Part shown: positions 1 through 64,000 of the stretch, piece by piece
How positions within the stretch are numbered: position 1 is the stretch's first letter
How the letters are laid out: each line of letters opens with the position of its first letter
From: a virus
Lineage: Duplodnaviria; Caudoviricetes
Length of the DNA: 64,000 nucleotides
Virus record (IMG/VR): IMGVR_UViG_3300021254_001514
Location: 18,853 to 82,852 of that record
Direction: 5' to 3' (one strand)
The notes under the pieces: model-generated
Database searches by the model: none
The model's input: only the letters and a program-made list of their open reading frames with translations
What the model was told of the DNA's origin: nothing
Translations under genes and position numbers: made by a program

Positions 1-2
1 TT

Positions 3-641
3 TACGAAACAATGAAAACCTTTGGTTATGTTGAGGTTGATGAGTTTGGAAACAGCTTTTATAAAGAAGAAGCCTTTAGTTTAGGAAAACGATTATTTAA
101 AGTAATTAAAACCTGTATTGATGACTTCGTTCTTGATAAGGATTATAAATTAAATATTGAACAAGCTCCCGCTGAGCAGGCGGCAGTTAAAATGCAAGCC
201 GCAGATAAATATTTATATCCTAAAGAAGTTGTTGAAGATTTGCCTCTTTATGGAAATCAATGGATTCCTCTTGGTATCAAAGCTACAATAGCAGAGCGTA
301 CAAGAATTTGTGCAGCTTTTGATTCTTATTGTAACGGTGGTTCCATCGAACACATAAATGTTGATGCTCCTTTTGAAAACTTTGAACAAGCTTGGCATAT
401 GCTTAATTGGGTGGCTGAACAAGGAGTAACTTATTTTGCTTTTAATGGAAAAATTTCTCAGTGTAAAAATAAGCACAGTTTCTATGGAGAAATTTGCCCA
501 AAGTGCGGAGAACCAAAAGATTTGGAATATACTAGAATTGTAGGTTTTTATGTTCCAACTATTACTTGGTCAGAGCAAAGAAAGCAAGAAGGGCTATTGC
601 GAGAATGGATGCCCGTTAATGAAAAAGGAGAGCTTGCTTGA
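3..641 (+). CDS. nrdD: Anaerobic ribonucleoside-triphosphate reductase (class III RNR), C-terminal part; gene begins before the window
   Basis: Frame is open from the window edge. C-terminal Zn-ribbon (C..H..CPKCG) is followed by the glycyl-radical loop YTRIVGFY. NrdG lies downstream. Confidence 0.9.
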   Translation, partial: YETMKTFGYVEVDEFGNSFYKEEAFSLGKRLFKVIKTCIDDFVLDKDYKLNIEQAPAEQAAVKMQAADKYLYPKEVVEDLPLYGNQWIPLGIKATIAERTRICAAFDSYCNGGSIEHINVDAPFENFEQAWHMLNWVAEQGVTYFAFNGKISQCKNKHSFYGEICPKCGEPKDLEYTRIVGFYVPTITWSEQRKQEGLLREWMPVNEKGELA

Positions 642-877
642 TGAACATAATTGATAAACCAGTTAAAACAAAAATTTTAATGCCTGAGGTGCCGGCAAAG
701 AGAGTTCGGCACCTCGTAGAGGTAATAAAAAATATGGATGACAATGATCCAGTTACCTTACAATTTTTATTAGTTGCGCTTTTCCCTAATGTTTGGAATA
801 ATATAAAACAATACGCTACAGACTGCTATACAAACGGATATATTCAAGGACTTGAGGATGCAAAAAATGAGAATTAA
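638..877 (+). CDS. Hypothetical protein (79 aa)
   Basis: Overlaps the nrdD stop (TTGATGA coupling) and has a GGAG RBS. Confidence 0.7.
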   Translation: MMNIIDKPVKTKILMPEVPAKRVRHLVEVIKNMDDNDPVTLQFLLVALFPNVWNNIKQYATDCYTNGYIQGLEDAKNEN

Positions 878-1400
878 GAATCTGATAGATGAAGATTTTA
901 TTAACTATAAGCTCCCATCTATGTATATAGCTTTTCCAAGTTGCTCCTTCAAATGCGACAGAGAAAACGGTTGTGCTTTATGTCAAAACTCTCATTTAAC
1001 AAAAGAAAAAGACATAGTTATAGAGAAAGAAGAGTTAGTGGAAAGATACTTGAAAAACCCCATAACAAGCGCAATCGTATTGGCCGGACTAGAACCTTTT
1101 GATAGTGAATTTGATTTACTACCTTTTATTGATTGTCTTCGACGAAAATATGATTGCAAAGATACTGTGGTAATTTATACTGGTTATACAGAAGAAGAAT
1201 TAAAAAAAGGTGAGTTTGGCACTGGAGAAAATAGTGAATTAAAATCTAAATATTGGGAAGAGCTAATTGGCTACGGAAATATAATCGTAAAATTTGGACG
1301 TTTTAGACCTAATAATAAGAAACATTTTGATAATGTATTAGGAGTTTATTTGTGTAGTGACAATCAATATGCTAAGGAGTATATTAATGAAAGTTTGTGA
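867..1400 (+). CDS. nrdG: Anaerobic RNR activating protein (radical SAM)
   Basis: Cys cluster CSFKC..GCALC, GLEP, VVIYTGY, and the C-terminal KFGRF..LCSDNQY typical of NrdG. Start placed after GAGG RBS. Confidence 0.85.
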   Translation: MRIKNLIDEDFINYKLPSMYIAFPSCSFKCDRENGCALCQNSHLTKEKDIVIEKEELVERYLKNPITSAIVLAGLEPFDSEFDLLPFIDCLRRKYDCKDTVVIYTGYTEEELKKGEFGTGENSELKSKYWEELIGYGNIIVKFGRFRPNNKKHFDNVLGVYLCSDNQYAKEYINESL

Positions 1401-1581
1401 AAGCGCGGATAAGGAACTTGTAAAAGAAGTAAGAAAACAGTTAAAAGAAAATAACGGATATTGCCCTTGCGCGCTTATAAAAGATGAAAATACAAAATGT
1501 ATGTGTGCAGATTTTAGAGAAAAAATTAAAAATCAAATCCCTGGGGAATGTATATGCGGTTTATTTGAGGTGATAGTATGA
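1387..1581 (+). CDS. Ferredoxin-thioredoxin reductase catalytic-subunit-like Fe-S protein
   Basis: GYCPC, CMC and ECICGLF motifs with the FTR-beta Cys spacing. Confidence 0.7.
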   Translation: MKVCESADKELVKEVRKQLKENNGYCPCALIKDENTKCMCADFREKIKNQIPGECICGLFEVIV

Positions 1582-2177
1582 GTGTTGTTAAAATAGATGA
1601 TTGCGGGCCAGTTAGTAACTGTATGGTATATGGATTAACTGAAAGTATTAAAAGAGCTAAATATCCTATGGCAGAAGATGTAAAAAAAGTGAATGATTCG
1701 CTAACTAATGGAATACGTTCTCTTGGAAAAAGTGTTCGTGGAGAAGGACATGACCAGTGGTTAACTGGTATTATTGTTCAATTTGATCTAACCTTTTCCA
1801 ATAAAGCTTGGGTAGAAATGGAAAGATACCATTTTATAGATTTCGTAAGCTCTCAAAGCACTATGCATAAGATTACTTCTTTTGATTTAGATTATGCTTA
1901 TAATAGTTATGTAGATAGAAGAATAGTAGAAATTATAAAAGAAAAAGTTGAAGAATATAACAATATACCGGACAATTCACCTGAAAAACGAAAAGATAAA
2001 TATTTAGAAATTTTGTATAGTAACCCCGCTGGTTTTAGACTAACCGCTGGTATAACAACCAATTATCGTCAGTTAAAAACAATTTACAAACAAAGAAAAA
2101 ACCATCGCTTACCAGAGTGGCGAGCCTTTTGTAGGTGGATAGAAACTTTACCATATAGCGAATTTTTAACGGTTTAA
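1578..2177 (+). CDS. thyX: Divergent flavin-dependent thymidylate synthase (ThyX-like)
   Basis: ERYHFIDFVSSQSTMH (variant of the ThyX RHRxxSxxxxS motif) and TNYRQLKTIYKQRKNHRLPEW; nucleotide-metabolism context. Confidence 0.7.
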   Translation: MSVVKIDDCGPVSNCMVYGLTESIKRAKYPMAEDVKKVNDSLTNGIRSLGKSVRGEGHDQWLTGIIVQFDLTFSNKAWVEMERYHFIDFVSSQSTMHKITSFDLDYAYNSYVDRRIVEIIKEKVEEYNNIPDNSPEKRKDKYLEILYSNPAGFRLTAGITTNYRQLKTIYKQRKNHRLPEWRAFCRWIETLPYSEFLTV

Positions 2178-2180
2178 AAT

Positions 2181-2209
2181 TTGATTTTTTGTCCATTATT
2201 TGGTATAAT
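2181..2209 (+). promoter_or_regulatory. Sigma-A/70-type promoter
   Basis: TTGATT-17 nt-TATAAT upstream of the AAGGAG RBS of the 2242 gene. Confidence 0.7.
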
Positions 2210-2241
2210 AATTATATAAGGAATTAAAAGGAGATAAAAGA

Positions 2242-2460
2242 ATGATTTTTGAAGAAACAGTCAAAATTAGTGCCAATGACGAATCTAAAGCTAAGAATAT
2301 AATCGAAGAATACCGTGAAAGAGCCAAGTCTGATGGATCTATTATTAAAAAGGCTGGCTATGAATATAAAACCAAGAAATCAAAAGGTGAAATTATCGCA
2401 GAGGTTTGGGTCGTAACAATTACTCAGGTATTCGGCGATGTTTGGGAGGGTCTAATTTAA
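2242..2460 (+). CDS. Hypothetical protein (72 aa)
   Basis: Strong RBS; stop overlaps the dUTPase start. Confidence 0.75.
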   Translation: MIFEETVKISANDESKAKNIIEEYRERAKSDGSIIKKAGYEYKTKKSKGEIIAEVWVVTITQVFGDVWEGLI

Positions 2461-3350
2461 TGGAAGAAAAAATCAGTACAGAAAAGATAAATGAGCTAGT
2501 AGAATCTCTTGAATCAGTTGTTAATCAAGACGATAGTGTTAAGGCTCTAGTTGAGCTACTCGCTATGCCAGATGAAGAGTTTGAACTACTCGCGCCAGGT
2601 GTTTTACAATCTTACCAGCAGCAACTCAATAATCCAAATGATAGAATCCTTCTTGCTCAATCACTCAATGCTACTGGACAGAAAAGTGAAGATCTTATTG
2701 AAGTATTTAATGAGTTATCTAAGGCTATTGATTTAACTGATTTTACTAAAGTGAAGAGAGATTTCTTAAAGGAATTTTTTGGTTCTCTTGTTAACACTAT
2801 TAATGAAACAGAGGGCATAGCAAAGCGTTACGTAACAGTACCGGTTCAGCTTTGTCATCCAGATGCAAAAATTCCTCAGTATGCTCATATCTCCGACAGC
2901 GGAATGGATGTGTATGCAATAGAAGATATTACTATCCATCCTGGAGAAACTGTCTTAGTAAAAACTGGCATTAAAGTAGCTCTTCCTCCTGGATATGAAC
3001 TTCAAGTTAGACCAAAAAGTGGACTTTCTTTAAAAACAAAAATGAGGGTAGCTAACACACCTGGCACAATAGACCAGGAGTATCGAGATGAAATCGGGGT
3101 TATCATTGATAATATAGACCCTCCTATTAAATCAATCGAAACAGAAGAAGTGTTTAAAGAAGATGGGACTATTGATTATCTTAAAGTAAAATCTATTGTT
3201 TATGGGTCTGATTATTATATAGAAAAAGGACAAAAAATTTGTCAACTTGTACTTTCAGAAGTACCTAAAGCGGCAGTATATACAGTATTAGATGTTAAAA
3301 ATTTTGAGGGTGATAGAAATGGCGGCTTTGGAAGTACCGGAGCTTTCTAA
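2460..3350 (+). CDS. dut: Trimeric dUTPase with long N-terminal extension and internal insertion
   Basis: Motifs SGMDVYA, QVRPKSG, GTIDQEYRDEIGV, KICQLV and RNGGFGSTG. Confidence 0.9.
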   Translation: MEEKISTEKINELVESLESVVNQDDSVKALVELLAMPDEEFELLAPGVLQSYQQQLNNPNDRILLAQSLNATGQKSEDLIEVFNELSKAIDLTDFTKVKRDFLKEFFGSLVNTINETEGIAKRYVTVPVQLCHPDAKIPQYAHISDSGMDVYAIEDITIHPGETVLVKTGIKVALPPGYELQVRPKSGLSLKTKMRVANTPGTIDQEYRDEIGVIIDNIDPPIKSIETEEVFKEDGTIDYLKVKSIVYGSDYYIEKGQKICQLVLSEVPKAAVYTVLDVKNFEGDRNGGFGSTGAF

Positions 3351-3975
3351 AATAGATTTATCTATAATAGTTCCTTGTCATAACCTAGAAAACTACATAA
3401 CTCCACTTTTGGTAAGTCTTGAATTACAAGTTTTATCCAATTATAAAGTAGAAATTATTTTTGTTTGTGATGCCTGTGAAGATGAAACAGCCGGAAAAAT
3501 TAGAAGTTTTCATTTTTATAACTATGAAAGAGTCGAAATCTTAGAGTGTGAAGTATTCTCCGCTGGACTCGCGCGCAACGTAGGTAAAAGAGAAGCCAAA
3601 GGAGAATACACATGGTTTGTTGATGGTGATGACTGGCTTTTATACCCATTTGCAATAGAATGTATCATGGAGAGGCTAATTGAAGAAGGTCGACCAAATG
3701 TACTAAAAATTGCGTATGATTGCCCTGAGTATTTCTATGCAAAGGGAAGCCCCACTATGGTGTGGCAATATATATACAAAACAGATTTTATTAAATATAC
3801 CTCTTTCACAGGAATTAGTCCTCATGAGGACTCTGCATTTAACCAGAGAGTGGGAGAGCTTAATGGTGGTTTAGAGAAATTACCTTTCATTGGTAAACCA
3901 TTATATTATTATAATTTTTTAAGAAAAGGGTCTACAATGCAACAATTCTTTACAAAAGGAAGAATTGACCCTTAA
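3319..3975 (+). CDS. Glycosyltransferase family 2
   Basis: LSIIVPCHN, AGLARNVG..AKGEY.WFVDGDD (DxD motif), HED. Confidence 0.85.
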   Translation: MAALEVPELSKIDLSIIVPCHNLENYITPLLVSLELQVLSNYKVEIIFVCDACEDETAGKIRSFHFYNYERVEILECEVFSAGLARNVGKREAKGEYTWFVDGDDWLLYPFAIECIMERLIEEGRPNVLKIAYDCPEYFYAKGSPTMVWQYIYKTDFIKYTSFTGISPHEDSAFNQRVGELNGGLEKLPFIGKPLYYYNFLRKGSTMQQFFTKGRIDP

Positions 3976-3986
3976 GGAAGGAGTGA

Positions 3987-4712
3987 ATGGCGCGAATAAC
4001 TTTAGAGAGTATCGCGCAGGAACTCGCAAAAGAAAACTGGAAAATTTTGTCAACAGAATATACCAATCTTTCTACAGAAATGTGCTTTGAATGTAATGAG
4101 GGTCATAAGGTCTATACATCATGGGACAAATTGCGTAGAAAGCGCGAGTGTCCTGTGTGTAAACAAAATGAATTAAAAGAAAATAAACCGGTTATATTAA
4201 AAAAGAAAAAAGATAAAAATAGAATCCTTGCACTTGACCAAGCAACGCATAATACCGGTTGGTCTGTGTTTGATGGAGAAGAACTTATAAAATACGGAGT
4301 CTTTAGAGCAGAAGAAGGTTTTGAAAATGAGGCTGAAAGACTTCATGATATAAGAATGTGGCTATTTTCCATGATAGAAAATTGGAAGCCTGATATAGTA
4401 GCAATAGAAGGAATACAATATCAACCTACCATGGGAGTAACGACTTTTCAAACACTCGCTCGATTACAGGGCGTTCTGATAGAATTGTGCTTTGATATGA
4501 AGGTTACTTGCAAAGTTTGTCACAGTAGTACCTGGCGCGCCCACTGTGGAGTTAAGGGAAAACAAAGAAATGATAAAAAACGGTCGATGCAATTACTGGT
4601 AAAAAAATGGTTTGATATAAGCGTCACTGATGATGAATCTGATGCAATAGGTATCGGAAAGTATGCAGCAGACGCCTTCAAAAAACAAACAGAAATTGTT
4701 AATTGGGAATAA
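3987..4712 (+). CDS. RuvC-like Holliday junction resolvase with N-terminal Zn-ribbon
   Basis: ILALDQAT..TGW, VAIEGIQ and DDESDAIGI catalytic motifs; N-terminal C..GH..CPVC. Confidence 0.85.
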   Translation: MARITLESIAQELAKENWKILSTEYTNLSTEMCFECNEGHKVYTSWDKLRRKRECPVCKQNELKENKPVILKKKKDKNRILALDQATHNTGWSVFDGEELIKYGVFRAEEGFENEAERLHDIRMWLFSMIENWKPDIVAIEGIQYQPTMGVTTFQTLARLQGVLIELCFDMKVTCKVCHSSTWRAHCGVKGKQRNDKKRSMQLLVKKWFDISVTDDESDAIGIGKYAADAFKKQTEIVNWE

Positions 4713-4750
4713 AAAGAACCGCTCAGAATTAACTGAGCGGTTCTATTTTT
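4711..4750. terminator. Bidirectional intrinsic terminator between converging modules
   Basis: 12-bp stem AGAACCGCTCAG/CTGAGCGGTTCT flanked by A and T runs. Confidence 0.9.
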
Positions 4751-6981
4751 TATAAAGTCTTTAAGTCTAAAACGTGACTAACTCCTGAAGCGATATAAGT
4801 AATTGTTCCATTTGGTATATCTATTACCCAATTTACATCATTATGAGTATTTGGATCTTTCCCTCTAAGATAGATTTTTGTTACGGTATCCGCCTTATTG
4901 GAGTTTATATCTACGATTGCATCACTAGCAGGCTCTTCTGTATTTATTCCTATAGAATTTTTTCTATAAGAAATCGTTGGTTCTAAAGCAAAAACATTTA
5001 AGAAGTTTGTTGTAAATGTTTTTCTTCTAGTTGCCATAGCAGAGCTTTCAGTGACTAATTTTATAGTAAGACTTTTATCGCTCCAGTCTGTAATGTCACA
5101 ATTAATTGGAGTGTCTAAAGTAGGTGTTTGTGAGGAAAGCGTTATATATGGTGTAATTTGATTACCATCAGAGTCACAAATACAATATTTAATGGTCGTT
5201 GTACTATTGTCTGATATTCCGTAGTCAGTTACAGTACAATTATAATCAAGAGTCCAATTAGTTGGGTCTGATATTTCACAAGAATTTAATTTATAATTAG
5301 GTTTAGTATGTCGAATAGCTGGGTAAGTTTGTGGAACAACTTCAGCGATACCACCATTCTTAACTGTAAAAGTACAGGTATAAGAATCTTGAGTAAGTTC
5401 TTTACAATAAAAACTTAAAGGAATATTAGTTCTTCGTCCTGATAAAATGTCCCATGATGGATTATATCCTTCAGGAAAGTCTGGATAGGATGTTGTACTT
5501 ACTGAAACATTTAAGGGATAAAAAGGTAAATCCGAAAAATAACCAAAACTCAGATTATCTTCAGACCAAAAATCTATAGTAACTTTATTCTCATAAAAGA
5601 TATTTCCAGCCCCTTCCCCTTCCTGTAAATAATGAGAAGAGGGATCAAAAGTTGTCCAAGGCCCTCTTAGAGATCTACTAAAATTAAATTCATGACTTAT
5701 TATATTGGGAGCCTTATCAAAATTTACCTTAAAATCAACCCTTCCATTCTTATTGTTTTTATTACTGTTGTAATATAAATTATCAAAAACACTATTAAAT
5801 CTAATAAAACTTCTTACAGTGTACTGTCCAGCAAAAGGATTAAACCATTTTCTTATATGAGCATAATCACTCACAGTTGTAACACCTTGTTCTGTACGAG
5901 TGTTCCAAACAAAAATATTTTTCTTTTTAGCACTTAATGTAAGTCCATTAACTCCATCTATACCACCTACCATAGCCTCTACAACAAAGCCAGGCACTCC
6001 CGTTGCATCCGGCCCCGAACCTGTTCTGTAAAAGCAAAAACTTACAGATTTTAATGAAAAGTCTTGCTTAAATTGCGCCCAGCCTGTAGATATATAATCG
6101 TCTATAATACCGCCTTTAAGATTTAGATTTATAACTTGATCGTCTGAGTAGGTATCAAAAGCGTTTAGAGTATTATCTGTAAGGCCAGACAATGTTAAAG
6201 TCGTTCCAGTTAGGTCTGGTTCGCCAACCTCAGTAAAAATAGCAGATGGAGAAATCTTTGTAAAATTAGAACCTATATGACTTATCTGAACTTCAACGGT
6301 CGCGCCAGGAGGTACTGAATCACTTAGTTGAATATCTGTATAACATAGAAGCTGTTCTGTTTCTTCTATTGTATGAGTAAAGGTATTATCAATAACATAA
6401 AATGTGCTATCTTTTATGTATCCAACTCTTATTTCAACACTATCATTTGCGGAATCGTCTACATATTGAACAATTCTAATCTTATCTTTTATGTACCCAG
6501 CGGTACTTCCCGGAACATTAGAATTATCAAATTGATTATAAGTAGCTACATTGTCTGATGCAGGAGGTAGCTCTTCAAAATAACCTGATGTAGAAGGAAA
6601 ATATTTAGTATCTTTAGTTCCACCACTATTAGGAAGAAACTCGCATTTTATCCTCCACCGGATTCCTGTATTTTTTAATTTTCCACCATATAAATTAACA
6701 TAAGCCTGCTCTACATCTATCTTTGGTAACTCAATTCTTTCAGTAGTATCAATAGATGTAAGCCCTAATTTAATCGCCTTATTTGGGTGAATATGGCGTG
6801 GTTCAAGAGGATCGTCCAAGGTCTCTTCCATCTCTATAGACAACTCTATCGTTCCTGGTTCATCTACCTGTATTCTCGGAGTCATTCCAGAAGCAAATTG
6901 CATTCTTGGCGCGGGACCTGAATATAGTCCCCACGCAATAAAAGCGTCAACTTGTGCAGCATCAAAACTTATAATTCCCAT
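4750..6981 (-). CDS. Putative tail/receptor-binding structural protein (743 aa)
   Basis: Last gene of the morphogenesis operon; S/T/G-rich, beta-strand-like composition. Confidence 0.55.
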   Translation of the reverse strand: MGIISFDAAQVDAFIAWGLYSGPAPRMQFASGMTPRIQVDEPGTIELSIEMEETLDDPLEPRHIHPNKAIKLGLTSIDTTERIELPKIDVEQAYVNLYGGKLKNTGIRWRIKCEFLPNSGGTKDTKYFPSTSGYFEELPPASDNVATYNQFDNSNVPGSTAGYIKDKIRIVQYVDDSANDSVEIRVGYIKDSTFYVIDNTFTHTIEETEQLLCYTDIQLSDSVPPGATVEVQISHIGSNFTKISPSAIFTEVGEPDLTGTTLTLSGLTDNTLNAFDTYSDDQVINLNLKGGIIDDYISTGWAQFKQDFSLKSVSFCFYRTGSGPDATGVPGFVVEAMVGGIDGVNGLTLSAKKKNIFVWNTRTEQGVTTVSDYAHIRKWFNPFAGQYTVRSFIRFNSVFDNLYYNSNKNNKNGRVDFKVNFDKAPNIISHEFNFSRSLRGPWTTFDPSSHYLQEGEGAGNIFYENKVTIDFWSEDNLSFGYFSDLPFYPLNVSVSTTSYPDFPEGYNPSWDILSGRRTNIPLSFYCKELTQDSYTCTFTVKNGGIAEVVPQTYPAIRHTKPNYKLNSCEISDPTNWTLDYNCTVTDYGISDNSTTTIKYCICDSDGNQITPYITLSSQTPTLDTPINCDITDWSDKSLTIKLVTESSAMATRRKTFTTNFLNVFALEPTISYRKNSIGINTEEPASDAIVDINSNKADTVTKIYLRGKDPNTHNDVNWVIDIPNGTITYIASGVSHVLDLKTL

Positions 6982-7002
6982 TTATCTACCCTCCTTTGTC
7001 TC

Positions 7003-10000
7003 CTACATTATATATAAATTACATCCATTTGTAACAGGTTTATATTGCATCTTATTCTTAATACTTAAACTTCCTTCTACATTAACTTTATCATTATTAA
7101 TAGATATTTCGCTATCCGTCATAGAAATATTAGTATCTTCATCTTTATAAAGTTTTATTTCTTCATTATTTAATTCTAGTTTTGCACCACCAGAACTATC
7201 TATTTTATCTTCATATATATGTAAAGAATCATCACCAGTTGTATATAAATTTCCTAATTCTGCGGCGGAGCCTACGAAACTGGCTGCACCGTTATTAATT
7301 GAGATAAAACTTTCTCCATTGGCGGTAAATCCTGTCTGTCCAATAATAAATACTGGTGTCTGAGTCTGATCCTCATCATAATCAACATCATAGAAAGCAA
7401 TTCCATTAGTAGTGTTAAAGAAACTTAACCCAGGCGCGCCATTTTCGCCAATTCCGTGAATCCTTGAAGCTTCAATGTCTGCACTTCGCACTGTACCTTC
7501 AAAAATTCCTTTATTAGCATACAGTGAACCATTTTTAGTAACTTGAAAAGCAGCATTTCTAATTCCTTCTTCGGTTGTTGAATTAGCGCCACCCCATATA
7601 ATAATTCTGTTCCCGTCATTATCTTCACCACCAAATTTGTCAGAAATTACCGGCGCCATTGTATTAATACCAGCGTAATTATTTCCATCAATTTGAGTAG
7701 TTAAAGAACCATTTAAAAATGCGTTTGAACTATAAAGTCCATAACCACTAACTCCACTAATATTTAAATTACTTAGATTTCCAAGAAAAGCTTTTGTATT
7801 AAAAGTGGCTGAGACAGGTATCTGTTCAGTACCTTCTTGCGCGACTACCTCTGAAATTGTAATTCCCTGACTCTTTAAACTTTCTATGCTATTCTCAGTC
7901 GAATTTATACCGATGACTATTTCGCCATCTTTACCAAGAGATACGATACTGAAAACTTCTGTACTATCTATATTACTTCTAAAAATCGCATTTATATAAG
8001 GATGTCCCTCATCACTAGAGCTACTTATTGAAGTAACTTTTCCCAAACTAACATTTCTACCATTACTATTAATTACATAGATATAATCGCCTACACTTCC
8101 ACTGTATTCTTCTTCTAAATAAATAGTTCCGCTATTTTCGGTTATATCTGTCGATTCAACTTTGTAAGCAGTCTTGAAAAACATGACGCCGCCAACTACT
8201 TGTGTTTTGTCTGTTTCAAATATTACACTGGAAATTTTACCTCTAGCTTGGATATTATTAAACACTGCTAACTCAGGAGAAATACTGAACGCTTGTCCAC
8301 CATTAGCTTCAATAGTAGAATCGGTTCCATTAAGAACTATATCCCCTACAGTAATAGAAGTTTGGTTGCTCTCTGTTCCATCATCACTTTCTATTTTTAT
8401 ATAAGGATCAAAGTTATCTTCAGTGCCTTCTCCGGCTTTTGAGTAGATACCCTTCTCTCCAATAGTAAATCCACCAATACTACCTGTACTAGCAGAAATT
8501 TCTCCGCTAAAAGTACCTTCTTTAGCAACAATAGAACCATCTTCATAAACAATAAAATTATCACTAGAGTTGATGACTTGCGCCTTGTCTTCTCCTTGCG
8601 CGATCCCTAAGTTGCCGATTTTTACATCATATACTTGTGTTTCTCCACCAGAAGTATCTTCTCTATGTACGATATGTAACTTATCTTCAAGCCATAACTC
8701 CCCGTTATCTTTTGCCTCAAGTACAGTATTACCATCAGCGTCATTTATAACCATACCATACTTAGTTGCTTCATTAGGGTCGTTAATCCTACCAATCTTT
8801 ATTCGGTCTATAGTTTGAACTTCTCCAGACACTTCTTTATTTTGACTAACTAAAATATCGTTATCTGTAGAAATTTCTACCTGACCCTGTCCGGTTATAC
8901 TTTTTAAGAAGAATCCTTTCCAAGTAAGACCAAATCTTCCATCATCCCAAATGGCTTGTTCATTAGCTGGTACATAATTCGCGCCATCTAGCGCCTTGTT
9001 CATACCATAGACACCGTACTGATCAAATCTTACAAATTTACCAAAGTTAGCGCCACTCTCTGTATGGTTATAAGCAGTAATACCTTCTGTATCCCAGCGG
9101 AAAGTAGGATAGTTTCCATCAATTATAACTACTTCTTTAGTATCAAGCTGTCCAGAGGTTATTAAATTAGCAGAAACACCATTTCCATTAACCGCACTTG
9201 TCCATGTAGTGCCACCGTCTGTAGTAACAAAGACACCACCTGAAGTTACTTTTGTTTTATAATTTGGATTCTGTGAATTTGATACAGTAATTCCGGTAGA
9301 GTCATTTTTTACAAGTTCGTTCTTTGCGCTATATACTAAGTTTTGATTCGCTTGAAGAGAGGCTTCTAATGTAGATGCTTGGATAGTTCCTTGAGTTGTC
9401 ACTACATTTGCGGCCCGCGCATATTGTCCGGAAGCAAATTGTAAAGCCTGCGTCTGCGCGGTAATTCTTTGGAATAATTCTTCAAACTGAGTCTTATAAT
9501 TCTGAATTTTAAATGAATCTTTTTCAGGTTCATCAAAATTGTAAGTAACTTCAGAAATTAAAACCTTTTCCTTATAAGGAGTTTTAATACCATTTATGTA
9601 GACATATCCAAAGAAATCAGTATCTATAATAGATCCTATATCACCTAAATTAAATACCTTACTCTTAAATTCCTCAAGAGCGTCTAATTTTAAAACAGAT
9701 ATGTTATAACTAACCTGAGGACGAGAAGAAGTATAAGCAACACTCAAAGCATCTAAATAATATAAATTATCATCTTCATAGTCATCACTATACCAAGTTC
9801 CTTCTTGAATAAAGCGAGAATACTTATTAAAAAACTTTTCATTTAAAGCCTTAATTTGGTCACTATAACCTTCTTGTTCTTCTTCTTTTTCTTCTATATC
9901 TTCGTTAAGCTTGTTGTATGCAGAAGTTAATTTAGTAATTTGGTCGTTAATAAAAGGAAGGCTATCTTGTAGTGAGGCTATTGCTGCCACTTTTGTATAA

Positions 10001-12561
10001 ACAGCCTCATTATTTTTATTATCATTTATATATTTCTGTGCCTGTGCCCACGTAGTTACGTTAGCAAGTCTAATTAATTCGCCTTTTTTTTCAGTAATTG
10101 CTTTTTCCGTAGCGGCCTTTTGTTCAACGTAAATATCTTTCCAACTCTCGATTTGATCTCGTTCATTCTTTTTATTTGGAAGATATTCCTGTATTGCATT
10201 ATATGCAGAACCAAGTTCATGTAAATGATAATAATATCCTATTGAATCATCAGTAGATAAATATAAATCCTTATTTAATTGTCCACCGTCTAATAATCCT
10301 TGACTTATATAGTAATCAAAATTAAGAATAAAATCAGTTAAAGGATAATTTTCTTCACTACGACCGATTGCACAATATCCTTGTTTACCAAATTCATTAT
10401 TATTGGGTGGAACAATGACCTTTGTAACAATCTGATTAGATTGAACCGTTCTTTGAATAGATTTTAAATCAATTCCATAGATAAAACTTAGTCCAGTTTC
10501 TTCGCCTACAGTCTCTACAAAATTAATATGTTTTTGAGGTTTCCCGTTTATGTAGATGAGATTGCCGTTTTCTTCATGTTCAATAGTAAATCTAACCCAA
10601 CATTCAAAAGTCTCTGCAATAGTTTGTAGAATGTTAAAACGATTAGATTTTTCTACCGTAATACTTCTTATCTTTTCATAGTCATCGTTAAACTGCGGTT
10701 TAACATAGCTTAAATTTAACGGTTCTGTTGCTTTGTATAAATATTTTATTTCTTTCGGGTCTGTAATTTTGGACGCGGTAGTTTTAGTTTTATTATAGTA
10801 ATTATAATAAACCTTTGATACAGATTGTGTATCTAAATCACCAGGATTAATACGGACAATATTGCCATTTGCGTCCTCGCCTTCTACATATTTAAAAACT
10901 TGTATTTCTTCTATCCATAAATCGCCCCTAATTAAATTCAGTACAAAGCGAACCCCATTATCTCCGTAAGTTTCTGATCGTGGAAAAGATTTTATACAAG
11001 TTAATTCCCGTTCAACCCAGTGTGTCGCGCTATCATATGTAATTGCACCGAGTCTAAAGAATGTCTCTGACGCGCCAGCCCCACGCTGAATATACAGATT
11101 TATCCTTGGGTCAGTGCTGCTTGCAGTAACATAAGTATCGCTTGGTAAATTACCGTTGCTCTTTCTAGCTTTGTATCTAAATATATACTTTTCTCCAATA
11201 GAAATTCCATTTGGAATATAGTTAGATAATTCTTTTAAGCCAGAATTACTATACTTACCAGCATTAGGGTCTGAAGTTGACCCCATTTTTAATAATAAAT
11301 AACTTTTTGAATCTAGCCAGTCATCCGCAGTTTGTGCGCTGGACGCGCTAATCTCTGGATAAAGTTTAAAGATTGGTATGTTAGAACCTTGCTCTGCCTG
11401 CCATCCATCTGTAGTAGTAAAATCTTTATTATTTACGAAAAGATTATTAACAGAAGTTGGTGATTTAAACTCAGAACTTCTATGGCAATAAATTACGTCG
11501 TCTTTAGAAATTAATCCAGAGTATGGGTCTTGTGAACCACTAGGAGCATCTGCTGTTGCTTTATATACATAGCAATATTTATTAGTTAAAGCATCATGTA
11601 CGCATACTTGAGACTGAACAAGGCGCGAAGCCCTATATCTAAAAGAGATTCCTTCTAAGTAATAAACAGCACCAATAATAGAACCATTTACTTTGAATAC
11701 AACATACTGTACTCCATCAACTTCGGTCTTTTCCCAAGTACACCCTTCTATTTTATAATTAGTACCATTAGATACTAATTGTCCGTTTGTTTCTGTTGTA
11801 TAATTTGAACTATACACAAATTCTAAATCTATAGTTCCTGAATTATCACTGCTTTCTACTATCTTTTGAATTTCACTATAAAAAACTAAAACTGTTGAAT
11901 CTTGAGGAATAGAAAAGGTCTCTTTTGTTATTTCATCAGTTGCATTAAATTGTATTTCTGTAACAAGTTCATATACAGGCTCTTCTTTGTATTGACGAAG
12001 TATATCATTTCCTGTTTCACTAATATCCCAATCAGTGCCTTCTACTACTTTTTTACCCAGTTCTACTGCGGTGCCTTGGTTGTTTTCCAATTCCGTATCA
12101 AAAGTTAATTCAAAACCGGTTTTAGATAATTCATTAATAAAACTATCAATACAGGTATATGTAATAGATTTTCCGGCAGAGTCCTCTTGGCAATTTTTTA
12201 TTACAAAATCATACCATTTGTTGTTGAAAAGAACTTTTACTTTTCTTTCATTTACAAGATATGGAAGATACGGATTTTGTACATTCGTTTCATCATAAAC
12301 GATCTTTTTAATTTGTTGACCATTAATAGTAACATATTCATCTTCAACACTTTCTTTTTTATAGCTATAATACATTTTGAAAGTAAAGGTGTTTGTACCA
12401 TTTATATTAGATACAAGTTTTGGCTCTACTGCACGACTCCTATCATTCATAGCATTAGAACCAATTATAGCTATCTTCTTTTCTTCGTAATGTTCAGGAA
12501 CATTACCTGTTGCAGGGACTAAATAATCTTCCCATAATGATATTTCATATTTACTTGTCAT
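7003..12561 (-). CDS. Large tail protein (baseplate hub/central fibre, Tal-like; 1852 aa)
   Basis: Follows Dit. Has a hub-like N-terminus, a possible carbohydrate-binding insert, a coiled coil, and a C-terminal G/T-rich region (ANLITSGQLDT). Confidence 0.75.
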   Translation of the reverse strand: MTSKYEISLWEDYLVPATGNVPEHYEEKKIAIIGSNAMNDRSRAVEPKLVSNINGTNTFTFKMYYSYKKESVEDEYVTINGQQIKKIVYDETNVQNPYLPYLVNERKVKVLFNNKWYDFVIKNCQEDSAGKSITYTCIDSFINELSKTGFELTFDTELENNQGTAVELGKKVVEGTDWDISETGNDILRQYKEEPVYELVTEIQFNATDEITKETFSIPQDSTVLVFYSEIQKIVESSDNSGTIDLEFVYSSNYTTETNGQLVSNGTNYKIEGCTWEKTEVDGVQYVVFKVNGSIIGAVYYLEGISFRYRASRLVQSQVCVHDALTNKYCYVYKATADAPSGSQDPYSGLISKDDVIYCHRSSEFKSPTSVNNLFVNNKDFTTTDGWQAEQGSNIPIFKLYPEISASSAQTADDWLDSKSYLLLKMGSTSDPNAGKYSNSGLKELSNYIPNGISIGEKYIFRYKARKSNGNLPSDTYVTASSTDPRINLYIQRGAGASETFFRLGAITYDSATHWVERELTCIKSFPRSETYGDNGVRFVLNLIRGDLWIEEIQVFKYVEGEDANGNIVRINPGDLDTQSVSKVYYNYYNKTKTTASKITDPKEIKYLYKATEPLNLSYVKPQFNDDYEKIRSITVEKSNRFNILQTIAETFECWVRFTIEHEENGNLIYINGKPQKHINFVETVGEETGLSFIYGIDLKSIQRTVQSNQIVTKVIVPPNNNEFGKQGYCAIGRSEENYPLTDFILNFDYYISQGLLDGGQLNKDLYLSTDDSIGYYYHLHELGSAYNAIQEYLPNKKNERDQIESWKDIYVEQKAATEKAITEKKGELIRLANVTTWAQAQKYINDNKNNEAVYTKVAAIASLQDSLPFINDQITKLTSAYNKLNEDIEEKEEEQEGYSDQIKALNEKFFNKYSRFIQEGTWYSDDYEDDNLYYLDALSVAYTSSRPQVSYNISVLKLDALEEFKSKVFNLGDIGSIIDTDFFGYVYINGIKTPYKEKVLISEVTYNFDEPEKDSFKIQNYKTQFEELFQRITAQTQALQFASGQYARAANVVTTQGTIQASTLEASLQANQNLVYSAKNELVKNDSTGITVSNSQNPNYKTKVTSGGVFVTTDGGTTWTSAVNGNGVSANLITSGQLDTKEVVIIDGNYPTFRWDTEGITAYNHTESGANFGKFVRFDQYGVYGMNKALDGANYVPANEQAIWDDGRFGLTWKGFFLKSITGQGQVEISTDNDILVSQNKEVSGEVQTIDRIKIGRINDPNEATKYGMVINDADGNTVLEAKDNGELWLEDKLHIVHREDTSGGETQVYDVKIGNLGIAQGEDKAQVINSSDNFIVYEDGSIVAKEGTFSGEISASTGSIGGFTIGEKGIYSKAGEGTEDNFDPYIKIESDDGTESNQTSITVGDIVLNGTDSTIEANGGQAFSISPELAVFNNIQARGKISSVIFETDKTQVVGGVMFFKTAYKVESTDITENSGTIYLEEEYSGSVGDYIYVINSNGRNVSLGKVTSISSSSDEGHPYINAIFRSNIDSTEVFSIVSLGKDGEIVIGINSTENSIESLKSQGITISEVVAQEGTEQIPVSATFNTKAFLGNLSNLNISGVSGYGLYSSNAFLNGSLTTQIDGNNYAGINTMAPVISDKFGGEDNDGNRIIIWGGANSTTEEGIRNAAFQVTKNGSLYANKGIFEGTVRSADIEASRIHGIGENGAPGLSFFNTTNGIAFYDVDYDEDQTQTPVFIIGQTGFTANGESFISINNGAASFVGSAAELGNLYTTGDDSLHIYEDKIDSSGGAKLELNNEEIKLYKDEDTNISMTDSEISINNDKVNVEGSLSIKNKMQYKPVTNGCNLYIM

Positions 12562-12576
12562 TATTTAGTCACCTCC

Positions 12577-13920
12577 TTAATAAAATAAATAATCATACTG
12601 AACTTGTTCTATTTTTTTTGAATCATCATTTGTCGAAAGGACGCTAAAACCAGGTGGAAGTTTAAAAAAGTCTCCCGCAGTGATTAAATCATTTGCTGTA
12701 CGGACTGGAGCTTTATTAATATCACAATAATTTACTAAATTTGTTTTGGAGTCTATAGATAAATAAACATATTGCTTATTATCTTCTGGTTCAGAAAGAC
12801 ACAAAACGGGGTTAGTTTCATTTCCATAGGAACTAGTTAAAGATAAAATAGTGATTCCTTCGTATTCAAAAGTACCACCATCTTTTATTTTTGGATTACT
12901 TTCTATATTAGTATCACTAAATTGCGCCCATGTTCTTCCTAAGTGCGCAGTTAATTCAAAACAAGATTGACTACTATTATATCGGATTCCATTTAATTGT
13001 GTATAATATAATTTTCCATTAAGTATTTGGTCTTGTTGGTCAACCTCGTATTCTTCTGCATAGCAAAAAATGAATTTTGGACAAGAATATAAGGTACTTG
13101 GTGACTGTTTCGCGCGAGCCATTACTTCCTCTAAAGCAGTTTGTCCAGTTGGAATATAGAGTATTTTTAATTTAGGAATAGATTGTACTTCTTTCCTAGT
13201 TAAATCATCTTCAATAGGAAACATATACGCGCCATAAACTTGATTATAAGTATTAACTCTCATAGAAGTTGTGTTTCCAGTTCTTATTGGAATCCAAATA
13301 GTCGGATCAGCCTCTATATCCCCTGCATTGTATAATTTTATAACGCTACTATTGTGACCATCATAATCACCCTGACTGTCTAACATTGTGGTCGCGTTTT
13401 TCCACTCGTTAATATTATTCCAAGACGGAGTTCCTTCAGGATCATCCTCTGTATTTACATATTGATCTAAAAATTTATAATAAGACCGCGCATATGGATA
13501 GTAACAAATAAACTGAATAGTTCCTTCTCCTTTATACACTCTTTGCTTTGTGCCATTGACTTCTTCGTCAAAACAAAGAAAGTTAAATTGCGGCGGCGCC
13601 TGTATTTTTGCGGTATAAACCTTATAAGGCTCTTCATCAAAGATTAGCGGCCCGGTATCTTTTCCATTAAAGTGATGTCTAAATACCCGATACTGAAATT
13701 CTGTCATAGAATCGGTAGCAAAATTTATACTAAAAGTTCTATTTGTATAGTTTGAACTAAAAAAATAAGTCCCATCTCCTCCCGGAACAGCAACGGTTTT
13801 GTCTTGAAAGGCCGGTACTAAATTGCTTTGATACCTACTTCCGTTACTGACCCTAACAATACCAAATTCAGAGGAATGGTGACCATTAAACCAAAATCCA
13901 TAAAAATCCATACTCGCCAT
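12577..13920 (-). CDS. Distal tail protein (Dit) with internal insertion
   Basis: Immediately after the tape measure gene. GFWFNGHHSSEFGI..VPGGDG.YFF..R.F.I and LIFDEEPYK.Y match the Dit N-terminus. Confidence 0.8.
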   Translation of the reverse strand: MASMDFYGFWFNGHHSSEFGIVRVSNGSRYQSNLVPAFQDKTVAVPGGDGTYFFSSNYTNRTFSINFATDSMTEFQYRVFRHHFNGKDTGPLIFDEEPYKVYTAKIQAPPQFNFLCFDEEVNGTKQRVYKGEGTIQFICYYPYARSYYKFLDQYVNTEDDPEGTPSWNNINEWKNATTMLDSQGDYDGHNSSVIKLYNAGDIEADPTIWIPIRTGNTTSMRVNTYNQVYGAYMFPIEDDLTRKEVQSIPKLKILYIPTGQTALEEVMARAKQSPSTLYSCPKFIFCYAEEYEVDQQDQILNGKLYYTQLNGIRYNSSQSCFELTAHLGRTWAQFSDTNIESNPKIKDGGTFEYEGITILSLTSSYGNETNPVLCLSEPEDNKQYVYLSIDSKTNLVNYCDINKAPVRTANDLITAGDFFKLPPGFSVLSTNDDSKKIEQVQYDYLFY

Positions 13921-13980
13921 TTCTAAAACCTCCTTTACTCTCTTTTAATAAGTAGCTTTTTCTAATTTTGTATCCAAAAA

Positions 13981-14007
13981 GTTGAGGGTCTTTACAAGAC
14001 CCTCAAC
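13981..14007 (-). terminator. Hairpin terminator after tape measure gene
   Basis: GTTGAGGGTC-TTTACAA-GACCCTCAAC. Confidence 0.7.
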
Positions 14008-14017
14008 ATATAAAATA

Positions 14018-17000
14018 TTATCTAATAAATCCAATAGAAGTAGTGTTTCTATAAGCACTATCATCCTGAATCTGTTTCTTAATCTTTTCTGCTAACTGAT
14101 CTACATCGTAATCAGAACCAAGCTCAGCAGATATATCAATATCGTAATAATTATTACCACCCGCGCCAAGTGAAGATTGATTACCATTTTTATTTAAAGA
14201 GCTTAAGGTATCTATTAAAGAAATAAAGTTCTGAGTATCTTGTTGATTAAGTACAAGTTCAGGTTTTGTTTTTGTACCATCGAGCCAAGCGGGGCCTGTA
14301 AAGTCTGCGAGACCACCAGTCTTAAACAATTTATACTCTGTTGGACTACCATTTTTATCTACTTTTGCTGCTTGGAAACCAATGTTAGCTTTCTTCACGG
14401 CTTCAATTAAATCATTCGTCCAAGTCTGTTTACCAAAACTACTTAATGAGTTATATAGGTCATTATTTTTAAGTAACTTTTCGAGTTCAGAACCTATAAC
14501 GCCATTAGTAAGAGCTTGTTGAATAAGTGGTCCAACCGTATTCCATAATGTGCCATTCTCTTGGTCAATTTTTAGTTGCTCTCGCATTATTTCGATCTGA
14601 TTAGCTCTTTGCTCAGCCGCCACATCAGCCTCATCTTGCATCTGTTGCAAGGATTGGTCAATTAAAGAATCTTGATAACTCTGTCTTGATTCTTCAAGTT
14701 CTTTTTCAAGTTGAAGTATCTCTTTTTGATTTGCACCAGAAGTATCTCTTCTTAAATATTCAAGACGAGACTCTCTTTGAGCTATTTCCTCTTCAGTCTT
14801 TTCATTTTGTCTAGCCTGTCGCTCCGCTTCAACTTGTTGCCTCATATCATCAATAACTTTATCACTAGAATCTTTTATTGTGTCAGACAGGTTTTCGAGT
14901 TTATCAATCTCTTTTTCTCTTGCGGCTATAACTGCGTCAAGTACACGATCTTCTAAGCTTTTAAAAGAATCAACCATAGATTTATTTAATTCATCAATGG
15001 CATCTTGGGCTTCATTCATTCCGTCTAAGGCTTCTTCGTAATAATTTGCCTGGTCTTGAACATAGTTGTAATAGGCTTCAATAAAAGAACCTAAATCATC
15101 CGCGCCTTCAACATTTTGAACACCATGAACTTTGTTCCAGGCTAAAAACTGCTCATTATTACCAATTCTATCATTACCTATCATCATAGAATGAGTATTA
15201 AAATCATAATGAATTAAATCCATCATTTCTTTATAAGCAAATAACGGACTACCTTTTTTCGCGTTAGCTATATTTCTAAATTGAACCCTCTTTCCTTCTG
15301 CATTAACATAACTACCACCTTGCCCTTTATTTGCATTCTCAACATCTTTCTTCTTCTGATTCATTATAGCTTCTTGAAGATCTTTTTGTTTCTTCAAAGC
15401 CATTACTTCGTCTTCATAAAGCTTATAAGATTGAGCATTAGTTTGATTAGTGTCTCTAACAGTCTTTTGGAAATCCCTTTCTAATCTTTCTCTAATTTTC
15501 ATTAAAGATTCTGTTTCTTTAAGAGCATTATGTAGTTTATCATAAGGATTAGTCCAAAGAGCAGTATTTTTGTTATCTGCTGCCTCACTAGACTTTTTTC
15601 CTCCACCTCCAGTTGAGCCTGTTGGAGGGTTATAAGTAGTAGGAGTAGAAGAACCTACAGCATTAAAATGGAGCTGTTTTGGAACTCTTAATTTATAATG
15701 CTGTTTTACCATTTCCGCTACAGCACCAGCCGATTGAATATATCCTTTAGTATCTCCAACTCTACCATTACTAAGCCAGTCAACTTCAATATCTTCATAT
15801 TCAACCTGAGTATCAAAACCTGCTGCTGCCCAAACTTTAGCAAGTTCATTAGCAGACATTGTACCAGTTCTCAGCATTTCATTACATTTATCTATAAAAG
15901 ATTGAACTCCTGCGTCGACATTGGTCAAGTCCATCCCAGGCTCTAGGTCTGGTAAATCTAAGTTTTCTAATTCCCTCGAAAGTTCATTGATTTTGTTCCA
16001 GGTTTCCCTATCAGCAACGGGGTCGAATTGATCTCTAATTTGGATAGTTATATCCTTAGCCGCAGCCAATCTTAGCTGCTCTATAGCCTCCATGTCCCCT
16101 TGCGCAGCTTGCTGTAAAAGTTCCATATTTTCAGAACTTTCCCAAAAAGCGTCTGATAATGGTTCCGTTACATTTAACAACATTCCAACTGATTCCTTTA
16201 GGTCGTTAAAAACCTCGGAATCTACTGCGGAGTTGGCTTTTATTAAACCAGTGTTTTCATCAATTAAAGCGTTCCAATCTTCATAACTATCACTAATTTG
16301 TTTAAGACCTTTATTAAATTTAATATTTAAGAAAGCTACTTCCGCAGCAGTCGTGTTATCAAGTTCTTTATTAGCTTTCTTAAGCTCAGTGGCTAAATGT
16401 TCTATCTCAGAGGTATCTATATCTATCTTATTTGCCTCTTCGTACATAGTAGTTATTTGACCAAGCTCAAAAACTGCCGACTGACTACCTTTTTCTATTT
16501 CAGTATATAATTCTGCATAAGCCTCTTGAGTAACACCGGCTTGAGCCGCTTGAACTTTTAACGCTTTAACTGCTGCCTCATCGCCTTGCATACCAAGATC
16601 GGCATTTTGAGTAGCAGTATTGGTACTCTGATAAGTTAGTATTTTGCCTTCTTGTGTTGCTTTAGCTTGAGCAGCTTTATTCTCAGCATAGTTATTCATG
16701 GTTGTAAAGAGTTTGTCTAAGTAACCATGAATTTGTTCCTCTGAAAAGGAATCCGCAGAAGAATTTTGGTCTATGCCAAGTAACGTACTCAGGTCTACTC
16801 CACCCGCACGAAGGTTATCTAAATATCCCTGAAAAACGTCTTTTAATTCTTGTCCTTGAAGAGAAGCTCGATCTTCTAATCCAGAAATAACATCATGAGG
16901 AGTACCGCCTTCATAACTAAGATAAGAAGATTCTCCCAAGACCTCGGCCGCCTTGATTTGATTATCAAGCTGCTTGTTTGCTTCTTCTAATACTGCTCGT

Positions 17001-20000
17001 GTGTTTTCGTCTAAAGCAGCGGTCAGGTTTTCCATCCTTTGACCGACATATATATAGTTACCAGATAAATCTTTCTCAAAATCAGCAGCTATTTCCGGAG
17101 CAACCTTTATTAAGTTATTATATTCATCTTCTGAAAAAGTCCTGTCATGCTCACCAGTTCTAATATCTTTTTGAAGTTGACCAATCGTGCGTATTTGTTC
17201 AATAATATTGTCCATATTGAACTGTTTTACTGAATGCGCGCCAGCTTCTATAGCTTTAATGAATCCTTGCATTTCAGATTCAGCAAAGATTGATTCACCG
17301 CCAAGATCGGCTAATATATTAGGTAAATCTTCTACCTCATCAATATTCCTCGGATCTATCATATTAAGCGCGGCAGCAACTTTTTCAAGATCGCCTGCAC
17401 TTAAACCTTCTAAATAATCACTTATATTCTTTGAAGCTTCTTTTCCTGAGGCAGCGATTATATTATTGAAAAATTCACTAAAAGTTTTTACAGTACCAGC
17501 ATCAGCATTCTCTAAGCTATCTTTTATTTCTTTTGGTAAAGATTCAAGATACTTGTTTATGACTTCTAATGAATTAGTTGATGCATTTATAGCATCACTA
17601 ATTATTTGTTCGTATTCAGTACTATCTTTTATTTCATTAGTAACTTCTTTTCCTGTCAAATAAGTATAAAGTGCATCTGTATTTCCGCTAAGACTATTAA
17701 TTCTTTTTGCTTGCTCTTCATTTAATCCTAAGCCATTTTCTTTTCCATAAATACTTTTTAATAATTCTCCTTGACTACCATCTAGCGCTTTAGCAAACTC
17801 TCTTGTAGCTTCAGTAGCCTTATCCATGGCATCAAGCTTCGCAAGCTCAGCTGATATTTCTTTATCGGAAATTTCTTCAACATTACGAGCTTTTAATAAA
17901 TCATCGTAGTTGGTATACCCAAGTCGACCAGCGAGTTCGTTCTGTAGTTTTTGTCGATTCTCACCTTCATACTTACTAGTATCTACCGCATCTTCATAAG
18001 CTTTTAATCTATCAGAACTTAAAAAGTTATTTATGTATTTATTTTGTTCTTCTGTAAAATTTTCAGAACTTTCGATCTGTGCTGCGGTAGCTTTATAATA
18101 AGCTTCAAGTTTAGAATCGTTAGCTAATAATGTTTCGCCAGTTTTTCTCATGGCAGAAATCCATTCACCACCATTCTGTTTGGCGGCTTCAGCTAGTTGT
18201 TCCGTGGTTACCCCGAGCTTTTTAATTGATTCAGCATCTCCTGCTAAGGCTCTTGCAACATCTTCGTTAGTACCAAAAGCTGATGCGGTTATTGGATCAA
18301 AAAGTTCTTGTTGTTTACTAGTTAAAGCTTTATTTTGAGCTTCTATTAAGTCTCTTTGTGTAGAAATATTAATAAGTTGAGCATTTGATGCTCCTCTAGA
18401 TTGATTACTTAAAATACTTTGTACTTCTGAAGAATTTGTATCTAAGATAAGTTGGCCATTATTATTCTTAACATATTGAGCTAATTCACCATAGTTTTCA
18501 ATCAAGTCAAGAACTTGTTTATTGGTATCCTGTACAGCATTTTTCCACTCAGTAGTACCAACTGTCATTTTCTCAATGTTGGATTGAGATTCTTTCAATG
18601 AGTCAAGAGAATTCTTTAAGTCGTTATACCTTTTAGTAGCTTCTTCTGCTCCTTTCGCCGCGGCTTCCGATTTTTCTTGAACTTTCTTTAATTTTTCTTC
18701 AGGACTTTCTGATTTAAAAGCCTTAAAAGCGTTAACAAGAAGTAATCCTGCGCCCGCAGCTATTTTTAACGGTGTAGGTAATGCTTTGATCTGTGGACCA
18801 AAGGTCATAAGAGCTGTGCCGGCTTGAGAAAAAGTGTCACTAAGGGTTTGTCCAATCTTACCTACTGTTGAATCTGATTCTTTAGCAAAATGGTTTATAG
18901 CCGCGCCAACCATTGCAAGTCCTACGCCGACAGCTCGATAACTAATAGTAACCTTTTTATTTACCTGTTCTACTTGGCCACCCCAATCTCTAACGGCCTG
19001 ATTGGTACTATTTAAAGTTACTCCATATTTAGAAGCCGCCTGAACAGCACTTTCGTACCCTTTAGTTTTATAGACAGTAATGATTTCTTGTTTTTGTTCA
19101 TCAGTTAATTTACTACCCTTTGACTCCCCTTCTTTTATTTTTAATCCGCTTAAAGATTTCTTTATGGATGTCAGGGCTTCCTTTGAAGGCTCCCCTACTA
19201 GCTTTTTTGAAATTACTTTTTCTGTAGTGAAGAATTTCTTTAGACCTTCTTTAAAACCTTTTCCATAGGATTGACTATTAGTTTCTCCTGTCTCTTCTAA
19301 TTCGCTTCCTTCTTTTCCTAATTCTTTATTAACTATGCCTAAACTTTTACCGATATTACCTAATAGTTTATTACCACCAGTCTTACCAAGTTTAAAACCA
19401 CCAAAAATTAAGCCTATTCCAGCAAAACTTTTTGTCCAGCTACCACCAAACTTTCCGACCGTATCTAAAACTTTATTCAAACTGCCTATTAACTTAGTTA
19501 AAAGATCGACAACAAGTTTAATAGCCTCGTTGTTGGCTAAGGTCATTAAAAAAGTATCCCAGGCATTTTTTAACTGATTTAATTTAGTTTGTAAAGAGTC
19601 AAGTGTTTTTGCAAATTGTTCCTGAGAAGCCCCTGCTGCGTCATTAGCATAACCTAATAACTCAGTCATTCTTGAGCTATCTTGCATTAAGGCAATAAAA
19701 CGAGACTGCTGACGAGAACCGGCAGCCATTGTGGCAATATATCTTTGTTGTACTTGATCTAAGCTATCCCACTTAGATGACAGCTCAATAAAGATCTCAT
19801 CAAGTCCTTTTGCACCAGTTAGATATTCATTAAGATTAATTCCTGCGGAACGAAGAGCTTGGGAAACCTTGTTTACATCAATTTCTTGGCCTTCCTCATC
19901 TGTTCCTAACAACTCTCCTTTTGAACGAAGCTCTTTTACTTCTGAAAAACGGGCAATAACTGTTTTAAGCGCAGTACCCGCTGTTTCAGCAGACTCACGA

Positions 20001-21529
20001 GTTGTTTCAATAATTTGCGCAAGGAATGCAGCTGTATTTTCAAATGACATATTAGCGTTATTTGCTAATGATGCCACTTTCGTCATAGCGACAGAAATTT
20101 CATTTACATCGGAAGCAGTTTTAGCTGCTAAGTTAGAATACACATCATTAATATTCTGCGCATTTGCTTCAGTAATTTCCATATTGAAACCACGAAGCGC
20201 ATTTGTCATACGGTCGGTAGCTTCAGCAGCATCAAGTCCGGCAATACGAGCCATTTTTAGTGTCTCGTTAGAAACAGCCATTACCTCGTTAGTAGACAAA
20301 CCTTGCTGGTAATAAAGTGTCGCAGCTTCGTATGCATCATGGATGGAAACGCCAAGTTCATTCGCACGTTTTGTGTATTCGGGCAACTGATCCCACATAT
20401 CACCGACACTAAAGTCAGTAACTACCGCAGTCTCAGTCATAACGGCATCAAGGTCTTTAACAGTCTCGAAAGCAGCACTTACAGCTCTTTTAAACAGATT
20501 TACTGCATTTTCAAGACCGAAAAAGTATTTAACTTTATTTTTAAAATTTTCAAGAGTATTATCTAACTCTTTCGCATTTTCAGTACTCTCTTCTATGCCT
20601 CCACCAAGAGCTTCTGCCGCGTGAGCACCCTCAATAGCATTAGAAGAAAACTTCTCAACTATTTTTGAAGCTTTCTCTAAATTTTTTGAATCAATATCTT
20701 TGAGAGCGGAACGGAGTTCGTCGACACTCTTAATTGACGATGGATCAAAATCAAGTTTTATTTCACCAGCTTTTTGAGCGTCAGACAGCGCTTTTGTCAC
20801 TTCTAACAAGCTGTCAGCTTTGATTTTATTTAAACTATCATTAAGTTCATTTATTTCTTTATCGTATCTAGAAATCTGTTCTTCCGCGACAGCGATTTTT
20901 TGGTTTGAACCATTGATAGTAGTTTGTAATTTTTTTTCTTGATTTTCTAGCTTTTCTATTTCCGCGGCAGTCTCTTCTGTTGCTGTTTCGAGACCCCGTA
21001 AATTTACTAACTGTTCCTTTACTTCTTTTAAGTTAGTTTCAGCGACAGTTTTAGTTGCTATATTTTTTTCTTTTGTATTTTCTGCCTTACTTCTTTTTGA
21101 TCTTACGCTACCTAACTCACTCCGAGTCTGTCTCTCTCTTTCGGCAATTTTATTGTAGTAATTATCAATAGCTTTTTGTAAAGCATCAGCTTCTTTCTTT
21201 GCTACTTTAAACTTATCAGCTAAAGTAATTTTGCTTGAACCGCTATTTATCTTTTTGAAGATTTTATCAAACTCACTACCTATACTATTAACTTCTGAGC
21301 GAATCTTCTTCTCGTCAAGTAAGCTTATTTTATTATCCTTGGTATATTGTTGAACATTTTTAATTTTATTCTCCAACTCATCCAAAGATTTTTCAATAGA
21401 CCCTTTTAAATTATCGGGCATTTTTAGTTTAGATAGCTCTTTTTGTATTTTAGTAAGTTGACTACTCATGTCACCTACTTTCGCAGCTACGTCAACCGTC
21501 AACTTCACAGTTCTATCATTTTGTCCCAT
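14018..21529 (-). CDS. Tail tape measure protein (TP901-type core; 2503 aa)
   Basis: Very long and helical; core ARIAGLDAAEATDRMTNALRGF; C-terminal FKTGGLADFTGPAWLDGT..KPELVLN. Confidence 0.92.
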   Translation of the reverse strand: MGQNDRTVKLTVDVAAKVGDMSSQLTKIQKELSKLKMPDNLKGSIEKSLDELENKIKNVQQYTKDNKISLLDEKKIRSEVNSIGSEFDKIFKKINSGSSKITLADKFKVAKKEADALQKAIDNYYNKIAERERQTRSELGSVRSKRSKAENTKEKNIATKTVAETNLKEVKEQLVNLRGLETATEETAAEIEKLENQEKKLQTTINGSNQKIAVAEEQISRYDKEINELNDSLNKIKADSLLEVTKALSDAQKAGEIKLDFDPSSIKSVDELRSALKDIDSKNLEKASKIVEKFSSNAIEGAHAAEALGGGIEESTENAKELDNTLENFKNKVKYFFGLENAVNLFKRAVSAAFETVKDLDAVMTETAVVTDFSVGDMWDQLPEYTKRANELGVSIHDAYEAATLYYQQGLSTNEVMAVSNETLKMARIAGLDAAEATDRMTNALRGFNMEITEANAQNINDVYSNLAAKTASDVNEISVAMTKVASLANNANMSFENTAAFLAQIIETTRESAETAGTALKTVIARFSEVKELRSKGELLGTDEEGQEIDVNKVSQALRSAGINLNEYLTGAKGLDEIFIELSSKWDSLDQVQQRYIATMAAGSRQQSRFIALMQDSSRMTELLGYANDAAGASQEQFAKTLDSLQTKLNQLKNAWDTFLMTLANNEAIKLVVDLLTKLIGSLNKVLDTVGKFGGSWTKSFAGIGLIFGGFKLGKTGGNKLLGNIGKSLGIVNKELGKEGSELEETGETNSQSYGKGFKEGLKKFFTTEKVISKKLVGEPSKEALTSIKKSLSGLKIKEGESKGSKLTDEQKQEIITVYKTKGYESAVQAASKYGVTLNSTNQAVRDWGGQVEQVNKKVTISYRAVGVGLAMVGAAINHFAKESDSTVGKIGQTLSDTFSQAGTALMTFGPQIKALPTPLKIAAGAGLLLVNAFKAFKSESPEEKLKKVQEKSEAAAKGAEEATKRYNDLKNSLDSLKESQSNIEKMTVGTTEWKNAVQDTNKQVLDLIENYGELAQYVKNNNGQLILDTNSSEVQSILSNQSRGASNAQLINISTQRDLIEAQNKALTSKQQELFDPITASAFGTNEDVARALAGDAESIKKLGVTTEQLAEAAKQNGGEWISAMRKTGETLLANDSKLEAYYKATAAQIESSENFTEEQNKYINNFLSSDRLKAYEDAVDTSKYEGENRQKLQNELAGRLGYTNYDDLLKARNVEEISDKEISAELAKLDAMDKATEATREFAKALDGSQGELLKSIYGKENGLGLNEEQAKRINSLSGNTDALYTYLTGKEVTNEIKDSTEYEQIISDAINASTNSLEVINKYLESLPKEIKDSLENADAGTVKTFSEFFNNIIAASGKEASKNISDYLEGLSAGDLEKVAAALNMIDPRNIDEVEDLPNILADLGGESIFAESEMQGFIKAIEAGAHSVKQFNMDNIIEQIRTIGQLQKDIRTGEHDRTFSEDEYNNLIKVAPEIAADFEKDLSGNYIYVGQRMENLTAALDENTRAVLEEANKQLDNQIKAAEVLGESSYLSYEGGTPHDVISGLEDRASLQGQELKDVFQGYLDNLRAGGVDLSTLLGIDQNSSADSFSEEQIHGYLDKLFTTMNNYAENKAAQAKATQEGKILTYQSTNTATQNADLGMQGDEAAVKALKVQAAQAGVTQEAYAELYTEIEKGSQSAVFELGQITTMYEEANKIDIDTSEIEHLATELKKANKELDNTTAAEVAFLNIKFNKGLKQISDSYEDWNALIDENTGLIKANSAVDSEVFNDLKESVGMLLNVTEPLSDAFWESSENMELLQQAAQGDMEAIEQLRLAAAKDITIQIRDQFDPVADRETWNKINELSRELENLDLPDLEPGMDLTNVDAGVQSFIDKCNEMLRTGTMSANELAKVWAAAGFDTQVEYEDIEVDWLSNGRVGDTKGYIQSAGAVAEMVKQHYKLRVPKQLHFNAVGSSTPTTYNPPTGSTGGGGKKSSEAADNKNTALWTNPYDKLHNALKETESLMKIRERLERDFQKTVRDTNQTNAQSYKLYEDEVMALKKQKDLQEAIMNQKKKDVENANKGQGGSYVNAEGKRVQFRNIANAKKGSPLFAYKEMMDLIHYDFNTHSMMIGNDRIGNNEQFLAWNKVHGVQNVEGADDLGSFIEAYYNYVQDQANYYEEALDGMNEAQDAIDELNKSMVDSFKSLEDRVLDAVIAAREKEIDKLENLSDTIKDSSDKVIDDMRQQVEAERQARQNEKTEEEIAQRESRLEYLRRDTSGANQKEILQLEKELEESRQSYQDSLIDQSLQQMQDEADVAAEQRANQIEIMREQLKIDQENGTLWNTVGPLIQQALTNGVIGSELEKLLKNNDLYNSLSSFGKQTWTNDLIEAVKKANIGFQAAKVDKNGSPTEYKLFKTGGLADFTGPAWLDGTKTKPELVLNQQDTQNFISLIDTLSSLNKNGNQSSLGAGGNNYYDIDISAELGSDYDVDQLAEKIKKQIQDDSAYRNTTSIGFIR

Positions 21530-21551
21530 AACTCCCTCCTAACTTAAAAAA

Positions 21552-21576
21552 TCGGCATTAGTTTCACTAATGCCGA
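21552..21576 (-). terminator. Intrinsic terminator
   Basis: TCGGCATTAG/CTAATGCCGA stem with a U-tract on the minus strand. Confidence 0.75.
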
Positions 21577-21578
21577 AT

Positions 21579-22373
21579 TTAAAAGTCACTATCTATATCA
21601 TCACCCAAAAAGCAAAAATCGCTCACATAGGTGTCTCCTCTCGATCCCACCGGAACCCCGATTGCGGAAAAATTACCAACAACAGGATTTGCTTGCGCTC
21701 CGAGCCTTATAGATAATTCAGACATTAGCTTTAATTTTGGAACCCTTATAATACCGGTACTAATAGTTCCTGTCTTATCATCTTTAGCTTTCGTTTTTCC
21801 CTCTAACTCCAAAAAACCATTAAGCAATCGCTGTCCTATTTTATAAGACTGCGCGCTTCCCGAATAATCAAATGTATAATCAATAACTACTGTTGTATAT
21901 GGTGCATCAATAGTAATTATGTTATCTTCTAATGTAAAATTAGTAATTTTCTCCCCAGTTTCTTCCTGATAAATAAAAACTGAAGAAATATCATTGGGAG
22001 AATACTTTAACTCTATTCTATTGTTTTGGTCACTTTCTAATATCTCTGTCTTAGTAACCGAAATTGGCGTCTCATTCTCTAAAGTAACTAAATGCGCGCC
22101 AGTTAATAAAGCAAATTGAGTTTTTGAAAAGACTCCTTGAGAAAAATAAATGTTAATTTCTTTTGTTGTCTCCCAAAAAACGTGAGGCCTGTTATCAAAA
22201 CCACCATTAGCAGTAACTCGTGTTACTATTTCTGATAAACCGCTAATCATAATTTTATCAAACTTGGCAATAGTTTCGCCTTTTAAGATTTTTCTATTAC
22301 CTATACCTATATCATAAGTAGCTTTTAACCTTACGTCCTCAAACTCTTTGAACGAAAATTTTTCTTCTGCCAT
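21579..22373 (-). CDS. Tail-tube-like protein, paralog of the major tail protein
   Basis: Shares KE..DV, VTANGG..N....W...KEI and P+L+ blocks with the adjacent gene. Confidence 0.65.
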   Translation of the reverse strand: MAEEKFSFKEFEDVRLKATYDIGIGNRKILKGETIAKFDKIMISGLSEIVTRVTANGGFDNRPHVFWETTKEINIYFSQGVFSKTQFALLTGAHLVTLENETPISVTKTEILESDQNNRIELKYSPNDISSVFIYQEETGEKITNFTLEDNIITIDAPYTTVVIDYTFDYSGSAQSYKIGQRLLNGFLELEGKTKAKDDKTGTISTGIIRVPKLKLMSELSIRLGAQANPVVGNFSAIGVPVGSRGDTYVSDFCFLGDDIDSDF

Positions 22374-22393
22374 CTTCTTTTCCTTTCAAAAAA

Positions 22394-22416
22394 GGTGGAG
22401 GCAAAAAGCCTCCACC
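22394..22416 (-). terminator. Intrinsic terminator after major tail protein
   Basis: GGTGGAGGC/GCCTCCACC stem followed by U-tract on the minus strand. Confidence 0.8.
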
Positions 22417-22437
22417 ATCCATTAGTCTTATATTAAA

Positions 22438-23223
22438 TTAGCCTTCCGCGCCAGCATCCGGTGTAATATCATACTTAATAAGTCTCATCATAACACCATC
22501 ATCAGGACGCAGAACACGAAGATCCATATTGAATACAGAAGGATCGCCTTCAGCTTCAAGAGTGATTGTGTTACCAGACTGAACCTTAGCCTTAGGAATG
22601 ATGAACTGGAAGTACTCATCATCACCGGTAACAGAAGAACGTGCATAAGTATCACCAGTTACATAGTATGTGCCTGGGAATGTGTCGCCACTAATCTCAA
22701 TCATACCACTCTTATCAGTCTCAACAGGTACGTTAAAGGTAACGTAAAATGTTTCGCCTAGTTTAGTGCTTGCCGCAGCAGAAGAAATGGTAGAACCAGA
22801 AGCATCATAAATTGTGTACTCACTAGGAATCGTATAAGTTTTACCCTTTCCACCCTTATAGGTCTTTGGCATTTCCGGTGCAGAACCATTAACTGTCCAT
22901 TTGATAGTTTTCTTTAACTCTGTAGGAGCTGTAGCATAGTTTCCATCACCGAACATGATCGCCATGGACTTAGCAGAAAACAGTGCATCTTCAAGAGTTA
23001 CAGTAATCTCTTTACCATAATCCCAGCTTACGAGTGCCGGATTACCCTTACCACCATTTGCAGTAACCTCTTCTGCGGTCTGTTCAATAGTGGAAACTTT
23101 TAAAGTATCAAGATACAGTACGGGATAAGTTGGCATTCCCTTGTTAGCGCCTGAATCACCAATTTTGTAAAAGGTAACATCGGCAACTTCTTTAATACCA
23201 TATTGCTCTAAAATGTTAGACAT
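22438..23223 (-). CDS. Major tail (tube) protein
   Basis: Position, size, biased codon usage and own terminator. Confidence 0.75.
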   Translation of the reverse strand: MSNILEQYGIKEVADVTFYKIGDSGANKGMPTYPVLYLDTLKVSTIEQTAEEVTANGGKGNPALVSWDYGKEITVTLEDALFSAKSMAIMFGDGNYATAPTELKKTIKWTVNGSAPEMPKTYKGGKGKTYTIPSEYTIYDASGSTISSAAASTKLGETFYVTFNVPVETDKSGMIEISGDTFPGTYYVTGDTYARSSVTGDDEYFQFIIPKAKVQSGNTITLEAEGDPSVFNMDLRVLRPDDGVMMRLIKYDITPDAGAEG

Positions 23224-23234
23224 TGTATAGCCTC

Positions 23235-23969
23235 CTATTTATCTTCTAAATTTTTAATCCAATATTCAGGTTTTATTTTTTTGCTATCTGCACCAGCAAG
23301 CAGGCTATCTATATCTATCTGATATTTTTCTTTTCCTTGATAGACACTCATAAGAATTGGTATTGCAGCATAGCTTAACTCTCCAATATTAAGTGGACTT
23401 AGTCCTATTTGCATACAAGAAATTGAAGCAATTATAGATTCAATTTTTAAACCCTTTCCTTGTTTAGCTTTAATACGGTCTCGATACCTTGCCTTAGCCT
23501 TGATTGCCTTTACACGAGGGTCTTCATCTGGTCTAGGCGGTTCTATTTCCTTATCGCCAACACAGGATCTTATTAAATTTTGAAATTCAAAGTAATCTTC
23601 TTCTTTGAGGATTCTTAACTCATTTACGTCTTTAACATTAGTAATATCCCCAATAATAATTTGTTTCGTTTCAAATAAGATGAAAATAGGTTCGTGAGTA
23701 AAAAATAAGAAGGCTTTTTCTAGCGCAATCTTAAATTGTGGACTATTATAAGCTCCATTCAATATATATTCAAAAGGAGTTAATATATCTTTTGTGTCTT
23801 GTCCATTTCGTACATATTCATCTTCTATTTCTTCTTGAGAAAGAGTTAATATCTTTAAAAATACCCCATAGTCTTTTGTTGCGATTACATCTTTTAATTT
23901 TGGTGGATAAACTAAAAATAAATTCTTAAACTCTACGGGGTATCCAAGCATAAAACAAGCTTTATTCAT
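23235..23969 (-). CDS. Putative tail assembly chaperone
   Basis: Synteny and chaperone-like composition. Confidence 0.45.
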   Translation of the reverse strand: MNKACFMLGYPVEFKNLFLVYPPKLKDVIATKDYGVFLKILTLSQEEIEDEYVRNGQDTKDILTPFEYILNGAYNSPQFKIALEKAFLFFTHEPIFILFETKQIIIGDITNVKDVNELRILKEEDYFEFQNLIRSCVGDKEIEPPRPDEDPRVKAIKAKARYRDRIKAKQGKGLKIESIIASISCMQIGLSPLNIGELSYAAIPILMSVYQGKEKYQIDIDSLLAGADSKKIKPEYWIKNLEDK

Positions 23970-24450
23970 AATTTATAATTTCAAAGGTCATTTCATAACA
24001 GGAAATTTCATCTGTTAAGAAATTTAACGAAAAATCTCCACCTACAATTTTTCCTAAACCATTGACATTTTTATCACAAAGACTTTTTTGAATTTCTCCC
24101 ATTATACAGAATGGTCTTAAACTATCACTTTTAATTAACCATTGGGTAAGAGGTACAAAAACTTCTATACCAAGAGAGATGTCTCTAAATTCTCCATTCT
24201 CTATATTTGTCTTTCCTCTAACAACCCGTAAAGAAACAATACTCTGCGCCGTCTCCTTTGGGCCGACTCTAGGAATTATCTTTATAAGTTTACCAAAAAT
24301 CAGTGATTCAATCTGTTCTTTGGTTAAATCCGCACCATTTAAGGGGTCTTTATCAGTATAATATAATAACTTCAGAAGATTCTGATTACTCATAAGTCTA
24401 TTCATAATCTTCTGAAGGTTAAGTCCTAGTTCTCCTAAATTTCTAACCAT
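23962..24450 (-). CDS. Putative tail terminator/completion protein
   Basis: Neck-region synteny; start MVRNLG after GGAGG RBS. Confidence 0.55.
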   Translation of the reverse strand: MVRNLGELGLNLQKIMNRLMSNQNLLKLLYYTDKDPLNGADLTKEQIESLIFGKLIKIIPRVGPKETAQSIVSLRVVRGKTNIENGEFRDISLGIEVFVPLTQWLIKSDSLRPFCIMGEIQKSLCDKNVNGLGKIVGGDFSLNFLTDEISCYEMTFEIINYE

Positions 24451-25174
24451 TCTCCACACCTCCCATTTTAAACCAATAATAATCATCCTCATTATCGGAA
24501 GGGGTTTGTTCTGGTGCAGGAGATAAATCATACTCATAAACAGGATCAACAGTTACATATTCTACTCCATCAGTAGATTGTATATCATAACCAGTAACCC
24601 TATAATATTCCTGAAAAGGATCTTCTCCTATAATAAAATAGTCGTCCTTTTTAACAAATTCATTTCGAGGCATAATGAAGAAACTTGATTTTAAATTCTC
24701 TCCATAATATGTATCCATACGACTTCTTGATTTTAACTCGTCCTTCAACATATTATTTTCTTGCCCATACATATATGCTAAAGCCGTCTGATGTGAACCA
24801 TCGCGCGCAACCCAGGAAAGATTATGAGTCATGCTTAACATGACATATCTATTATAACCACTAGCTTCTATACTTTCTAACCAGTAAACCATCCAAGGCT
24901 TTAAAACATCATCTTTGTCTGGAATATATAAAATAGTTCCGCCAGGGAAATTAGTATTTACATCGACCAATAAATATTGTAAAATCTTGGTGTCATTCTG
25001 TCGGTATCTTTCAAAACTACCAATTACAATTTGGTTATTATATTCTATTTCAACTCTATAAACGCTTTTGGCTAAATAAAGTTGAAACTCTTTTTCTCTC
25101 TTATGCTGGATTCTTGACTGATAATCAGTCCCATATCTATTAAGTCTTTTTGTATAAATATCATAGTATTCCAT
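24443..25174 (-). CDS. Putative head closure protein
   Basis: Neck-region synteny. Confidence 0.5.
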   Translation of the reverse strand: MEYYDIYTKRLNRYGTDYQSRIQHKREKEFQLYLAKSVYRVEIEYNNQIVIGSFERYRQNDTKILQYLLVDVNTNFPGGTILYIPDKDDVLKPWMVYWLESIEASGYNRYVMLSMTHNLSWVARDGSHQTALAYMYGQENNMLKDELKSRSRMDTYYGENLKSSFFIMPRNEFVKKDDYFIIGEDPFQEYYRVTGYDIQSTDGVEYVTVDPVYEYDLSPAPEQTPSDNEDDYYWFKMGGVENG

Positions 25175-25436
25175 CGTTCTTATCCCTGGAAAGCAGACTC
25201 ATACAATCAAAGACTGTCTTTCTAAAATATTCATATCTTAAATAACGAAGCATATTAACTTTATTACAGATAGTTAAGTAGTTAATAGTTTTTAACTCTT
25301 CAGGAAAACCTTGTAATTCAATAATAATGGCATCAAGGAACTGTTCCCAGGGGCCATCCTTTTCATATTCACAAAGCAATCCGAAGAGTTTATTTTTTAA
25401 TTTATTATTATAGCCTTCTACAATACTATTATTCAT
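25161..25436 (-). CDS. Hypothetical neck-region protein (91 aa)
   Basis: Overlap-coupled in the operon. Confidence 0.6.
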   Translation of the reverse strand: MNNSIVEGYNNKLKNKLFGLLCEYEKDGPWEQFLDAIIIELQGFPEELKTINYLTICNKVNMLRYLRYEYFRKTVFDCMSLLSRDKNDGIL

Positions 25437-25857
25437 TTCCGGCTAATTCTCTATATGGGAATGGTTTATTATCAATAGAGCGATAATAAATACTTTCAAG
25501 TTTCGCTGCATTTTTCTGCTCGGCCGCCAACATAGCGTTAAACTTATCTAATAAATTGGCTTGAGAGAAATCTCTTTCATCATACAGCGGCTTAACATTT
25601 TCCCATGTAAGAATAGTTCTATTTAACCACTCACACTTCATATAACAAGCTAAAATCTGAACTTCGCTATTACTTAAATCATTATCAAATCCAGCACTTG
25701 TATAAGATAATGAAGTTCTCGGAAACTTAAAACGAACAACCGCGGCCTCTAAGAGAGTAAAAAGGTCGCGCTCGGTATCGCTTTCTTCCCAAGTTTCCCA
25801 CTCATCATCTAAAATTTTACTTAAAAAAGCGGTATATACAGTATCAAAAGAGGTCAT
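25429..25857 (-). CDS. Putative head-tail adaptor
   Basis: MTSFDTVYTAFLSKI, size and position downstream of the capsid gene. Confidence 0.55.
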   Translation of the reverse strand: MTSFDTVYTAFLSKILDDEWETWEESDTERDLFTLLEAAVVRFKFPRTSLSYTSAGFDNDLSNSEVQILACYMKCEWLNRTILTWENVKPLYDERDFSQANLLDKFNAMLAAEQKNAAKLESIYYRSIDNKPFPYRELAGNE

Positions 25858-25860
25858 AGA

Positions 25861-26334
25861 TTAGTCCTCCTTATTCTGTTTCGCTAAACGAACTGCGGCA
25901 ATTACATCACGACCGCATTTCTCCTTAATATATTCACACTTGTCAAAATCAACAAGTTTATTTTTCACAGCATAATCAGCTAAAGCTTCAATCTGCTCGT
26001 AACCAAGCTTGTCCACATTAGCCTTAAATTCATCGAGCGGAAGATTTACCATATACTTTCTGCGCTCTTTATCTGTTAAAACAATCACATTAACCGGTTC
26101 AGTAGCATCCTCAGGCTCAATGCCTAATTCCTGTTTAACTTTCAAATCTTCAATATATACAATTCCGGTATCAATCATATACTTAATCCCAGGCTCATAA
26201 AGTAACTGAGAAAAAATTTCTTTATCAATAGAAATAGAAGCACCATTAGGTGCCAACTCTCTTTTAAAATTCTGCATAGCTGACATAATAGTCACTGGAG
26301 AATTTGTAGTATTTTTAATTACAACCTTATCCAT
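25861..26334 (-). CDS. Hypothetical head-region protein (157 aa)
   Basis: Directly downstream of the capsid gene. Confidence 0.6.
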   Translation of the reverse strand: MDKVVIKNTTNSPVTIMSAMQNFKRELAPNGASISIDKEIFSQLLYEPGIKYMIDTGIVYIEDLKVKQELGIEPEDATEPVNVIVLTDKERRKYMVNLPLDEFKANVDKLGYEQIEALADYAVKNKLVDFDKCEYIKEKCGRDVIAAVRLAKQNKED

Positions 26335-26362
26335 ATTTTTACTCCTTTAACTCCTTTTTATA

Positions 26363-26389
26363 AAGGGGAGAGGTTTATCCCCTCCCCTT
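26363..26389 (-). terminator. Terminator after major capsid protein
   Basis: AAGGGGAG/CTCCCCTT stem plus U-tract on the minus strand. Confidence 0.7.
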
Positions 26390-26405
26390 CCTATTTATTT
26401 TCTAT

Positions 26406-27479
26406 TTAGAAACCGTAAGGTGACTCAAAAGTCTGTGTAATTGCTGTATTCTGGTAAATAGCCCAGTCATGCTGAGTCAGAATAGCGCAACCCATCTTTT
26501 TGTACGCATAAACTTCAAGCGAATTATCTCTGTTCTTGAAGTCATTAATCTGTGTAGCACCCTCAAGTACAACCTTAACAACCTTTTGACGTCCAGTAGG
26601 CAGAATGTATGCTAACTGAGGATCAATCCAAGTCTTTTTATTGTTCTCGTCAATAAAGGACTGAGGAATCTGAACGATCGGAGTACCACGGAACAGATTA
26701 ATATAACCCGTTCTATGAATAGCGTCAATATCTTCAGGAGAATAAACTCCTTGAATAGCGCTACTTGTTGCACCAGAACCGTAGGTAGTAATTGGAACGA
26801 TTGCATCCGGTCCCATAGCACCTACGAACTCGGGCGGAGCAAAGATTACAGCGCCGTCGCCATATGCTCTTACAACAGTGATAAGTTTCTGCATCTTATC
26901 GCCATCGAAACCGCTGACAATTTCCTTATTTGCAGCAGGACGATCAGAATCATTTAGAGCAGCTCTCAGAGCCTTGTGAACTTCAAGATAAACTGCATCT
27001 GTAAGACCTTCAGTAATAATGGATACTACTTCAGCCAGAGATTCAACACCATCAAGCATTCTCTCGAAATCAATGGTAGCTCCACCACCGACTGCGTGAG
27101 CCTTTACTGTAAATGTTTCGCTATCAAGACGGAAGGTTTCATATACACCAGAAAGACCTACCTGAGTAAGGAACTTCTTAGCACGCTGTCTACCAACACC
27201 TCTCTTAAAGATAGCCTGTTGACCCTGAGGTACTACCTGTACTTCAGCAAAAGCGCTTAAAGCACTGATAACTCTCTTAGGCATAACTTCATCTACAGTA
27301 TCAATAACAATATCATAAATATCATAACGATTTTTCATGAACTGGTTTACAGAACCAGCAAGTTCTTTTAAACCATCCAGGAAAGCCGCATTTACATCAA
27401 TGTCCTGATTAGCATAGCAAGCAGGTACGGTACCCTTAGCGGCATGAAGGGCGATTTCTTTTAATTCTTTAATAGTCAT
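26406..27479 (-). CDS. Major capsid protein
   Basis: 357 aa, strongly biased codons, follows scaffold and decoration genes. Confidence 0.85.
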   Translation of the reverse strand: MTIKELKEIALHAAKGTVPACYANQDIDVNAAFLDGLKELAGSVNQFMKNRYDIYDIVIDTVDEVMPKRVISALSAFAEVQVVPQGQQAIFKRGVGRQRAKKFLTQVGLSGVYETFRLDSETFTVKAHAVGGGATIDFERMLDGVESLAEVVSIITEGLTDAVYLEVHKALRAALNDSDRPAANKEIVSGFDGDKMQKLITVVRAYGDGAVIFAPPEFVGAMGPDAIVPITTYGSGATSSAIQGVYSPEDIDAIHRTGYINLFRGTPIVQIPQSFIDENNKKTWIDPQLAYILPTGRQKVVKVVLEGATQINDFKNRDNSLEVYAYKKMGCAILTQHDWAIYQNTAITQTFESPYGF

Positions 27480-27494
27480 TTTCTCATACCCTCC

Positions 27495-28049
27495 TTAGCA
27501 AGAATAAACCTGAAGCTTAACAGCTTTCTGTCCATCAGGCATTGTTGTGTACTCAACAACTCTCATAGCAAGACCACTAGTCGGCGCACTAGAAGAGATT
27601 GCAGGAGTACCATCTGAACCTACAGAAGCATACAGGTTAGTTGTCTTATAACTACCAAGAGCAGAAATAAATGCTGCCTCTGTAGCAAACTCAGTATCAT
27701 TATAACTAATGCAGTTAGTTGTGTATTTGTCACCTACTGCAAGGTAACCAATTCTCGGTAAAAAGTCGTCTGTTGGGTTAAGAGCAAAATCTTTCAGACC
27801 AGTTGCTCTTTCATCATATAGATGTTCTGCGCTATAAACAAGACCGATTGGAAGTTTTTCGTCACCGCTAGGTGAGCAAGTACGCTTAACATTGTCTACA
27901 TGAAGTAGCATACCATTCTCGACTTTCTTACCAGAAAATGCGGATGCATCAGGCGCGCATTGAGCCTCAATACGACCGTCTCTACGGAAGGCACAGTTGT
28001 TAATTTCAACCTGGCCATAACCGTCAATAGTCATTCTTTGAAGAGCCAT
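27495..28049 (-). CDS. Putative head decoration/cement protein
   Basis: 184 aa, biased codons, between scaffold and capsid genes. Confidence 0.6.
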   Translation of the reverse strand: MALQRMTIDGYGQVEINNCAFRRDGRIEAQCAPDASAFSGKKVENGMLLHVDNVKRTCSPSGDEKLPIGLVYSAEHLYDERATGLKDFALNPTDDFLPRIGYLAVGDKYTTNCISYNDTEFATEAAFISALGSYKTTNLYASVGSDGTPAISSSAPTSGLAMRVVEYTTMPDGQKAVKLQVYSC

Positions 28050-28069
28050 TTCATAAATCCTCCGTATTA

Positions 28070-29419
28070 TTATTTCTTATAACGAGCTAAAATTTCTTCT
28101 ACACCGGTTCTAGGAACGTCAGTTGGTAAAATACCTCCTGTTCTTTCCGGCGTTAATGCAGCGGAGTTGGTCTTTTTCAGTTCATAAGCAAGATGCATAT
28201 CAAGCTCCTCTGGAGTAAAATCATCAAATTTTTCGCGGTAAGATTCAAGCAGATCTTCGGATAATTTGTTGTTGTACTCGGCGACTACAGCCTCTTTTGA
28301 CTGGGTCTCGATATTCTTCTTATATTCTTTTAAAGATTCGTTCTCTGCTGTAAGTGTTGCAATATTTTCCTGAGCTACACTGTAGCTAGATTGAACTTCT
28401 TGCACTTCTGTTTTTAAAGTAGAGTTCTCTTTAGTCAACTCTTCAATTTTGTTGCTAAATTCTGCACAATCAACGGCATTTTTCTCTGCATTAGTTAAAT
28501 CTTCTTTTACTAATTCATATGTATCTCCGTTTAGTGCGCGAAGAGTATCAAGAGTCTTCTTCTCATTTTCAGTTACGTCTACTATATAAACCGTAACTCT
28601 TTCACCAAGAGTCACTGAATCATCTTCATCATTTTTAGTGTAAAATACTCTTTCAAAATTGCCAGTTTCATAATTAACAACAAGAGCATAATCATCAAAG
28701 ACACTGCAAATACCATAAGTAACTGTCCAGTTATTATCAGCATTATACTCTTCGTTTAGTAATTCCCAAATAGCATCATGTTTCTGGCTATCAGAAAGCT
28801 TAAAGTTTAACTTAGGCATTTCCGATCCTCCTTCATAACTATATTCTTTAATTTTTTGAATAGCTTCCTCAATAGTTTTCTGAAGAGAAAAGAAAGAAGC
28901 ACCTTCAAAACAAGGTTCAACCTTATCTCCTAAAACCTGAAGTCCTAAGAAACTACCATGGTCGAAAACAACGTACTTCATTCCATTTATAATAGACATA
29001 TGGTACTGAAGAGAGGGTTCATAAAGTTCCATTGATAAACTCTTCCCTACTATTTTTGAAGCTTCAGGATATAAAGCAGAGTATATATATACATCAGTAC
29101 AAGCATATACTCTTTCTACTCCATCTTCATCAATATGACTTTCCCAAGAAAAATTGTTGTTCTCAGGAACAATACCATAAATCCTACCTTCTGCTCTTGA
29201 ATTACCGTGATCTGTATAATCACCGTCCCCATAAATACCTTTTACGGGTACATAAGGAAGAGTTGTAATGAGTTCATTAGCAAATTCTTCTGTGATATAA
29301 GTACCGTTTCTGTTTTCGTTTCGGTAAAAAATTCTGCATCGAGCCTTTGTTAGAATGTCATTTACTTTTTCAAAATCTCCATAAATACTAATGGGAAACT
29401 CTAACATTTCTTTATTCAT
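28070..29419 (-). CDS. Prohead protease/scaffold fusion
   Basis: N-terminal protease-like domain (NRNGTYI..DH..SLSMEL..EPCFEGA) plus an acidic coiled-coil C-terminus. Confidence 0.75.
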   Translation of the reverse strand: MNKEMLEFPISIYGDFEKVNDILTKARCRIFYRNENRNGTYITEEFANELITTLPYVPVKGIYGDGDYTDHGNSRAEGRIYGIVPENNNFSWESHIDEDGVERVYACTDVYIYSALYPEASKIVGKSLSMELYEPSLQYHMSIINGMKYVVFDHGSFLGLQVLGDKVEPCFEGASFFSLQKTIEEAIQKIKEYSYEGGSEMPKLNFKLSDSQKHDAIWELLNEEYNADNNWTVTYGICSVFDDYALVVNYETGNFERVFYTKNDEDDSVTLGERVTVYIVDVTENEKKTLDTLRALNGDTYELVKEDLTNAEKNAVDCAEFSNKIEELTKENSTLKTEVQEVQSSYSVAQENIATLTAENESLKEYKKNIETQSKEAVVAEYNNKLSEDLLESYREKFDDFTPEELDMHLAYELKKTNSAALTPERTGGILPTDVPRTGVEEILARYKK

Positions 29420-30893
29420 TATCAGAGCCTCCTTGACGATCTAATGATTGCTCATTTTGAATCGTTTTTTCAGCTTTTTCTTCTATTGGTTTTTCAGGCG
29501 CGCCAACATCATTTGATGACTCAGTATAAGAAGAATATAAAGGAATTAATTTTTCCCTTAAATCAAGAACATCATTCTCAAGAGCCTTTAGGTTGATAAG
29601 TTGCTGTTGATTGATACCCATCGCCGCAGACACATATAAGAAACTATAACCGCTTTGCGCGAGCTTTAATGCATCTTTTATTATATCACTTTGAGTATAT
29701 AAACTTACTGGTAAAACTAAATATTTAAAATCAATATTACTATTACCAAATAAGAAGTTAGTAATATAAGTTATAAAACGGGCGTACTTCGTAGCAAGAA
29801 TCATCATTATAGAAATGTCATTCTTAATAGATGTTCCTAAAGCCTGAGAACCCGTCGGTGCGAATATCTGAGCACTTACACCTGCTTCAGAATATACATT
29901 TTGAAGCATTTTTTCTATTGATGTTGACACATTATCTGCTGACGTTTTAGAAATAATAGCATCTACATCAGCATAAGTTGTCAAAATAGAAAGATTAGGA
30001 TTCTTCTTCATCATATTAACGGCGCCACGATGCATCTCGCGCGCCTCGTCTGGCTCAAACAGTAGCTGGCCATCATTTAAATGAGGAATTTTCTGTACTA
30101 TAATCTTTCTAATTTCTTCAAGCTCTCTTTCTCTTTCAGTATCCACCGCATCATCATATTGTATTGTATTAGGAATAATATCAACAAACAATGGACGATG
30201 GTCATCAAAGAAAGAAAAGCATACGCCAATATCTGCGGGAAGTATTAACCACGAAGTATCTGTTTTTCCTTTACTGTATTTCTTATAAAAAGAAGATACT
30301 ATAGAAGGATAGGTTTTTAACGCAGTATCTTTTATTGCGGAATCAAAAATAGAATCAAAATAACTAACATCAAATTCTACAATATCATTCCCGTAAATAT
30401 CTCTAAAACGAGAGCGAGCATAACCAGAAGGAAGATCAAATATAACTAATTTCTCTTTATTAAGAGTTTGAATTATACCATAATAACATCCATCAATAAG
30501 CGCACGGATAGACATTCTTGTCATTAATTCTACTAAGTTGGCTTTATCAAGATATTTTACCGCCGCGTAATACCTTTTTTCGATATGTGAACTGGAGAGT
30601 TTCTGACCGAATTTTGGATTAGGTATCAATAAACCTGAATATGTTAAAAGCGACGCGTAGTATAAAACTAATTTCTTATAAAGACCATTTCTTTCATAGA
30701 AATAACGGGAAAGCCTTTGTATTTCTACTGGATCGGTAGAACCTAATATTCTTTCCACCTCTTCAAAACTATAATCTTTTTGGAAAGTCGTAATCTGCCA
30801 TCTACCACCACTATTCCAAGAAGATTCGTTTGAAGCAACCATATCATCCATTGCTTTTTTGAAGGTAGCTATGTCAACAGTTTTTTCTTTCAC
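29412..30893 (-). CDS. Portal protein
   Basis: 493 aa, directly after the terminase large subunit, helical. Confidence 0.8.
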   Translation of the reverse strand: MKEKTVDIATFKKAMDDMVASNESSWNSGGRWQITTFQKDYSFEEVERILGSTDPVEIQRLSRYFYERNGLYKKLVLYYASLLTYSGLLIPNPKFGQKLSSSHIEKRYYAAVKYLDKANLVELMTRMSIRALIDGCYYGIIQTLNKEKLVIFDLPSGYARSRFRDIYGNDIVEFDVSYFDSIFDSAIKDTALKTYPSIVSSFYKKYSKGKTDTSWLILPADIGVCFSFFDDHRPLFVDIIPNTIQYDDAVDTERERELEEIRKIIVQKIPHLNDGQLLFEPDEAREMHRGAVNMMKKNPNLSILTTYADVDAIISKTSADNVSTSIEKMLQNVYSEAGVSAQIFAPTGSQALGTSIKNDISIMMILATKYARFITYITNFLFGNSNIDFKYLVLPVSLYTQSDIIKDALKLAQSGYSFLYVSAAMGINQQQLINLKALENDVLDLREKLIPLYSSYTESSNDVGAPEKPIEEKAEKTIQNEQSLDRQGGSDNE

Positions 30894-30898
30894 TGACT

Positions 30899-32707
30899 TT
30901 ATGCCCCTCCTGTATAAAAAATTAACGTCCGTCCACTAAAAGCAGATTTTCTTTTTTGCTTTTGGTAAGCTTCTTCTTCTAACTCTTTAATTCTCCACTG
31001 CCCGTAAGCAAAAGCAGAATATTTATCTTTAGGAAAACGTGAGTTAATTTGTTCCAAAGTTATGTCTGTGCCGGTTCTTTTAAGTCTTAAATTTGCCATC
31101 TCATCAAACAACTTTGTAGTAAGTTCATGAGGAAGTAAACGCTTTACTCGTTTTTCTACAGACATTTTTGAACCGACCTTTGACGCAAGTAGTTTTGCCC
31201 GTGCTTCCTGCTCTGTGATTAAAAATCTTACCATGCCGCTGTTTAGTCTTGTATAAGCATTCCCATGAATTTTTGGATTCAAAACTCCAGTAGCTTTCAT
31301 GGAGTATAATATCATAGATGCATCCTTGGGTTGAATTTTTTTATAATCATCATTATTGAAAAATCCATACGCGGGAAGAACATTTCCAAATATATCTGTT
31401 TGAGTCCTAATCATTTCATCGGCAAGTCCAATACCCAAGCCGTTGCAGTCAATCACGACCTCGCGCGGATTATATCTTTCAATAAGAAGCTTTAAATCTA
31501 TAGCTTGCTGATTAAAAGTTTTAGTTTCCGCTTGTCTACCCAATACCTCTAAATTAACAAGAGTAGAATAATATTTATTATCCCTTATGTTAACTCTGAA
31601 GATACAAGCCACTGTCTGGTCTGACAATCTACCTACGTCTACTGATATTAAGTAAAAAACATTAGGTTCTCCTCTAAACTTTTGCTTCAATTCCGGATTT
31701 TTTAAGCGTCGATATTTTTCCATCTTATCAAGTCTGAACCAGGACTCTTCTGATCCACCAAGCCAAACTCCCATATACTCACTAGCAAAAGTGCTTTCAT
31801 TATAAGAAGGAGATAGTTTTAAATCCCTAACATACTTTCCATCAATAAGACCGTGCATTACGGGGATTCTATAGTCAAGACCTATGCAAAAATTTCTTTT
31901 AGGATCAATGATAGCTTTTTCAAAAGTATCTATTAAAGCCTCATAGGCATAAGAAGACTTCATCCCCGCCGAAGTAGCATAGATAACCTGTGTGTTTATA
32001 TTTTCATAAGGGTTAACAAGTCCATTAGCCATTCTTCGAGACACATTCATCTGAGGTAAAATAACCTCACTAATCATCTGACCATCCTGGTCTCTAACCT
32101 CATCTATTAATGTAGCGTGCGTACGAATACCACGGTCAGAATTAATCGCACCACCAATAGATAAACGCGACCCATTCTTAAAATAAAGGTCGCAATAATC
32201 TTTACCGAAATTCGCATGAGGCGCGCCGCCTACTTCTTCCAATTCTTTCTTTAATAAAGGCCATATGCGCCAAATCTCTTCAATTTTTTGTCTTGATATT
32301 TTTGCTGCCTGATTTTTATTAGGAGCCACTATAGAGCCAACATGATTAGGAATAAACATACACTGCATATATTTACCTAATATAGAAAGAAAGGTTTTTG
32401 AAGTAGCACGCGCGGCAGTAATATAAAGAGTAGTATATCTCATGCAGGCGCGCAGAAAAACTCTTTGATAAGGAAAAAGAGTAAAACTTGAATTAACCGG
32501 TTGAATAGTGTCTAGGTAAATGTCCGGATAAGCAGAAAAAATTTGCCAGTATTCCTGTAACAAATTTTCATTTTTCTCTAACCACTCGGGAGTTATAATA
32601 ACACCCTTTTCCAACTCTATGCCCTGTCTATATATTTTCTCTTTTACGTTAAAAGAAAAAGGTTTAGGCTCGCGCAGTTTAATAATATTACTTTCCTCAT
32701 TGTTCAT
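30899..32707 (-). CDS. Terminase large subunit
   Basis: Variant Walker A AARATSKT, Walker B LIDE, YATSAG coupling motif, nuclease ISVDVGR..D and KDKYSA. Confidence 0.9.
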   Translation of the reverse strand: MNNEESNIIKLREPKPFSFNVKEKIYRQGIELEKGVIITPEWLEKNENLLQEYWQIFSAYPDIYLDTIQPVNSSFTLFPYQRVFLRACMRYTTLYITAARATSKTFLSILGKYMQCMFIPNHVGSIVAPNKNQAAKISRQKIEEIWRIWPLLKKELEEVGGAPHANFGKDYCDLYFKNGSRLSIGGAINSDRGIRTHATLIDEVRDQDGQMISEVILPQMNVSRRMANGLVNPYENINTQVIYATSAGMKSSYAYEALIDTFEKAIIDPKRNFCIGLDYRIPVMHGLIDGKYVRDLKLSPSYNESTFASEYMGVWLGGSEESWFRLDKMEKYRRLKNPELKQKFRGEPNVFYLISVDVGRLSDQTVACIFRVNIRDNKYYSTLVNLEVLGRQAETKTFNQQAIDLKLLIERYNPREVVIDCNGLGIGLADEMIRTQTDIFGNVLPAYGFFNNDDYKKIQPKDASMILYSMKATGVLNPKIHGNAYTRLNSGMVRFLITEQEARAKLLASKVGSKMSVEKRVKRLLPHELTTKLFDEMANLRLKRTGTDITLEQINSRFPKDKYSAFAYGQWRIKELEEEAYQKQKRKSAFSGRTLIFYTGGA

Positions 32708-33680
32708 CTATATCTACCTCAAACTCTTCTTCCTCTCCCTCAACTATATAGCCCGCATTATCATACTCGTCAAGATCAAACTCTTTTTCTAACTCAAACA
32801 CATTCTCTTCCAATTCTGTAGCATTTTGAAGAGATTGAAGTCTTTGTCCAATTTCATCACCAATTCCGCCTTCATTTATATAAAGCCTCTGGTTATAATT
32901 CTCAATATTCTTTAGAGTTTCATCAATAACATCTCTCGTTACATTATCATAAAATTTATTTATGTGTCCTCTCTTCTCAAGCCACATACCTACTTCTGCG
33001 AAAGAATCAAAGTCGACCGCATTCTTTGTATTTTTTGGAGTAAATTCCGCAATTTTAACTAATCTATCATAGCTTGAAAGAAGTTTATCAACATCTTTAT
33101 CTCCAGCACGAATCTTACTATCAATCTCTAAAGATAACTTACAAATCTTTCGCGCCTGATCTATAGGGAGCGCGCCATTAACTGACTGGGACACCAACAG
33201 TCCCTTATATAAATCTTCAAGATAATATAATTCTTCTTCTGAGTAATTCTCTCCCCAGGTCTTTCTAAGAACTTCAAGTTCATGTTCATGGACAAGCGGA
33301 ATCTCATCCTCTAACATTCCTACTTCTCTTAACTTCTTATATTGTTTAAAATAATCTCCCCATCCAATAGACTTATAATCATCAGAAGAAAAAACATTAG
33401 CATAAATAGGCCAGGTATTCTCTTCGCCATTTAACTCTGCTAACCGCTCCCATTCCTTTACAATAAAAGGAATATCACTCCATTGACAAACTTTATCTAT
33501 AACTTCCCAGTCAAAATTGTTCTCGCGCAAAAAGTCGCAAATACAATCATTACAAACTGGTAAGACTCCTTCGGGATAGAAAATGGAATGAGTCTTAGCA
33601 AAATTATCCCCCAAATTCCCGCATTTCACGCATTTCTTAAATAGCGCGGCCTTCTTCGGAATTTTTGGTACTATCGCCAT
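32697..33680 (-). CDS. Hypothetical protein with N-terminal Zn-finger; candidate terminase small subunit
   Basis: CxxC..CxxC motif; directly upstream of TerL. Confidence 0.5.
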   Translation of the reverse strand: MAIVPKIPKKAALFKKCVKCGNLGDNFAKTHSIFYPEGVLPVCNDCICDFLRENNFDWEVIDKVCQWSDIPFIVKEWERLAELNGEENTWPIYANVFSSDDYKSIGWGDYFKQYKKLREVGMLEDEIPLVHEHELEVLRKTWGENYSEEELYYLEDLYKGLLVSQSVNGALPIDQARKICKLSLEIDSKIRAGDKDVDKLLSSYDRLVKIAEFTPKNTKNAVDFDSFAEVGMWLEKRGHINKFYDNVTRDVIDETLKNIENYNQRLYINEGGIGDEIGQRLQSLQNATELEENVFELEKEFDLDEYDNAGYIVEGEEEEFEVDIDEQ

Positions 33681-33933
33681 CTATAACTCCTCCCTTATCA
33701 GAATTAGCCTTATTTAAAATTTTCAGCAATTCCTTTTTCTTTTTTCTTGATAGCTCATTATATTTCTTCATTATATCTTCAAAGATCTCGTCAAAATCTC
33801 TTGGTAGAGATTTTCCTTCACTATCTTTCTCTTCTTTTACCAGGCGGGCGCCCGTTAAAGAAGCGAGTCCTACAAAAATTTCAGGCTGTTTAATCTTTGA
33901 AATTTCAATCATAAACTTATCATTTAATTCCAT
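33637..33933 (-). CDS. Hypothetical protein (98 aa)
   Basis: RBS and operon coupling. Confidence 0.65.
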   Translation of the reverse strand: MELNDKFMIEISKIKQPEIFVGLASLTGARLVKEEKDSEGKSLPRDFDEIFEDIMKKYNELSRKKKKELLKILNKANSDKGGVIDGDSTKNSEEGRAI

Positions 33934-33937
33934 TCCT

Positions 33938-35296
33938 CTACTCCTTAACCTTAATTCTCTTTATTTTCTCGCACTTCTTACATCGAGGAGAAAATCCATC
34001 GCTAGACCTAGCTCTTTTAACAAAATTAATCTCATCCATAAGTAGAACTCTGCCGCAATCTTTACACTTTTTGAAGTTTTCTGGAAAGAAAATATTCTCC
34101 AAGACTTCTCTATGTCTGCGCGCGGTCTGCGCAATTCCCTCTAAACATTTCTTACAATATAAAGTAGAAATATAATTGGCTCTATACTTCTTCCCATATT
34201 TTTGATTAATAAAATTTACAATATCTTGATTCTGTACCTTTTGAATTTTTAAATCTAATATATCTTCTAAAATAGGATCTAAGTTACTAAGTTTCCTATA
34301 AACCATGGCGGCGCGCATAAATAAGCCCCTATTAGAATAAATAGAATCTTCAGGTTCTTCTAACTCTTCCCACATACTAAAAAGTGCATATAGGTGATCC
34401 GTATTTGTAAAATCAAAATACTTTTTTGTACCCGCCGCAGTATAAGCCAGCTTTTCTGGCTTCTCTACCTGTTCCTTTCTTTCATATTGACTTCCATCCC
34501 ATAAAATTTTACTAATACTAATTAGCTCTTCCTCTCTAAAATCTTCGGGTTCCGGAAACCTATCCTCTCTAAAAATCTTTTCTCCTAATTCTCCTTTGAA
34601 GGGAAGTCCAATCGGTCTAACTAAAATTTCTTCACCAAAAGTCGGCCCGATTCCCTCATTAAAATTAAAAGTAGGTCTACTTAAATGAGTCTCATTAAAA
34701 CTATCCCTATACGTATATTGCTCTCTTCTCATTTCAACTAGTGAATGCTTGAGTTTTAAATAGTTATAAGGAGAAGTTTGTTCAGAAAGACTCTTAATAT
34801 TTTGTTGTTCTTCTGGAGAAAATTTGTCTAAGAGAGTTTGACGAGGTGGATTTTTTCGCTTATTATGCGCCAGGTCGTAAAAATTGATTAGAAGTTCTGT
34901 TTTGTCGATTTCTTTCCAGAGTTGTTCAAGAGCAGATAGAATGTGCGGTGGGGCGTTTTTGCGCGCCTCTGAACGAGAAAAGACTTCTCGTGAGATTTTT
35001 GTCGGAGGGTCGGATGGCCCTTTTAGCATTGTTTCAGAAAAGTTTGGATTTTCGATTAAGGCATCGAGAGATTCGATTTTATTGGTGTCCCAAGTTCCGT
35101 ATTTAGTTTCGAGTTCCAAGCCTTCTTGGCGGCCGTTTAGACCAGTTTCAGAATCTTTTCCCCATAAAATATATTTGGCCATTATATCAAGTTCGGACTC
35201 GTTGGGTGTAAAACGAATTTTTTGGAGGTAGTCTTGGATAAAGGTAAGACGTTCTGAACGAGTTTGAAGTTGGAAGTTTAGTTGTAAGCGATTCAT
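33938..35296 (-). CDS. Hypothetical protein (452 aa) with C-terminal CxxC-CxxC finger; possible late regulator
   Basis: First gene of the minus-strand operon; KKCKDCG..PRCKKC. Confidence 0.6.
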   Translation of the reverse strand: MNRLQLNFQLQTRSERLTFIQDYLQKIRFTPNESELDIMAKYILWGKDSETGLNGRQEGLELETKYGTWDTNKIESLDALIENPNFSETMLKGPSDPPTKISREVFSRSEARKNAPPHILSALEQLWKEIDKTELLINFYDLAHNKRKNPPRQTLLDKFSPEEQQNIKSLSEQTSPYNYLKLKHSLVEMRREQYTYRDSFNETHLSRPTFNFNEGIGPTFGEEILVRPIGLPFKGELGEKIFREDRFPEPEDFREEELISISKILWDGSQYERKEQVEKPEKLAYTAAGTKKYFDFTNTDHLYALFSMWEELEEPEDSIYSNRGLFMRAAMVYRKLSNLDPILEDILDLKIQKVQNQDIVNFINQKYGKKYRANYISTLYCKKCLEGIAQTARRHREVLENIFFPENFKKCKDCGRVLLMDEINFVKRARSSDGFSPRCKKCEKIKRIKVKE

Positions 35297-35419
35297 TTTA
35301 GCTCCTTATATAAGCCAGACCAGTAGACTGGTCAGTAAGCCAGTGAGTAGACCAGCGAGTAGATTAGTAGAATTAATACTGGCGTATTGACTGGCGTATT
35401 TATTTTTCTTTCTATTCTT

Positions 35420-35448
35420 AGTATACAGAAAATTGGGGGAAAAGTCAA
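35420..35448 (-). promoter_or_regulatory. Promoter for the minus-strand operon
   Basis: TTGACT-17 nt-TATACT on the minus strand. Confidence 0.7.
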
Positions 35449-35841
35449 ATTTTCGGAGTCACAATTTTTAAGAATCTCCTTATTTTTTATTTCAAAAGTC
35501 TTTTTAAATTTTTTATTTCAAAAGTCTTTGTTACCAGGTGGGAGGGCAGTTAGACGCGTCTAACTCCAGTTTCCTAAAACCAACCCCGGGTAGGCGTACC
35601 TAACCTGAGTTAGCCGCCCCTAATCGCAATTAGATATGTTTAACCTCAGTTAGGTACAGAACGTTATTTTATAAACATAAAAGACAGTCTATAAATTTTA
35701 TAACATAGTAGCGATAAAAAGCAAAAATATGCAAAAAAAATTTTTTTAAAAAAATGAAAAAAGGGGGTTGACAAGCTTTTTTTAGTGTGTTATAGTGTAT
35801 ACAGAAACAAGGAAAACCGAACCGCAAAAGGGGGGTACACT

Positions 35842-36318
35842 ATGAAACGTAAAACCTATTCTATCAATATAGACTACGTCTATGACTCCGCGCGCAAGGG
35901 CGCAAAGTATAGCTTTAACAACGGCGCAAGCTGGGTCAATGGTGGTGAGGCTATTGAGATTTTTGTTAAGTCAGCGCTGGGTCTCTCAGCTGAGAAAGAC
36001 GCTAACACGCCCTTCGATGTAGACAGTGATATCCCCGAATACCACGCAAGCGTGAAAAGCTCCGCTTTTACCTTAACAAGTGAAAAGCTGGGTGAGACTT
36101 TCGAGGAAGTGAAAGCTGAATACTTCCGCCGGACGGCTAGCACCTGCACAGTATATGGATACGCTACAGAAGATACGCTGGTAACCTATTGGATGACAAT
36201 GGAAGAGTTTGCAGAGTACCTGGACAAGTGGGGAACCTGGGAAGCCAGCCGCAAGGTAATCAGAGGAAAGAAGCTGAGTGGAAAGATGATAGAATGGTTC
36301 GAATCTAAGGTAGCGTAA
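35842..36318 (+). CDS. Hypothetical early protein (158 aa)
   Basis: Promoter, GGGGG RBS, ATG, and a hairpin terminator after the stop. Confidence 0.8.
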   Translation: MKRKTYSINIDYVYDSARKGAKYSFNNGASWVNGGEAIEIFVKSALGLSAEKDANTPFDVDSDIPEYHASVKSSAFTLTSEKLGETFEEVKAEYFRRTASTCTVYGYATEDTLVTYWMTMEEFAEYLDKWGTWEASRKVIRGKKLSGKMIEWFESKVA

Positions 36319-36600
36319 GCTACCTTAGAGGGAAATCAGTAAGTATAGAGAGAAGAACACTATGAGAACAAGAGAAGAAGCTGAGGTAAGAATCAACCAT
36401 TGGAAAGCTGGTTGTTCATGCTGGATATGAAAGACCATTGGAAAGCTAAAGATTGGATACGCTATTATAAGATGAAGAAGGAAGCTGAAAAGCTTAAAGA
36501 AGGATTAAAGGTAAAAGCTTAGGCTCTTACCAAACAAAAACCTTGACAAGATAAATAAAGTATGATATAATTAAGCTATCAAAGATGAGGAGATAAAGCC

Positions 36601-36774
36601 ATGACAAGAGAAGAGATGTTAGATGAGGTTATTAGAGTAAGAGGGTTTGAGGATAGGTGGACAATCTGGTTTGCGGAACTAATGGAGAGTGAGACAATCT
36701 CTGATAGTGCTTTACAGAGTGCAATGGTTGCGGCGGTTGTAATGCCTTTCGATGATGAAGATGAGGATGAGTAG
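36601..36774 (+). CDS. Small acidic-tailed hypothetical protein (57 aa)
   Basis: Promoter at 36543, GAGGAG RBS; MTREEMLDEV..DDEDEDE. Confidence 0.75.
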   Translation: MTREEMLDEVIRVRGFEDRWTIWFAELMESETISDSALQSAMVAAVVMPFDDEDEDE

Positions 36775-36917
36775 TCCTCATCTCTTTTACGCGTGGAGTA
36801 TCAGCGCCCGGGCGATTTAGATTGTACACAATCTAAAATTTTTTATAAAAACTACTTGACAAAGTCTTATAAATAATGTATAATATAATTACAAAAAGAA
36901 AGAGAGGGAAATAAAAA

Positions 36918-37130
36918 ATGGGAGTTTATGAAGAGTTAGTAGAATATTTTGAGAATGGTTATGAAATATTCTTTGGTTCTTATTATGGTGATGATGATGA
37001 ACCGATAGAGAGTTTACAGGAATTAGAATGGGCGTATAAGGATTCTACTTGCGATTCTCTTTATATAGCATCCGTCGATGTTGATGATGAAAACCAATCC
37101 GTTTATGTATATGTAGGAGATGATGAGTAA
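36918..37130 (+). CDS. Small acidic hypothetical protein (70 aa)
   Basis: Promoter at 36856 and RBS. Confidence 0.75.
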   Translation: MGVYEELVEYFENGYEIFFGSYYGDDDEPIESLQELEWAYKDSTCDSLYIASVDVDDENQSVYVYVGDDE

Positions 37131-37530
37131 TGGTGTATCTGTATATTTTTTGGATTATTTTATTCATTTTAAATTTAGTTGTTCTCTATATGTTTCGGCA
37201 TTCCGAAAAATTTTTTAAAGACAGATTTAACAAAAGTTAAGTCTGTCTAACCTTGCCCGGGCGCGCCGTCATTTTGCATAAATTTTTTCTATTTTTTTGT
37301 ATAATTTTTTACTTGACTTTATAGAAAAAATATGATAATATATAACCATAGAAAACAAAAAACCCTTTCCTTTCCTAAAACTTTATAAGAGGGATTAAGG
37401 GGTAAGTGGCTTGAGGTTTGACGAGTAAAAAATTTTGCGGCGACCAGTCTCCCGTGGGATTTTTAAAAGCTTACTAACCATATCCCCTCCCTCTAAAAAA
37501 TTTTTCAAAAAAATTTAAGAGGAAAAAAAG

Positions 37531-37725
37531 ATGTCATTAAATAAAGCAATTCAATATAATAAAGAACATAGAAAACCTTTCACAGGTGCAAAAAGTATTT
37601 GTAAAAGTTGCCGCAATCATGGCGGTTGTCCGTGGTGTGAAGGCAATAGGAAATATAAATACAAAAAAGTTGAAGAAAAAACAGAAAAAGACTTGACAAA
37701 TTTTGAAAAATATAATATAATGTAA
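37531..37725 (+). CDS. Small basic Cys/His protein (64 aa)
   Basis: GAGG RBS; CKSCRNHGGCPWCEGNR. Confidence 0.7.
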   Translation: MSLNKAIQYNKEHRKPFTGAKSICKSCRNHGGCPWCEGNRKYKYKKVEEKTEKDLTNFEKYNIM

Positions 37726-37874
37726 TTACAAAAAAAGAAAGGAGATTCCTAAAATGTGTATAATGGATGGAGTTGTAATTGCAGGTTGTGCTTTTGGATT
37801 ATATATAATTGCCCTTATTGATGAAGGAATTAAGCAATTCAAAAAGAGGTTAAATGAAAAGAGAGGAAAATAAA

Positions 37875-38069
37875 ATGGAAAATGTTCATATAAGATATGA
37901 GGGCGATTTATTTCTCACAGGACTTGCGCTTTTATTTATTGCACTAAAATTGTGTGGCGTTATTCATTGGTCGTGGTTGTGGGTTCTTTCACCACTTTGG
38001 ATTCCTTTTGGATTGATAGTTATATTTATCTTAGTTATTTTAGTTTGTAAAATTATAAAAAAGGGTTGA
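37875..38069 (+). CDS. Small two-TM membrane protein
   Basis: LFIALKLCGVIHWSWLWVLSPLW; paralog of the 41984 gene. Confidence 0.75.
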   Translation: MENVHIRYEGDLFLTGLALLFIALKLCGVIHWSWLWVLSPLWIPFGLIVIFILVILVCKIIKKG

Positions 38070-38203
38070 CAAAACAAAAGTAGTGTGATATAATAAAGAA
38101 AAAAAGAAAGAGAGGATTTCATATGGCATTTATTTTCGTTTTCATCTATTTTTCTGCATTATTCGTTGTAGCAAAAGAGGATTGAAGGAAAAAAACAAAA
38201 TCA

Positions 38204-38535
38204 AGAAAATTTAAGAAAAATGATTGACAACTTGAATTATATATGATATAATTAAATCAGAAAAACGGAAAGACTTGCATCCAGTGGTTCGATGAAGATG
38301 GAAAATTTACTGGAAAAATTGAATGGGTATAGAGGGAAGAATATGAAAGATATAATTAAAAGAGAAACAGTAAAAGATTATACTTCTTGGGATTTAAACG
38401 CAAAATGTGTCAGAGTAAAAAATAGACAGGAACTTGAATCTAAATTCAAGAGAAAAGCAAGAAGAAAAAATCGAGAAAATTTAAGAAAAATGGTTGACAA
38501 CTTGAATTATATATGATATAATTAAATCAGAAAAA
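38204..38535 (+). repeat. 62-bp direct repeat (duplicated promoter)
   Basis: 38204-38265 vs 38474-38535, one mismatch. Confidence 0.95.
38343..38516 (+). CDS. Small basic hypothetical protein (57 aa)
   Basis: GAGGGAAG RBS; lies between the duplicated promoters. Confidence 0.65.
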   Translation: MKDIIKRETVKDYTSWDLNAKCVRVKNRQELESKFKRKARRKNRENLRKMVDNLNYI

Positions 38536-38554
38536 AAGAAAGAGAGGAATTTAT

Positions 38555-38764
38555 ATGGAATGGACAAAATGGTTTTCTGTTGATGAGAGGTTGCCAGTAT
38601 CAGGTGACACCGTGCTTGCGTATGATGGTTCAGATATGTTTGTAGCGTGGTGTTTTATTGACACTGATGAAAACTGCGTGCGATGGCATAGTTTTGATTC
38701 CAATTTCGATAAAGATACACCGATAATAAAATGGATGCCATTACCAGACCCACATGAAGACTGA
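38555..38764 (+). CDS. DUF551-like protein
   Basis: WFSVDERLP..VLAY..WMPLP. Confidence 0.75.
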   Translation: MEWTKWFSVDERLPVSGDTVLAYDGSDMFVAWCFIDTDENCVRWHSFDSNFDKDTPIIKWMPLPDPHED

Positions 38765-38970
38765 AAAATAAATAGTATAGATGGGCGCAAATGTATGTTT
38801 GCGCCTTTTTGTGGTCTTGAGTGCAAACGTCCTTTAATTATAGTTAGACGTGTCTAACTTTTACCCGGGCGAGGTTAAGCGAGTCTAACTAAAATTAAAT
38901 AAAAAAATACTTGACAAAACAAACTAAATGTGATAATATATAATCAGAAAAGGAAAGAGAGGTAATAAAA

Positions 38971-39279
38971 ATGATTAATATTAGAACACTTAGAAAAATT
39001 TCTGATAATGGCGGTCTCACTCTTAAGAATGGCAAACCGATTTCCTATAAAAGCGGATGGCAAGTAGCAACCGAAGGAATCGAAACTACAGATATTCTTG
39101 AAGCGATGAAAGCAATTAAAGGATATAAGGGAAATTGCGGAATTTGGTTCTCTGATGGAATCTGGTACATAGATAAAAGTAAAAGAGTAGATACAAAGCG
39201 CGAAGCCATGGAGATTGGGCGCAAGTGCAATCAGATTTCTATTCTTAGATGGCGCGATATGGGTTTGGCGTACTGCTAA
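38971..39279 (+). CDS. Hypothetical early protein (102 aa)
   Basis: Promoter at 38911, GAGAGG RBS, terminator hairpin. Confidence 0.8.
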   Translation: MINIRTLRKISDNGGLTLKNGKPISYKSGWQVATEGIETTDILEAMKAIKGYKGNCGIWFSDGIWYIDKSKRVDTKREAMEIGRKCNQISILRWRDMGLAYC

Positions 39280-39726
39280 ACCCATATCGAATATTCGTTT
39301 TTTTTGCCCGGGCGCCACGTAGTTAGACGAGACTAACTAAAATTAAATAAAAATTTTTTTAAAAGGGGTTGACAAACCATAAACTCCGTGCTATAATGTA
39401 TACATAAGGTGAGAGATGGCAGAACGAGAGAAGGTCACAAGTCGACCGTATAAGACCATTTGACGAAAGTCCCCACCACCGCAAGCCGAAGTCCAACTTT
39501 GCGGTATATAAATGTGAGGCAACAGCGCACGCTCTTGGAAGTGCGAGGGTGGTTGGATTGAGAGAAAATGAGTTCGAGAGGTTTATCCCTCTCGGACTCG
39601 GCGCCCGGGCGCCGTTTTGTTATTTTGCACAAAAATAAAATCAATTTTTGTATATTTTTTTTCTTGACTTTTTATATATTAAGTGATATAATATATACAT
39701 AAGATAAAGAAAAGGAGAAAAACAAA

Positions 39727-39831
39727 ATGGCAATCATTAAACTTGACGGTTATGTAATCGGTACGGAAAGAATTGAAGAAATCAACATAAGAGAACTTGA
39801 AGAAAATGGTTTCGTTGTTGTTATAAAGTAA
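39727..39831 (+). CDS. Small hypothetical protein (34 aa)
   Basis: Promoter, AAGGAG RBS; MAIIKLDGYVIG. Confidence 0.55.
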   Translation: MAIIKLDGYVIGTERIEEINIRELEENGFVVVIK

Positions 39832-39879
39832 AACGTATGTATTAAATATAATAATAATAACTGAAAGGTAGGAGAAAAT

Positions 39880-40074
39880 ATGAAAGTTGAACTTATTTAT
39901 TCCACTAAAGTAACTGTTTACTTTGATGACCTTTTTGAAAGAACAATGACAGGAACTCTTGGAGAAATTCTTGATGAAGTAAAACTTTTAATGAGAGGAT
40001 ATAATTTTTCAAAGAGTGAACTTGTAGATGGTTTTACTGGTGAAATTATAGCCATTGTTAAAACAGAAGTTTAG
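39880..40074 (+). CDS. Hypothetical protein (64 aa)
   Basis: AGGAG RBS. Confidence 0.7.
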   Translation: MKVELIYSTKVTVYFDDLFERTMTGTLGEILDEVKLLMRGYNFSKSELVDGFTGEIIAIVKTEV

Positions 40075-40217
40075 TGCTTTAATGCACTAAATTTCTGCCC
40101 GGGCGCGCCGTCATTTTGCACAAAAAAAGACAAGAATTTTGTACACTTTTTTTTCTTGACAAATAAATAAAAATATGATAATATAATTATAGAAAATAAA
40201 GGAAAGGCGGTAAGGAT

Positions 40218-40652
40218 ATGGTAAAGGAAATTTGGTTTGATATGGACGGAACAATCGCAAATCTGTATGGTGTTGATGGTTGGCTTGATATGCTTATCGC
40301 TCAGGATTCTACACCCTATGAAGTAGCCGCTCCTATGGTGCGCATGGCAACGCTGGCAAGGTTGTTGAATCGTCTACAGAGACAGGGTTATAAAATTGGA
40401 GTTATCTCTTGGCTGAGCAAAACTTCCACCCCCGAATATGATAAAGCTGTCACAAAAGCAAAAAGAGCTTGGCTTGCAAAGCATTTAAAAAGCGTAAGGT
40501 TCGATAGAATAGATATAGTAAAATACGGTACACCAAAACAGAAAGGTAGAAACGGAATCCTGTTTGATGACGAAAAGCCGAATCGTGAAAACTGGAACGG
40601 CACTGCCTACAATGTAGACAACATTATCGAGGTATTGAAGGGGCTTGCATAG
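40218..40652 (+). CDS. HAD-family 5'(3')-deoxyribonucleotidase-like protein
   Basis: FDMDGTIANLY (DxD motif I), ISW, K, LFDDE (motif IV). Confidence 0.8.
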   Translation: MVKEIWFDMDGTIANLYGVDGWLDMLIAQDSTPYEVAAPMVRMATLARLLNRLQRQGYKIGVISWLSKTSTPEYDKAVTKAKRAWLAKHLKSVRFDRIDIVKYGTPKQKGRNGILFDDEKPNRENWNGTAYNVDNIIEVLKGLA

Positions 40653-40849
40653 CCCTTTCTTTCAATGCGCCCGGGCGAACTTGTTCACCCGAGTTATTAT
40701 AACACATTGGGAGAGATTTGTCAATAGGCAATTCATACAAATATTTTCTATAAAATTTGTGTATTCTGACATATTGCATTTTCATAAAACTTGTGATATA
40801 CTTTAATTACAGTAAAGGAAGAAGATAAAGTTAAATATTATTATGAAAC

Positions 40850-41077
40850 ATGGAGGTATTGATTATGTATATTATTACTGTATTAACTTCTGGGAAGTAC
40901 CATAATGTAACACTTGGTCATCGGGTTGCTTTTACTCGATTTGGTTTAAAATATATGACAAATAACTTCTATGAATGTGATTGTAGTTTTACAGTAGAAA
41001 AAACCTTTAAATTACATAATTTAGTCTTTGGAACGAAATTAATTTATTTCAGAAAGGCAAAACGAGAGTACAAGTAA
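40850..41077 (+). CDS. Hypothetical protein
   Basis: Promoter and GGAGG RBS (true start probably 40865). Confidence 0.55.
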   Translation: MEVLIMYIITVLTSGKYHNVTLGHRVAFTRFGLKYMTNNFYECDCSFTVEKTFKLHNLVFGTKLIYFRKAKREYK

Positions 41078-41264
41078 TCGTCCTCTCGGGCGCGCAAGCG
41101 TCCGCGCCCGGGCATTTTATCACAGGAAAGGAGTGTTTGTCAAGAGAAAATTTTAAGAAAAAATAAAAATTTTTTTGAAGTTTTTTCTTGACAAATTTTA
41201 GATTTTTTGATATAATTTAATTACAGAAAGGGAAAAAATCCCATAAATAGAAAGGAGAATATAA

Positions 41265-41501
41265 ATGTATATTGATGAAACAGCAAAAATGGAAGCTTAT
41301 TTTAATGATCGAGAAAAGGAATCTTTTATTGATACTATTGGAATCCTTGAAAAATTAATTGACAAAATGATAGACTATGAACGTCGTTATATTGAATATG
41401 ATAATTATGATGATGATGGTTATAATGCTTATAGTATTGTAACAATTAAAGATGTAAAAGAAACACTTGAAAATATTAAAGAGATGAATTTTATTTATTA
41501 A
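41265..41501 (+). CDS. Hypothetical acidic protein (78 aa)
   Basis: Promoter and AAGGAG RBS. Confidence 0.7.
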   Translation: MYIDETAKMEAYFNDREKESFIDTIGILEKLIDKMIDYERRYIEYDNYDDDGYNAYSIVTIKDVKETLENIKEMNFIY

Positions 41502-41517
41502 AGAAAGGAAAACAAAA

Positions 41518-41748
41518 ATGAAATGTTATATGGTATATGTAGACAAAGTTAATTATAATGAATACGATGCTTGTATTGTGTTGGCTGATTCCGAAGAAGA
41601 AGTTCGTAGTATGTTTAAAAAAGAAGAATCTTATGAATATATTCCTGGAATAGAAGAGGATGTTTACTTTTATAACTATCAAGGAAAAATTCATATAGAA
41701 GAAGTAACAGAAAAAGGTTTGGTTCTTGCAAGTTTTAATGCAGGATAA
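41518..41748 (+). CDS. Hypothetical protein (76 aa)
   Basis: AAGGA RBS. Confidence 0.7.
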   Translation: MKCYMVYVDKVNYNEYDACIVLADSEEEVRSMFKKEESYEYIPGIEEDVYFYNYQGKIHIEEVTEKGLVLASFNAG

Positions 41749-41983
41749 ATGAAAGGAGAAGAATAAAATTTTAATACCGAGAAGGCGCACCCTTCTCGGG
41801 TGTGCTTTGCACACCCGAGTAATTATACCGCCCGGGGTGCAACTTTGTCAATAGGAAAACTTCACAAATTTATAAAAAATATTTTGTTTATTTTGTCTAT
41901 TGCCTTTTTTTTATATTGTGATATACTATAATTACCGAAAGGGAAGAAAACAAAAACACACAAAAAGAAAAGGAGAGAGTAAA

Positions 41984-42199
41984 ATGAAAAATAATAATAC
42001 AAAAAGAGTAGGTCTTGGTTTCTTTGATGCTTTAACAATCGTATTCATTGTATTAAAACTTTGTGGCGTAATTACTTGGTCATGGGTATGGGTACTGGCG
42101 CCACTGTGGGGACAGATTGCAATAATTTTACTAATTGTAATTATTGGTGTTTCTATCGTATTGATAAGGGACAGAAGATGCAATGGAATGTTTTTTTAA
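41984..42199 (+). CDS. Small two-TM membrane protein
   Basis: VFIVLKLCGVITWSWVWVLAPLW; paralog of the 37875 gene. Confidence 0.75.
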   Translation: MKNNNTKRVGLGFFDALTIVFIVLKLCGVITWSWVWVLAPLWGQIAIILLIVIIGVSIVLIRDRRCNGMFF

Positions 42200-42483
42200 G
42201 TAAGACATGGAGAGTGAAAAAATGTTTGCTTTCTTAATTGTCGTAACAGACGAAAAACAAAAATAAAAAACCTTTTCCTTCCTTAAAAAAGAGTAGAGAT
42301 TTTTCTCTACTCTTTTCCTTTTCTCGAGCGTGCGCGCACGCCCGAGCAATTATACTACTTCGCGCCGGATATGTCAATAGTAAATTTTAACAAAAATTTT
42401 TTATTTCTTTGTGCAAAATTTTACTTGACTTTTTTTCTCTTTTCTGATATAGTATATATAGAAAGAGAAAGGAGATTTCTAAA

Positions 42484-42720
42484 ATGAGAGAATTTTTCTG
42501 TATCGAAGAACCTTATACTTTCGAGGTCATGGATTTATTTTCCGTCATCACTGTATTAAACGTGGTTTTAGTTCTTGTAGGTCTTTGGTGGGCGCCAATT
42601 ATCGGACTTGTAAATTGTGCTTTAAACATTCTGTACAGTGTAAAGCATAAAAGTCATATAAATGGTTATGTGATGCAGATTGCACTCATTGTATTAAATA
42701 GTTATTTTTTAACTTTATAA
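42484..42720 (+). CDS. Small membrane protein (78 aa)
   Basis: Promoter, AAGGAG RBS, hydrophobic segments. Confidence 0.7.
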   Translation: MREFFCIEEPYTFEVMDLFSVITVLNVVLVLVGLWWAPIIGLVNCALNILYSVKHKSHINGYVMQIALIVLNSYFLTL

Positions 42721-42923
42721 AAAAGTTCTTGACTTTTTAACTTTTATAGTATATAATATAATTACAAAGTTAAGGAAAGGCTTTTAAAACTTCTGATAAA
42801 ACCCCATAGGAGTGTGTAAGGAAGTCAAGGTGCGCACAGGGTTGAAAAAATCTTTTTAAAAGGGTCTTGACAAACCTTTCCTACTTTGATATAATAAAGA
42901 AAAAAGAAAGCGAGGATTTAAAA

Positions 42924-43136
42924 ATGACAGAGTGGTACAATTTCCTTTATGAAATCGTTGGAGAAGAAAGCGACCTTTGCGGAGAAGAATTTCTCGTTGC
43001 GGTTAATGTACCTTGGGAAAATGCGCAAGATTATGCAAATGGTATTGCAAGAACATCATTTCCCAATGAAGAAATCAGAGGTTATGGTTATGTAACCGAA
43101 GAAGAAGCGGAAATGATGGGACTTGATACATACTAA
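42924..43136 (+). CDS. Small acidic hypothetical protein (70 aa)
   Basis: Promoter at 42868, GAGG RBS, terminator. Confidence 0.75.
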   Translation: MTEWYNFLYEIVGEESDLCGEEFLVAVNVPWENAQDYANGIARTSFPNEEIRGYGYVTEEEAEMMGLDTY

Positions 43137-43362
43137 AAAGAAAAGGACTTAACAAAAGTTAAGTCCCTTTAACTTTACCCGGGCGCGGCGGATTAAGGCA
43201 TAATCTTATATTATATCATATTATTTCTTTCTTGTCAATAGGCAAATTACACAAATTTTTCTTTTTATTTTTGTCACTTTGTATATTGCAATTTTTATAA
43301 AATAGTAGTAATATAATATATGAAAGGTGAGGGAAGTCTGGCGACTATCCCAAAACCCTTCA

Positions 43363-43593
43363 AAAAAAAGTTAAAAAAACTCTTGACAAACTCCTTAAAA
43401 TCTGATATAATAAAGATACAAAAGAGGTCAAGAAAAACTTCTTAAAAAAGTTAAAAAAAGACTTGACAACTCTTTAAGAATCTGATATAATAAAGGTACA
43501 AAAAGAGAAAAGCCTTTAAAAAACTTCTTAAAAAAAGTTAAAAAAAGACTTGACAAGCAACCGAAAAGGTGCTATAATAAAAGTGTAAAAAGG
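43363..43593 (+). repeat. Three tandem promoter units
   Basis: AAAAAAGTTAAAAAAA..CTTGACAA..TATAATAAA repeated at 80 and 87 bp spacing. Confidence 0.9.
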
Positions 43594-43665
43594 AAGAGAT
43601 AGGAACTCTTCCATAACAAATAAAAATTGCGCCCACTGCATAAGTGTGGGAGAAAGAGGTCTATT

Positions 43666-44019
43666 ATGACAAAGAGAATGTTTCTGGAAGCTGTAGTAAA
43701 TGGTTCTGAGCTTACTGATGAGATGAGAGCTTTCGCTCGTGAGACTATTGATAAGCTTGACGCTACAAATCGGTCTCGCTCCGCTAAGGTCGCTGAAAAG
43801 CGTGCTAAGGAAGATGCTCCGCTGATTGCAAAAATCATGGAGTACCTCGCCGCTAAGGGTACTGGTGCTACCGCATCTGAAATCGCTAAGGAAGTAGAGG
43901 TCTCTACCGCAAAGGCTTCCGCTCTGTGCGCAAAGCTTGAGCGTGAGGGTGAACTCGTCTCCTCCAAGGCTAAGGAGCGTGCGCCTAAGGTCTACGCTAT
44001 TCCGTCTGATGCGGAATAA
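43666..44019 (+). CDS. Putative DNA-binding protein (coiled N-terminus plus winged-helix)
   Basis: TASEIAKEVEVSTAKASALCAKLEREG HTH pattern; highly biased codons. Confidence 0.7.
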   Translation: MTKRMFLEAVVNGSELTDEMRAFARETIDKLDATNRSRSAKVAEKRAKEDAPLIAKIMEYLAAKGTGATASEIAKEVEVSTAKASALCAKLEREGELVSSKAKERAPKVYAIPSDAE

Positions 44020-44287
44020 TCCCAAAGGGGGAAAGGGTCTTTCGACCCTTTCCCAATAACTAAATAAAACTTGACAAAATTTAAAATTTATTATATAATA
44101 AATATAGAAAATGAAAGGGCGTAGACTATCTGCGCCCGGATAACTTCATTTCATATTTGCCCGGGCGCGGTTAGACAAGTCTAACTAAAATTAAAGAAAC
44201 TTTTTTAAAAAAGTTGTTGACTTTTTTCTTATTCTGTGGTAATATAATACTTGTAAGGAACAGAATAAACGAAAGAGAGGACTTAAA

Positions 44288-44929
44288 ATGAAAGTTATCG
44301 TTCTTGACACGGAGACTACTAACTCTATTGATGACCCCATCTGTTATGATATTGGGTGGGCAGTAGTTGATCCTGAAACTGGAGAAATTTTTAAGACAAG
44401 AAGCTTTGCGGTAGCTGAGATTTTTCTTGATAAAGAGCTGATGAGCTATGCGTATTTTGCTGATAAAATCCCCTCTTATTGGGATGAGATTAAACGTGGA
44501 GAACGGAAACTTGCTCGCCTCTATAATATTAGAAAGGCTTTACAAGCTGATTGCAAGAAATATTTCATTTCTGAAATTTATGCACACAACGCTCGATTTG
44601 ATTATCGTTCGTGCAATCTCACGCAAAGATTTTTGACTTCTTCTAAATATCGTTATTTTTTCCCTTACGGAATAACGATTTGCGATACGCTAAAAATGGC
44701 AAGGGAAGCCTTCAAGAATTGCCCAGAATACTGCGATTTTTGTGAGAGAAATAACTATAAAACTGAGAAAGGACAAAACCGTTATACCGCTGAAATTCTT
44801 TATAGGTTTTTTACAGGTGATAATGATTTTATGGAAGAGCATAAAGGTCTTGATGATGTTAGAATTGAAAAAGAAATTTTAAAAGAATGCTTGCGAAGAG
44901 GTATTACAAAAAGTGCGCTTTGGTCTTGA
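44288..44929 (+). CDS. DEDDh 3'-5' exonuclease (DnaQ-like)
   Basis: VLDTETT, AHNARFD, EEHKGLDDV. Confidence 0.88.
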   Translation: MKVIVLDTETTNSIDDPICYDIGWAVVDPETGEIFKTRSFAVAEIFLDKELMSYAYFADKIPSYWDEIKRGERKLARLYNIRKALQADCKKYFISEIYAHNARFDYRSCNLTQRFLTSSKYRYFFPYGITICDTLKMAREAFKNCPEYCDFCERNNYKTEKGQNRYTAEILYRFFTGDNDFMEEHKGLDDVRIEKEILKECLRRGITKSALWS

Positions 44930-45148
44930 CCAAGGCGCCCGGGCGCGGTTAGAGACATCTAACTAAAATTAAAGAAAAATTTGAAATTTATGCTTGACTT
45001 TTCTGAAAATATCGTGTATAATCTTATTAAAGAGTTAAGGAAAGCGCGCAACTCCCAAAAAAAATTGAAAAATTTTTTAAAAAGTCCTTGACAAACCAAA
45101 TAAAGTATGCTATAATAAGTATATAAAAAAGAAAGAGAGGTAACTACT

Positions 45149-45523
45149 ATGACAAATTCTAAAAAGGCACTCCGTGAAGCACTTCGTGAAAAGTATATGG
45201 ACGCAATCTCTAAGTTCCTTGAGGGAGCTGATGAGGAAGTCCTCGTCACTAAGTCCAACGAAATCGCTATCCCTTGCGTAGACGCTGAGGGTAATGATGA
45301 GTTCGTGGTCGTGACCTTTAAAGTCCCCACAGGCTCTCGTGATGGTGACCCCTATGACGGCTACGATATGGCAGAAGCCTATAAGGAACACGTAGCCGCT
45401 AAGGCAGAAAAGGCGAAAGCCGCCGCTGAGGCTAAGGCTCGTAAGATTGCGAGAGACAAGGCTGAGCGTGAGGCTAAGGCTAAGGCGAGAGCTGAGGCTA
45501 AGGCTAAAAAGGAAGAGGCATAA
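45149..45523 (+). CDS. Hypothetical protein with Ala/Lys-rich histone-like tail
   Basis: C-terminal AKAEKAKAAAEAKARK..AKAKKEEA; biased codons. Confidence 0.8.
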   Translation: MTNSKKALREALREKYMDAISKFLEGADEEVLVTKSNEIAIPCVDAEGNDEFVVVTFKVPTGSRDGDPYDGYDMAEAYKEHVAAKAEKAKAAAEAKARKIARDKAEREAKAKARAEAKAKKEEA

Positions 45524-45571
45524 GCCTCTTCCTTCCCCCCCTAAATCTTAAAAATGAGAAAGGAAAAAACA

Positions 45572-45793
45572 ATGAAAAAGAATCGTAAAGAGCAAAGAAT
45601 GGAAGAGATGAATCGCAGAATTGCTATTATCAAAGATTTTGCAAATAAGATGGGCTATGAGACTTACGAAGAAGATTATAATAATTGCTTCAATGGTAGG
45701 CCTTGTCACTGTATTGAATTGGGAGGTGTGGTAGATAGCGAAGGTAATTCGTATTCTTGGGCATGGTATCGAGATACTTACGAAGAAGTTTAA
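45572..45793 (+). CDS. Hypothetical protein (73 aa)
   Basis: AAGGA RBS; terminator after the stop. Confidence 0.7.
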   Translation: MKKNRKEQRMEEMNRRIAIIKDFANKMGYETYEEDYNNCFNGRPCHCIELGGVVDSEGNSYSWAWYRDTYEEV

Positions 45794-46406
45794 AAAAAGA
45801 AACGGAAGAGGTGTAAGCCTCTTCTTTTTTTCGATTTTATTCTACGAACGTAAAGGGCGCCGGGTAGTTACCCGGGCGCGTATTATACCACAAGTTTCAA
45901 ATTTTGTCAAGAGGGAATTTCAAAAATTCTCTCATTTTTTTATTGCCGAATTTTATAAAAATAGAAAAAGTTCCTAAAATGGAGCGGCACTCTATAAATA
46001 CTTATAAAATTTTTACTACTCGAACAAATTTTCTCTATATAGATAAAATTCTCTCTATAATAATAGACTCTATAAGCACTTATAAAATTCTCCCATGAGC
46101 TGCAAAGCAAGCTGCAAAGCTGCAAGGCCGTAGAATATAGTGGTGCGGCTGGGAGCGGGATTTTCACCCGAGAGACAAATTCCCTGAGCTGGAACGCTCT
46201 CCATTTATAAAAAATTTTGTGCAGCTGGAAAAGCTGCGCAGCTGGGAGCGGCCATGTCTTAGGGGGAAAAAGTGTTTTTTTAATATTATATCACAATTTT
46301 GAAAGAAAGTCAAATTTTCAGCCGCATTATTTTCCTAGAATTTCTTTAAAAAAAAAGAAGAGAGATTTCTCTCTCTTCTTCTCTATTCTCATATAATTGC
46401 TTCTAC

Positions 46407-46772
46407 TTAAGCTTCGGGAACTCTTACGTATCCAACCTGCTTACCCTTGCCAGTTACCTTTACCTCAGCCTTCTCTACCTTACCCTCAAGGATAAGACCC
46501 TTTACAAGGTGCGGAATTGCCTGAGGCTTAATCTCTACTCCAGCTTCCTGGATAAGAGTAGTTGCTGTCTTAGGCTCGTCAGTCATTACTGCGTAGATAG
46601 CCTCTCTAATCGGCGCCCGCTCAGCCTCCTTCTCAGCTGCCTTTGCGGCGGTAGCTACCTTACGAGCCTCATTACGAGCGTCAAGCTTGTCCAGAGTCTC
46701 CTTAGCAAAATCAATCATTTCCTCGTTCTCAACTTCTGCAATTACCTTCTCAAGAAATTCTCTCTGTGTCAT
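46407..46772 (-). CDS. Putative DNA-binding protein, paralog of the 43666 gene
   Basis: MTQREFLEKV..EM..FAKETLDKLDARN aligns with MTKRMFLEAV..EM..FARETIDKLDATN. Confidence 0.75.
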   Translation of the reverse strand: MTQREFLEKVIAEVENEEMIDFAKETLDKLDARNEARKVATAAKAAEKEAERAPIREAIYAVMTDEPKTATTLIQEAGVEIKPQAIPHLVKGLILEGKVEKAEVKVTGKGKQVGYVRVPEA

Positions 46773-46946
46773 AGTATTCTCCTTCTCGCGTAGGCCGCGA
46801 CCCAAAATTAAGATTTTTATTTGTTTCCCTTTCGGGTTAAGAGAGGTTTAAATTTGTTTTCCTCTCTCACTTTCTATAATTATTATACTAAAGATTTATG
46901 AGTTTTTCAAATTTTTTTCGCTTAAAATTTTTAGAAGTTTTTTAAG

Positions 46947-47150
46947 TTAGCTATGTGTGCAGTAGGTCTCTTCCCATAACTCTCGCTTTTCTTTAATTAG
47001 TCTTAGAAGCTGCGAATCTTCCATATAGAAGGGATCAGCGCCCGCTCCGTAAATATTGAAGAGAAGCTGGGAAAAGCGCAAATCTGGATTAAGTAACCAG
47101 AGTTCTCTAAATTCGTTTAGGACTTTATCAATACGAGCTGGATCTCTCAT
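46947..47150 (-). CDS. Small conserved phage protein (DUF1040-like)
   Basis: MRDPARID..W...PDLRFSQL. Confidence 0.6.
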   Translation of the reverse strand: MRDPARIDKVLNEFRELWLLNPDLRFSQLLFNIYGAGADPFYMEDSQLLRLIKEKRELWEETYCTHS

Positions 47151-47259
47151 TAAGTTTCTCCTTTCAGAAATAGGCTTTTGGAGCGGCCGCTCCGACTTTT
47201 TCTATTTTCTTTTTCTCTCACTTTCTATATATATTATAGAGGAAAATTGAGAAAATTTC

Positions 47260-48050
47260 AAATTTTTTAAAGAAGAAATTTTTTTCGGCGCGGTTTTTAT
47301 ATAGAAAATTTTTAGGATTTTTTAGGATTTTTTTTGGAATTTTTTCAGAAAATTTTCGGGCACTAGTAAGCTTTCTTATAAGCTTTCTTATAGGATTACT
47401 TATAAGCTTACTTATAAGCTTACAGGAATTTTTACAGAAATTTTTACAAAAATTTTTTACAAAATTTGTTTCTCTCTGAAAATTTTGCCAGGTACGTTTT
47501 ATCACAATTCATTACGTTTTATCAAAACTCATCAAAACTCGTTACCGCTTATTATAACCTATAAGATCGCTATTGTACGGGACCCATCGATCGCCTATGG
47601 ACGGACACGGGTTCTATAGCCTCTTATAAGCCAGATCCCATTTTCCGTTTTAGTTCTTTTTACAGAAAATTTCTCCCCGTTTTTCTCTCTAGGGTCTCAC
47701 TCCTAATAAGTTCTCCTAATAAGTAAGCCTTATAGGAAAGGGTTTTCAGAGTTTTTCACACGATTCCCCTTTTACCCTCCCTTATAAGTAAACCTTATAA
47801 GTAAGCTTACTTATAAGCTTATAAGTAAGCCTTACAAGTTCCCGCGCCTCTTTTCCATTCGCGCTTCGCGCTCATTGGAAAAGGAGGTGCTCGGTTTCGA
47901 CCTAAAAAATTTTAACCTAAAACCTTATATAATATAATTATAAGTTCCCTTTACATATTCTATGTAGATTTTTTTAAAAAGAAATTCTAAAATTTTTGTG
48001 ACAGAATTTTCTAAAAATTTTTAAAGGTTTTCTTATGTGTTCTTAGCGCG
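47260..48050. repeat. AT-rich ORF-free region with iterated CTTATAAG/AAGCTT palindromes; candidate origin
   Basis: About 8 CTTATAAG copies in two clusters, plus TTTTTAC and TTTTAGGAT tandem repeats. Confidence 0.7.
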
Positions 48051-48064
48051 GGCTTGATAAAATC

Positions 48065-48505
48065 CTAGAATCGCGCCAAGATACTGAAAAGCCTTGCCTT
48101 AAATCCATGATACTCAATCCAATTAATTGCCCACTGAGTAGCTGCCCACTCCTTTGACAAATCAAAATAAACAAAAGCTGCCTTTTTATCTTCTACCAAA
48201 TTTTCAGGACTAAGCGCGCACATTATTCTAATAAAGTTCGATTCCTCTCCTTCGTCTGTATAGCTATCGGTAAAGTAATGACCGAGTTCGTGGAGAATCT
48301 GCCATAATTTTATAGAATATTTGTTTACTCTGCGGTATCCATGAGATTCTCTAACGTGCGCGAGAAACCATTTATAACCTCTTTCATTATCAGTACCAAG
48401 CGTCAAAACATTAGTTTCAAGATTTATATTGGTCTGGTCTTGTTTATTCATTCTAACACGAACACTCGGCGCAATTATTCTTACGATAAGTTTAGCTCCA
48501 ATCAT
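48065..48505 (-). CDS. Putative Zn metallopeptidase-like protein (HExxH)
   Basis: ILHELGHYF..E..ATQWA. Confidence 0.6.
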   Translation of the reverse strand: MIGAKLIVRIIAPSVRVRMNKQDQTNINLETNVLTLGTDNERGYKWFLAHVRESHGYRRVNKYSIKLWQILHELGHYFTDSYTDEGEESNFIRIMCALSPENLVEDKKAAFVYFDLSKEWAATQWAINWIEYHGFKARLFSILARF

Positions 48506-48519
48506 AGTAGACTCCTTTC

Positions 48520-48801
48520 TTAATGATCCCACTGAGGAAAACTATTTTCCCAAACCACTTCACCAGTCGTTGCATCAATAAAGCTATAGGTCATACCAGG
48601 TCTCCACCCTACATAGTATACATGGCGGCCGTTCATACAAATTTCATCAATATACATATCACTAGCTTCGCAATCACTAAAAGCATAAATTCTACTAACC
48701 TCAACCATCATCTTATCAATCTCACTAGAGTGGAAAGATTGTACATAAAATTCCTCAGGCTCATCTTCAAAACGATATACATAGTAGTTTCTTGCTCTCA
48801 T
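48520..48801 (-). CDS. Hypothetical protein (93 aa)
   Basis: Own promoter and AGGAG RBS. Confidence 0.7.
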   Translation of the reverse strand: MRARNYYVYRFEDEPEEFYVQSFHSSEIDKMMVEVSRIYAFSDCEASDMYIDEICMNGRHVYYVGWRPGMTYSFIDATTGEVVWENSFPQWDH

Positions 48802-48918
48802 AGTCTCTTCTCCTTTCAAATCTCTTTCTCTCACTTTCTAAAATAATTATACTAAAATTTTTCAAAAAAGTCAATAAAAAAAGAAGCTAATTCAAAAGTG
48901 AACTAGCTTCTATTCCTT

Positions 48919-50145
48919 TTATTCTCCTCTCTTCAAGAGATATTTACGAGAAACATTTTTGAAACTGAATGTTGGATCATCTACCCTATAGTAAACATAG
49001 CCTTCGCGCGCCTGCTTAGTTAATCCCTCGCAGACAGAAGGATCGTAGAAGCCATCAGCAGTCTTTTTAAACTCTTCAAAGTCATCCGGTAAATAGTAAT
49101 CCTTCTCATCAATGGGAACTACTTCCATCTCATAGAAATCCCAAATGCGCTTTGCCTCTCTAATATCATATCTTCCCTTAATAGAATCTGTCATATGGAA
49201 ACAATAAAAGTGAATATCTTTAAGGCCGTGCGGATTCCCCTGAATAGAGGGCGCGCATACCTCACCCTGCCAGCAAACAAATGTACATCCAGGTCGAAGA
49301 GTTAAGTAATCCTTCATCTTCTCTTCAATACGATATTTTTCTGCTACTCGCCAGAAGTTATCTCCATCTTTTTGAGATACTGGAATTCGTCTATTGCGCG
49401 AGCATACATAAAATTCAAACTTATTATGACCTTTTCTCTCAAGGATATAAGTGCCTGAAGAACCATCACATTTCTGAGTACGAATATAGGGAACTTTTTT
49501 CTCTAAAACCCAAGGCATATTTTCAACTCTTTCCTGGTCAGTTTTACTAACTCCAGGAAATTTTCCTACAGGCCAAGAATCTTCAAGGTATTTCTTTCTT
49601 CCAAAGAACAGATAAAGAACTTTCTTTCCAAAAGAAGTCTTATACAACATTCTACCAACTTTACTTTTTCCAATTTTTGGATGGCGCGCCATCATTTTCT
49701 TATATTTATCAACAGAAGAGGCCTTTCTTACATTATCCTCTTTCACATTATAAGTTACTCCAAGTTCCTTAGTTAAGAAACGAGACTCATCATCTACTCT
49801 GCGCGAAACATTTCCGCAAAGAATAGACCCATCTTCCATTACTGTCCATCCAAAACTCTTAACGGATACCAATAGTCCCTGAGAGACTTCTCCTCGAATT
49901 TTTTGAGACTTAACTTTGAAGTGTTTTCCTCTCAAAAATTCCATATCCGAAAAAGGTGGTACATCTGGTAACTGAGAATCAATTTCAAAATATACAGCAG
50001 GATCACCTTCCTCGAACTCTCCCTTACCTACCACACAGTGCCATCCGCCAATGTGCGCGCACTCAAGTCTATCGGCATTCATTGGAGTAATCTTTTCAAC
50101 CTTAACGAGGTAAGCAAGTTCTCTTTCTTTATCTTTATTTAACAT
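48919..50145 (-). CDS. ATP-dependent RNA ligase (Rnl2/DRB0094-like)
   Basis: Nucleotidyltransferase motifs KCDGSS (I), QGEV (III), FYCF (IIIa), REGYV (IV) and FKNVS (V); OB-like N-terminus. Confidence 0.88.
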   Translation of the reverse strand: MLNKDKERELAYLVKVEKITPMNADRLECAHIGGWHCVVGKGEFEEGDPAVYFEIDSQLPDVPPFSDMEFLRGKHFKVKSQKIRGEVSQGLLVSVKSFGWTVMEDGSILCGNVSRRVDDESRFLTKELGVTYNVKEDNVRKASSVDKYKKMMARHPKIGKSKVGRMLYKTSFGKKVLYLFFGRKKYLEDSWPVGKFPGVSKTDQERVENMPWVLEKKVPYIRTQKCDGSSGTYILERKGHNKFEFYVCSRNRRIPVSQKDGDNFWRVAEKYRIEEKMKDYLTLRPGCTFVCWQGEVCAPSIQGNPHGLKDIHFYCFHMTDSIKGRYDIREAKRIWDFYEMEVVPIDEKDYYLPDDFEEFKKTADGFYDPSVCEGLTKQAREGYVYYRVDDPTFSFKNVSRKYLLKRGE

Positions 50146-50146
50146 A

Positions 50147-50473
50147 TTATTCTCCTTCCTTCTCTAATAGACACCACTCAGCTCTTGCCGAATCATAGTC
50201 ATAAAGGCCAGGCTCTAAACCAACAATGTCAAAGCCATAGAGAAGGTTTAGAAAAATCTCATCCCTCTTATAATCGGGCATACCGATAATTTCCATATAC
50301 TCAGCACGATCGTAAATAGCTTCAATTCCAGAACCTGTCAGCTCTTCCATATTTTCGTCATAAAAAACAATAGAATCAGGCAAATGGCGCGTTTTATATT
50401 CCCATGCTACGCACTTTTCCTTTACATCAAAGAAGCAGCCATCCTCAGATTCATACAGTTCAAACTTTCTCAT
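50147..50473 (-). CDS. Hypothetical protein (108 aa)
   Basis: Own promoter and RBS. Confidence 0.65.
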   Translation of the reverse strand: MRKFELYESEDGCFFDVKEKCVAWEYKTRHLPDSIVFYDENMEELTGSGIEAIYDRAEYMEIIGMPDYKRDEIFLNLLYGFDIVGLEPGLYDYDSARAEWCLLEKEGE

Positions 50474-50649
50474 AACATTAGTCCCCTTTCTTCTATTCTC
50501 TTTCACTTTCTAAAATAATTATACTAAAAATTTCTGAAAAAGTCAAATTAAAGAAAGTTAAATCGCCGCGCCACCCGATCCATCATCCCAAAAATATTCG
50601 ATAGCTAAAATACAAAGTAGAATAAAACAGAGAATCACTACTTTCATAC

Positions 50650-50916
50650 TCATCCTCCTTCTTTAGTTACTGCAAGAACTGAAGGCATATTCATTACTTT
50701 TATAATAGCATCACAGACATCTTCTCTTACGTCTATATTTCGGATTATTTCAATAACCTTCTTTCTGTCTACGGCATTATAAGAAGGTTGAACTTCTAAG
50801 GCGGCGATTGCGGCGGCGACAACATGAAGGTCTAGAGGCTTAGTAGTTAGTTCGTCATTATAAATTGACTGATTAAAAGCTCCTCTTAATTCTCTTAATG
50901 CTTCTTCTCTATTCAT
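50650..50916 (-). CDS. Small phage protein, MxREEA family
   Basis: MNREEA..AIAALEVQP resembles the 54916 gene. Confidence 0.65.
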   Translation of the reverse strand: MNREEALRELRGAFNQSIYNDELTTKPLDLHVVAAAIAALEVQPSYNAVDRKKVIEIIRNIDVREDVCDAIIKVMNMPSVLAVTKEGG

Positions 50917-50918
50917 TT

Positions 50919-51302
50919 TTATACCTCTTTTTTTACATACAGACTGAAGTCTGACGTCATCAACTTATCAGTGTCAAGCTTATAAGAACAAAACAATCTT
51001 ATTAAACCATTCGGTAAGCAATCAATAGACCAGTCAATTCTTTCTACCCTGCCGGTTTTAAGTGTTTTATCGAAATCCTCCCCATATCTTCCATATCCAC
51101 CTATTCCGTTTAGATGTATTACGTCACAACAACCACCAATACAGCCAACTACCTCTTCATGATTCGTTAGTGCAAATCTCATACATCCGAATCCACTATC
51201 ATGTAATTCATTAGTTGGAATAATTACAATCCCATTAAATTCATCTGTTGGCTTAAAGTAATCAAGATTTTCAAATTCCTCTTTTGTACTAAATATATTC
51301 AT
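50919..51302 (-). CDS. Hypothetical protein (127 aa)
   Basis: RBS and operon coupling. Confidence 0.65.
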   Translation of the reverse strand: MNIFSTKEEFENLDYFKPTDEFNGIVIIPTNELHDSGFGCMRFALTNHEEVVGCIGGCCDVIHLNGIGGYGRYGEDFDKTLKTGRVERIDWSIDCLPNGLIRLFCSYKLDTDKLMTSDFSLYVKKEV

Positions 51303-51321
51303 TCCTCTACATCCTTTCTTC

Positions 51322-51636
51322 CTAAAACTCTTTAGGCTTAACCCACAAATCAAGGATTGCCTTATACATTCCAAATTCCTCATCAAATTTTGTTTCTATG
51401 GGCAAATCCATAACCTTCCTGTTGAACAGTTCAACCATCTTATAGACAAGCATTAATGATATATCATCTTTTGGCATCTGCATCACTTCTTGCTTAGAAA
51501 GGGTTGTGCATAATCTCAAATGGTTTAATTCTGCCTTATTAATTATATTAACAGGCATGGGTATAGACTGTCGCTTGTAAAAAGCAATCTCACGCTTTAA
51601 TGCTCTAATAATGTTTAGTTTACGATCAGCCTTCAT
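51322..51636 (-). CDS. Hypothetical protein (104 aa)
   Basis: ATGA coupling to the upstream gene. Confidence 0.6.
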   Translation of the reverse strand: MKADRKLNIIRALKREIAFYKRQSIPMPVNIINKAELNHLRLCTTLSKQEVMQMPKDDISLMLVYKMVELFNRKVMDLPIETKFDEEFGMYKAILDLWVKPKEF

Positions 51637-51940
51637 CTTCTACCTCCATTTTTACACCACAGTTAGGGCAATACTTACTTTGTTTAAATTCAACCGCCCC
51701 ACATTCAGAACATTTATACGGTGTAAAGCCTTCACCCATTTTTATCCACTTCCCTATCTTTGGCTGTTGCTCTACATTAGTTATCACGATTCGCTTATTC
51801 CCAACATACACTCGGTATACACCATCGTCATGGAATACAACTGCATGAGGTATCACTTCAACACTGTTTCTGTCTTTTGGTGTGATATTGACTTCTTCTC
51901 CTTCTTCCACAACTGAAATCATTCCATCCTTATATTCCAT
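51626..51940 (-). CDS. Small protein with C-terminal Zn-ribbon
   Basis: KIGKW..YKCSECG..YCPNCGVKME. Confidence 0.7.
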   Translation of the reverse strand: MEYKDGMISVVEEGEEVNITPKDRNSVEVIPHAVVFHDDGVYRVYVGNKRIVITNVEQQPKIGKWIKMGEGFTPYKCSECGAVEFKQSKYCPNCGVKMEVEDEG

Positions 51941-51983
51941 TTATTATCCTCACTTTCTGCCTTATCTGCTTCTACAATTCGTT

Positions 51984-52193
51984 TCATGCTCTTGTATTCC
52001 AATATTCAATCGTTCTCTCCATCGCTTCATGAACATTAACATCTTTACATACATTCTTGTATCCGTTAAGTCCACAATCAGCACACTGAATATGCACACT
52101 ATAAAAAACATCTATCGTGGGATATGGCATATAGATTCGTTTAGACCCACACATAGGACACGGTTTTGCTATATTTGTCAAATCTCTTGTCAT
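51984..52193 (-). CDS. Lar-family restriction alleviation-like Zn-ribbon protein
   Basis: KPCPMCG..IQCADCG..WNTRA. Confidence 0.7.
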   Translation of the reverse strand: MTRDLTNIAKPCPMCGSKRIYMPYPTIDVFYSVHIQCADCGLNGYKNVCKDVNVHEAMERTIEYWNTRA

Positions 52194-52357
52194 TCCTCTT
52201 CCTCACTTTCTGCCTTATCTGTTTCTTTAATATCATAATTACCGCATAAATGTGATATCTCTGTATAAGCATCCGGGCAATACATGGTCGGATTAGCTTG
52301 CGCTATACAAAATTCATCATATGTTTTAGGTGCATATTCACATTCCCAACAACTCAT
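52190..52357 (-). CDS. Small Cys-containing protein ending in the shared DKAESE tail (55 aa)
   Basis: MSCWECEY..ETDKAESEEEE; ATGA-coupled at both ends. Confidence 0.65.
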   Translation of the reverse strand: MSCWECEYAPKTYDEFCIAQANPTMYCPDAYTEISHLCGNYDIKETDKAESEEEE

Positions 52358-52725
52358 TCCCTATCCTCACTTTCTGCCTTATCTGCTTCTATTATTGTTG
52401 GCGCAATAAAATATTCTTGGAGATACATTGAAAGCACCGTTGGGTTGTATGTACCAAATCCTATAAAATGTTCCCCATTTTCTTCATACTTGATTGAAAA
52501 ATATGGTTTACCTTTATATTCGGGATATGTGCATAATTCAGCAGGTGGATATTCAACCATTATTGACTCAAATTTTCTTCCGTGACCTTTTGGAATTAGT
52601 GTGCCGTTTCTAACTGCTTCTCTCAAATCAAGTAATACACTGAGATTGATTGTGTTTTTTCTGGTTTGTGTTAAATCATTATATTCATCTTCGGGTATCT
52701 TAATCACCAATTCTATATCCGCCAT
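52354..52725 (-). CDS. MQIVI/PKGHG/PTIIEAD family paralog 1
   Basis: IELVIKIP..NGTLIPKGHGR..PTIIEADKAESEDRE. Confidence 0.75.
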   Translation of the reverse strand: MADIELVIKIPEDEYNDLTQTRKNTINLSVLLDLREAVRNGTLIPKGHGRKFESIMVEYPPAELCTYPEYKGKPYFSIKYEENGEHFIGFGTYNPTVLSMYLQEYFIAPTIIEADKAESEDRE

Positions 52726-52727
52726 AT

Positions 52728-53003
52728 TTATTCCTCACTTTCTACCTCATTTGCTTCTATGATTGTTGGTGCAAGGTTCATGTGCGCAATTACACATTCC
52801 ATATATTTATGATTTATTCCATATTTCATTTTATTTTTTGCTTCTGTAATAACATTATCTGCATCAATCAGCCGCCCATATTCCTTCGGAAGAAGTGTAC
52901 CGTTCTTAATAATTTGCCATAACTTTTCTGCATCATCTTCATCTGGAAATCCGTTATCATACCAGTCGTACATCTCGTTCGGTATATCAATTACTATCTG
53001 CAT
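52728..53003 (-). CDS. MQIVI/PKGHG/PTIIEAD family paralog 2
   Basis: MQIVIDIP..NGTLLPKEYGRLIDAD..PTIIEANEVESEE. Confidence 0.75.
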   Translation of the reverse strand: MQIVIDIPNEMYDWYDNGFPDEDDAEKLWQIIKNGTLLPKEYGRLIDADNVITEAKNKMKYGINHKYMECVIAHMNLAPTIIEANEVESEE

Positions 53004-53004
53004 C

Positions 53005-53295
53005 CTAATCCTCACTTTCTGCTCTATCTGCTTCTATGATTGTTGGTACATTTCTGATACGATTTCTCAAATAGTCGGTTGCATTAGTATAGTTATATTC
53101 TCCTGCATTTATCCAATCATCTATTGCATCCACGACATATCCATAGTCAATTATTCTTCCGTGACCCTTTGGAAGTGGTGTGCCATTCTTTATAGCTTCA
53201 GACAATAAATGCGGACAAGCACAAACAGCCACATAATTATTGTTGAGTATCACTTCGTATTCCTTATCTGGTATCTCAATTACTATCTGCATCAT
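53005..53295 (-). CDS. MQIVI/PKGHG/PTIIEAD family paralog 3
   Basis: MQIVIEIP..NGTPLPKGHGRIID..PTIIEADRAESED. Confidence 0.75.
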   Translation of the reverse strand: MMQIVIEIPDKEYEVILNNNYVAVCACPHLLSEAIKNGTPLPKGHGRIIDYGYVVDAIDDWINAGEYNYTNATDYLRNRIRNVPTIIEADRAESED

Positions 53296-53482
53296 GCACC
53301 TCACCTTCTGCTTTGTAAAAAGGGCAATTATATCTGACCATCTGTCCCGGTTTCGGCACATACTTACATTCCTTTCGACTTGCACAAACATTACAATCAC
53401 CAGTTTCGTATATGTTCCTTAGTGCCCTTAGACTGTCAAGAACATAAGCTATTGTTGATATGATTGTATCTAATTTATTCAT
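53276..53482 (-). CDS. Small Cys-rich protein (68 aa)
   Basis: CNVC..C..CPFY. Confidence 0.6.
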   Translation of the reverse strand: MNKLDTIISTIAYVLDSLRALRNIYETGDCNVCASRKECKYVPKPGQMVRYNCPFYKAEGEVHDADSN

Positions 53483-53730
53483 TCCTTATCCTCACTTTCT
53501 ATGTACTTGTCGATAATCTCCAACGCCATTTCCAGACCTTCTGCACACGATATGTTGTCCGGGTGTACTCTGTCATATTGTTCATCTATCTCGGCTCTTA
53601 TCTTGTCAAGAATACTTAGTAGTTCAAATTTCCGAATAATAAAGTCACAAAAATCTACCATTGTATCACTTTCACACTTAAAATCAGTTCGTAAACCTGT
53701 TGCAAGTCTTATTACTTCTTCCCTTGTCAT
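53479..53730 (-). CDS. Small phage protein, MxREE family
   Basis: MTREEV..LDKIRAEI..IIDKYIESEDKE. Confidence 0.65.
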   Translation of the reverse strand: MTREEVIRLATGLRTDFKCESDTMVDFCDFIIRKFELLSILDKIRAEIDEQYDRVHPDNISCAEGLEMALEIIDKYIESEDKE

Positions 53731-53927
53731 TCTTCCACACCACTTTCTGCTTTGTCCTTAATTGCTTCTATCGCATCGTAAAGTCCGTCATGATAGCCAA
53801 TCACATATTGGTTGTCTGTAATATAACATTTTTGCTCAAACTCGTTCCTCGCCAACTGTGGGTCTATATCAAACTTTCTCGTAGCCACTAAAACGGCATC
53901 ATCTAAACTCAAAAACGGTTTTGTCAT
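53727..53927 (-). CDS. Hypothetical protein (66 aa)
   Basis: ATGA-coupled; ends KAESGVEE. Confidence 0.6.
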   Translation of the reverse strand: MTKPFLSLDDAVLVATRKFDIDPQLARNEFEQKCYITDNQYVIGYHDGLYDAIEAIKDKAESGVEE

Positions 53928-54283
53928 TCCCTATCCTCGCTTTCTGCCTTATCTGCTTCTATGATTGTTGGCATTCCACTGACAGCTTTGACCATATCTT
54001 CGTAGTGAGCATATGGCACATAATCATTACCTGGTTCTCTCACAAAACATTCAGTTTCTGTATAATCAAACTTATCCCAAGTATCAATGGCCTTTAACAT
54101 TTCATCCGCATCAATTAACGCCTTTAATACTTCATCCGCATCAATCAGCCTGCCGTGTTCTTTTGGAAGTGGTTTACCCTTACGGATTGCCATACAAGCT
54201 CTACGCATATCCATTACATAATTTTCACCATTGTCAAAAAGTCTTGTGTAAAGATTCTCGTCTATCTTAATTACTATCTGCAT
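53924..54283 (-). CDS. MQIVI/PKGHG/PTIIEAD family paralog 4
   Basis: Contains an internal LIDADE duplication; ends PTIIEADKAESEDRE. Confidence 0.75.
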   Translation of the reverse strand: MQIVIKIDENLYTRLFDNGENYVMDMRRACMAIRKGKPLPKEHGRLIDADEVLKALIDADEMLKAIDTWDKFDYTETECFVREPGNDYVPYAHYEDMVKAVSGMPTIIEADKAESEDRE

Positions 54284-54515
54284 TTTCTTCCTCCGTGTCT
54301 GCTTCTATGATTGTTTTGGGTTTTACGTGCGATAAAGCCGCTTCTGTATACGCACCATATTCCCTTGCGTTGTTTTTCAGTTCTTCATAATCCACAAGAT
54401 CACCATGACCTTTCGGAAGAGGTGTACCGTTCTCTATATATCCCTTTAATTTGAACATATCAATGTAAACAAGTCTTTTGTATTCTTCATCTGGAATATC
54501 AATTACTATCTGCAT
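54267..54515 (-). CDS. MQIVI/PKGHG/PTIIEAD family paralog 5
   Basis: MQIVIDIP..NGTPLPKGHGDL..KTIIEAD. Confidence 0.75.
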   Translation of the reverse strand: MQIVIDIPDEEYKRLVYIDMFKLKGYIENGTPLPKGHGDLVDYEELKNNAREYGAYTEAALSHVKPKTIIEADTEEENADSN

Positions 54516-54688
54516 TTTCTCCCTCACTATCTATCTCATACGCCGCCATATTTCATCGGCTTGCTCCTTACCATGTTTCTTGCAATCAATCTTATAACTT
54601 ATCCACTGATACAGCGGAATAAGTAATATTGCACCAGCCCAACAAATTCCAACAAAAGCAACTGCGTCTAAAAACGGATCGCCTAATA

Positions 54689-54919
54689 TCATTTATTCCT
54701 CTTTCTGCCTTTGTCCTTGATTGCTTCATCTTTTATCCGCTGAATACACCTATCGCATATATCAATATCTTTGAAATATGTGATCTCTTTGTCTCCAGTA
54801 TTTATAAACCTTCTGAATTTTGGCTTATTTTCCACAACTATTACTGGCTCAAAAACAGCTATGCCAGGCTCGCCCATAAACATCGGGCGTTTGCATATAT
54901 CACAAATTATGGTTTTCAT
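54689..54919 (-). CDS. Small Zn-binding-like protein
   Basis: ICDIC..DICDRC. Confidence 0.6.
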   Translation of the reverse strand: MKTIICDICKRPMFMGEPGIAVFEPVIVVENKPKFRRFINTGDKEITYFKDIDICDRCIQRIKDEAIKDKGRKRNK

Positions 54920-55332
54920 TCCTCTACCTCCATCTTTGCTCCACATTGTGGACAATATCTATACAACGGAATACTACCTTTTTCCTTTTTGCTAACGCAC
55001 TCTATAACAATGCTCCTGCACTCCGAACAATGCCAATTTCCAATTTTGGGATTACAGTCATACTGCACCCATTCCCATTTTCCTATCTTCGGCTGTGGTG
55101 TGACGGGTGGAAATTCTTTAATATCTTGACATACTAACTCGTTTTCTGTGCTATGTCCTAATTCTGCCTCGCTTCCCTCAATGTATTCAAGTACAGCTTT
55201 TCTGCTGATACAATCTTCACAAGGCTCTTGCTCTAATGCTTCGATTGCCATATCTAAAGCATTTTCACCGAGTTCAGACTTTGCACCTACCTTAAAGGTA
55301 TTTAATTCTGCTGTTGCTTCTTCTCTTGTCAT
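54916..55332 (-). CDS. MxREEA family protein with C-terminal Zn-ribbon
   Basis: MTREEA..ALDMAIEALEQEP..CSEC..YCPQCGAKME. Confidence 0.75.
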   Translation of the reverse strand: MTREEATAELNTFKVGAKSELGENALDMAIEALEQEPCEDCISRKAVLEYIEGSEAELGHSTENELVCQDIKEFPPVTPQPKIGKWEWVQYDCNPKIGNWHCSECRSIVIECVSKKEKGSIPLYRYCPQCGAKMEVEE

Positions 55333-55607
55333 CCCTCTATCTCCATTTCTGCGCCACAGTTGGGACAGAACTTATATATATCTCTCTCTTCGTTTCCCCA
55401 CGCATCCATATTTCTACAGGACGAACAAACATAAATAGGTTCGATGCGCCCACGACTACATTCTTCATCCTTTATCCATTTTCCTTTCTTTCGCCCCATT
55501 ATCATACTAATCGCTTCATCTATCACTATCTGATATTCTAAAGAATACTCCCATTCAATTTCATTCTTTAATAATTTTAATTTACTAACAACTTCATCTC
55601 TTTTCAT
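55329..55607 (-). CDS. Small protein with C-terminal Zn-ribbon
   Basis: KKGKWI..YVCSSC..FCPNCGAEME. Confidence 0.7.
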   Translation of the reverse strand: MKRDEVVSKLKLLKNEIEWEYSLEYQIVIDEAISMIMGRKKGKWIKDEECSRGRIEPIYVCSSCRNMDAWGNEERDIYKFCPNCGAEMEIEG

Positions 55608-55637
55608 TTTTCACATTCTCCTATCTAGTCAATTTTA

Positions 55638-55913
55638 TTACATTGAATACGACCAATTTTGTGAATCCATTTTCTTTATTACATACCACTGTTCATCTTC
55701 GTGACTAAATTGTATGACAGCTAAAAAGTATTTATAAGCCAACTCTCTAACAAAAGCAATTCGATTTGCGATTTCGGCGGCATGGTCAAGATCTTTAGTT
55801 GTATCTTCCCCTCCTTCTGCAGCGCGCATTTCAGCGTTTTCAATACACACATCATATTCTGTCTGTAAGATATTAATTTCATCAACAAGATTTTCAATAG
55901 TAATTCCATTCAT
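55638..55913 (-). CDS. Hypothetical protein (91 aa)
   Basis: Own promoter and GGAGG RBS. Confidence 0.65.
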   Translation of the reverse strand: MNGITIENLVDEINILQTEYDVCIENAEMRAAEGGEDTTKDLDHAAEIANRIAFVRELAYKYFLAVIQFSHEDEQWYVIKKMDSQNWSYSM

Positions 55914-56141
55914 TTATTTATTCCTCCCACTTTCTTTTTCTATAATAATTATACAACAAAATAGGGAAAAAATCAAATTTAAAATGATTTTTTCCCATAT
56001 CTTTTTCAATATAAAATTAAATTGTCTTAAATAAAATGATCGTCGTGCTCCATACCAATTACCGCACCAACAAGAAAACAAATAAAGGCAGTAAAAGCAC
56101 CCGCAAGAAAACCAACGGCAAAATTCATTTCATTCTCCTTT

Positions 56142-56744
56142 CTATTCTAAAACATACACTGCGGCGCTCTGTCTACCGAATTGCACCGCACTATCATAAT
56201 CATCAACATAGATGTCGATAACATTTGAAGCCATTCCACCTGTATCATGGATATATCGTTTTCCGATACCCTCTATATAAACCCATTTATGCCATAAATA
56301 TGGATCATTACAAGCAGCAGTATAGCCTACTTCTGGATAAACACCATCCGCGCAAGGATTACCTGTCCAAATATATGCTGTTAATTCCATATTAGAATAA
56401 TAGGTCATACCTTGTTCTGCGGCCGGGGCTTCTGTTGTGACAATGGCTTCTGTATTTTCTTCAATAAAAGTTTCTACTGTATATTCAGTTGTTTCTTTAT
56501 ACTCAGTTTCCGTTTCAGTTTCTATTTCTTCTTCAGTTACATAAATATACTTATATTCTATTGTTTTTACAACTACATACTCCTTTTCTTTTTCTTCAGA
56601 GTCTGTAGAGGTTGCTATTCTATTTTGTTCACTTGATTGTTCTCTTTCTTTTTCTAGCTCCTCGAACGCATCTGCGCCAAGAATACCAATAAGAGCGAGA
56701 ATAATTGTCAATAAGATAATCTTAATATAGTCTGCTTTTTGCAT
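56142..56744 (-). CDS. Membrane-anchored 3D-domain (lytic transglycosylase-like) protein
   Basis: N-terminal TM, E/T-rich linker, then ELTAY..ADG..TAACND..HDTGG..IDIY. Confidence 0.8.
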   Translation of the reverse strand: MQKADYIKIILLTIILALIGILGADAFEELEKEREQSSEQNRIATSTDSEEKEKEYVVVKTIEYKYIYVTEEEIETETETEYKETTEYTVETFIEENTEAIVTTEAPAAEQGMTYYSNMELTAYIWTGNPCADGVYPEVGYTAACNDPYLWHKWVYIEGIGKRYIHDTGGMASNVIDIYVDDYDSAVQFGRQSAAVYVLE

Positions 56745-56780
56745 AAAAACCTCCGTATTACGCGGCGGCCTAGGCAGAAT

Positions 56781-57086
56781 TTATTCTTCTATTAGTTTTA
56801 AAGTTCTACATCCTGAGAGAGGCTTTTCTCTATTTGGCTTTGTCTTATAAGACCACCATTCGGAACCATTATATTCTACCCGTTCAAGCCACCAGTCATC
56901 ACCTACAATCGCTAACGCAGCGTTTACTTGTACAATACCATAACCATTATTGTAATTAAAATCCTTTGCTGCGATTGTAAAATATTCAAAGCTACAGAAA
57001 TAAACTCCATCAGTAACAAACTGAACATCTTCGGGGGTTTTTCTGTGAACCAAAAGACAGTCTATAGTTTCTTTTAATAGATTCAT
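56781..57086 (-). CDS. Conserved hypothetical phage protein (101 aa)
   Basis: MNLLKET..IVGDDWWLERVEYNGSEWW. Confidence 0.7.
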   Translation of the reverse strand: MNLLKETIDCLLVHRKTPEDVQFVTDGVYFCSFEYFTIAAKDFNYNNGYGIVQVNAALAIVGDDWWLERVEYNGSEWWSYKTKPNREKPLSGCRTLKLIEE

Positions 57087-57088
57087 TT

Positions 57089-57331
57089 TTACTCCTTTAT
57101 AAGGAAATTATTAATTTTTTCACAAAGATCTTTAAATTCTTCTTCTTTTTCAGTATAGACGTTCATCCTTATAGGACGTATTAAGTCTAAACTAAAAATT
57201 CCCATAATTGATTTCGCGTCGACTACATACTTCCCATTTACCAAATCAATTTCTATAGGTAGTTCGTCTACTATTTTTACAAATTCTTTGATTTTAGAAA
57301 TAGAATTTAAACTAATTTTTGTACTAAACAT
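57089..57331 (-). CDS. HPr-family protein lacking the catalytic His
   Basis: VDAKSIMGIFSL (Ser46 motif); no histidine anywhere in the protein. Confidence 0.8.
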   Translation of the reverse strand: MFSTKISLNSISKIKEFVKIVDELPIEIDLVNGKYVVDAKSIMGIFSLDLIRPIRMNVYTEKEEEFKDLCEKINNFLIKE

Positions 57332-57403
57332 TTTATCACCTTGATGTTAAAGCTCCCTACTTCTACTTATGGCGGGGAATCACCGATGTTAAAACTCCCT
57401 GTA

Positions 57404-57682
57404 TCACTCTAAATAAACATCAATACACCAAACAGATTCTTCTGTCTCAAAAGTAACTATGTAATCTTTAACAAAGAATGGGCCATGTACATCTCCCCAT
57501 TCCTCAGAAGTTTCTAAATATTCAAATTCATTAAACTGGCACTCAGCCTTTGATTCTTTTAGAAAATTATAAAGATCCACAACATTTACAAAATCTTCTG
57601 TCATATAACAAGGGCCTTGGCACATTTTATCATCTTCTTTTAAGTAGTGAAACCTAACTATCCCTTTCATTTTTTTTCTCAT
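57404..57682 (-). CDS. Hypothetical protein
   Basis: Own promoter and RBS. Confidence 0.6.
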   Translation of the reverse strand: MRKKMKGIVRFHYLKEDDKMCQGPCYMTEDFVNVVDLYNFLKESKAECQFNEFEYLETSEEWGDVHGPFFVKDYIVTFETEESVWCIDVYLE

Positions 57683-57724
57683 TTTTTAAAACCCCTTTCT
57701 ATGTTTTCTTTATTATATTATACT

Positions 57725-57774
57725 ATAAAAAATAAAAAAAAGCAAATTTCTGGGAGTCTTTCCCAGAAATTTGC
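57725..57774 (-). terminator. Strong intrinsic terminator ending the RNA operon
   Basis: 14-bp stem GCAAATTTCTGGGA/TCCCAGAAATTTGC plus a long U-tract on the minus strand. Confidence 0.9.
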
Positions 57775-58350
57775 CACGACTCGGCGCGGGTTGTATAAAG
57801 ATACCGCCATACTCGAGAATATAATTTTTTGCCTATCGCCGTTAATCTAAGGCCCAACCCTTAGTGGTAGAGGTCTATCCCCTAGAGTTCCTTCTGTTCG
57901 ATTTATAACCCGCAGATATGAAGTGGGTGGACTCAGCTTGGTCCAATGCGGCAGGTCGATTTTACTAAGTAATAACCGCCTTTAGAAGCTTCCGACTTTT
58001 GGTTAACCAGACCTTTAGATAAGAGGATAAAGTCATAATCCCTCTTGACGAAGTGCGTGTCGTCCTACGAGCAAATCTCTGGGTTTGCTTTCCCTGGGAT
58101 TTCTCCCCGATCCCATACGGCTTTTTAATTTTACTGGTTAAGAAGGGATTTCAACCTTGGTTTGTTATGTTTGTTCATAATCGTCTTGGTACATAACGAC
58201 CTCAGGGGCTACGTTCGTCGCTCACGAGACCCAAGCTTTTTGTCTGACCAGCAGTAGGTCTAAACCTTGCTGCCAGTAGACAGTCTTGGCGCCAGCTTAT
58301 TAGTGCTGGCACGTCATATCCTGTCAATTCAGGCCTTACTACCCCTTGAA
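57775..58350 (-). ncRNA. Candidate large structured ncRNA A (about 575 nt; ROOL/GOLLD-like context)
   Basis: No credible ORF; many hairpins and long-range complementarity; lies between tRNA-Ile and a terminator. Confidence 0.6.
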
Positions 58351-58351
58351 G

Positions 58352-58425
58352 TAGAAAGAATGGGACTTGAACCCATGACCTTCGCCTTATCAGAGCGACG
58401 TTCTAACCAACTGAACTATCTTTCT
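58352..58425 (-). tRNA. tRNA-Ile(GAT)
   Basis: Cloverleaf; anticodon arm TCGCT-CTGATAA-GGCGA. Confidence 0.92.
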
Positions 58426-58429
58426 ATGT

Positions 58430-58770
58430 GCGAGGCTCAACCCTCGCTTGCAGAGAATGTCCCTGGAGTTCCCCAACTTTTTGTGCGGCATGGGTGGTGG
58501 GCACGAGACCGCCGCGGCTACAAGCCAATAGGTTTTCAGTTTCCATACTGATGTTACGGGGTTCTGGGCTTGGCGAGGTGATCACTACTCTACCACCCAT
58601 GGGATCCCACCTCAAACAAATTGAAGGCGTCACTTCTTTTTTTAAGGAGAATTGTCAACTTCCCAAGCACTATTACGTTGGTACTTTCACGGCTGTTTTC
58701 ATCAGCTTTAGCTTCTCGTCGGTGAAGCATCCGACTTGGTCTTTTTTCGACGCATAGGCAACCAAGAGGC
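58430..58770 (-). ncRNA. Candidate structured ncRNA B (about 340 nt)
   Basis: GC-rich spacer between tRNAs; 10-bp long-range pair CATGGGTGGT/ACCACCCATG. Confidence 0.45.
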
Positions 58771-58774
58771 CTAA

Positions 58775-58845
58775 AGCCGCCAGACGGATTTGAACCATCG
58801 TACACTGATTACAAATCAGTAGTCCTACCACTAGACGATGGCGGC
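58775..58845 (-). tRNA. tRNA-Thr(TGT)
   Basis: Cloverleaf; ACTGA-TTTGTAA-TCAGT. Confidence 0.9.
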
Positions 58846-58915
58846 AGGGCCAAATAGGTATATTATATTATACCTATTTGGTTTTAAAAAAAGAAAGAAG
58901 GACTATTATATAGTA

Positions 58916-59120
58916 AGTGCCGGGTGTGCAGTTTCAATCACACGCATCCATGTTGGGTTCAACGACTCGTAACTGAGGTAGCTTACGCGGATTTGTATTC
59001 CCAGAGCAAAACGCGATTTGGTCTTTGTAGTCCACCGCTGCCTACTGTGGTGTCTCCCCACTGCTTCCCAACGTACTGGCTTTATTCTCTTCACGACTTT
59101 TAATACTTGTCTACCGACAC
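58916..59120 (-). ncRNA. tRNA-like RNA with a roughly 140-nt domain replacing the anticodon arm
   Basis: Acceptor GTGTCGG/CCGGCAC, D-like hairpin at the 5' end, T-like arm at the 3' end. Confidence 0.55.
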
Positions 59121-59134
59121 AGAATTAAAACATA

Positions 59135-59323
59135 TTACTCATTTGAAACTATAATTTCCCAATCATCATCATAATGAAGAGCTAAACCTCCCCAAGTTCC
59201 ATGAATTTGGTGCATATCGTCTATATATTTAACGACTCCTTCACGGTCTCTATATTGAGGTTCACCGAACATATGATAAATATGGATAAGGTCTCCAGGT
59301 TCTACACAGGACTTTTCTTTCAT
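59135..59323 (-). CDS. DUF4314-like small protein
   Basis: GD.I.I.HM.GEP..GVV..IDD..QIHGTW; own promoter and GAGG RBS. Confidence 0.65.
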   Translation of the reverse strand: MKEKSCVEPGDLIHIYHMFGEPQYRDREGVVKYIDDMHQIHGTWGGLALHYDDDWEIIVSNE

Positions 59324-59445
59324 TTTCTTTCCTCACTTTCTATAAATAGTATATCAAAAAAATAATGAAAAGTCAATTTTTAAAACTGGGCTACGTCTAA
59401 AAGAAATAAATATTTTTCATATTTGATCTCTTTTGTTTTTAATAG

Positions 59446-59516
59446 TTGGGGATGAGGGTTATGCTCCCCCGCCTCATGGGTCAAAGCCATGCTTGCTACT
59501 ATTACACCAATCCCCA
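59446..59516 (-). tRNA. tRNA-Gln(TTG) with non-canonical T-loop
   Basis: CATGG-CTTTGAC-CCATG; T-loop AGCATAA. Confidence 0.8.
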
Positions 59517-59591
59517 TTATGTGGTTAAATTTCTAACCACTGTTCATCTGTATATTGTCGAATTTCCTTTTTGTTCGAGGTAAATTCAATG

Positions 59592-59674
59592 CGTCGCCAC
59601 CAGGACTCGAACCTGGACTACCGCGAGGTAGGATAGATTAGCAATCTATTGGAATACCCTTATCCCATAGCGAC
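59592..59674 (-). tRNA. tRNA-Ser(GCT)
   Basis: ATAGA-TTGCTAA-TCTAT; long variable arm. Confidence 0.88.
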
Positions 59675-59683
59675 ATATAATTA

Positions 59684-59786
59684 CATAATAGATAAGGATT
59701 TGCACCTTACATGATGACACTTTCAACCTATGTACACTTGGTGTTCATCTTATGCCATAAGCGTCTACCTATTCCGCCACTATTAT
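59684..59786 (-). ncRNA. Leu-type tRNA scaffold with aberrant, expanded anticodon region
   Basis: Acceptor ATAATAG/CTATTAT, D-arm GCGGAATAGGTAGACGC, T-arm TAAGG-TGCAAAT-CCTTA; no 7-nt anticodon loop. Confidence 0.55.
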
Positions 59787-59794
59787 GATTTAAT

Positions 59795-59920
59795 TTGTAA
59801 TGGTGACCCTAAGCTTCTTACCTTCCCCGACGTTTTACCCATTACTATTCTTAACAGCTGACACTATTAAGACCTTAGGAATAAGTTTTTCATCATAGAC
59901 CTGTCAGAACCTATGAATAG
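59795..59920 (-). ncRNA. Candidate compact doubly pseudoknotted RNA
   Basis: Complementary hairpin loops CUGACA/UGUCAG plus crossing helices. Confidence 0.45.
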
Positions 59921-59927
59921 CTTTGTG

Positions 59928-60000
59928 TACAGCCCCAAGGAGTCGAACCTTGTGTCATCGGGTATAAGCCGATTCCCCAAAACCGTCGAGGACGAGCTGC
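59928..60000 (-). tRNA. tRNA-Ile(TAT)
   Basis: ATCGG-CTTATAC-CCGAT; canonical T-arm; atypical G8 and D-loop. Confidence 0.75.
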
Positions 60001-60007
60001 ATAGTAG

Positions 60008-60091
60008 TGGAGGTAGAGGGAATCGAACCCACTCGAGCTATAAAGCGATAAATTTACAGTCTACCCCGTCTCCTTAACGGTTTATACCTCC
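60008..60091 (-). tRNA. tRNA-Tyr(GTA)
   Basis: GTAGA-CTGTAAA-TTTAT; long variable arm. Confidence 0.85.
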
Positions 60092-60228
60092 TTTTAAAAC
60101 TAAATCACATCGGCTCATTACTCGTGTACATCGAGGACATAACCGAACCATACCGAAACAATACAGGTATCGTCTTTTCTGGTGCTCTCGATTTAGTTGC
60201 TTTAAGCATGATTTAATATGTCTGCCTG

Positions 60229-60300
60229 TGGGCCCGGAGGGATTTGAACCCTCATCTTACAGATTAAAAGTCTGCCATTCTACCATTAAACTACAGGCCC
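60229..60300 (-). tRNA. tRNA-Lys(TTT)
   Basis: GCAGA-CTTTTAA-TCTGT. Confidence 0.92.
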
Positions 60301-60305
60301 ATAAT

Positions 60306-60381
60306 TACAGACGAAGGGACTCGAACCCTTAACCGTCGGATTAGAAGTCCGATGCTCTAATTCCTATTGAGCTACGCCTGT
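60306..60381 (-). tRNA. tRNA-Arg(TCT)
   Basis: TCGGA-CTTCTAA-TCCGA. Confidence 0.92.
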
Positions 60382-60387
60382 GTATGA

Positions 60388-60461
60388 TAGGGATGAGGAG
60401 ACTCGAACTCCCGACCTTCGGTTTAAGAGACCGCTACTCTCACCAACTGAGTTACATCCCA
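60388..60461 (-). tRNA. tRNA-Lys(CTT)
   Basis: GCGGT-CTCTTAA-ACCGA; 1:72 mismatch. Confidence 0.85.
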
Positions 60462-60462
60462 G

Positions 60463-60534
60463 CTCCCACAGTAGGACTCGAACCTACAACTTTCTGATTA
60501 ACAGTCAGATGCTCTACCATTGAACTATGTGGGA
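60463..60534 (-). tRNA. tRNA-Asn(GTT)
   Basis: TCTGA-CTGTTAA-TCAGA. Confidence 0.93.
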
Positions 60535-60539
60535 ATATA

Positions 60540-60624
60540 CGACAAGGGTGGGATTTGAACCCACGGACCTTTTAGGCCTCTGGTTTTCAAGACCAGCGCA
60601 ATAGACCAACTCTGCCACCTTGTC
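60540..60624 (-). tRNA. tRNA-Ser(TGA)
   Basis: CTGGT-CTTGAAA-ACCAG; long variable arm. Confidence 0.92.
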
Positions 60625-60637
60625 AAAGAGGATAAAA

Positions 60638-61360
60638 TTATTTTATCCTCACTACTTTATTATATAAACAAGTATGATTACCTATCGTAGTATCTGTATG
60701 ATGATGTCCAAAATACCAATGCTTAAATTCTAATCCAAAATCTTTTTCCAAATGCCAAAAGAACTGTGTTAATTCATCTGGATTAGGATGCATACTATAT
60801 AATCTTTGTAAAAGTTGAGTACCGCAACAATGGGTTAATACATAATCAACATTAAAATGAACCTTATCAAGATTGGCCATAGCCTCTTCATATTCTTCTT
60901 TTGAAGGCATTTCCTCTTTCCACCATGAATACCCCTCAATCCTGTATACTTTATCTACGGACATTGCGCCACCCATTGTGAAAAAAGATTTTCCATCTAT
61001 ATTATAGACCTGTCCTCTCATTAGATGAATTACGTGCGGCGCATGGGGATGTACCTGAACTTTTCCACCAAACATTTCAATAACTGGTTGCTGCGCCCAC
61101 CATGAATGAAAATCATGATTCCCATCTATAAAAAGAGTCGTGTACTTTTGATTCTCAAGCCAGTTGATCCAATAATAATATTCACCCACTCCATCTTTAT
61201 ATTCATCCAGGTCAGCAGGACAAAAAGGAAGTCCAAAATCTCCAAGGACAATCATATAATCATTTCTTGTTAAGGTGTCGCCCATATTTTGTTCAAATAC
61301 GACTAACTTATCAATATCTAAATAACCATGAACATCTCCAGTAACAAAGATTCTGCTCAT
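60638..61360 (-). CDS. Calcineurin-like metallophosphoesterase
   Basis: GDVHG, LGDFG, DGNHD, TH and FGHHH motifs. Confidence 0.9.
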   Translation of the reverse strand: MSRIFVTGDVHGYLDIDKLVVFEQNMGDTLTRNDYMIVLGDFGLPFCPADLDEYKDGVGEYYYWINWLENQKYTTLFIDGNHDFHSWWAQQPVIEMFGGKVQVHPHAPHVIHLMRGQVYNIDGKSFFTMGGAMSVDKVYRIEGYSWWKEEMPSKEEYEEAMANLDKVHFNVDYVLTHCCGTQLLQRLYSMHPNPDELTQFFWHLEKDFGLEFKHWYFGHHHTDTTIGNHTCLYNKVVRIK

Positions 61361-61399
61361 CCTATCTTCTCCCTTCCTTCTTTATAAGAACTTCTTTAG

Positions 61400-61481
61400 T
61401 ACCGGCAGAGGGACTCGAACCCTCACGGCCAAAGACCCTGGGATTTTAAGTCCCATGCGGCTACCATTACGCCATGCCGGC
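61400..61481 (-). tRNA. tRNA-Leu(TAA)
   Basis: TGGGA-CTTAAAA-TCCCA; variable arm. Confidence 0.92.
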
Positions 61482-61631
61482 AAATGCGGGTACGTTTTAG
61501 GCTACCATCCCGCTTCAATGCCACGCCGGATTTTCAATTAGGTCGGGCGCGCGACCAATTATACCAGGTTTTTTCTTTCTTTCTTTATCTTATATATATA
61601 TTATAATAAATATTCTTTAAAAAGTCAAATA

Positions 61632-61865
61632 TTATTTAGGAAAATGCTGAAAATAAATTTCAAGATTCTCGCAAACCTTACCAGCTTTTACCATTCTACC
61701 AAATCTCTTTGCTGCTCGATTCCGAATGATGTCTGGGCGATAAGACTCCGAAAAGAACTTAATTGCACCATTGATCGTCTGCCATCCATCATTAATATTC
61801 ATAATCTGCCCATCGCACATCGTACGCGCCTGCTGACTCCAGCTCCTTGAATTATAAGCCTTCAT
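61632..61865 (-). CDS. Hypothetical protein (77 aa)
   Basis: Own promoter and AAGGAG RBS. Confidence 0.65.
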   Translation of the reverse strand: MKAYNSRSWSQQARTMCDGQIMNINDGWQTINGAIKFFSESYRPDIIRNRAAKRFGRMVKAGKVCENLEIYFQHFPK

Positions 61866-61972
61866 ATAATTAACTCCTTTCAGAATCAATTTCCTTTTTT
61901 CATCTTACATATATATTATAACAAATATTTTTTAAAAAATCAAATATTAAAAAAGAAAATTTTACAAATAAG

Positions 61973-62044
61973 CGATCTTATAGGGAATCGAACCCTAATT
62001 TTCGGAGAGACAATCCGATGTAATAGCCGTTATACTATAAGACC
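61973..62044 (-). tRNA. tRNA-Asp(GTC)
   Basis: TCGGA-TTGTCTC-TCCGA. Confidence 0.88.
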
Positions 62045-62047
62045 AAA

Positions 62048-62126
62048 TGCCCTCGGAGAGACTCGAACTCTCACGCTCGCGCACTAGTTCCTAAGACTAG
62101 CGTGTCTACCATTCCACCACAAGGGC
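62048..62126 (-). tRNA. tRNA-Leu(TAG)
   Basis: CTAGT-CTTAGGA-ACTAG. Confidence 0.92.
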
Positions 62127-62129
62127 TAG

Positions 62130-62750
62130 AGGGGAGAGAATTATATATCTCCCCTTTCTCTTTCTATATAAAATCCCCTATGCTATTATGCTTACACCAC
62201 CAGACCTGGGGAAGAACTAAATATATGGCTCTCAAAGAAAGAGAAAACCTTTCACCATATACTTTTAATTAGTATATACAATCCTGTATTCTAGGGCATA
62301 TACTAGACCCTGTTCAGTTTAGTCGGTCTGACAACCGCCACGATAGCCTGCCGAGGACGGACAGCAATCCCGCCAATTACGTGGGTCTAAACGCCACGCC
62401 GGTTCAGTTTGATTTTACCACACCCGGTTATCTACCCTCTGTGGAATGCGCAGCCAGGTTCTGCGCTCGCCTTAATCTCAAAAGAACTTTCGGAAGTTAT
62501 TAACTTTTATCCGCATCGGATTTCTCATCATCAGGAGTTAACCGAAACACCTAAGGTTTTTTGTTCTTTAGGCTCAAACCTGTTTAGTATTGTGAGACTA
62601 TTTAGATTGTTTCCAAAGTGGTCTATTCGGATTATCTAATTATAACGTAAGGATAAAGTCTCCTACCCCCAGCAATATATCGTGTTGCTTTACGTATGCA
62701 CAGCGCATAAACTCTATCTTCTTTTTGACCTATGGCAAGATAAGAACCAT
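62130..62750 (-). ncRNA. Candidate large structured ncRNA E (about 620 nt)
   Basis: No credible ORF on the transcribed strand; multi-hairpin; between tRNA-fMet and tRNA-Leu. Confidence 0.55.
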
Positions 62751-62753
62751 AAA

Positions 62754-62827
62754 TAGCGGGGACAGGATTTGAACCTGTGACCTTCAGGTCATGAGCCTGA
62801 CGAGCTTCCGAGCTGCTCCACCCCGCG
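62754..62827 (-). tRNA. tRNA-Met(CAT), initiator-like
   Basis: CGCGGGGTGGAGCAG start, C1:U72 mismatch, TCAGG-CTCATGA-CCTGA. Confidence 0.9.
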
Positions 62828-62830
62828 ATA

Positions 62831-62932
62831 ATACCATCAGTAAGGAATCGAACCTTATCCTCCGGCTCTGAGTATCTATTGGTTAAATAGCCTCCGGAGC
62901 CAGTGTGCCGCCATTACACTATATAATAGTAT
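62831..62932 (-). ncRNA. tRNA scaffold with an inserted hairpin in the anticodon loop
   Basis: D-arm GTGT-AATGGCG-GCAC, stem CTGGCTC/GAGCCGG enclosing 28 nt, T-arm TAAGG-TTCGATT-CCTTA. Confidence 0.6.
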
Positions 62933-62986
62933 CTATACTACTAAAGTAACTAACTTTTTCATATAGAGTTATTATAATGCCTTTTG

Positions 62987-63320
62987 TCACGTTCTACGAC
63001 TTCCATTATAGTCGAAATTCTGCGCTGGTGGTATTGTTGTGTATCTCCTCATAGGGAGTCCAGTAACTTCTGGAACTGACATCTCGGTTCTGGTTTGCAA
63101 CCCATCGCCGTTTTCCTTGGCATTTGTTCACTTTCTATAATTATTATAGTTAATTTTTTCAAAAGAATCAAATTTTAACAACTTCATATCTCGTTCCACG
63201 ACTCCCGTTATAGTCGGAATTCTGCGCGCGAATGGTACTGTTGTATCGTCTTTGGAGACGACCTGGGCCGCCAGGCGGATATTCTCTGCGGGGTTGGGAT
63301 CCGTCTCTTCCGCAGTTTGT
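62987..63320 (-). ncRNA. Two copies of an unknown structured RNA motif
   Basis: 62987-63025 vs 63189-63227: 34/39 identical with a compensatory pair. Confidence 0.6.
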
Positions 63321-63334
63321 ATTGTTGATTTAAT

Positions 63335-63403
63335 TGAAAACGTCAGATTCGAACTGCGCCTCTACATCCCAAGTGTAGCGTGCTACCATTACACCACGTT
63401 CTC
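63335..63403 (-). tRNA. tRNA-Pro(TGG)
   Basis: CTACA-CTTGGGA-TGTAG; imperfect T-stem. Confidence 0.8.
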
Positions 63404-63511
63404 AAAAATAATGCCTTTCGCAACTAAGATTTTCGAGACGCATCTCTACTCATCACACGTCCGTGAACGCTGTCTTTCACCGTACTATCCGAAGAATAAC
63501 GGAGGGCTTCG

Positions 63512-63583
63512 TAACCTTGATGGGATTTGAACCCATGACTTCGCCGTGAAAGGGCGACGGCTTAACCACTTGCCGACAAGGCC
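63512..63583 (-). tRNA. tRNA-Glu(TTC)
   Basis: TCGCC-CTTTCAC-GGCGA. Confidence 0.92.
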
Positions 63584-63702
63584 ATATTTATAAGGTATGA
63601 ATTAGATATGGCAATAAAATTTATGAATATATTTTTATTGCCATATCTTTTTCTCTCACCTTTCTAATATATAATATCATATTTTTTAATAAAAGTCAAA
63701 TT

Positions 63703-63993
63703 TTATTTCTCTATATCTTCTAAAGTTGGCTCACTGATTTCTTCCCCAACATAAACCTCTACCTTTTCATAAGGATCTCTTATATTAAGGATAAAGTTTA
63801 GATTATCAATAGCAAAATTTATTTTTTCAATAGACTCAGAAACATTCTGGATCTCTATTCTATAGTCATTAATATTATCAATCTTTTCTGAAAGAGAAAC
63901 ATTCTCTATTTTGTAAATATCACTAATAATTTTTTCTGTCTCTTCTATATAAGAGAGATAGTCTTTCTTTTTTCTTTTAAGTTCATCAATCAC
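63703..63993 (-). CDS. Hypothetical coiled-coil protein (may start beyond the window)
   Basis: ORF at the window edge. Confidence 0.55.
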   Translation of the reverse strand: MIDELKRKKKDYLSYIEETEKIISDIYKIENVSLSEKIDNINDYRIEIQNVSESIEKINFAIDNLNFILNIRDPYEKVEVYVGEEISEPTLEDIEK

Positions 63994-64000
63994 TTCTTTA

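Follow-up and report, generated by a model that had tools for sequence, protein, structure and literature searches.

Results

A tRNA array that ends in a non-coding tail

The window is a stretch of 64,000 nt, and all coordinates below refer to it. It derives from an 82.8-kb IMG/VR virus record (IMGVR_UViG_3300021254_001514) that is ~71% complete and whose encoded proteins include a terminase-like protein, a portal, a metallophosphoesterase and an RNA ligase. An array of 17 tRNA genes lies on the minus strand (58351-63583), 16 of them found by ARAGORN and one more by Rfam. The last element of this array is a non-coding stretch, RNA_A, whose 5' boundary is set by the tRNA-Ile(GAU) gene directly upstream (tRNA end at 58351/58352) and which extends to a terminator (Table 1). 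Six of the 15 stem pairs of the terminator are G-C and the stem is followed by TTTTTTTATT, which qualifies it as intrinsic (Rho-independent); within the tRNA region it is the sole convincing minus-strand terminator. In the related strain L086 the change A580G keeps a terminator pair as G-U. An earlier note on this DNA, made from the sequence alone, had placed the start of the segment right after tRNA-Ile(GAT) and its end at a 14-bp terminator, and both boundaries are borne out, with a stem of 15 bp instead of 14.

The promoter-like site listed in Table 1 is a consensus match and is not evidence of function. A promoter predicted at this place could drive a unit made up of a 62-aa ORF, tRNA-Thr, tRNA-Ile and the tail. 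Two further gaps in the array, 62127-62752 (626 nt) and 62829-63332 (504 nt), both on the minus strand, have a GC content of 0.41 and no ORF of at least 80 aa on the tRNA strand, and are candidates for further non-coding RNAs. Beyond the terminator, an 80-aa protein encoded at 57089-57331 (minus strand) has a weak likeness to the PTS HPr phosphocarrier (Pfam E = 2.7e-4, under the curated cut-off).

Table 1 Features of the distal end of the tRNA array, in window coordinates
Feature	Position	Strand	Remarks
Promoter-like site (TTGACT, 17 nt, TG-TATACT)	59348..59376	-	consensus scan alone
Second module copy, diverged type 2	58425..58519	-	R1 45.3 bits, E ~1e-9 to 3e-12
tRNA-Ile(GAU)	58351..58425	-	ARAGORN and Rfam tRNA model, 74.4 bits; no encoded CCA
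RNA_A, whole non-coding tail of the tRNA operon	57741..58350	-	~610 nt; starts 3' of tRNA-Ile, ends with the terminator
Domain I (RNA_A 1-150)	58201..58350	-	closed multi-helix junction, four hairpins; MFE -57.1 kcal/mol
Hairpin H1 (CCUG / loop AAUUGA / CAGG)	58320..58333	-	recurring module
Middle region (RNA_A 151-392)	57959..58200	-	lineage-specific; no support for a defined fold (z -0.5 to +0.9)
H-type pseudoknot module, type 1	57842..57958	-	115 nt; R1 109.7 bits
P1 (CCGCA/UGCGG)	57951-57947 / 57914-57910	-	module helix
P2	57945-57941 / 57932-57928	-	module helix, inside P1
Knot	57923-57920 / 57894-57891 and 57916-57915 / 57899-57898	-	six pairs
P3	57884-57879 / 57873-57868	-	module hairpin
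P4	57863-57859 / 57852-57848	-	module hairpin, conserved loop GUUGNG
3' linker, module to terminator	57776..57841	-	z = +0.2; partial likeness to L019 alone
Intrinsic terminator	57741..57775	-	15-bp stem, 5-nt loop, U-run

Coding potential, composition and fold stability of the tail

All six frames of RNA_A, on both strands, carry stops of mixed types (8-13 per frame), and the longest open run is 62 codons; because of this, no stop reassignment opens a frame. The claim that the segment has no credible ORF thus holds under any reading of the stop codons, and a hidden ORF under recoded stops was rejected. The higher GC content noted earlier is likewise confirmed: it is 0.46 in RNA_A versus 0.28-0.36 in the flanking coding DNA, and exceeds that of the AT-rich genome by 10-15 points.

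The entire RNA_A is more stable than shuffled sequences, to an equal degree for the two strands (z of about -3.1 and -3.3). Two hairpins proposed on inspection, GCCAGC/GCUGGC and CAGCA-AGGU/ACCU-UGCUG, are both present in the minimum-energy fold. The description 'highly structured' applies to the first 150 nt, Domain I (z = -3.66, reached by 0 of 200 shuffles), and does not extend to the other 150-nt windows, in which z lies between -0.5 and +0.9. The antisense strand of Domain I has a z of -2.7, and a search of ~150 related loci with nhmmer returned no homologs of this domain apart from hairpin H1. At the other end of the tail, the nhmmer match with L019 reaches RNA_A position 549. A T-loop-like element that had been pointed out (AAGG-UUGAAAU-CCCUU) falls in no tRNA-like match by ARAGORN or a permissive Rfam scan; we also considered it as a tRNA remnant, for which the tRNA searches gave no support.

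Comparison with known RNA families

At family thresholds, Rfam 15 identified tRNA and nothing else across the window, and permissive Rfam 15 scans of RNA_A and of the module described below returned noise alone at E ≤ 10. Self-cleaving ribozymes, group I/II introns, tmRNA, RNase P, 6S and riboswitches all lack a match in Rfam 15. On six related loci, the same library identified tRNAs and one tmRNA, and nothing further.

The earlier note had assigned the segment to the ROOL/GOLLD class or to a new one, and had proposed a search against Rfam, including the ROOL, GOLLD and intron models; this search places no family on RNA_A at E ≤ 10. ROOL RNAs are phage-encoded, ~580-660 nt long, ORF-free and situated near tRNA islands in rumen and gut samples, and they assemble as a homo-octameric cage (PMC12286853). 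GOLLD RNAs occur near phage tRNAs; their 3' region is conserved, their 5' region is less so, and their linker contains tRNAs (PMC12286853). RNA_A is like ROOL in its phage location, its proximity to tRNA genes, its length of roughly 600 nt and its lack of an ORF. Its layout is analogous to that of GOLLD, with the conserved module on the 3' side of a variable part and a tRNA separating two copies of the module. The ROOL fold has 19 conserved stems, whereas in RNA_A just 115 nt and one hairpin are conserved. The arrangement analogous to that of GOLLD is confined to RNA_A 392-558 as the conserved part, with tRNA-Ile between the module copies, and involves no homology; the conserved part is 115 nt in RNA_A as against 416 positions in the GOLLD model.

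Membership in ROOL (RF03087) is defined by at least 99.1 bits (curated) against a 574-position covariance model, and membership in GOLLD (RF02032) by at least 150 bits (curated) against a 416-position model of the conserved 3' region. At E ≤ 10 the 82.8-kb record as a whole contains no match to either model, and permissive scans for ROOL of 57600-59500 and 57959-58350 were empty; RNA_A therefore belongs to neither family, and this part of the earlier assignment fails. A divergent ROOL, GOLLD or other catalogued RNA (intron, tmRNA, RNase P or riboswitch) would share the phage origin, the tRNA neighbourhood and the size of ~600 nt with the published families (PMC12286853). Since even permissive filters bring up no Rfam 15 match for the stretch or for the module, we consider such an identity extremely improbable, and at the level of covariance models it is refuted.

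A family of H-type pseudoknots with a copy in the tail

The metallophosphoesterase in the array, used as an anchor, led to four distant phage contigs. The first distant homolog of any part of RNA_A, ~80 nt found by nhmmer, came from the tRNA array of one of these four, locus L004. Two other anchors were less productive: a 92-aa neighbour protein retrieved identical copies and one 686-nt contig that ends before the RNA, and the 62-aa protein retrieved many relatives, none with the RNA. A pattern made from the shared block, and then looser patterns, yielded further copies, from IMG/VR as well as from JGI metagenomes. Eight copies served to build a covariance model, R1, which has at least 78 matches, representing at least 63 distinct sequences, among the IMG/VR and JGI contigs. 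Because a pattern scan picks up copies with the exact words alone, the family is larger than counted. A scan of 185,579 prokaryote species genomes with the motif pattern gave chance matches alone, in GC-rich bacteria, and a blastn search of 50,697 phage records with RNA_A and the module as queries gave no match. A scan with a type-2 pattern added nothing new. We found no description of the family in Rfam 15 or in the literature searched, the 8,495 IMG/VR candidates of PMC10690425 lying outside the comparison.

In the module, helix P1 encloses hairpin P2 and the invariant word CCACCCA. The knot is formed by 4+2 bases in the P1 loop that pair downstream of P1, and its 5' strand is contiguous with the 3' strand of P1. 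An A/U-rich connecting loop, UAUAUAAAU, is followed by the invariant GGAACU and then by P3 and P4. The invariant words of the family are CCACCCA, UAUAAAU, ACA, GGAACU and GGUUGNGC, and all are in the copy within RNA_A, which we refer to as type 1. No invariant base and none of the 29 pairs is lost in this copy, which has canonical helices throughout and scores in the top third of the family; the score is partly so by construction, since the copy was one of the eight seeds of R1. The covariation support for the family stands independent of this copy.

Among 45 aligned members, pairing holds in 98.6% of cells, compared with 35-50% after sliding of the 3' partners. Since this alignment was fitted to R1, the figure of 98.6% is somewhat inflated; an unfitted MAFFT alignment of eight sequences gives the same picture. 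Double changes occur at 21 of the 29 pairs, and none of 500 shuffles attains such values. The 4-bp core of the knot is fully paired in 44 of the 45 members and occurs in ten Watson-Crick versions (CCUC/GAGG, CUUC/GAAG in this window, CGCU/AGCG, CCUU/AAGG, CUCG/CGAG, CGCG/CGCG and four more). The two outer knot pairs emerged from a mutual-information scan, which also brought out a candidate base triple: a column between P1 and P2, U or C, tracks an adjacent U-A or C-G pair, and so behaves as a major-groove triple would. A further pairing between the P4 loop and the linker (columns 176-188) has 30 standard pairs in 44 members, and is sterically tight and register-dependent. G-U pairs are frequent, with 28 at one P2 pair, which identifies the tRNA strand as the strand of this RNA.

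These results show that the stretch holds an intact copy of an uncatalogued 115-nt H-type pseudoknot RNA family. Homologs and covariation, which the earlier note had called for, are thus found for the 115-nt module, whose covariation is strong; for ~355 nt of the tail, ~150 related loci gave no distant homolog. Its suggestion of a new class is upheld in part, for the pseudoknot family and a recurring hairpin, with no sign that the 575 nt it described form one conserved RNA.

The proposed long-range pairing

The earlier note had also proposed a long-range pseudoknot in which GGUAG and UAAGGCC near the 5' end pair with CUACC and GGCCUUA ~480 nt downstream. This is not supported, because each 3' partner is a strand of a local hairpin that is conserved. 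CUACC (57866-57870) is the 3' strand of P3 with the first flanking base on its 3' side, and GGCCUUA (57848-57854) consists of the last two bases of the P4 loop and the 3' strand of P4; across the family, covariation supports both P3 and P4 as local hairpins. On the 5' side, UAAGGCC overlaps the conserved hairpin H1 (58320-58333). In strain L086 the change A11U breaks GGUAG:CUACC and has no compensating change. By our arithmetic ~11 perfect 7-nt complements are expected by chance in 611 nt, and we count the long-range pairing as a chance complement.

Genomic context of the module and a second copy in the array

Many large uncultured phages have the module, which nearly always lies in tRNA arrays, on the tRNA strand. 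It is present once in each of four complete or nearly complete phage genomes of 137-200 kb, and twice in the record studied here. The second copy, a diverged type 2, lies outside the segment that the earlier note described. Its P1, P3 and P4 could be aligned, it ends ~1 nt before tRNA-Ile, and by nhmmer it matches the copy in L017. Within RNA_A itself, R1 with filters off found no further module copies, and there are no internal repeats.

About 15 of the 63 distinct copies collected end 0-5 nt before a tRNA, and the tRNAs just 3' of module copies have eight identities (Gly, Met, Asp, Pro, Ile, Gln, Thr and Glu). At least nine copies begin 1-3 nt past a tRNA-like CCA end, and in L017 the module exactly fills the gap between two tRNAs. 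This abutment to tRNA ends fits release by tRNA processing. Other copies follow terminator-like U-runs or unrelated modules, and the flanks of the module fall into many unrelated clusters; given these heterogeneous contexts, release by tRNA enzymes would not be universal. The type-1 copy is 392 nt from the nearest tRNA, and the module thus needs no adjacent tRNA.

Genes for a metallophosphoesterase and an RNA ligase are in or near the array studied here and nearby in several loci of the family. The metallophosphoesterase gene lies ~120-260 nt downstream of the module in L020 (~4595-3906, minus strand), L053 and L143, and no more than a few kb away in four more loci.

These contexts bear on the proposal that the module acts in cis on the tRNA precursor, as a self-cleaving ribozyme or as a processing or folding element by which the ends of neighboring tRNAs would be defined. 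Many invariant unpaired bases in a compact knot are a ribozyme-like trait, the frequent abutment to a tRNA 3' CCA end and a tRNA 5' end is what such an element might show, and the nearby phosphoesterase and RNA ligase could heal cleavage ends. However, one or two copies per genome compare with 16-28 tRNAs, the spacing to the downstream tRNA is variable, the type-1 copy in this window adjoins no tRNA and no self-cleaving class in Rfam matches. A cis role of this kind therefore appears distinctly unlikely.

Several arrays contain other unusual elements. In L021 (6600-6745, minus strand) the 3' half of the module (GGAACU, P3 and P4) is present in tandem duplicate before tRNA-Gln. A conserved domain of ~90 nt that starts with UGAGGRAAGUAGGC lies 3' of the module in one subgroup, namely L004 (7392-7556), L018, L020, L143, L117, L067 and L071; the L004 version, with a closing acceptor-like helix and a T-arm, resembles an oversized tRNA. 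Another part of L004 (6406-6962) has the look of a split tRNA, with tRNA-like halves around an ORF of ~440 nt that has an in-frame TAG. A tRNA with the anticodon CUA (12152-12242) in the same array suggests TAG recoding in L004.

Hairpin H1 and the remainder of the tail

Outside the pseudoknot module, a further part of RNA_A that recurs is hairpin H1. We found nine distinct instances in 1.5 Mb, in L076, L103, L138, L140, L147, L024 and L006, compared with a chance expectation that we estimate at ~0.4, and H1 is present in L227 and L228 as well. Compensatory versions with a CUUG/CAAG stem occur in L086 and L006; in L086 the changes C19U and G30A compensate each other within H1. In RNAs of the L004 type, H1 with its loop and 5' flank stands directly upstream of the module.

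In L004 (7200-7274), L076, L103, L138, L147, L227 and L228 a 75-nt unit of three hairpins ends in a hairpin with an AAUUGN loop. The unit starts right after tRNA-like CCA ends and is followed by the knot module or by a different element; in L227 and L228 the H1-bearing unit is followed by something other than the knot. The occurrence of the H1 unit with or without the knot in relatives leads us to conclude that these phages shuffle small RNA modules among tRNAs. RNA_A is one concatenation of such shuffled small RNA modules.

The remainder of the tail is confined to close relatives. RNA_A is identical in L013 and L014, the identical copies found being in an ENA and a Logan contig, and is 98.9% identical, with eight differing positions, in L086, a 1.5-kb contig. 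ENA sample ERZ27256903 contains a relative in the 80-95% identity range. Searches of ~150 related loci with nhmmer returned no homologs of RNA_A 1-395 and 500-611 except L086 and the recurring H1. For ~355 nt of the tail, nhmmer and blastn found no homolog beyond the 99%-identical strain in ~150 motif-bearing loci, and these ~355 nt, which are without comparative support, may be spacer. A 27-nt block (a CCAGGGA...CAGAGA hairpin) is common to RNA_A and L004 and is a weak lead.

Two readings of the tail as a whole turn on these observations. In the first, the whole 610 nt would be one large ornate RNA of a new class, GOLLD-like, with a 3' core that is conserved and a 5' part that evolves fast, and possibly self-assembling. 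The motif in L004 occupies a comparable place within a gap of ~590 nt that is bounded by tRNAs and lacks long ORFs. H1, which directly adjoins the motif in L004-type RNAs, lies ~360 nt upstream of it here, as if an expansion had been inserted, and the 27-nt block is common to RNA_A and L004. Domain I folds unusually well and the H1 loop has a self-complementary AAUU. On the other hand, the 115-nt module stands alone between two tRNAs in L017 and other loci, its flanks sort into a large number of unrelated groups, and there are cases of the upstream module without the motif. Together with the 355 nt that lack a homolog and the absence of a thermodynamic signal in the middle region, this makes a single large RNA unlikely, if still worth considering.

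In the second, the stretch would, terminator aside, be functionless spacer with a decaying module duplicate and other remnants. This would account for the lack of conservation in the 355 nt, for neutral z-scores in most windows and for the shuffling of modules among phages. It does not sit well with a type-1 copy that retains every invariant base and all 29 pairs with a top-third score, with a GC content 10-15 points above that of the AT-rich genome, or with a compensatory pair maintained between two strains. We judge it very unlikely.

Two other non-coding stretches lie upstream in the same part of the array. In the gap that separates tRNA-Thr from tRNA-Ile, the first 255 nt from the 5' side (58520-58774, minus strand), upstream of the type-2 copy, are ORF-free with a GC content of 0.50 and have no homolog in the fetched loci. 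The region 58846-59134 (minus strand), which follows the 62-aa ORF, has a weak nhmmer likeness over ~200 nt to L156, L058, L150 and L066 (E from 5e-4 to 0.09) and, on this likeness, may be another conserved non-coding element or a leader.

Discussion

The reading that we favor, and regard as probable, treats the stretch as an assembly of separable RNA modules that forms the non-coding 3' tail of a phage tRNA operon, and not as one conserved giant RNA. In its identity part, a modular non-coding tail with a copy of a pseudoknot family, we have considerable confidence; a trans-acting, partner-binding mechanism of the module, as a stable RNA that tRNA processing would release, is put forward tentatively.

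Under the modular reading, the tRNA operon would be transcribed as one precursor. A cut by RNase P at tRNA-Ile would free the type-2 copy upstream, and a cut by RNase Z after the CCA-less tRNA-Ile would free the ~610-nt tail, the 3' end of which would be shielded by the terminator hairpin. The invariant unpaired bases of the knot would offer a putative binding surface for a partner, which we would guess to belong to tRNA or translation metabolism or to host defense against it. The single copy, the strictly conserved surface bases and the independence from an adjacent tRNA point to a gene-like RNA with one partner, as opposed to a per-tRNA element. The constant company of tRNAs and the nearby phosphoesterase and RNA ligase lead us to tRNA or translation biology, or its defense, as a guess that may well prove wrong; the putative function of the module is deduced wholly from its position.

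A more far-reaching idea is that the knot represents a new functional RNA class of large phages in tRNA biology, such as a self-cleaving or trans-acting processing ribozyme or a decoy against a host's tRNA-targeting defense, and that the tail is a split, expanded form. If this were true, the 610-nt tail would be an expanded version in which a 355-nt insertion separates H1 from the knot, its neighbor in relatives, and in which the two refold together. We consider this a long shot.

By position, the closest analogue is the pair of T4 RNAs known as species 1 (rnaC, 139 nt) and species 2 (rnaD, 119 nt), which are tRNA-sized stable RNAs at the distal end of the tRNA cluster. Both are presumably released together with the tRNAs, and to our knowledge their functions have gone unexplained for decades. 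They lie on the tRNA strand, just past the last tRNA (NC_000866 annotation), and a search of the T4 locus with R1 (NC_000866 69500-72500, filters off) gave at best 3.5 bits, with no sequence or structure match. Unlike rnaC and rnaD, the module is an H-type pseudoknot supported by covariation, embedded here in a 610-nt tail.

As to the topology of the module, an HDV-like arrangement was rejected by reasoning from the strand order. The SAM-II and preQ1-II aptamers and the telomerase RNA core are H-type pseudoknots with groove-bound loops and base triples. The module is like these in its coaxially abutting stems without a linker, its A/U-rich third loop and its candidate major-groove triple. It differs from SAM-II and preQ1-II in having no Rfam riboswitch match, and we claim no homology; its location in a tRNA array implies that, in contrast to riboswitches, it has no expression platform to control.

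Large phages with tRNA arrays also carry structured RNAs of unassigned role, among them ROOL, GOLLD and T4 rnaC and rnaD. To these the locus adds a compact RNA family with very strong covariation support that is absent from Rfam 15. Its small size (115 nt), defined knot and candidate base triple make the module a tractable experimental target. The reading of the stretch as a 'giant ornate RNA' is corrected, being supported for just a fifth of its length; instead, the locus shows phage 'RNA islands' built from shuffling modules.

Follow-up and report, generated by a model that had tools for sequence, protein, structure and literature searches.

A candidate GC-rich RNA domain inside an inter-tRNA segment of an uncultivated rumen phage

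Described RNAs and the RNA B locus

GOLLD is a large RNA that phages and prophages encode close to tRNA islands. In one member that has been studied, it is found downstream of tRNA-Met; across the family, the 3' region is conserved and the 5' region is variable (doi 10.1101/2024.12.08.627333). ROOL has a mean length of 581 nt (PMC5737381) and was seen by cryo-EM as an octameric cage (doi 10.1101/2024.12.08.627333). The segment analyzed here, RNA B, likewise lies in a phage tRNA array, and it resembles ROOL in being phage-encoded, from the rumen, ca. 600 nt long, and positioned in a tRNA array on the strand of the tRNAs.

The tRNA cluster of phage T4 encodes stable non-tRNA RNAs, species 1 and 2 (rnaC/rnaD), which are co-transcribed with the tRNAs and excised by the tRNA enzymes; at less than 626 nt, they are about the size of the 170-nt core of RNA B described below. 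The mechanism of rnaC/rnaD would be the one that we propose for RNA B. In MALAT1/mascRNA, an RNase P cut at a tRNA-shaped element makes the 3' end of the upstream RNA, and a nearby structure stabilizes it. That system differs in being eukaryotic and in having a triple helix as its stabilizer, and it may serve as a mechanistic analogy to RNA B with no homology implied.

The window, i.e., the whole stretch of 64,000 nt that was analyzed, covers the final 64 kb of a viral contig from IMG/VR (82.9 kb; CheckV completeness 71%). PHROG matches to terminase, portal, Dit tail protein, and RNA ligase show that the uncultivated rumen phage is a tailed phage; the RNA ligase is encoded at 48919-50145. Copies of RNA B with 100% identity were found on a 104-kb ENA scaffold (ERZ28612963; L006 8609-9234) and on a short Logan contig (SRR873595; L007), both probably from sheep rumen to judge by their record names. 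ARAGORN and Rfam located 16 tRNA genes at 58351-63583, all on the minus strand, as are all genes near RNA B. Since the tRNAs and the neighboring genes share this strand, the RNA sense of RNA B was taken to be the minus strand. The tRNA-Met was called initiator-like because of a C1/U72 mismatch read directly from the sequence. Elsewhere in the array, a tRNA at 59446-59516 was found by the Rfam model (46.7 bits) and missed by ARAGORN. The features around RNA B are as follows.

63143-63171, minus strand: promoter-like site (TTGATT-17-TATAAT, 10/12) from a consensus scan, the nearest good one upstream of the unit
62841-62921, minus strand: tRNA-like element directly upstream of tRNA-Met, with an insertion or extra hairpin in the anticodon arm (Rfam tRNA model 21.5 bits, cut-off 29)
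62753-62828, minus strand: tRNA-Met(CAU) (ARAGORN; Rfam 58.3 bits), which sets the 5' boundary of RNA B; CCA is not encoded
62127-62752, minus strand: RNA B, the whole ORF-free inter-tRNA segment (626 nt) between tRNA-Met and tRNA-Leu(UAG)
62048-62126, minus strand: tRNA-Leu(UAG) (ARAGORN, Rfam), whose 5' end is the expected RNase P site and the 3' boundary of RNA B
61972-62044, minus strand: tRNA-Asp, downstream of tRNA-Leu(UAG)
61632-61865: P0002, a 77-aa gene ca. 240 nt downstream of RNA B

An earlier note made from the sequence alone had described RNA B as a second large non-coding RNA, distinct from RNA A (57775-58350) and released by tRNA processing. Its description of the segment was accurate in several respects. 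RNA B fills the whole gap between the two co-oriented tRNAs (626 nt, from tRNA-Met at 62753 to tRNA-Leu at 62126), and the lone ORF that was noted (62409-62639) is antisense, encoding 76 aa on the plus strand; all ORFs on the sense strand were at most 23 aa. The named inverted repeats were all found in the sequence, as was the repeat present twice, AAACTGAAC, at 62312-62320 and 62402-62410 on the RNA strand; ca. 0.78 copies of it are expected in the whole 64-kb window versus 2 observed within RNA B. When RNA A and RNA B were both compared with positions 57001-64000 of the window using nhmmer, no match between the two was obtained.

The antisense ORF, or alternatively a gene with a reassigned stop codon, might make RNA B protein-coding, a reading that we consider hardly credible. 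The plus strand does contain an 82-codon stop-free frame, and the relatives G002, G003, and G021 have tRNAs with a CUA anticodon. However, the ORF starts with TTG and runs opposite to the tRNA genes and both flanking protein genes, and in the natural variant L099 described below, the frame is broken into pieces of at most 46 codons. The five open pieces of RNA B had no Pfam or PHROG match. Reading TAG as Q or TGA as W opened no long frame on either strand except those running through a tRNA, and a recoded gene was rejected because no frame opens. The CUA-anticodon tRNAs of the relatives, labeled 'Pyl' by ARAGORN, are located at L094 15741-15828 (G002), L095 1173-1245 (G003), and L096 5349-5442 (G021), and as amber suppressors, they hint at TAG recoding in these three phages; none was found in the window. 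Degenerate tRNAs were also considered as the origin of RNA B. No tRNA or tRNA-like cloverleaf was detected inside 62127-62752 by ARAGORN or by the Rfam tRNA model (RF00005, E ≤ 10), and this origin was rejected.

Known RNA families and related phages

The earlier note had put forward an Rfam search as a check. RNA B matched no family of Rfam 15 at the gathering threshold, and at E ≤ 10, the only matches were chance-level ones to eukaryotic snoRNA models (15.6–18.9 bits); the searches at E ≤ 10 covered positions 57500-64000 of the window (6.5 kb) and 62120-62760 alone. Neither ROOL (RF03087; gathering cut-off 99.1 bits) nor GOLLD (RF02032; gathering cut-off 150 bits) gave a match at E ≤ 10 in RNA B, in 57500-64000, or in the whole 82.9-kb record, and the relatives that served as positive controls for ROOL scored 257–322 bits. 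Ribozyme and intron models (group I and II introns, HDV-like, hammerhead, and others) also gave no match in RNA B at E ≤ 10; the sensitivity of this search is indicated by the detection of an HDV-like match in the tRNA array of a relative. This match to the HDV-like CPEB3 ribozyme model (RF00622; 40.3 bits, gathering score 35) at L097 1492-1579 (G004) lies in a 910-nt, 49% GC gap between tRNA-Asp and tRNA-Glu and is a possible self-cleaving ribozyme in a phage tRNA array.

Eight ROOL signature motifs drawn from the cmscan consensus, such as CAGUGAAGA, GUAAUCAAUC, CUCAGACUUAUC, AAGUAGC, and GCGAAGGC, were all absent from RNA B and RNA A when 57500-64000 was scanned with one mismatch allowed in motifs of at least 9 nt. 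Among the 12 motifs searched, the sole match was one chance copy of GUGAAAG. A decayed ROOL was rejected, as there was no partial match and no motif. RNA B has the context of ROOL (a length of ca. 580 nt, phage origin, and tRNA proximity), which is insufficient for membership. Comparative support, from two sequences, was obtained for one multi-helix domain of ca. 141 nt in RNA B. Judging from these models and motifs, RNA B belongs neither to ROOL nor to GOLLD, nor to another Rfam family.

Using the terminase, we recovered 80 related IMG/VR loci with 49–83% identity and searched the 45 longest records, 22 of which were at least 90% complete. Twenty-three of the 45 records, including 18 of the 22 complete ones, contained ROOL as a single copy (257–322 bits); L095 13152-13759 (G003) and L094 1094-1688 (G002) are examples. 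ROOL, and not RNA B, is the hallmark RNA of this phage family. In the phage of the window, no ROOL was detected in the 90 kb scanned of the 104-kb scaffold (ca. 14.6 kb lay outside the scan). The scan covered the 82.9-kb record and 7.4 kb past the end of the window, which contains the ClpP-PhoH neighborhood, the ROOL site in several relatives. In all four tRNA arrays of relatives that we inspected, there were one to three ORF-free inter-tRNA gaps of 450–920 nt with 42–50% GC. The earlier note considered it unusual for a phage to have two giant RNAs; this is wrong for the present family, in which a genome has several ORF-free, GC-rich inter-tRNA gaps and most complete relatives have ROOL.

Homologues of RNA B itself were sought in several ways. 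BLAST against the 45 related records yielded two chance matches of 17 and ca. 38 nt and no homologue, and a covariance model of the core matched none of these records. The same model run with filters off on 86 kb of the relatives' loci (four tRNA arrays and two phosphoesterase-gene neighborhoods) found nothing. With RNA B as the query, nhmmer found no homologue in four tRNA arrays of relatives or at six other loci, and blastn found none in INPHARED phages. Exact and degenerate pattern scans with the most conserved islands were empty in IMG/VR, JGI metagenome contigs, and GTDB genome contigs. The earlier note had itself named a lack of conservation in related phages as evidence against its proposal, and RNA B is absent from all 45 relatives. 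Within the databases searched, RNA B is found only in one phage lineage.

We compared the surroundings of tRNA-Met between the window and its relatives. The tRNA-Met of the window is ca. 85% identical to the ROOL-adjacent tRNA-Met of G002 and G003 and is unlike their other tRNA-Met copies. The order in G002 and G003 is ROOL, tRNA-Met, and then an ORF-free stretch of ca. 500 nt (470–550 nt) with 42–46% GC, which is conserved between both phages (79% over 81 nt) and unrelated in sequence to RNA B. These stretches are located at L105 (G002:C1:101500-105400) 987-1540 after reverse-complementing and at L106 1528-1997. The G002 stretch includes a sub-threshold match to the 'drum' RNA (L094 406-515; 38.1 bits, cut-off 43), and an AGGAGG-N-ATG conserved in the stretches of G002 and G003 could start a small ORF. 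As far as these alignments tell, RNA B sits where the family keeps non-coding RNAs, yet it is neither ROOL nor the element that follows tRNA-Met in the relatives.

Composition, folding energy, and natural variation of RNA B

RNA B was divided into the following parts according to GC content and predicted folding.

62476-62752, minus strand: 5' arm (277 nt, 36% GC, z −0.12), with a predicted hairpin at the extreme 5' end (62730-62752)
62448-62466, minus strand: hairpin H1 (GCGCAG-7-CUGCGC), its pairings read from aligned sequences
62303-62443, minus strand: GC-rich core domain (141 nt, 54.6% GC) with a predicted multi-helix fold
62127-62302, minus strand: 3' arm (176 nt, 35% GC, z −0.62), with a terminal 8-bp hairpin (62130-62137/62148-62155) that ends 3 nt before tRNA-Leu

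The MFE of the whole of RNA B was no better than that of shuffled sequences (z −1.34), and with 200 shuffles for each part, the z-scores were −0.12 for the 5' part, −0.51 for the core, and −0.62 for the 3' part. As a positive control, the ROOL RNA of a related phage gave a z-score of −5.96 using the same folding method. The core including H1 (62303-62475, 173 nt) has 55.5% GC versus 35.3 ± 5.7% for the genome, which places it at the 99.9th percentile among windows of 141 nt. The two arms, together 453 of the 626 nt, have average GC content, and the 5' arm (62476-62752) showed no sign of constraint in folding z-score or GC. The view that RNA B is a highly structured RNA of ca. 620 nt was supported only in part, since its helices are at chance level as a whole and in each part, and the GC excess is confined to the core. 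RNA B as one large, densely structured RNA is not supported. The part of the earlier proposal that stands is that of a non-coding segment co-oriented with the tRNAs and distinct from RNA A, and the part that lacks support is the large dense structure.

In the predicted fold of 62303-62443, a long-range 10-bp helix (GGU.GAUAACC/GGUUGUC..ACC) encloses a two-part hairpin and a CUGUC/GGCAG hairpin, and a GACU/GGUC hairpin follows the domain closed by this helix. The loop of the last hairpin contains AAACUGAAC, which is found twice in RNA B.

These data bear on the possibility that all 626 nt belong to a single large, ornate RNA in the class of ROOL and GOLLD, which would be the second giant RNA of the phage; we regard this as improbable. 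The length of 626 nt and the place next to tRNA-Met in a phage tRNA array resemble ROOL and GOLLD; 18 of the 22 complete relatives have ROOL and the scanned parts of the window's phage do not; the tRNA-Met of the window is orthologous to the one next to ROOL in these relatives' members G002 and G003; and the whole-segment MFE fold pairs a region near the 5' end with one near the 3' end. However, neither ROOL nor GOLLD matched even at E ≤ 10, 0 of the 8 ROOL signature motifs were present, the z-score was −1.3 versus −6.0 for a real ROOL, and GC enrichment was limited to ca. 170 nt, with average composition in both arms. RNA B also lies downstream of tRNA-Met, whereas ROOL lies upstream of it in G002 and G003, which are the closest two of the complete relatives that have a tRNA array; the order there is not tRNA-Met followed by a large RNA, and the ORF-free region that does follow is unrelated.

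To obtain variants of RNA B, neighboring genes were used as baits. Relatives of the metallophosphoesterase P0001 had at most 61% identity and lay in unrelated contexts, and the 200-aa protein at 56142-56744 retrieved nothing useful. The 143-aa upstream protein led to a 13.6-kb variant contig ending ca. 300 nt short of RNA B. An 83%-identical homologue of P0002 was present on three short Logan rumen contigs, leading to the variant L099, whose lineage occurs in SRR3299xxxx runs; P0002 has just 2 homologues among 5.8 billion proteins. A more distant P0002 relative, L101, has ORFs where RNA B and its tRNAs would be. L099 extends 430 nt into RNA B and is the sole informative variant.

Between L099 and the window, the tRNAs were 99–100% identical, the spacers 98%, the 3' 236 nt of RNA B 97%, and the P0002 coding sequence 88%, and the middle of RNA B (62560-62363) was 53% identical. 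Because the 97% identity of the 3' part equals the local background, it carries no information on constraint. RNA B resembles GOLLD in having a 3' part that both variants share and a middle in which they differ, but RNA B is shorter and has no GOLLD match at E ≤ 10, and its 3' near-identity only reflects the 98% background. A divergence of 47% over 200 nt could not arise by neutral decay when the remainder of the two genomes is 98% identical; hence, by its alignment, the middle of RNA B is a mosaic patch contributed by a diverged homologous allele.

Inside the divergent patch lie islands of perfect conservation, CACAGAGGGUAGAU, AAAAUCAAA, and GGAUUGCUGUC...GGCAGGCUAUCGUG, and the 56 columns between the islands are 36% identical. 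The separate MFE folds of both variants gave the same long-range helix, GGU.GAU(A/G)ACC/GGUUGUC..ACC, whose 10 bp differ by a single change of A-U to G-U in L099. A 3+5-bp hairpin occupies identical columns of an ungapped alignment, and in 7 of its 8 pairs, both bases differ between the variants. The 27 proposed pairs all form in L099 as well as in the window, and 7 pairs are compensatory, compared with 0–1 in slid controls. Of 2000 trials with both divergent stretches shuffled, 36 yielded a shared composite hairpin of this size (ca. 0.018), a p of ca. 0.02 that is suggestive only, as there are two sequences and the structure was derived from the same two. At the position of H1 (GCGCAG/CUGCGC), L099 has a C(UUCG)G-type hairpin, CGUC-UUCG-GGCG. 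Conserved junction nucleotides with swappable peripheral hairpins are the pattern seen in structured RNAs. Alternatively, the conserved islands may be recombination junctions and not the result of RNA constraint, since P0002 also diverges locally (88%) between 98%-identical flanks. Two other elements were rejected upon comparison with L099: an 8-nt complementarity between CAUUCCAC of RNA B and the D-arm of tRNA-Leu, which is not kept, and a local MFE stem, CCACA/UGUGG, which is absent.

Taken together, we tentatively lean toward the reading, held with somewhat less than even confidence, that the GC-rich multi-helix domain of ca. 170 nt in RNA B is a lineage-restricted functional RNA freed by tRNA processing and that the arms are spacer. 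It is ORF-free under code 11, code 4, and TAG=Q and lies on the same strand as the 16 tRNAs; on the other side, the folding energy of the core is at chance (z −0.51), and the segment is absent from the 45 relatives. What keeps the idea of the core alive is that the single variant L099 preserves the helices via compensatory changes.

The same data could be read as those of a non-functional spacer, left-over or shuffled DNA in a mosaic region that would be transcribed and then discarded, with the core as a decaying older RNA gene. We judge this main rival reading rather unlikely, with real weight on its side: the folding energy of RNA B is at chance level, no counterpart occurs in the 45 relatives, L101 has different content upstream of the same neighboring gene, and the middle diverges by 47% in a pair of phages with ca. 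98% identity otherwise. In addition, contigs in Logan that belong to the variant lineage stop within RNA B or at its edge, which fits a recombination hot spot. However, neutral decay would not account for the divergence of the patch, as noted above, and the diverged allele keeps the closing helix and places different hairpins on the same columns. In AT-rich genomes, selection for RNA structure produces a strong GC excess like that of the core, and a decaying remnant should drift to 35% GC. The contigs of the variant lineage (L098, L099, L100, and L103) end at ca. 62115, 62560, and 63055, i.e., at or inside RNA B and the upstream gap, which suggests strain-level heterogeneity in those rumen samples.

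A bolder form of the functional reading, which we regard as distinctly unlikely, is that a rare, uncatalogued phage RNA class has its first representative in the core, possibly together with the arms, and that this RNA is a non-homologous replacement of ROOL in the slot adjacent to tRNA-fMet that ROOL occupies in most of the family, with the variable middle as a swappable specificity module on a conserved scaffold.

Transcription, processing, and possible role of the core

We infer from the sequence how RNA B might be transcribed, processed, and stabilized and what function, if any, it could have. Below the promoter-like site 63171-63143 lies a unit of the tRNA-like element, tRNA-Met, RNA B, tRNA-Leu, and tRNA-Asp, without terminator-like sites down to 61972, and the scan found no terminator-like site downstream of RNA B before the array end at 57775-57741. 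RNA B contains no credible promoter or terminator of its own; the internal promoter-like sites score 9/12, the minimum of the scan. Those on the tRNA strand, each 9/12, are 62316-62288 (TGAACA-17-TAGAAT) and 62738-62711. A score of 9/12 is common by chance, with 17 sites expected in 6.5 kb, and the phage's own promoters score 10–11/12. Since RNA B is co-oriented with the tRNAs and has neither promoter nor terminator, co-transcription and release by tRNA enzymes are the natural expectation, and RNA B is probably transcribed as part of a tRNA precursor.

These internal sites raise the possibility of an element acting at the DNA level or in cis, in which the AT-richer 3' arm and part of the core would be a promoter or processing region for tRNA-Leu and tRNA-Asp or a recombination site for cassette exchange. 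The region is mosaic, and the weak site at 62316-62288 overlaps AAACUGAAC, a motif kept in L099. However, sites of this score are frequent by chance and fall below the phage's own promoters, and such an element would leave the GC-rich core and the compensatory changes unexplained. We hold it to be very improbable.

Under the reading of the core as a functional RNA, transcription would start from 63171-63143, a putative promoter, and proceed through the tRNA-like element, tRNA-Met, RNA B, tRNA-Leu(UAG), and tRNA-Asp. An RNase P cut at the 5' end of tRNA-Leu and the processing of the 3' end of tRNA-Met would free RNA B, and the predicted hairpins at both of its ends could shield it against exonucleases. 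The functional-looking part would be the GC-rich domain of ca. 170 nt (62303-62475), multi-helical and closed by the long-range 10-bp helix, with peripheral hairpins that appear to be swappable, and the arms of 277 nt and 176 nt would most likely be spacer. Our best guess for the core is a stable, trans-acting phage RNA akin to other non-tRNA RNAs of phage tRNA clusters.

The picture of RNA B is thereby corrected from a second giant RNA to a candidate of ca. 170 nt inside an ordinary spacer. If the core is functional, it would be one more uncatalogued RNA embedded in the tRNA arrays of rumen and gut phages, and it would offer a natural comparison between ROOL in most phages of the family and a different RNA beside the same tRNA-Met. 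A family in which ROOL is sometimes replaced could help reveal the role of ROOL.

Other inter-tRNA gaps of the window, unlike RNA B, have weak-to-clear relatives in the relatives' tRNA arrays as found by nhmmer, namely RNA A and an element at ca. 58909-59120. The 5' 170 nt of RNA A resemble L094 10429-10623 (E 3e-6), which lies in a 551-nt gap between tRNA-Asp and tRNA-Met of the relative G002; RNA A has an MFE z-score of −0.61 and no Rfam match. On the minus strand, the gap that separates the tRNA at 59446-59516 from tRNA-Thr contains the element at ca. 58909-59120, which comprises ca. 200 nt conserved in other phage contigs. With a 62-aa ORF at 58906-59094 and no Rfam match, it may be a small gene or an RNA; it matched L009 10712-10900 (E 2e-26), L095 6642-6916 (E 3e-15), and L094 8229-8434.
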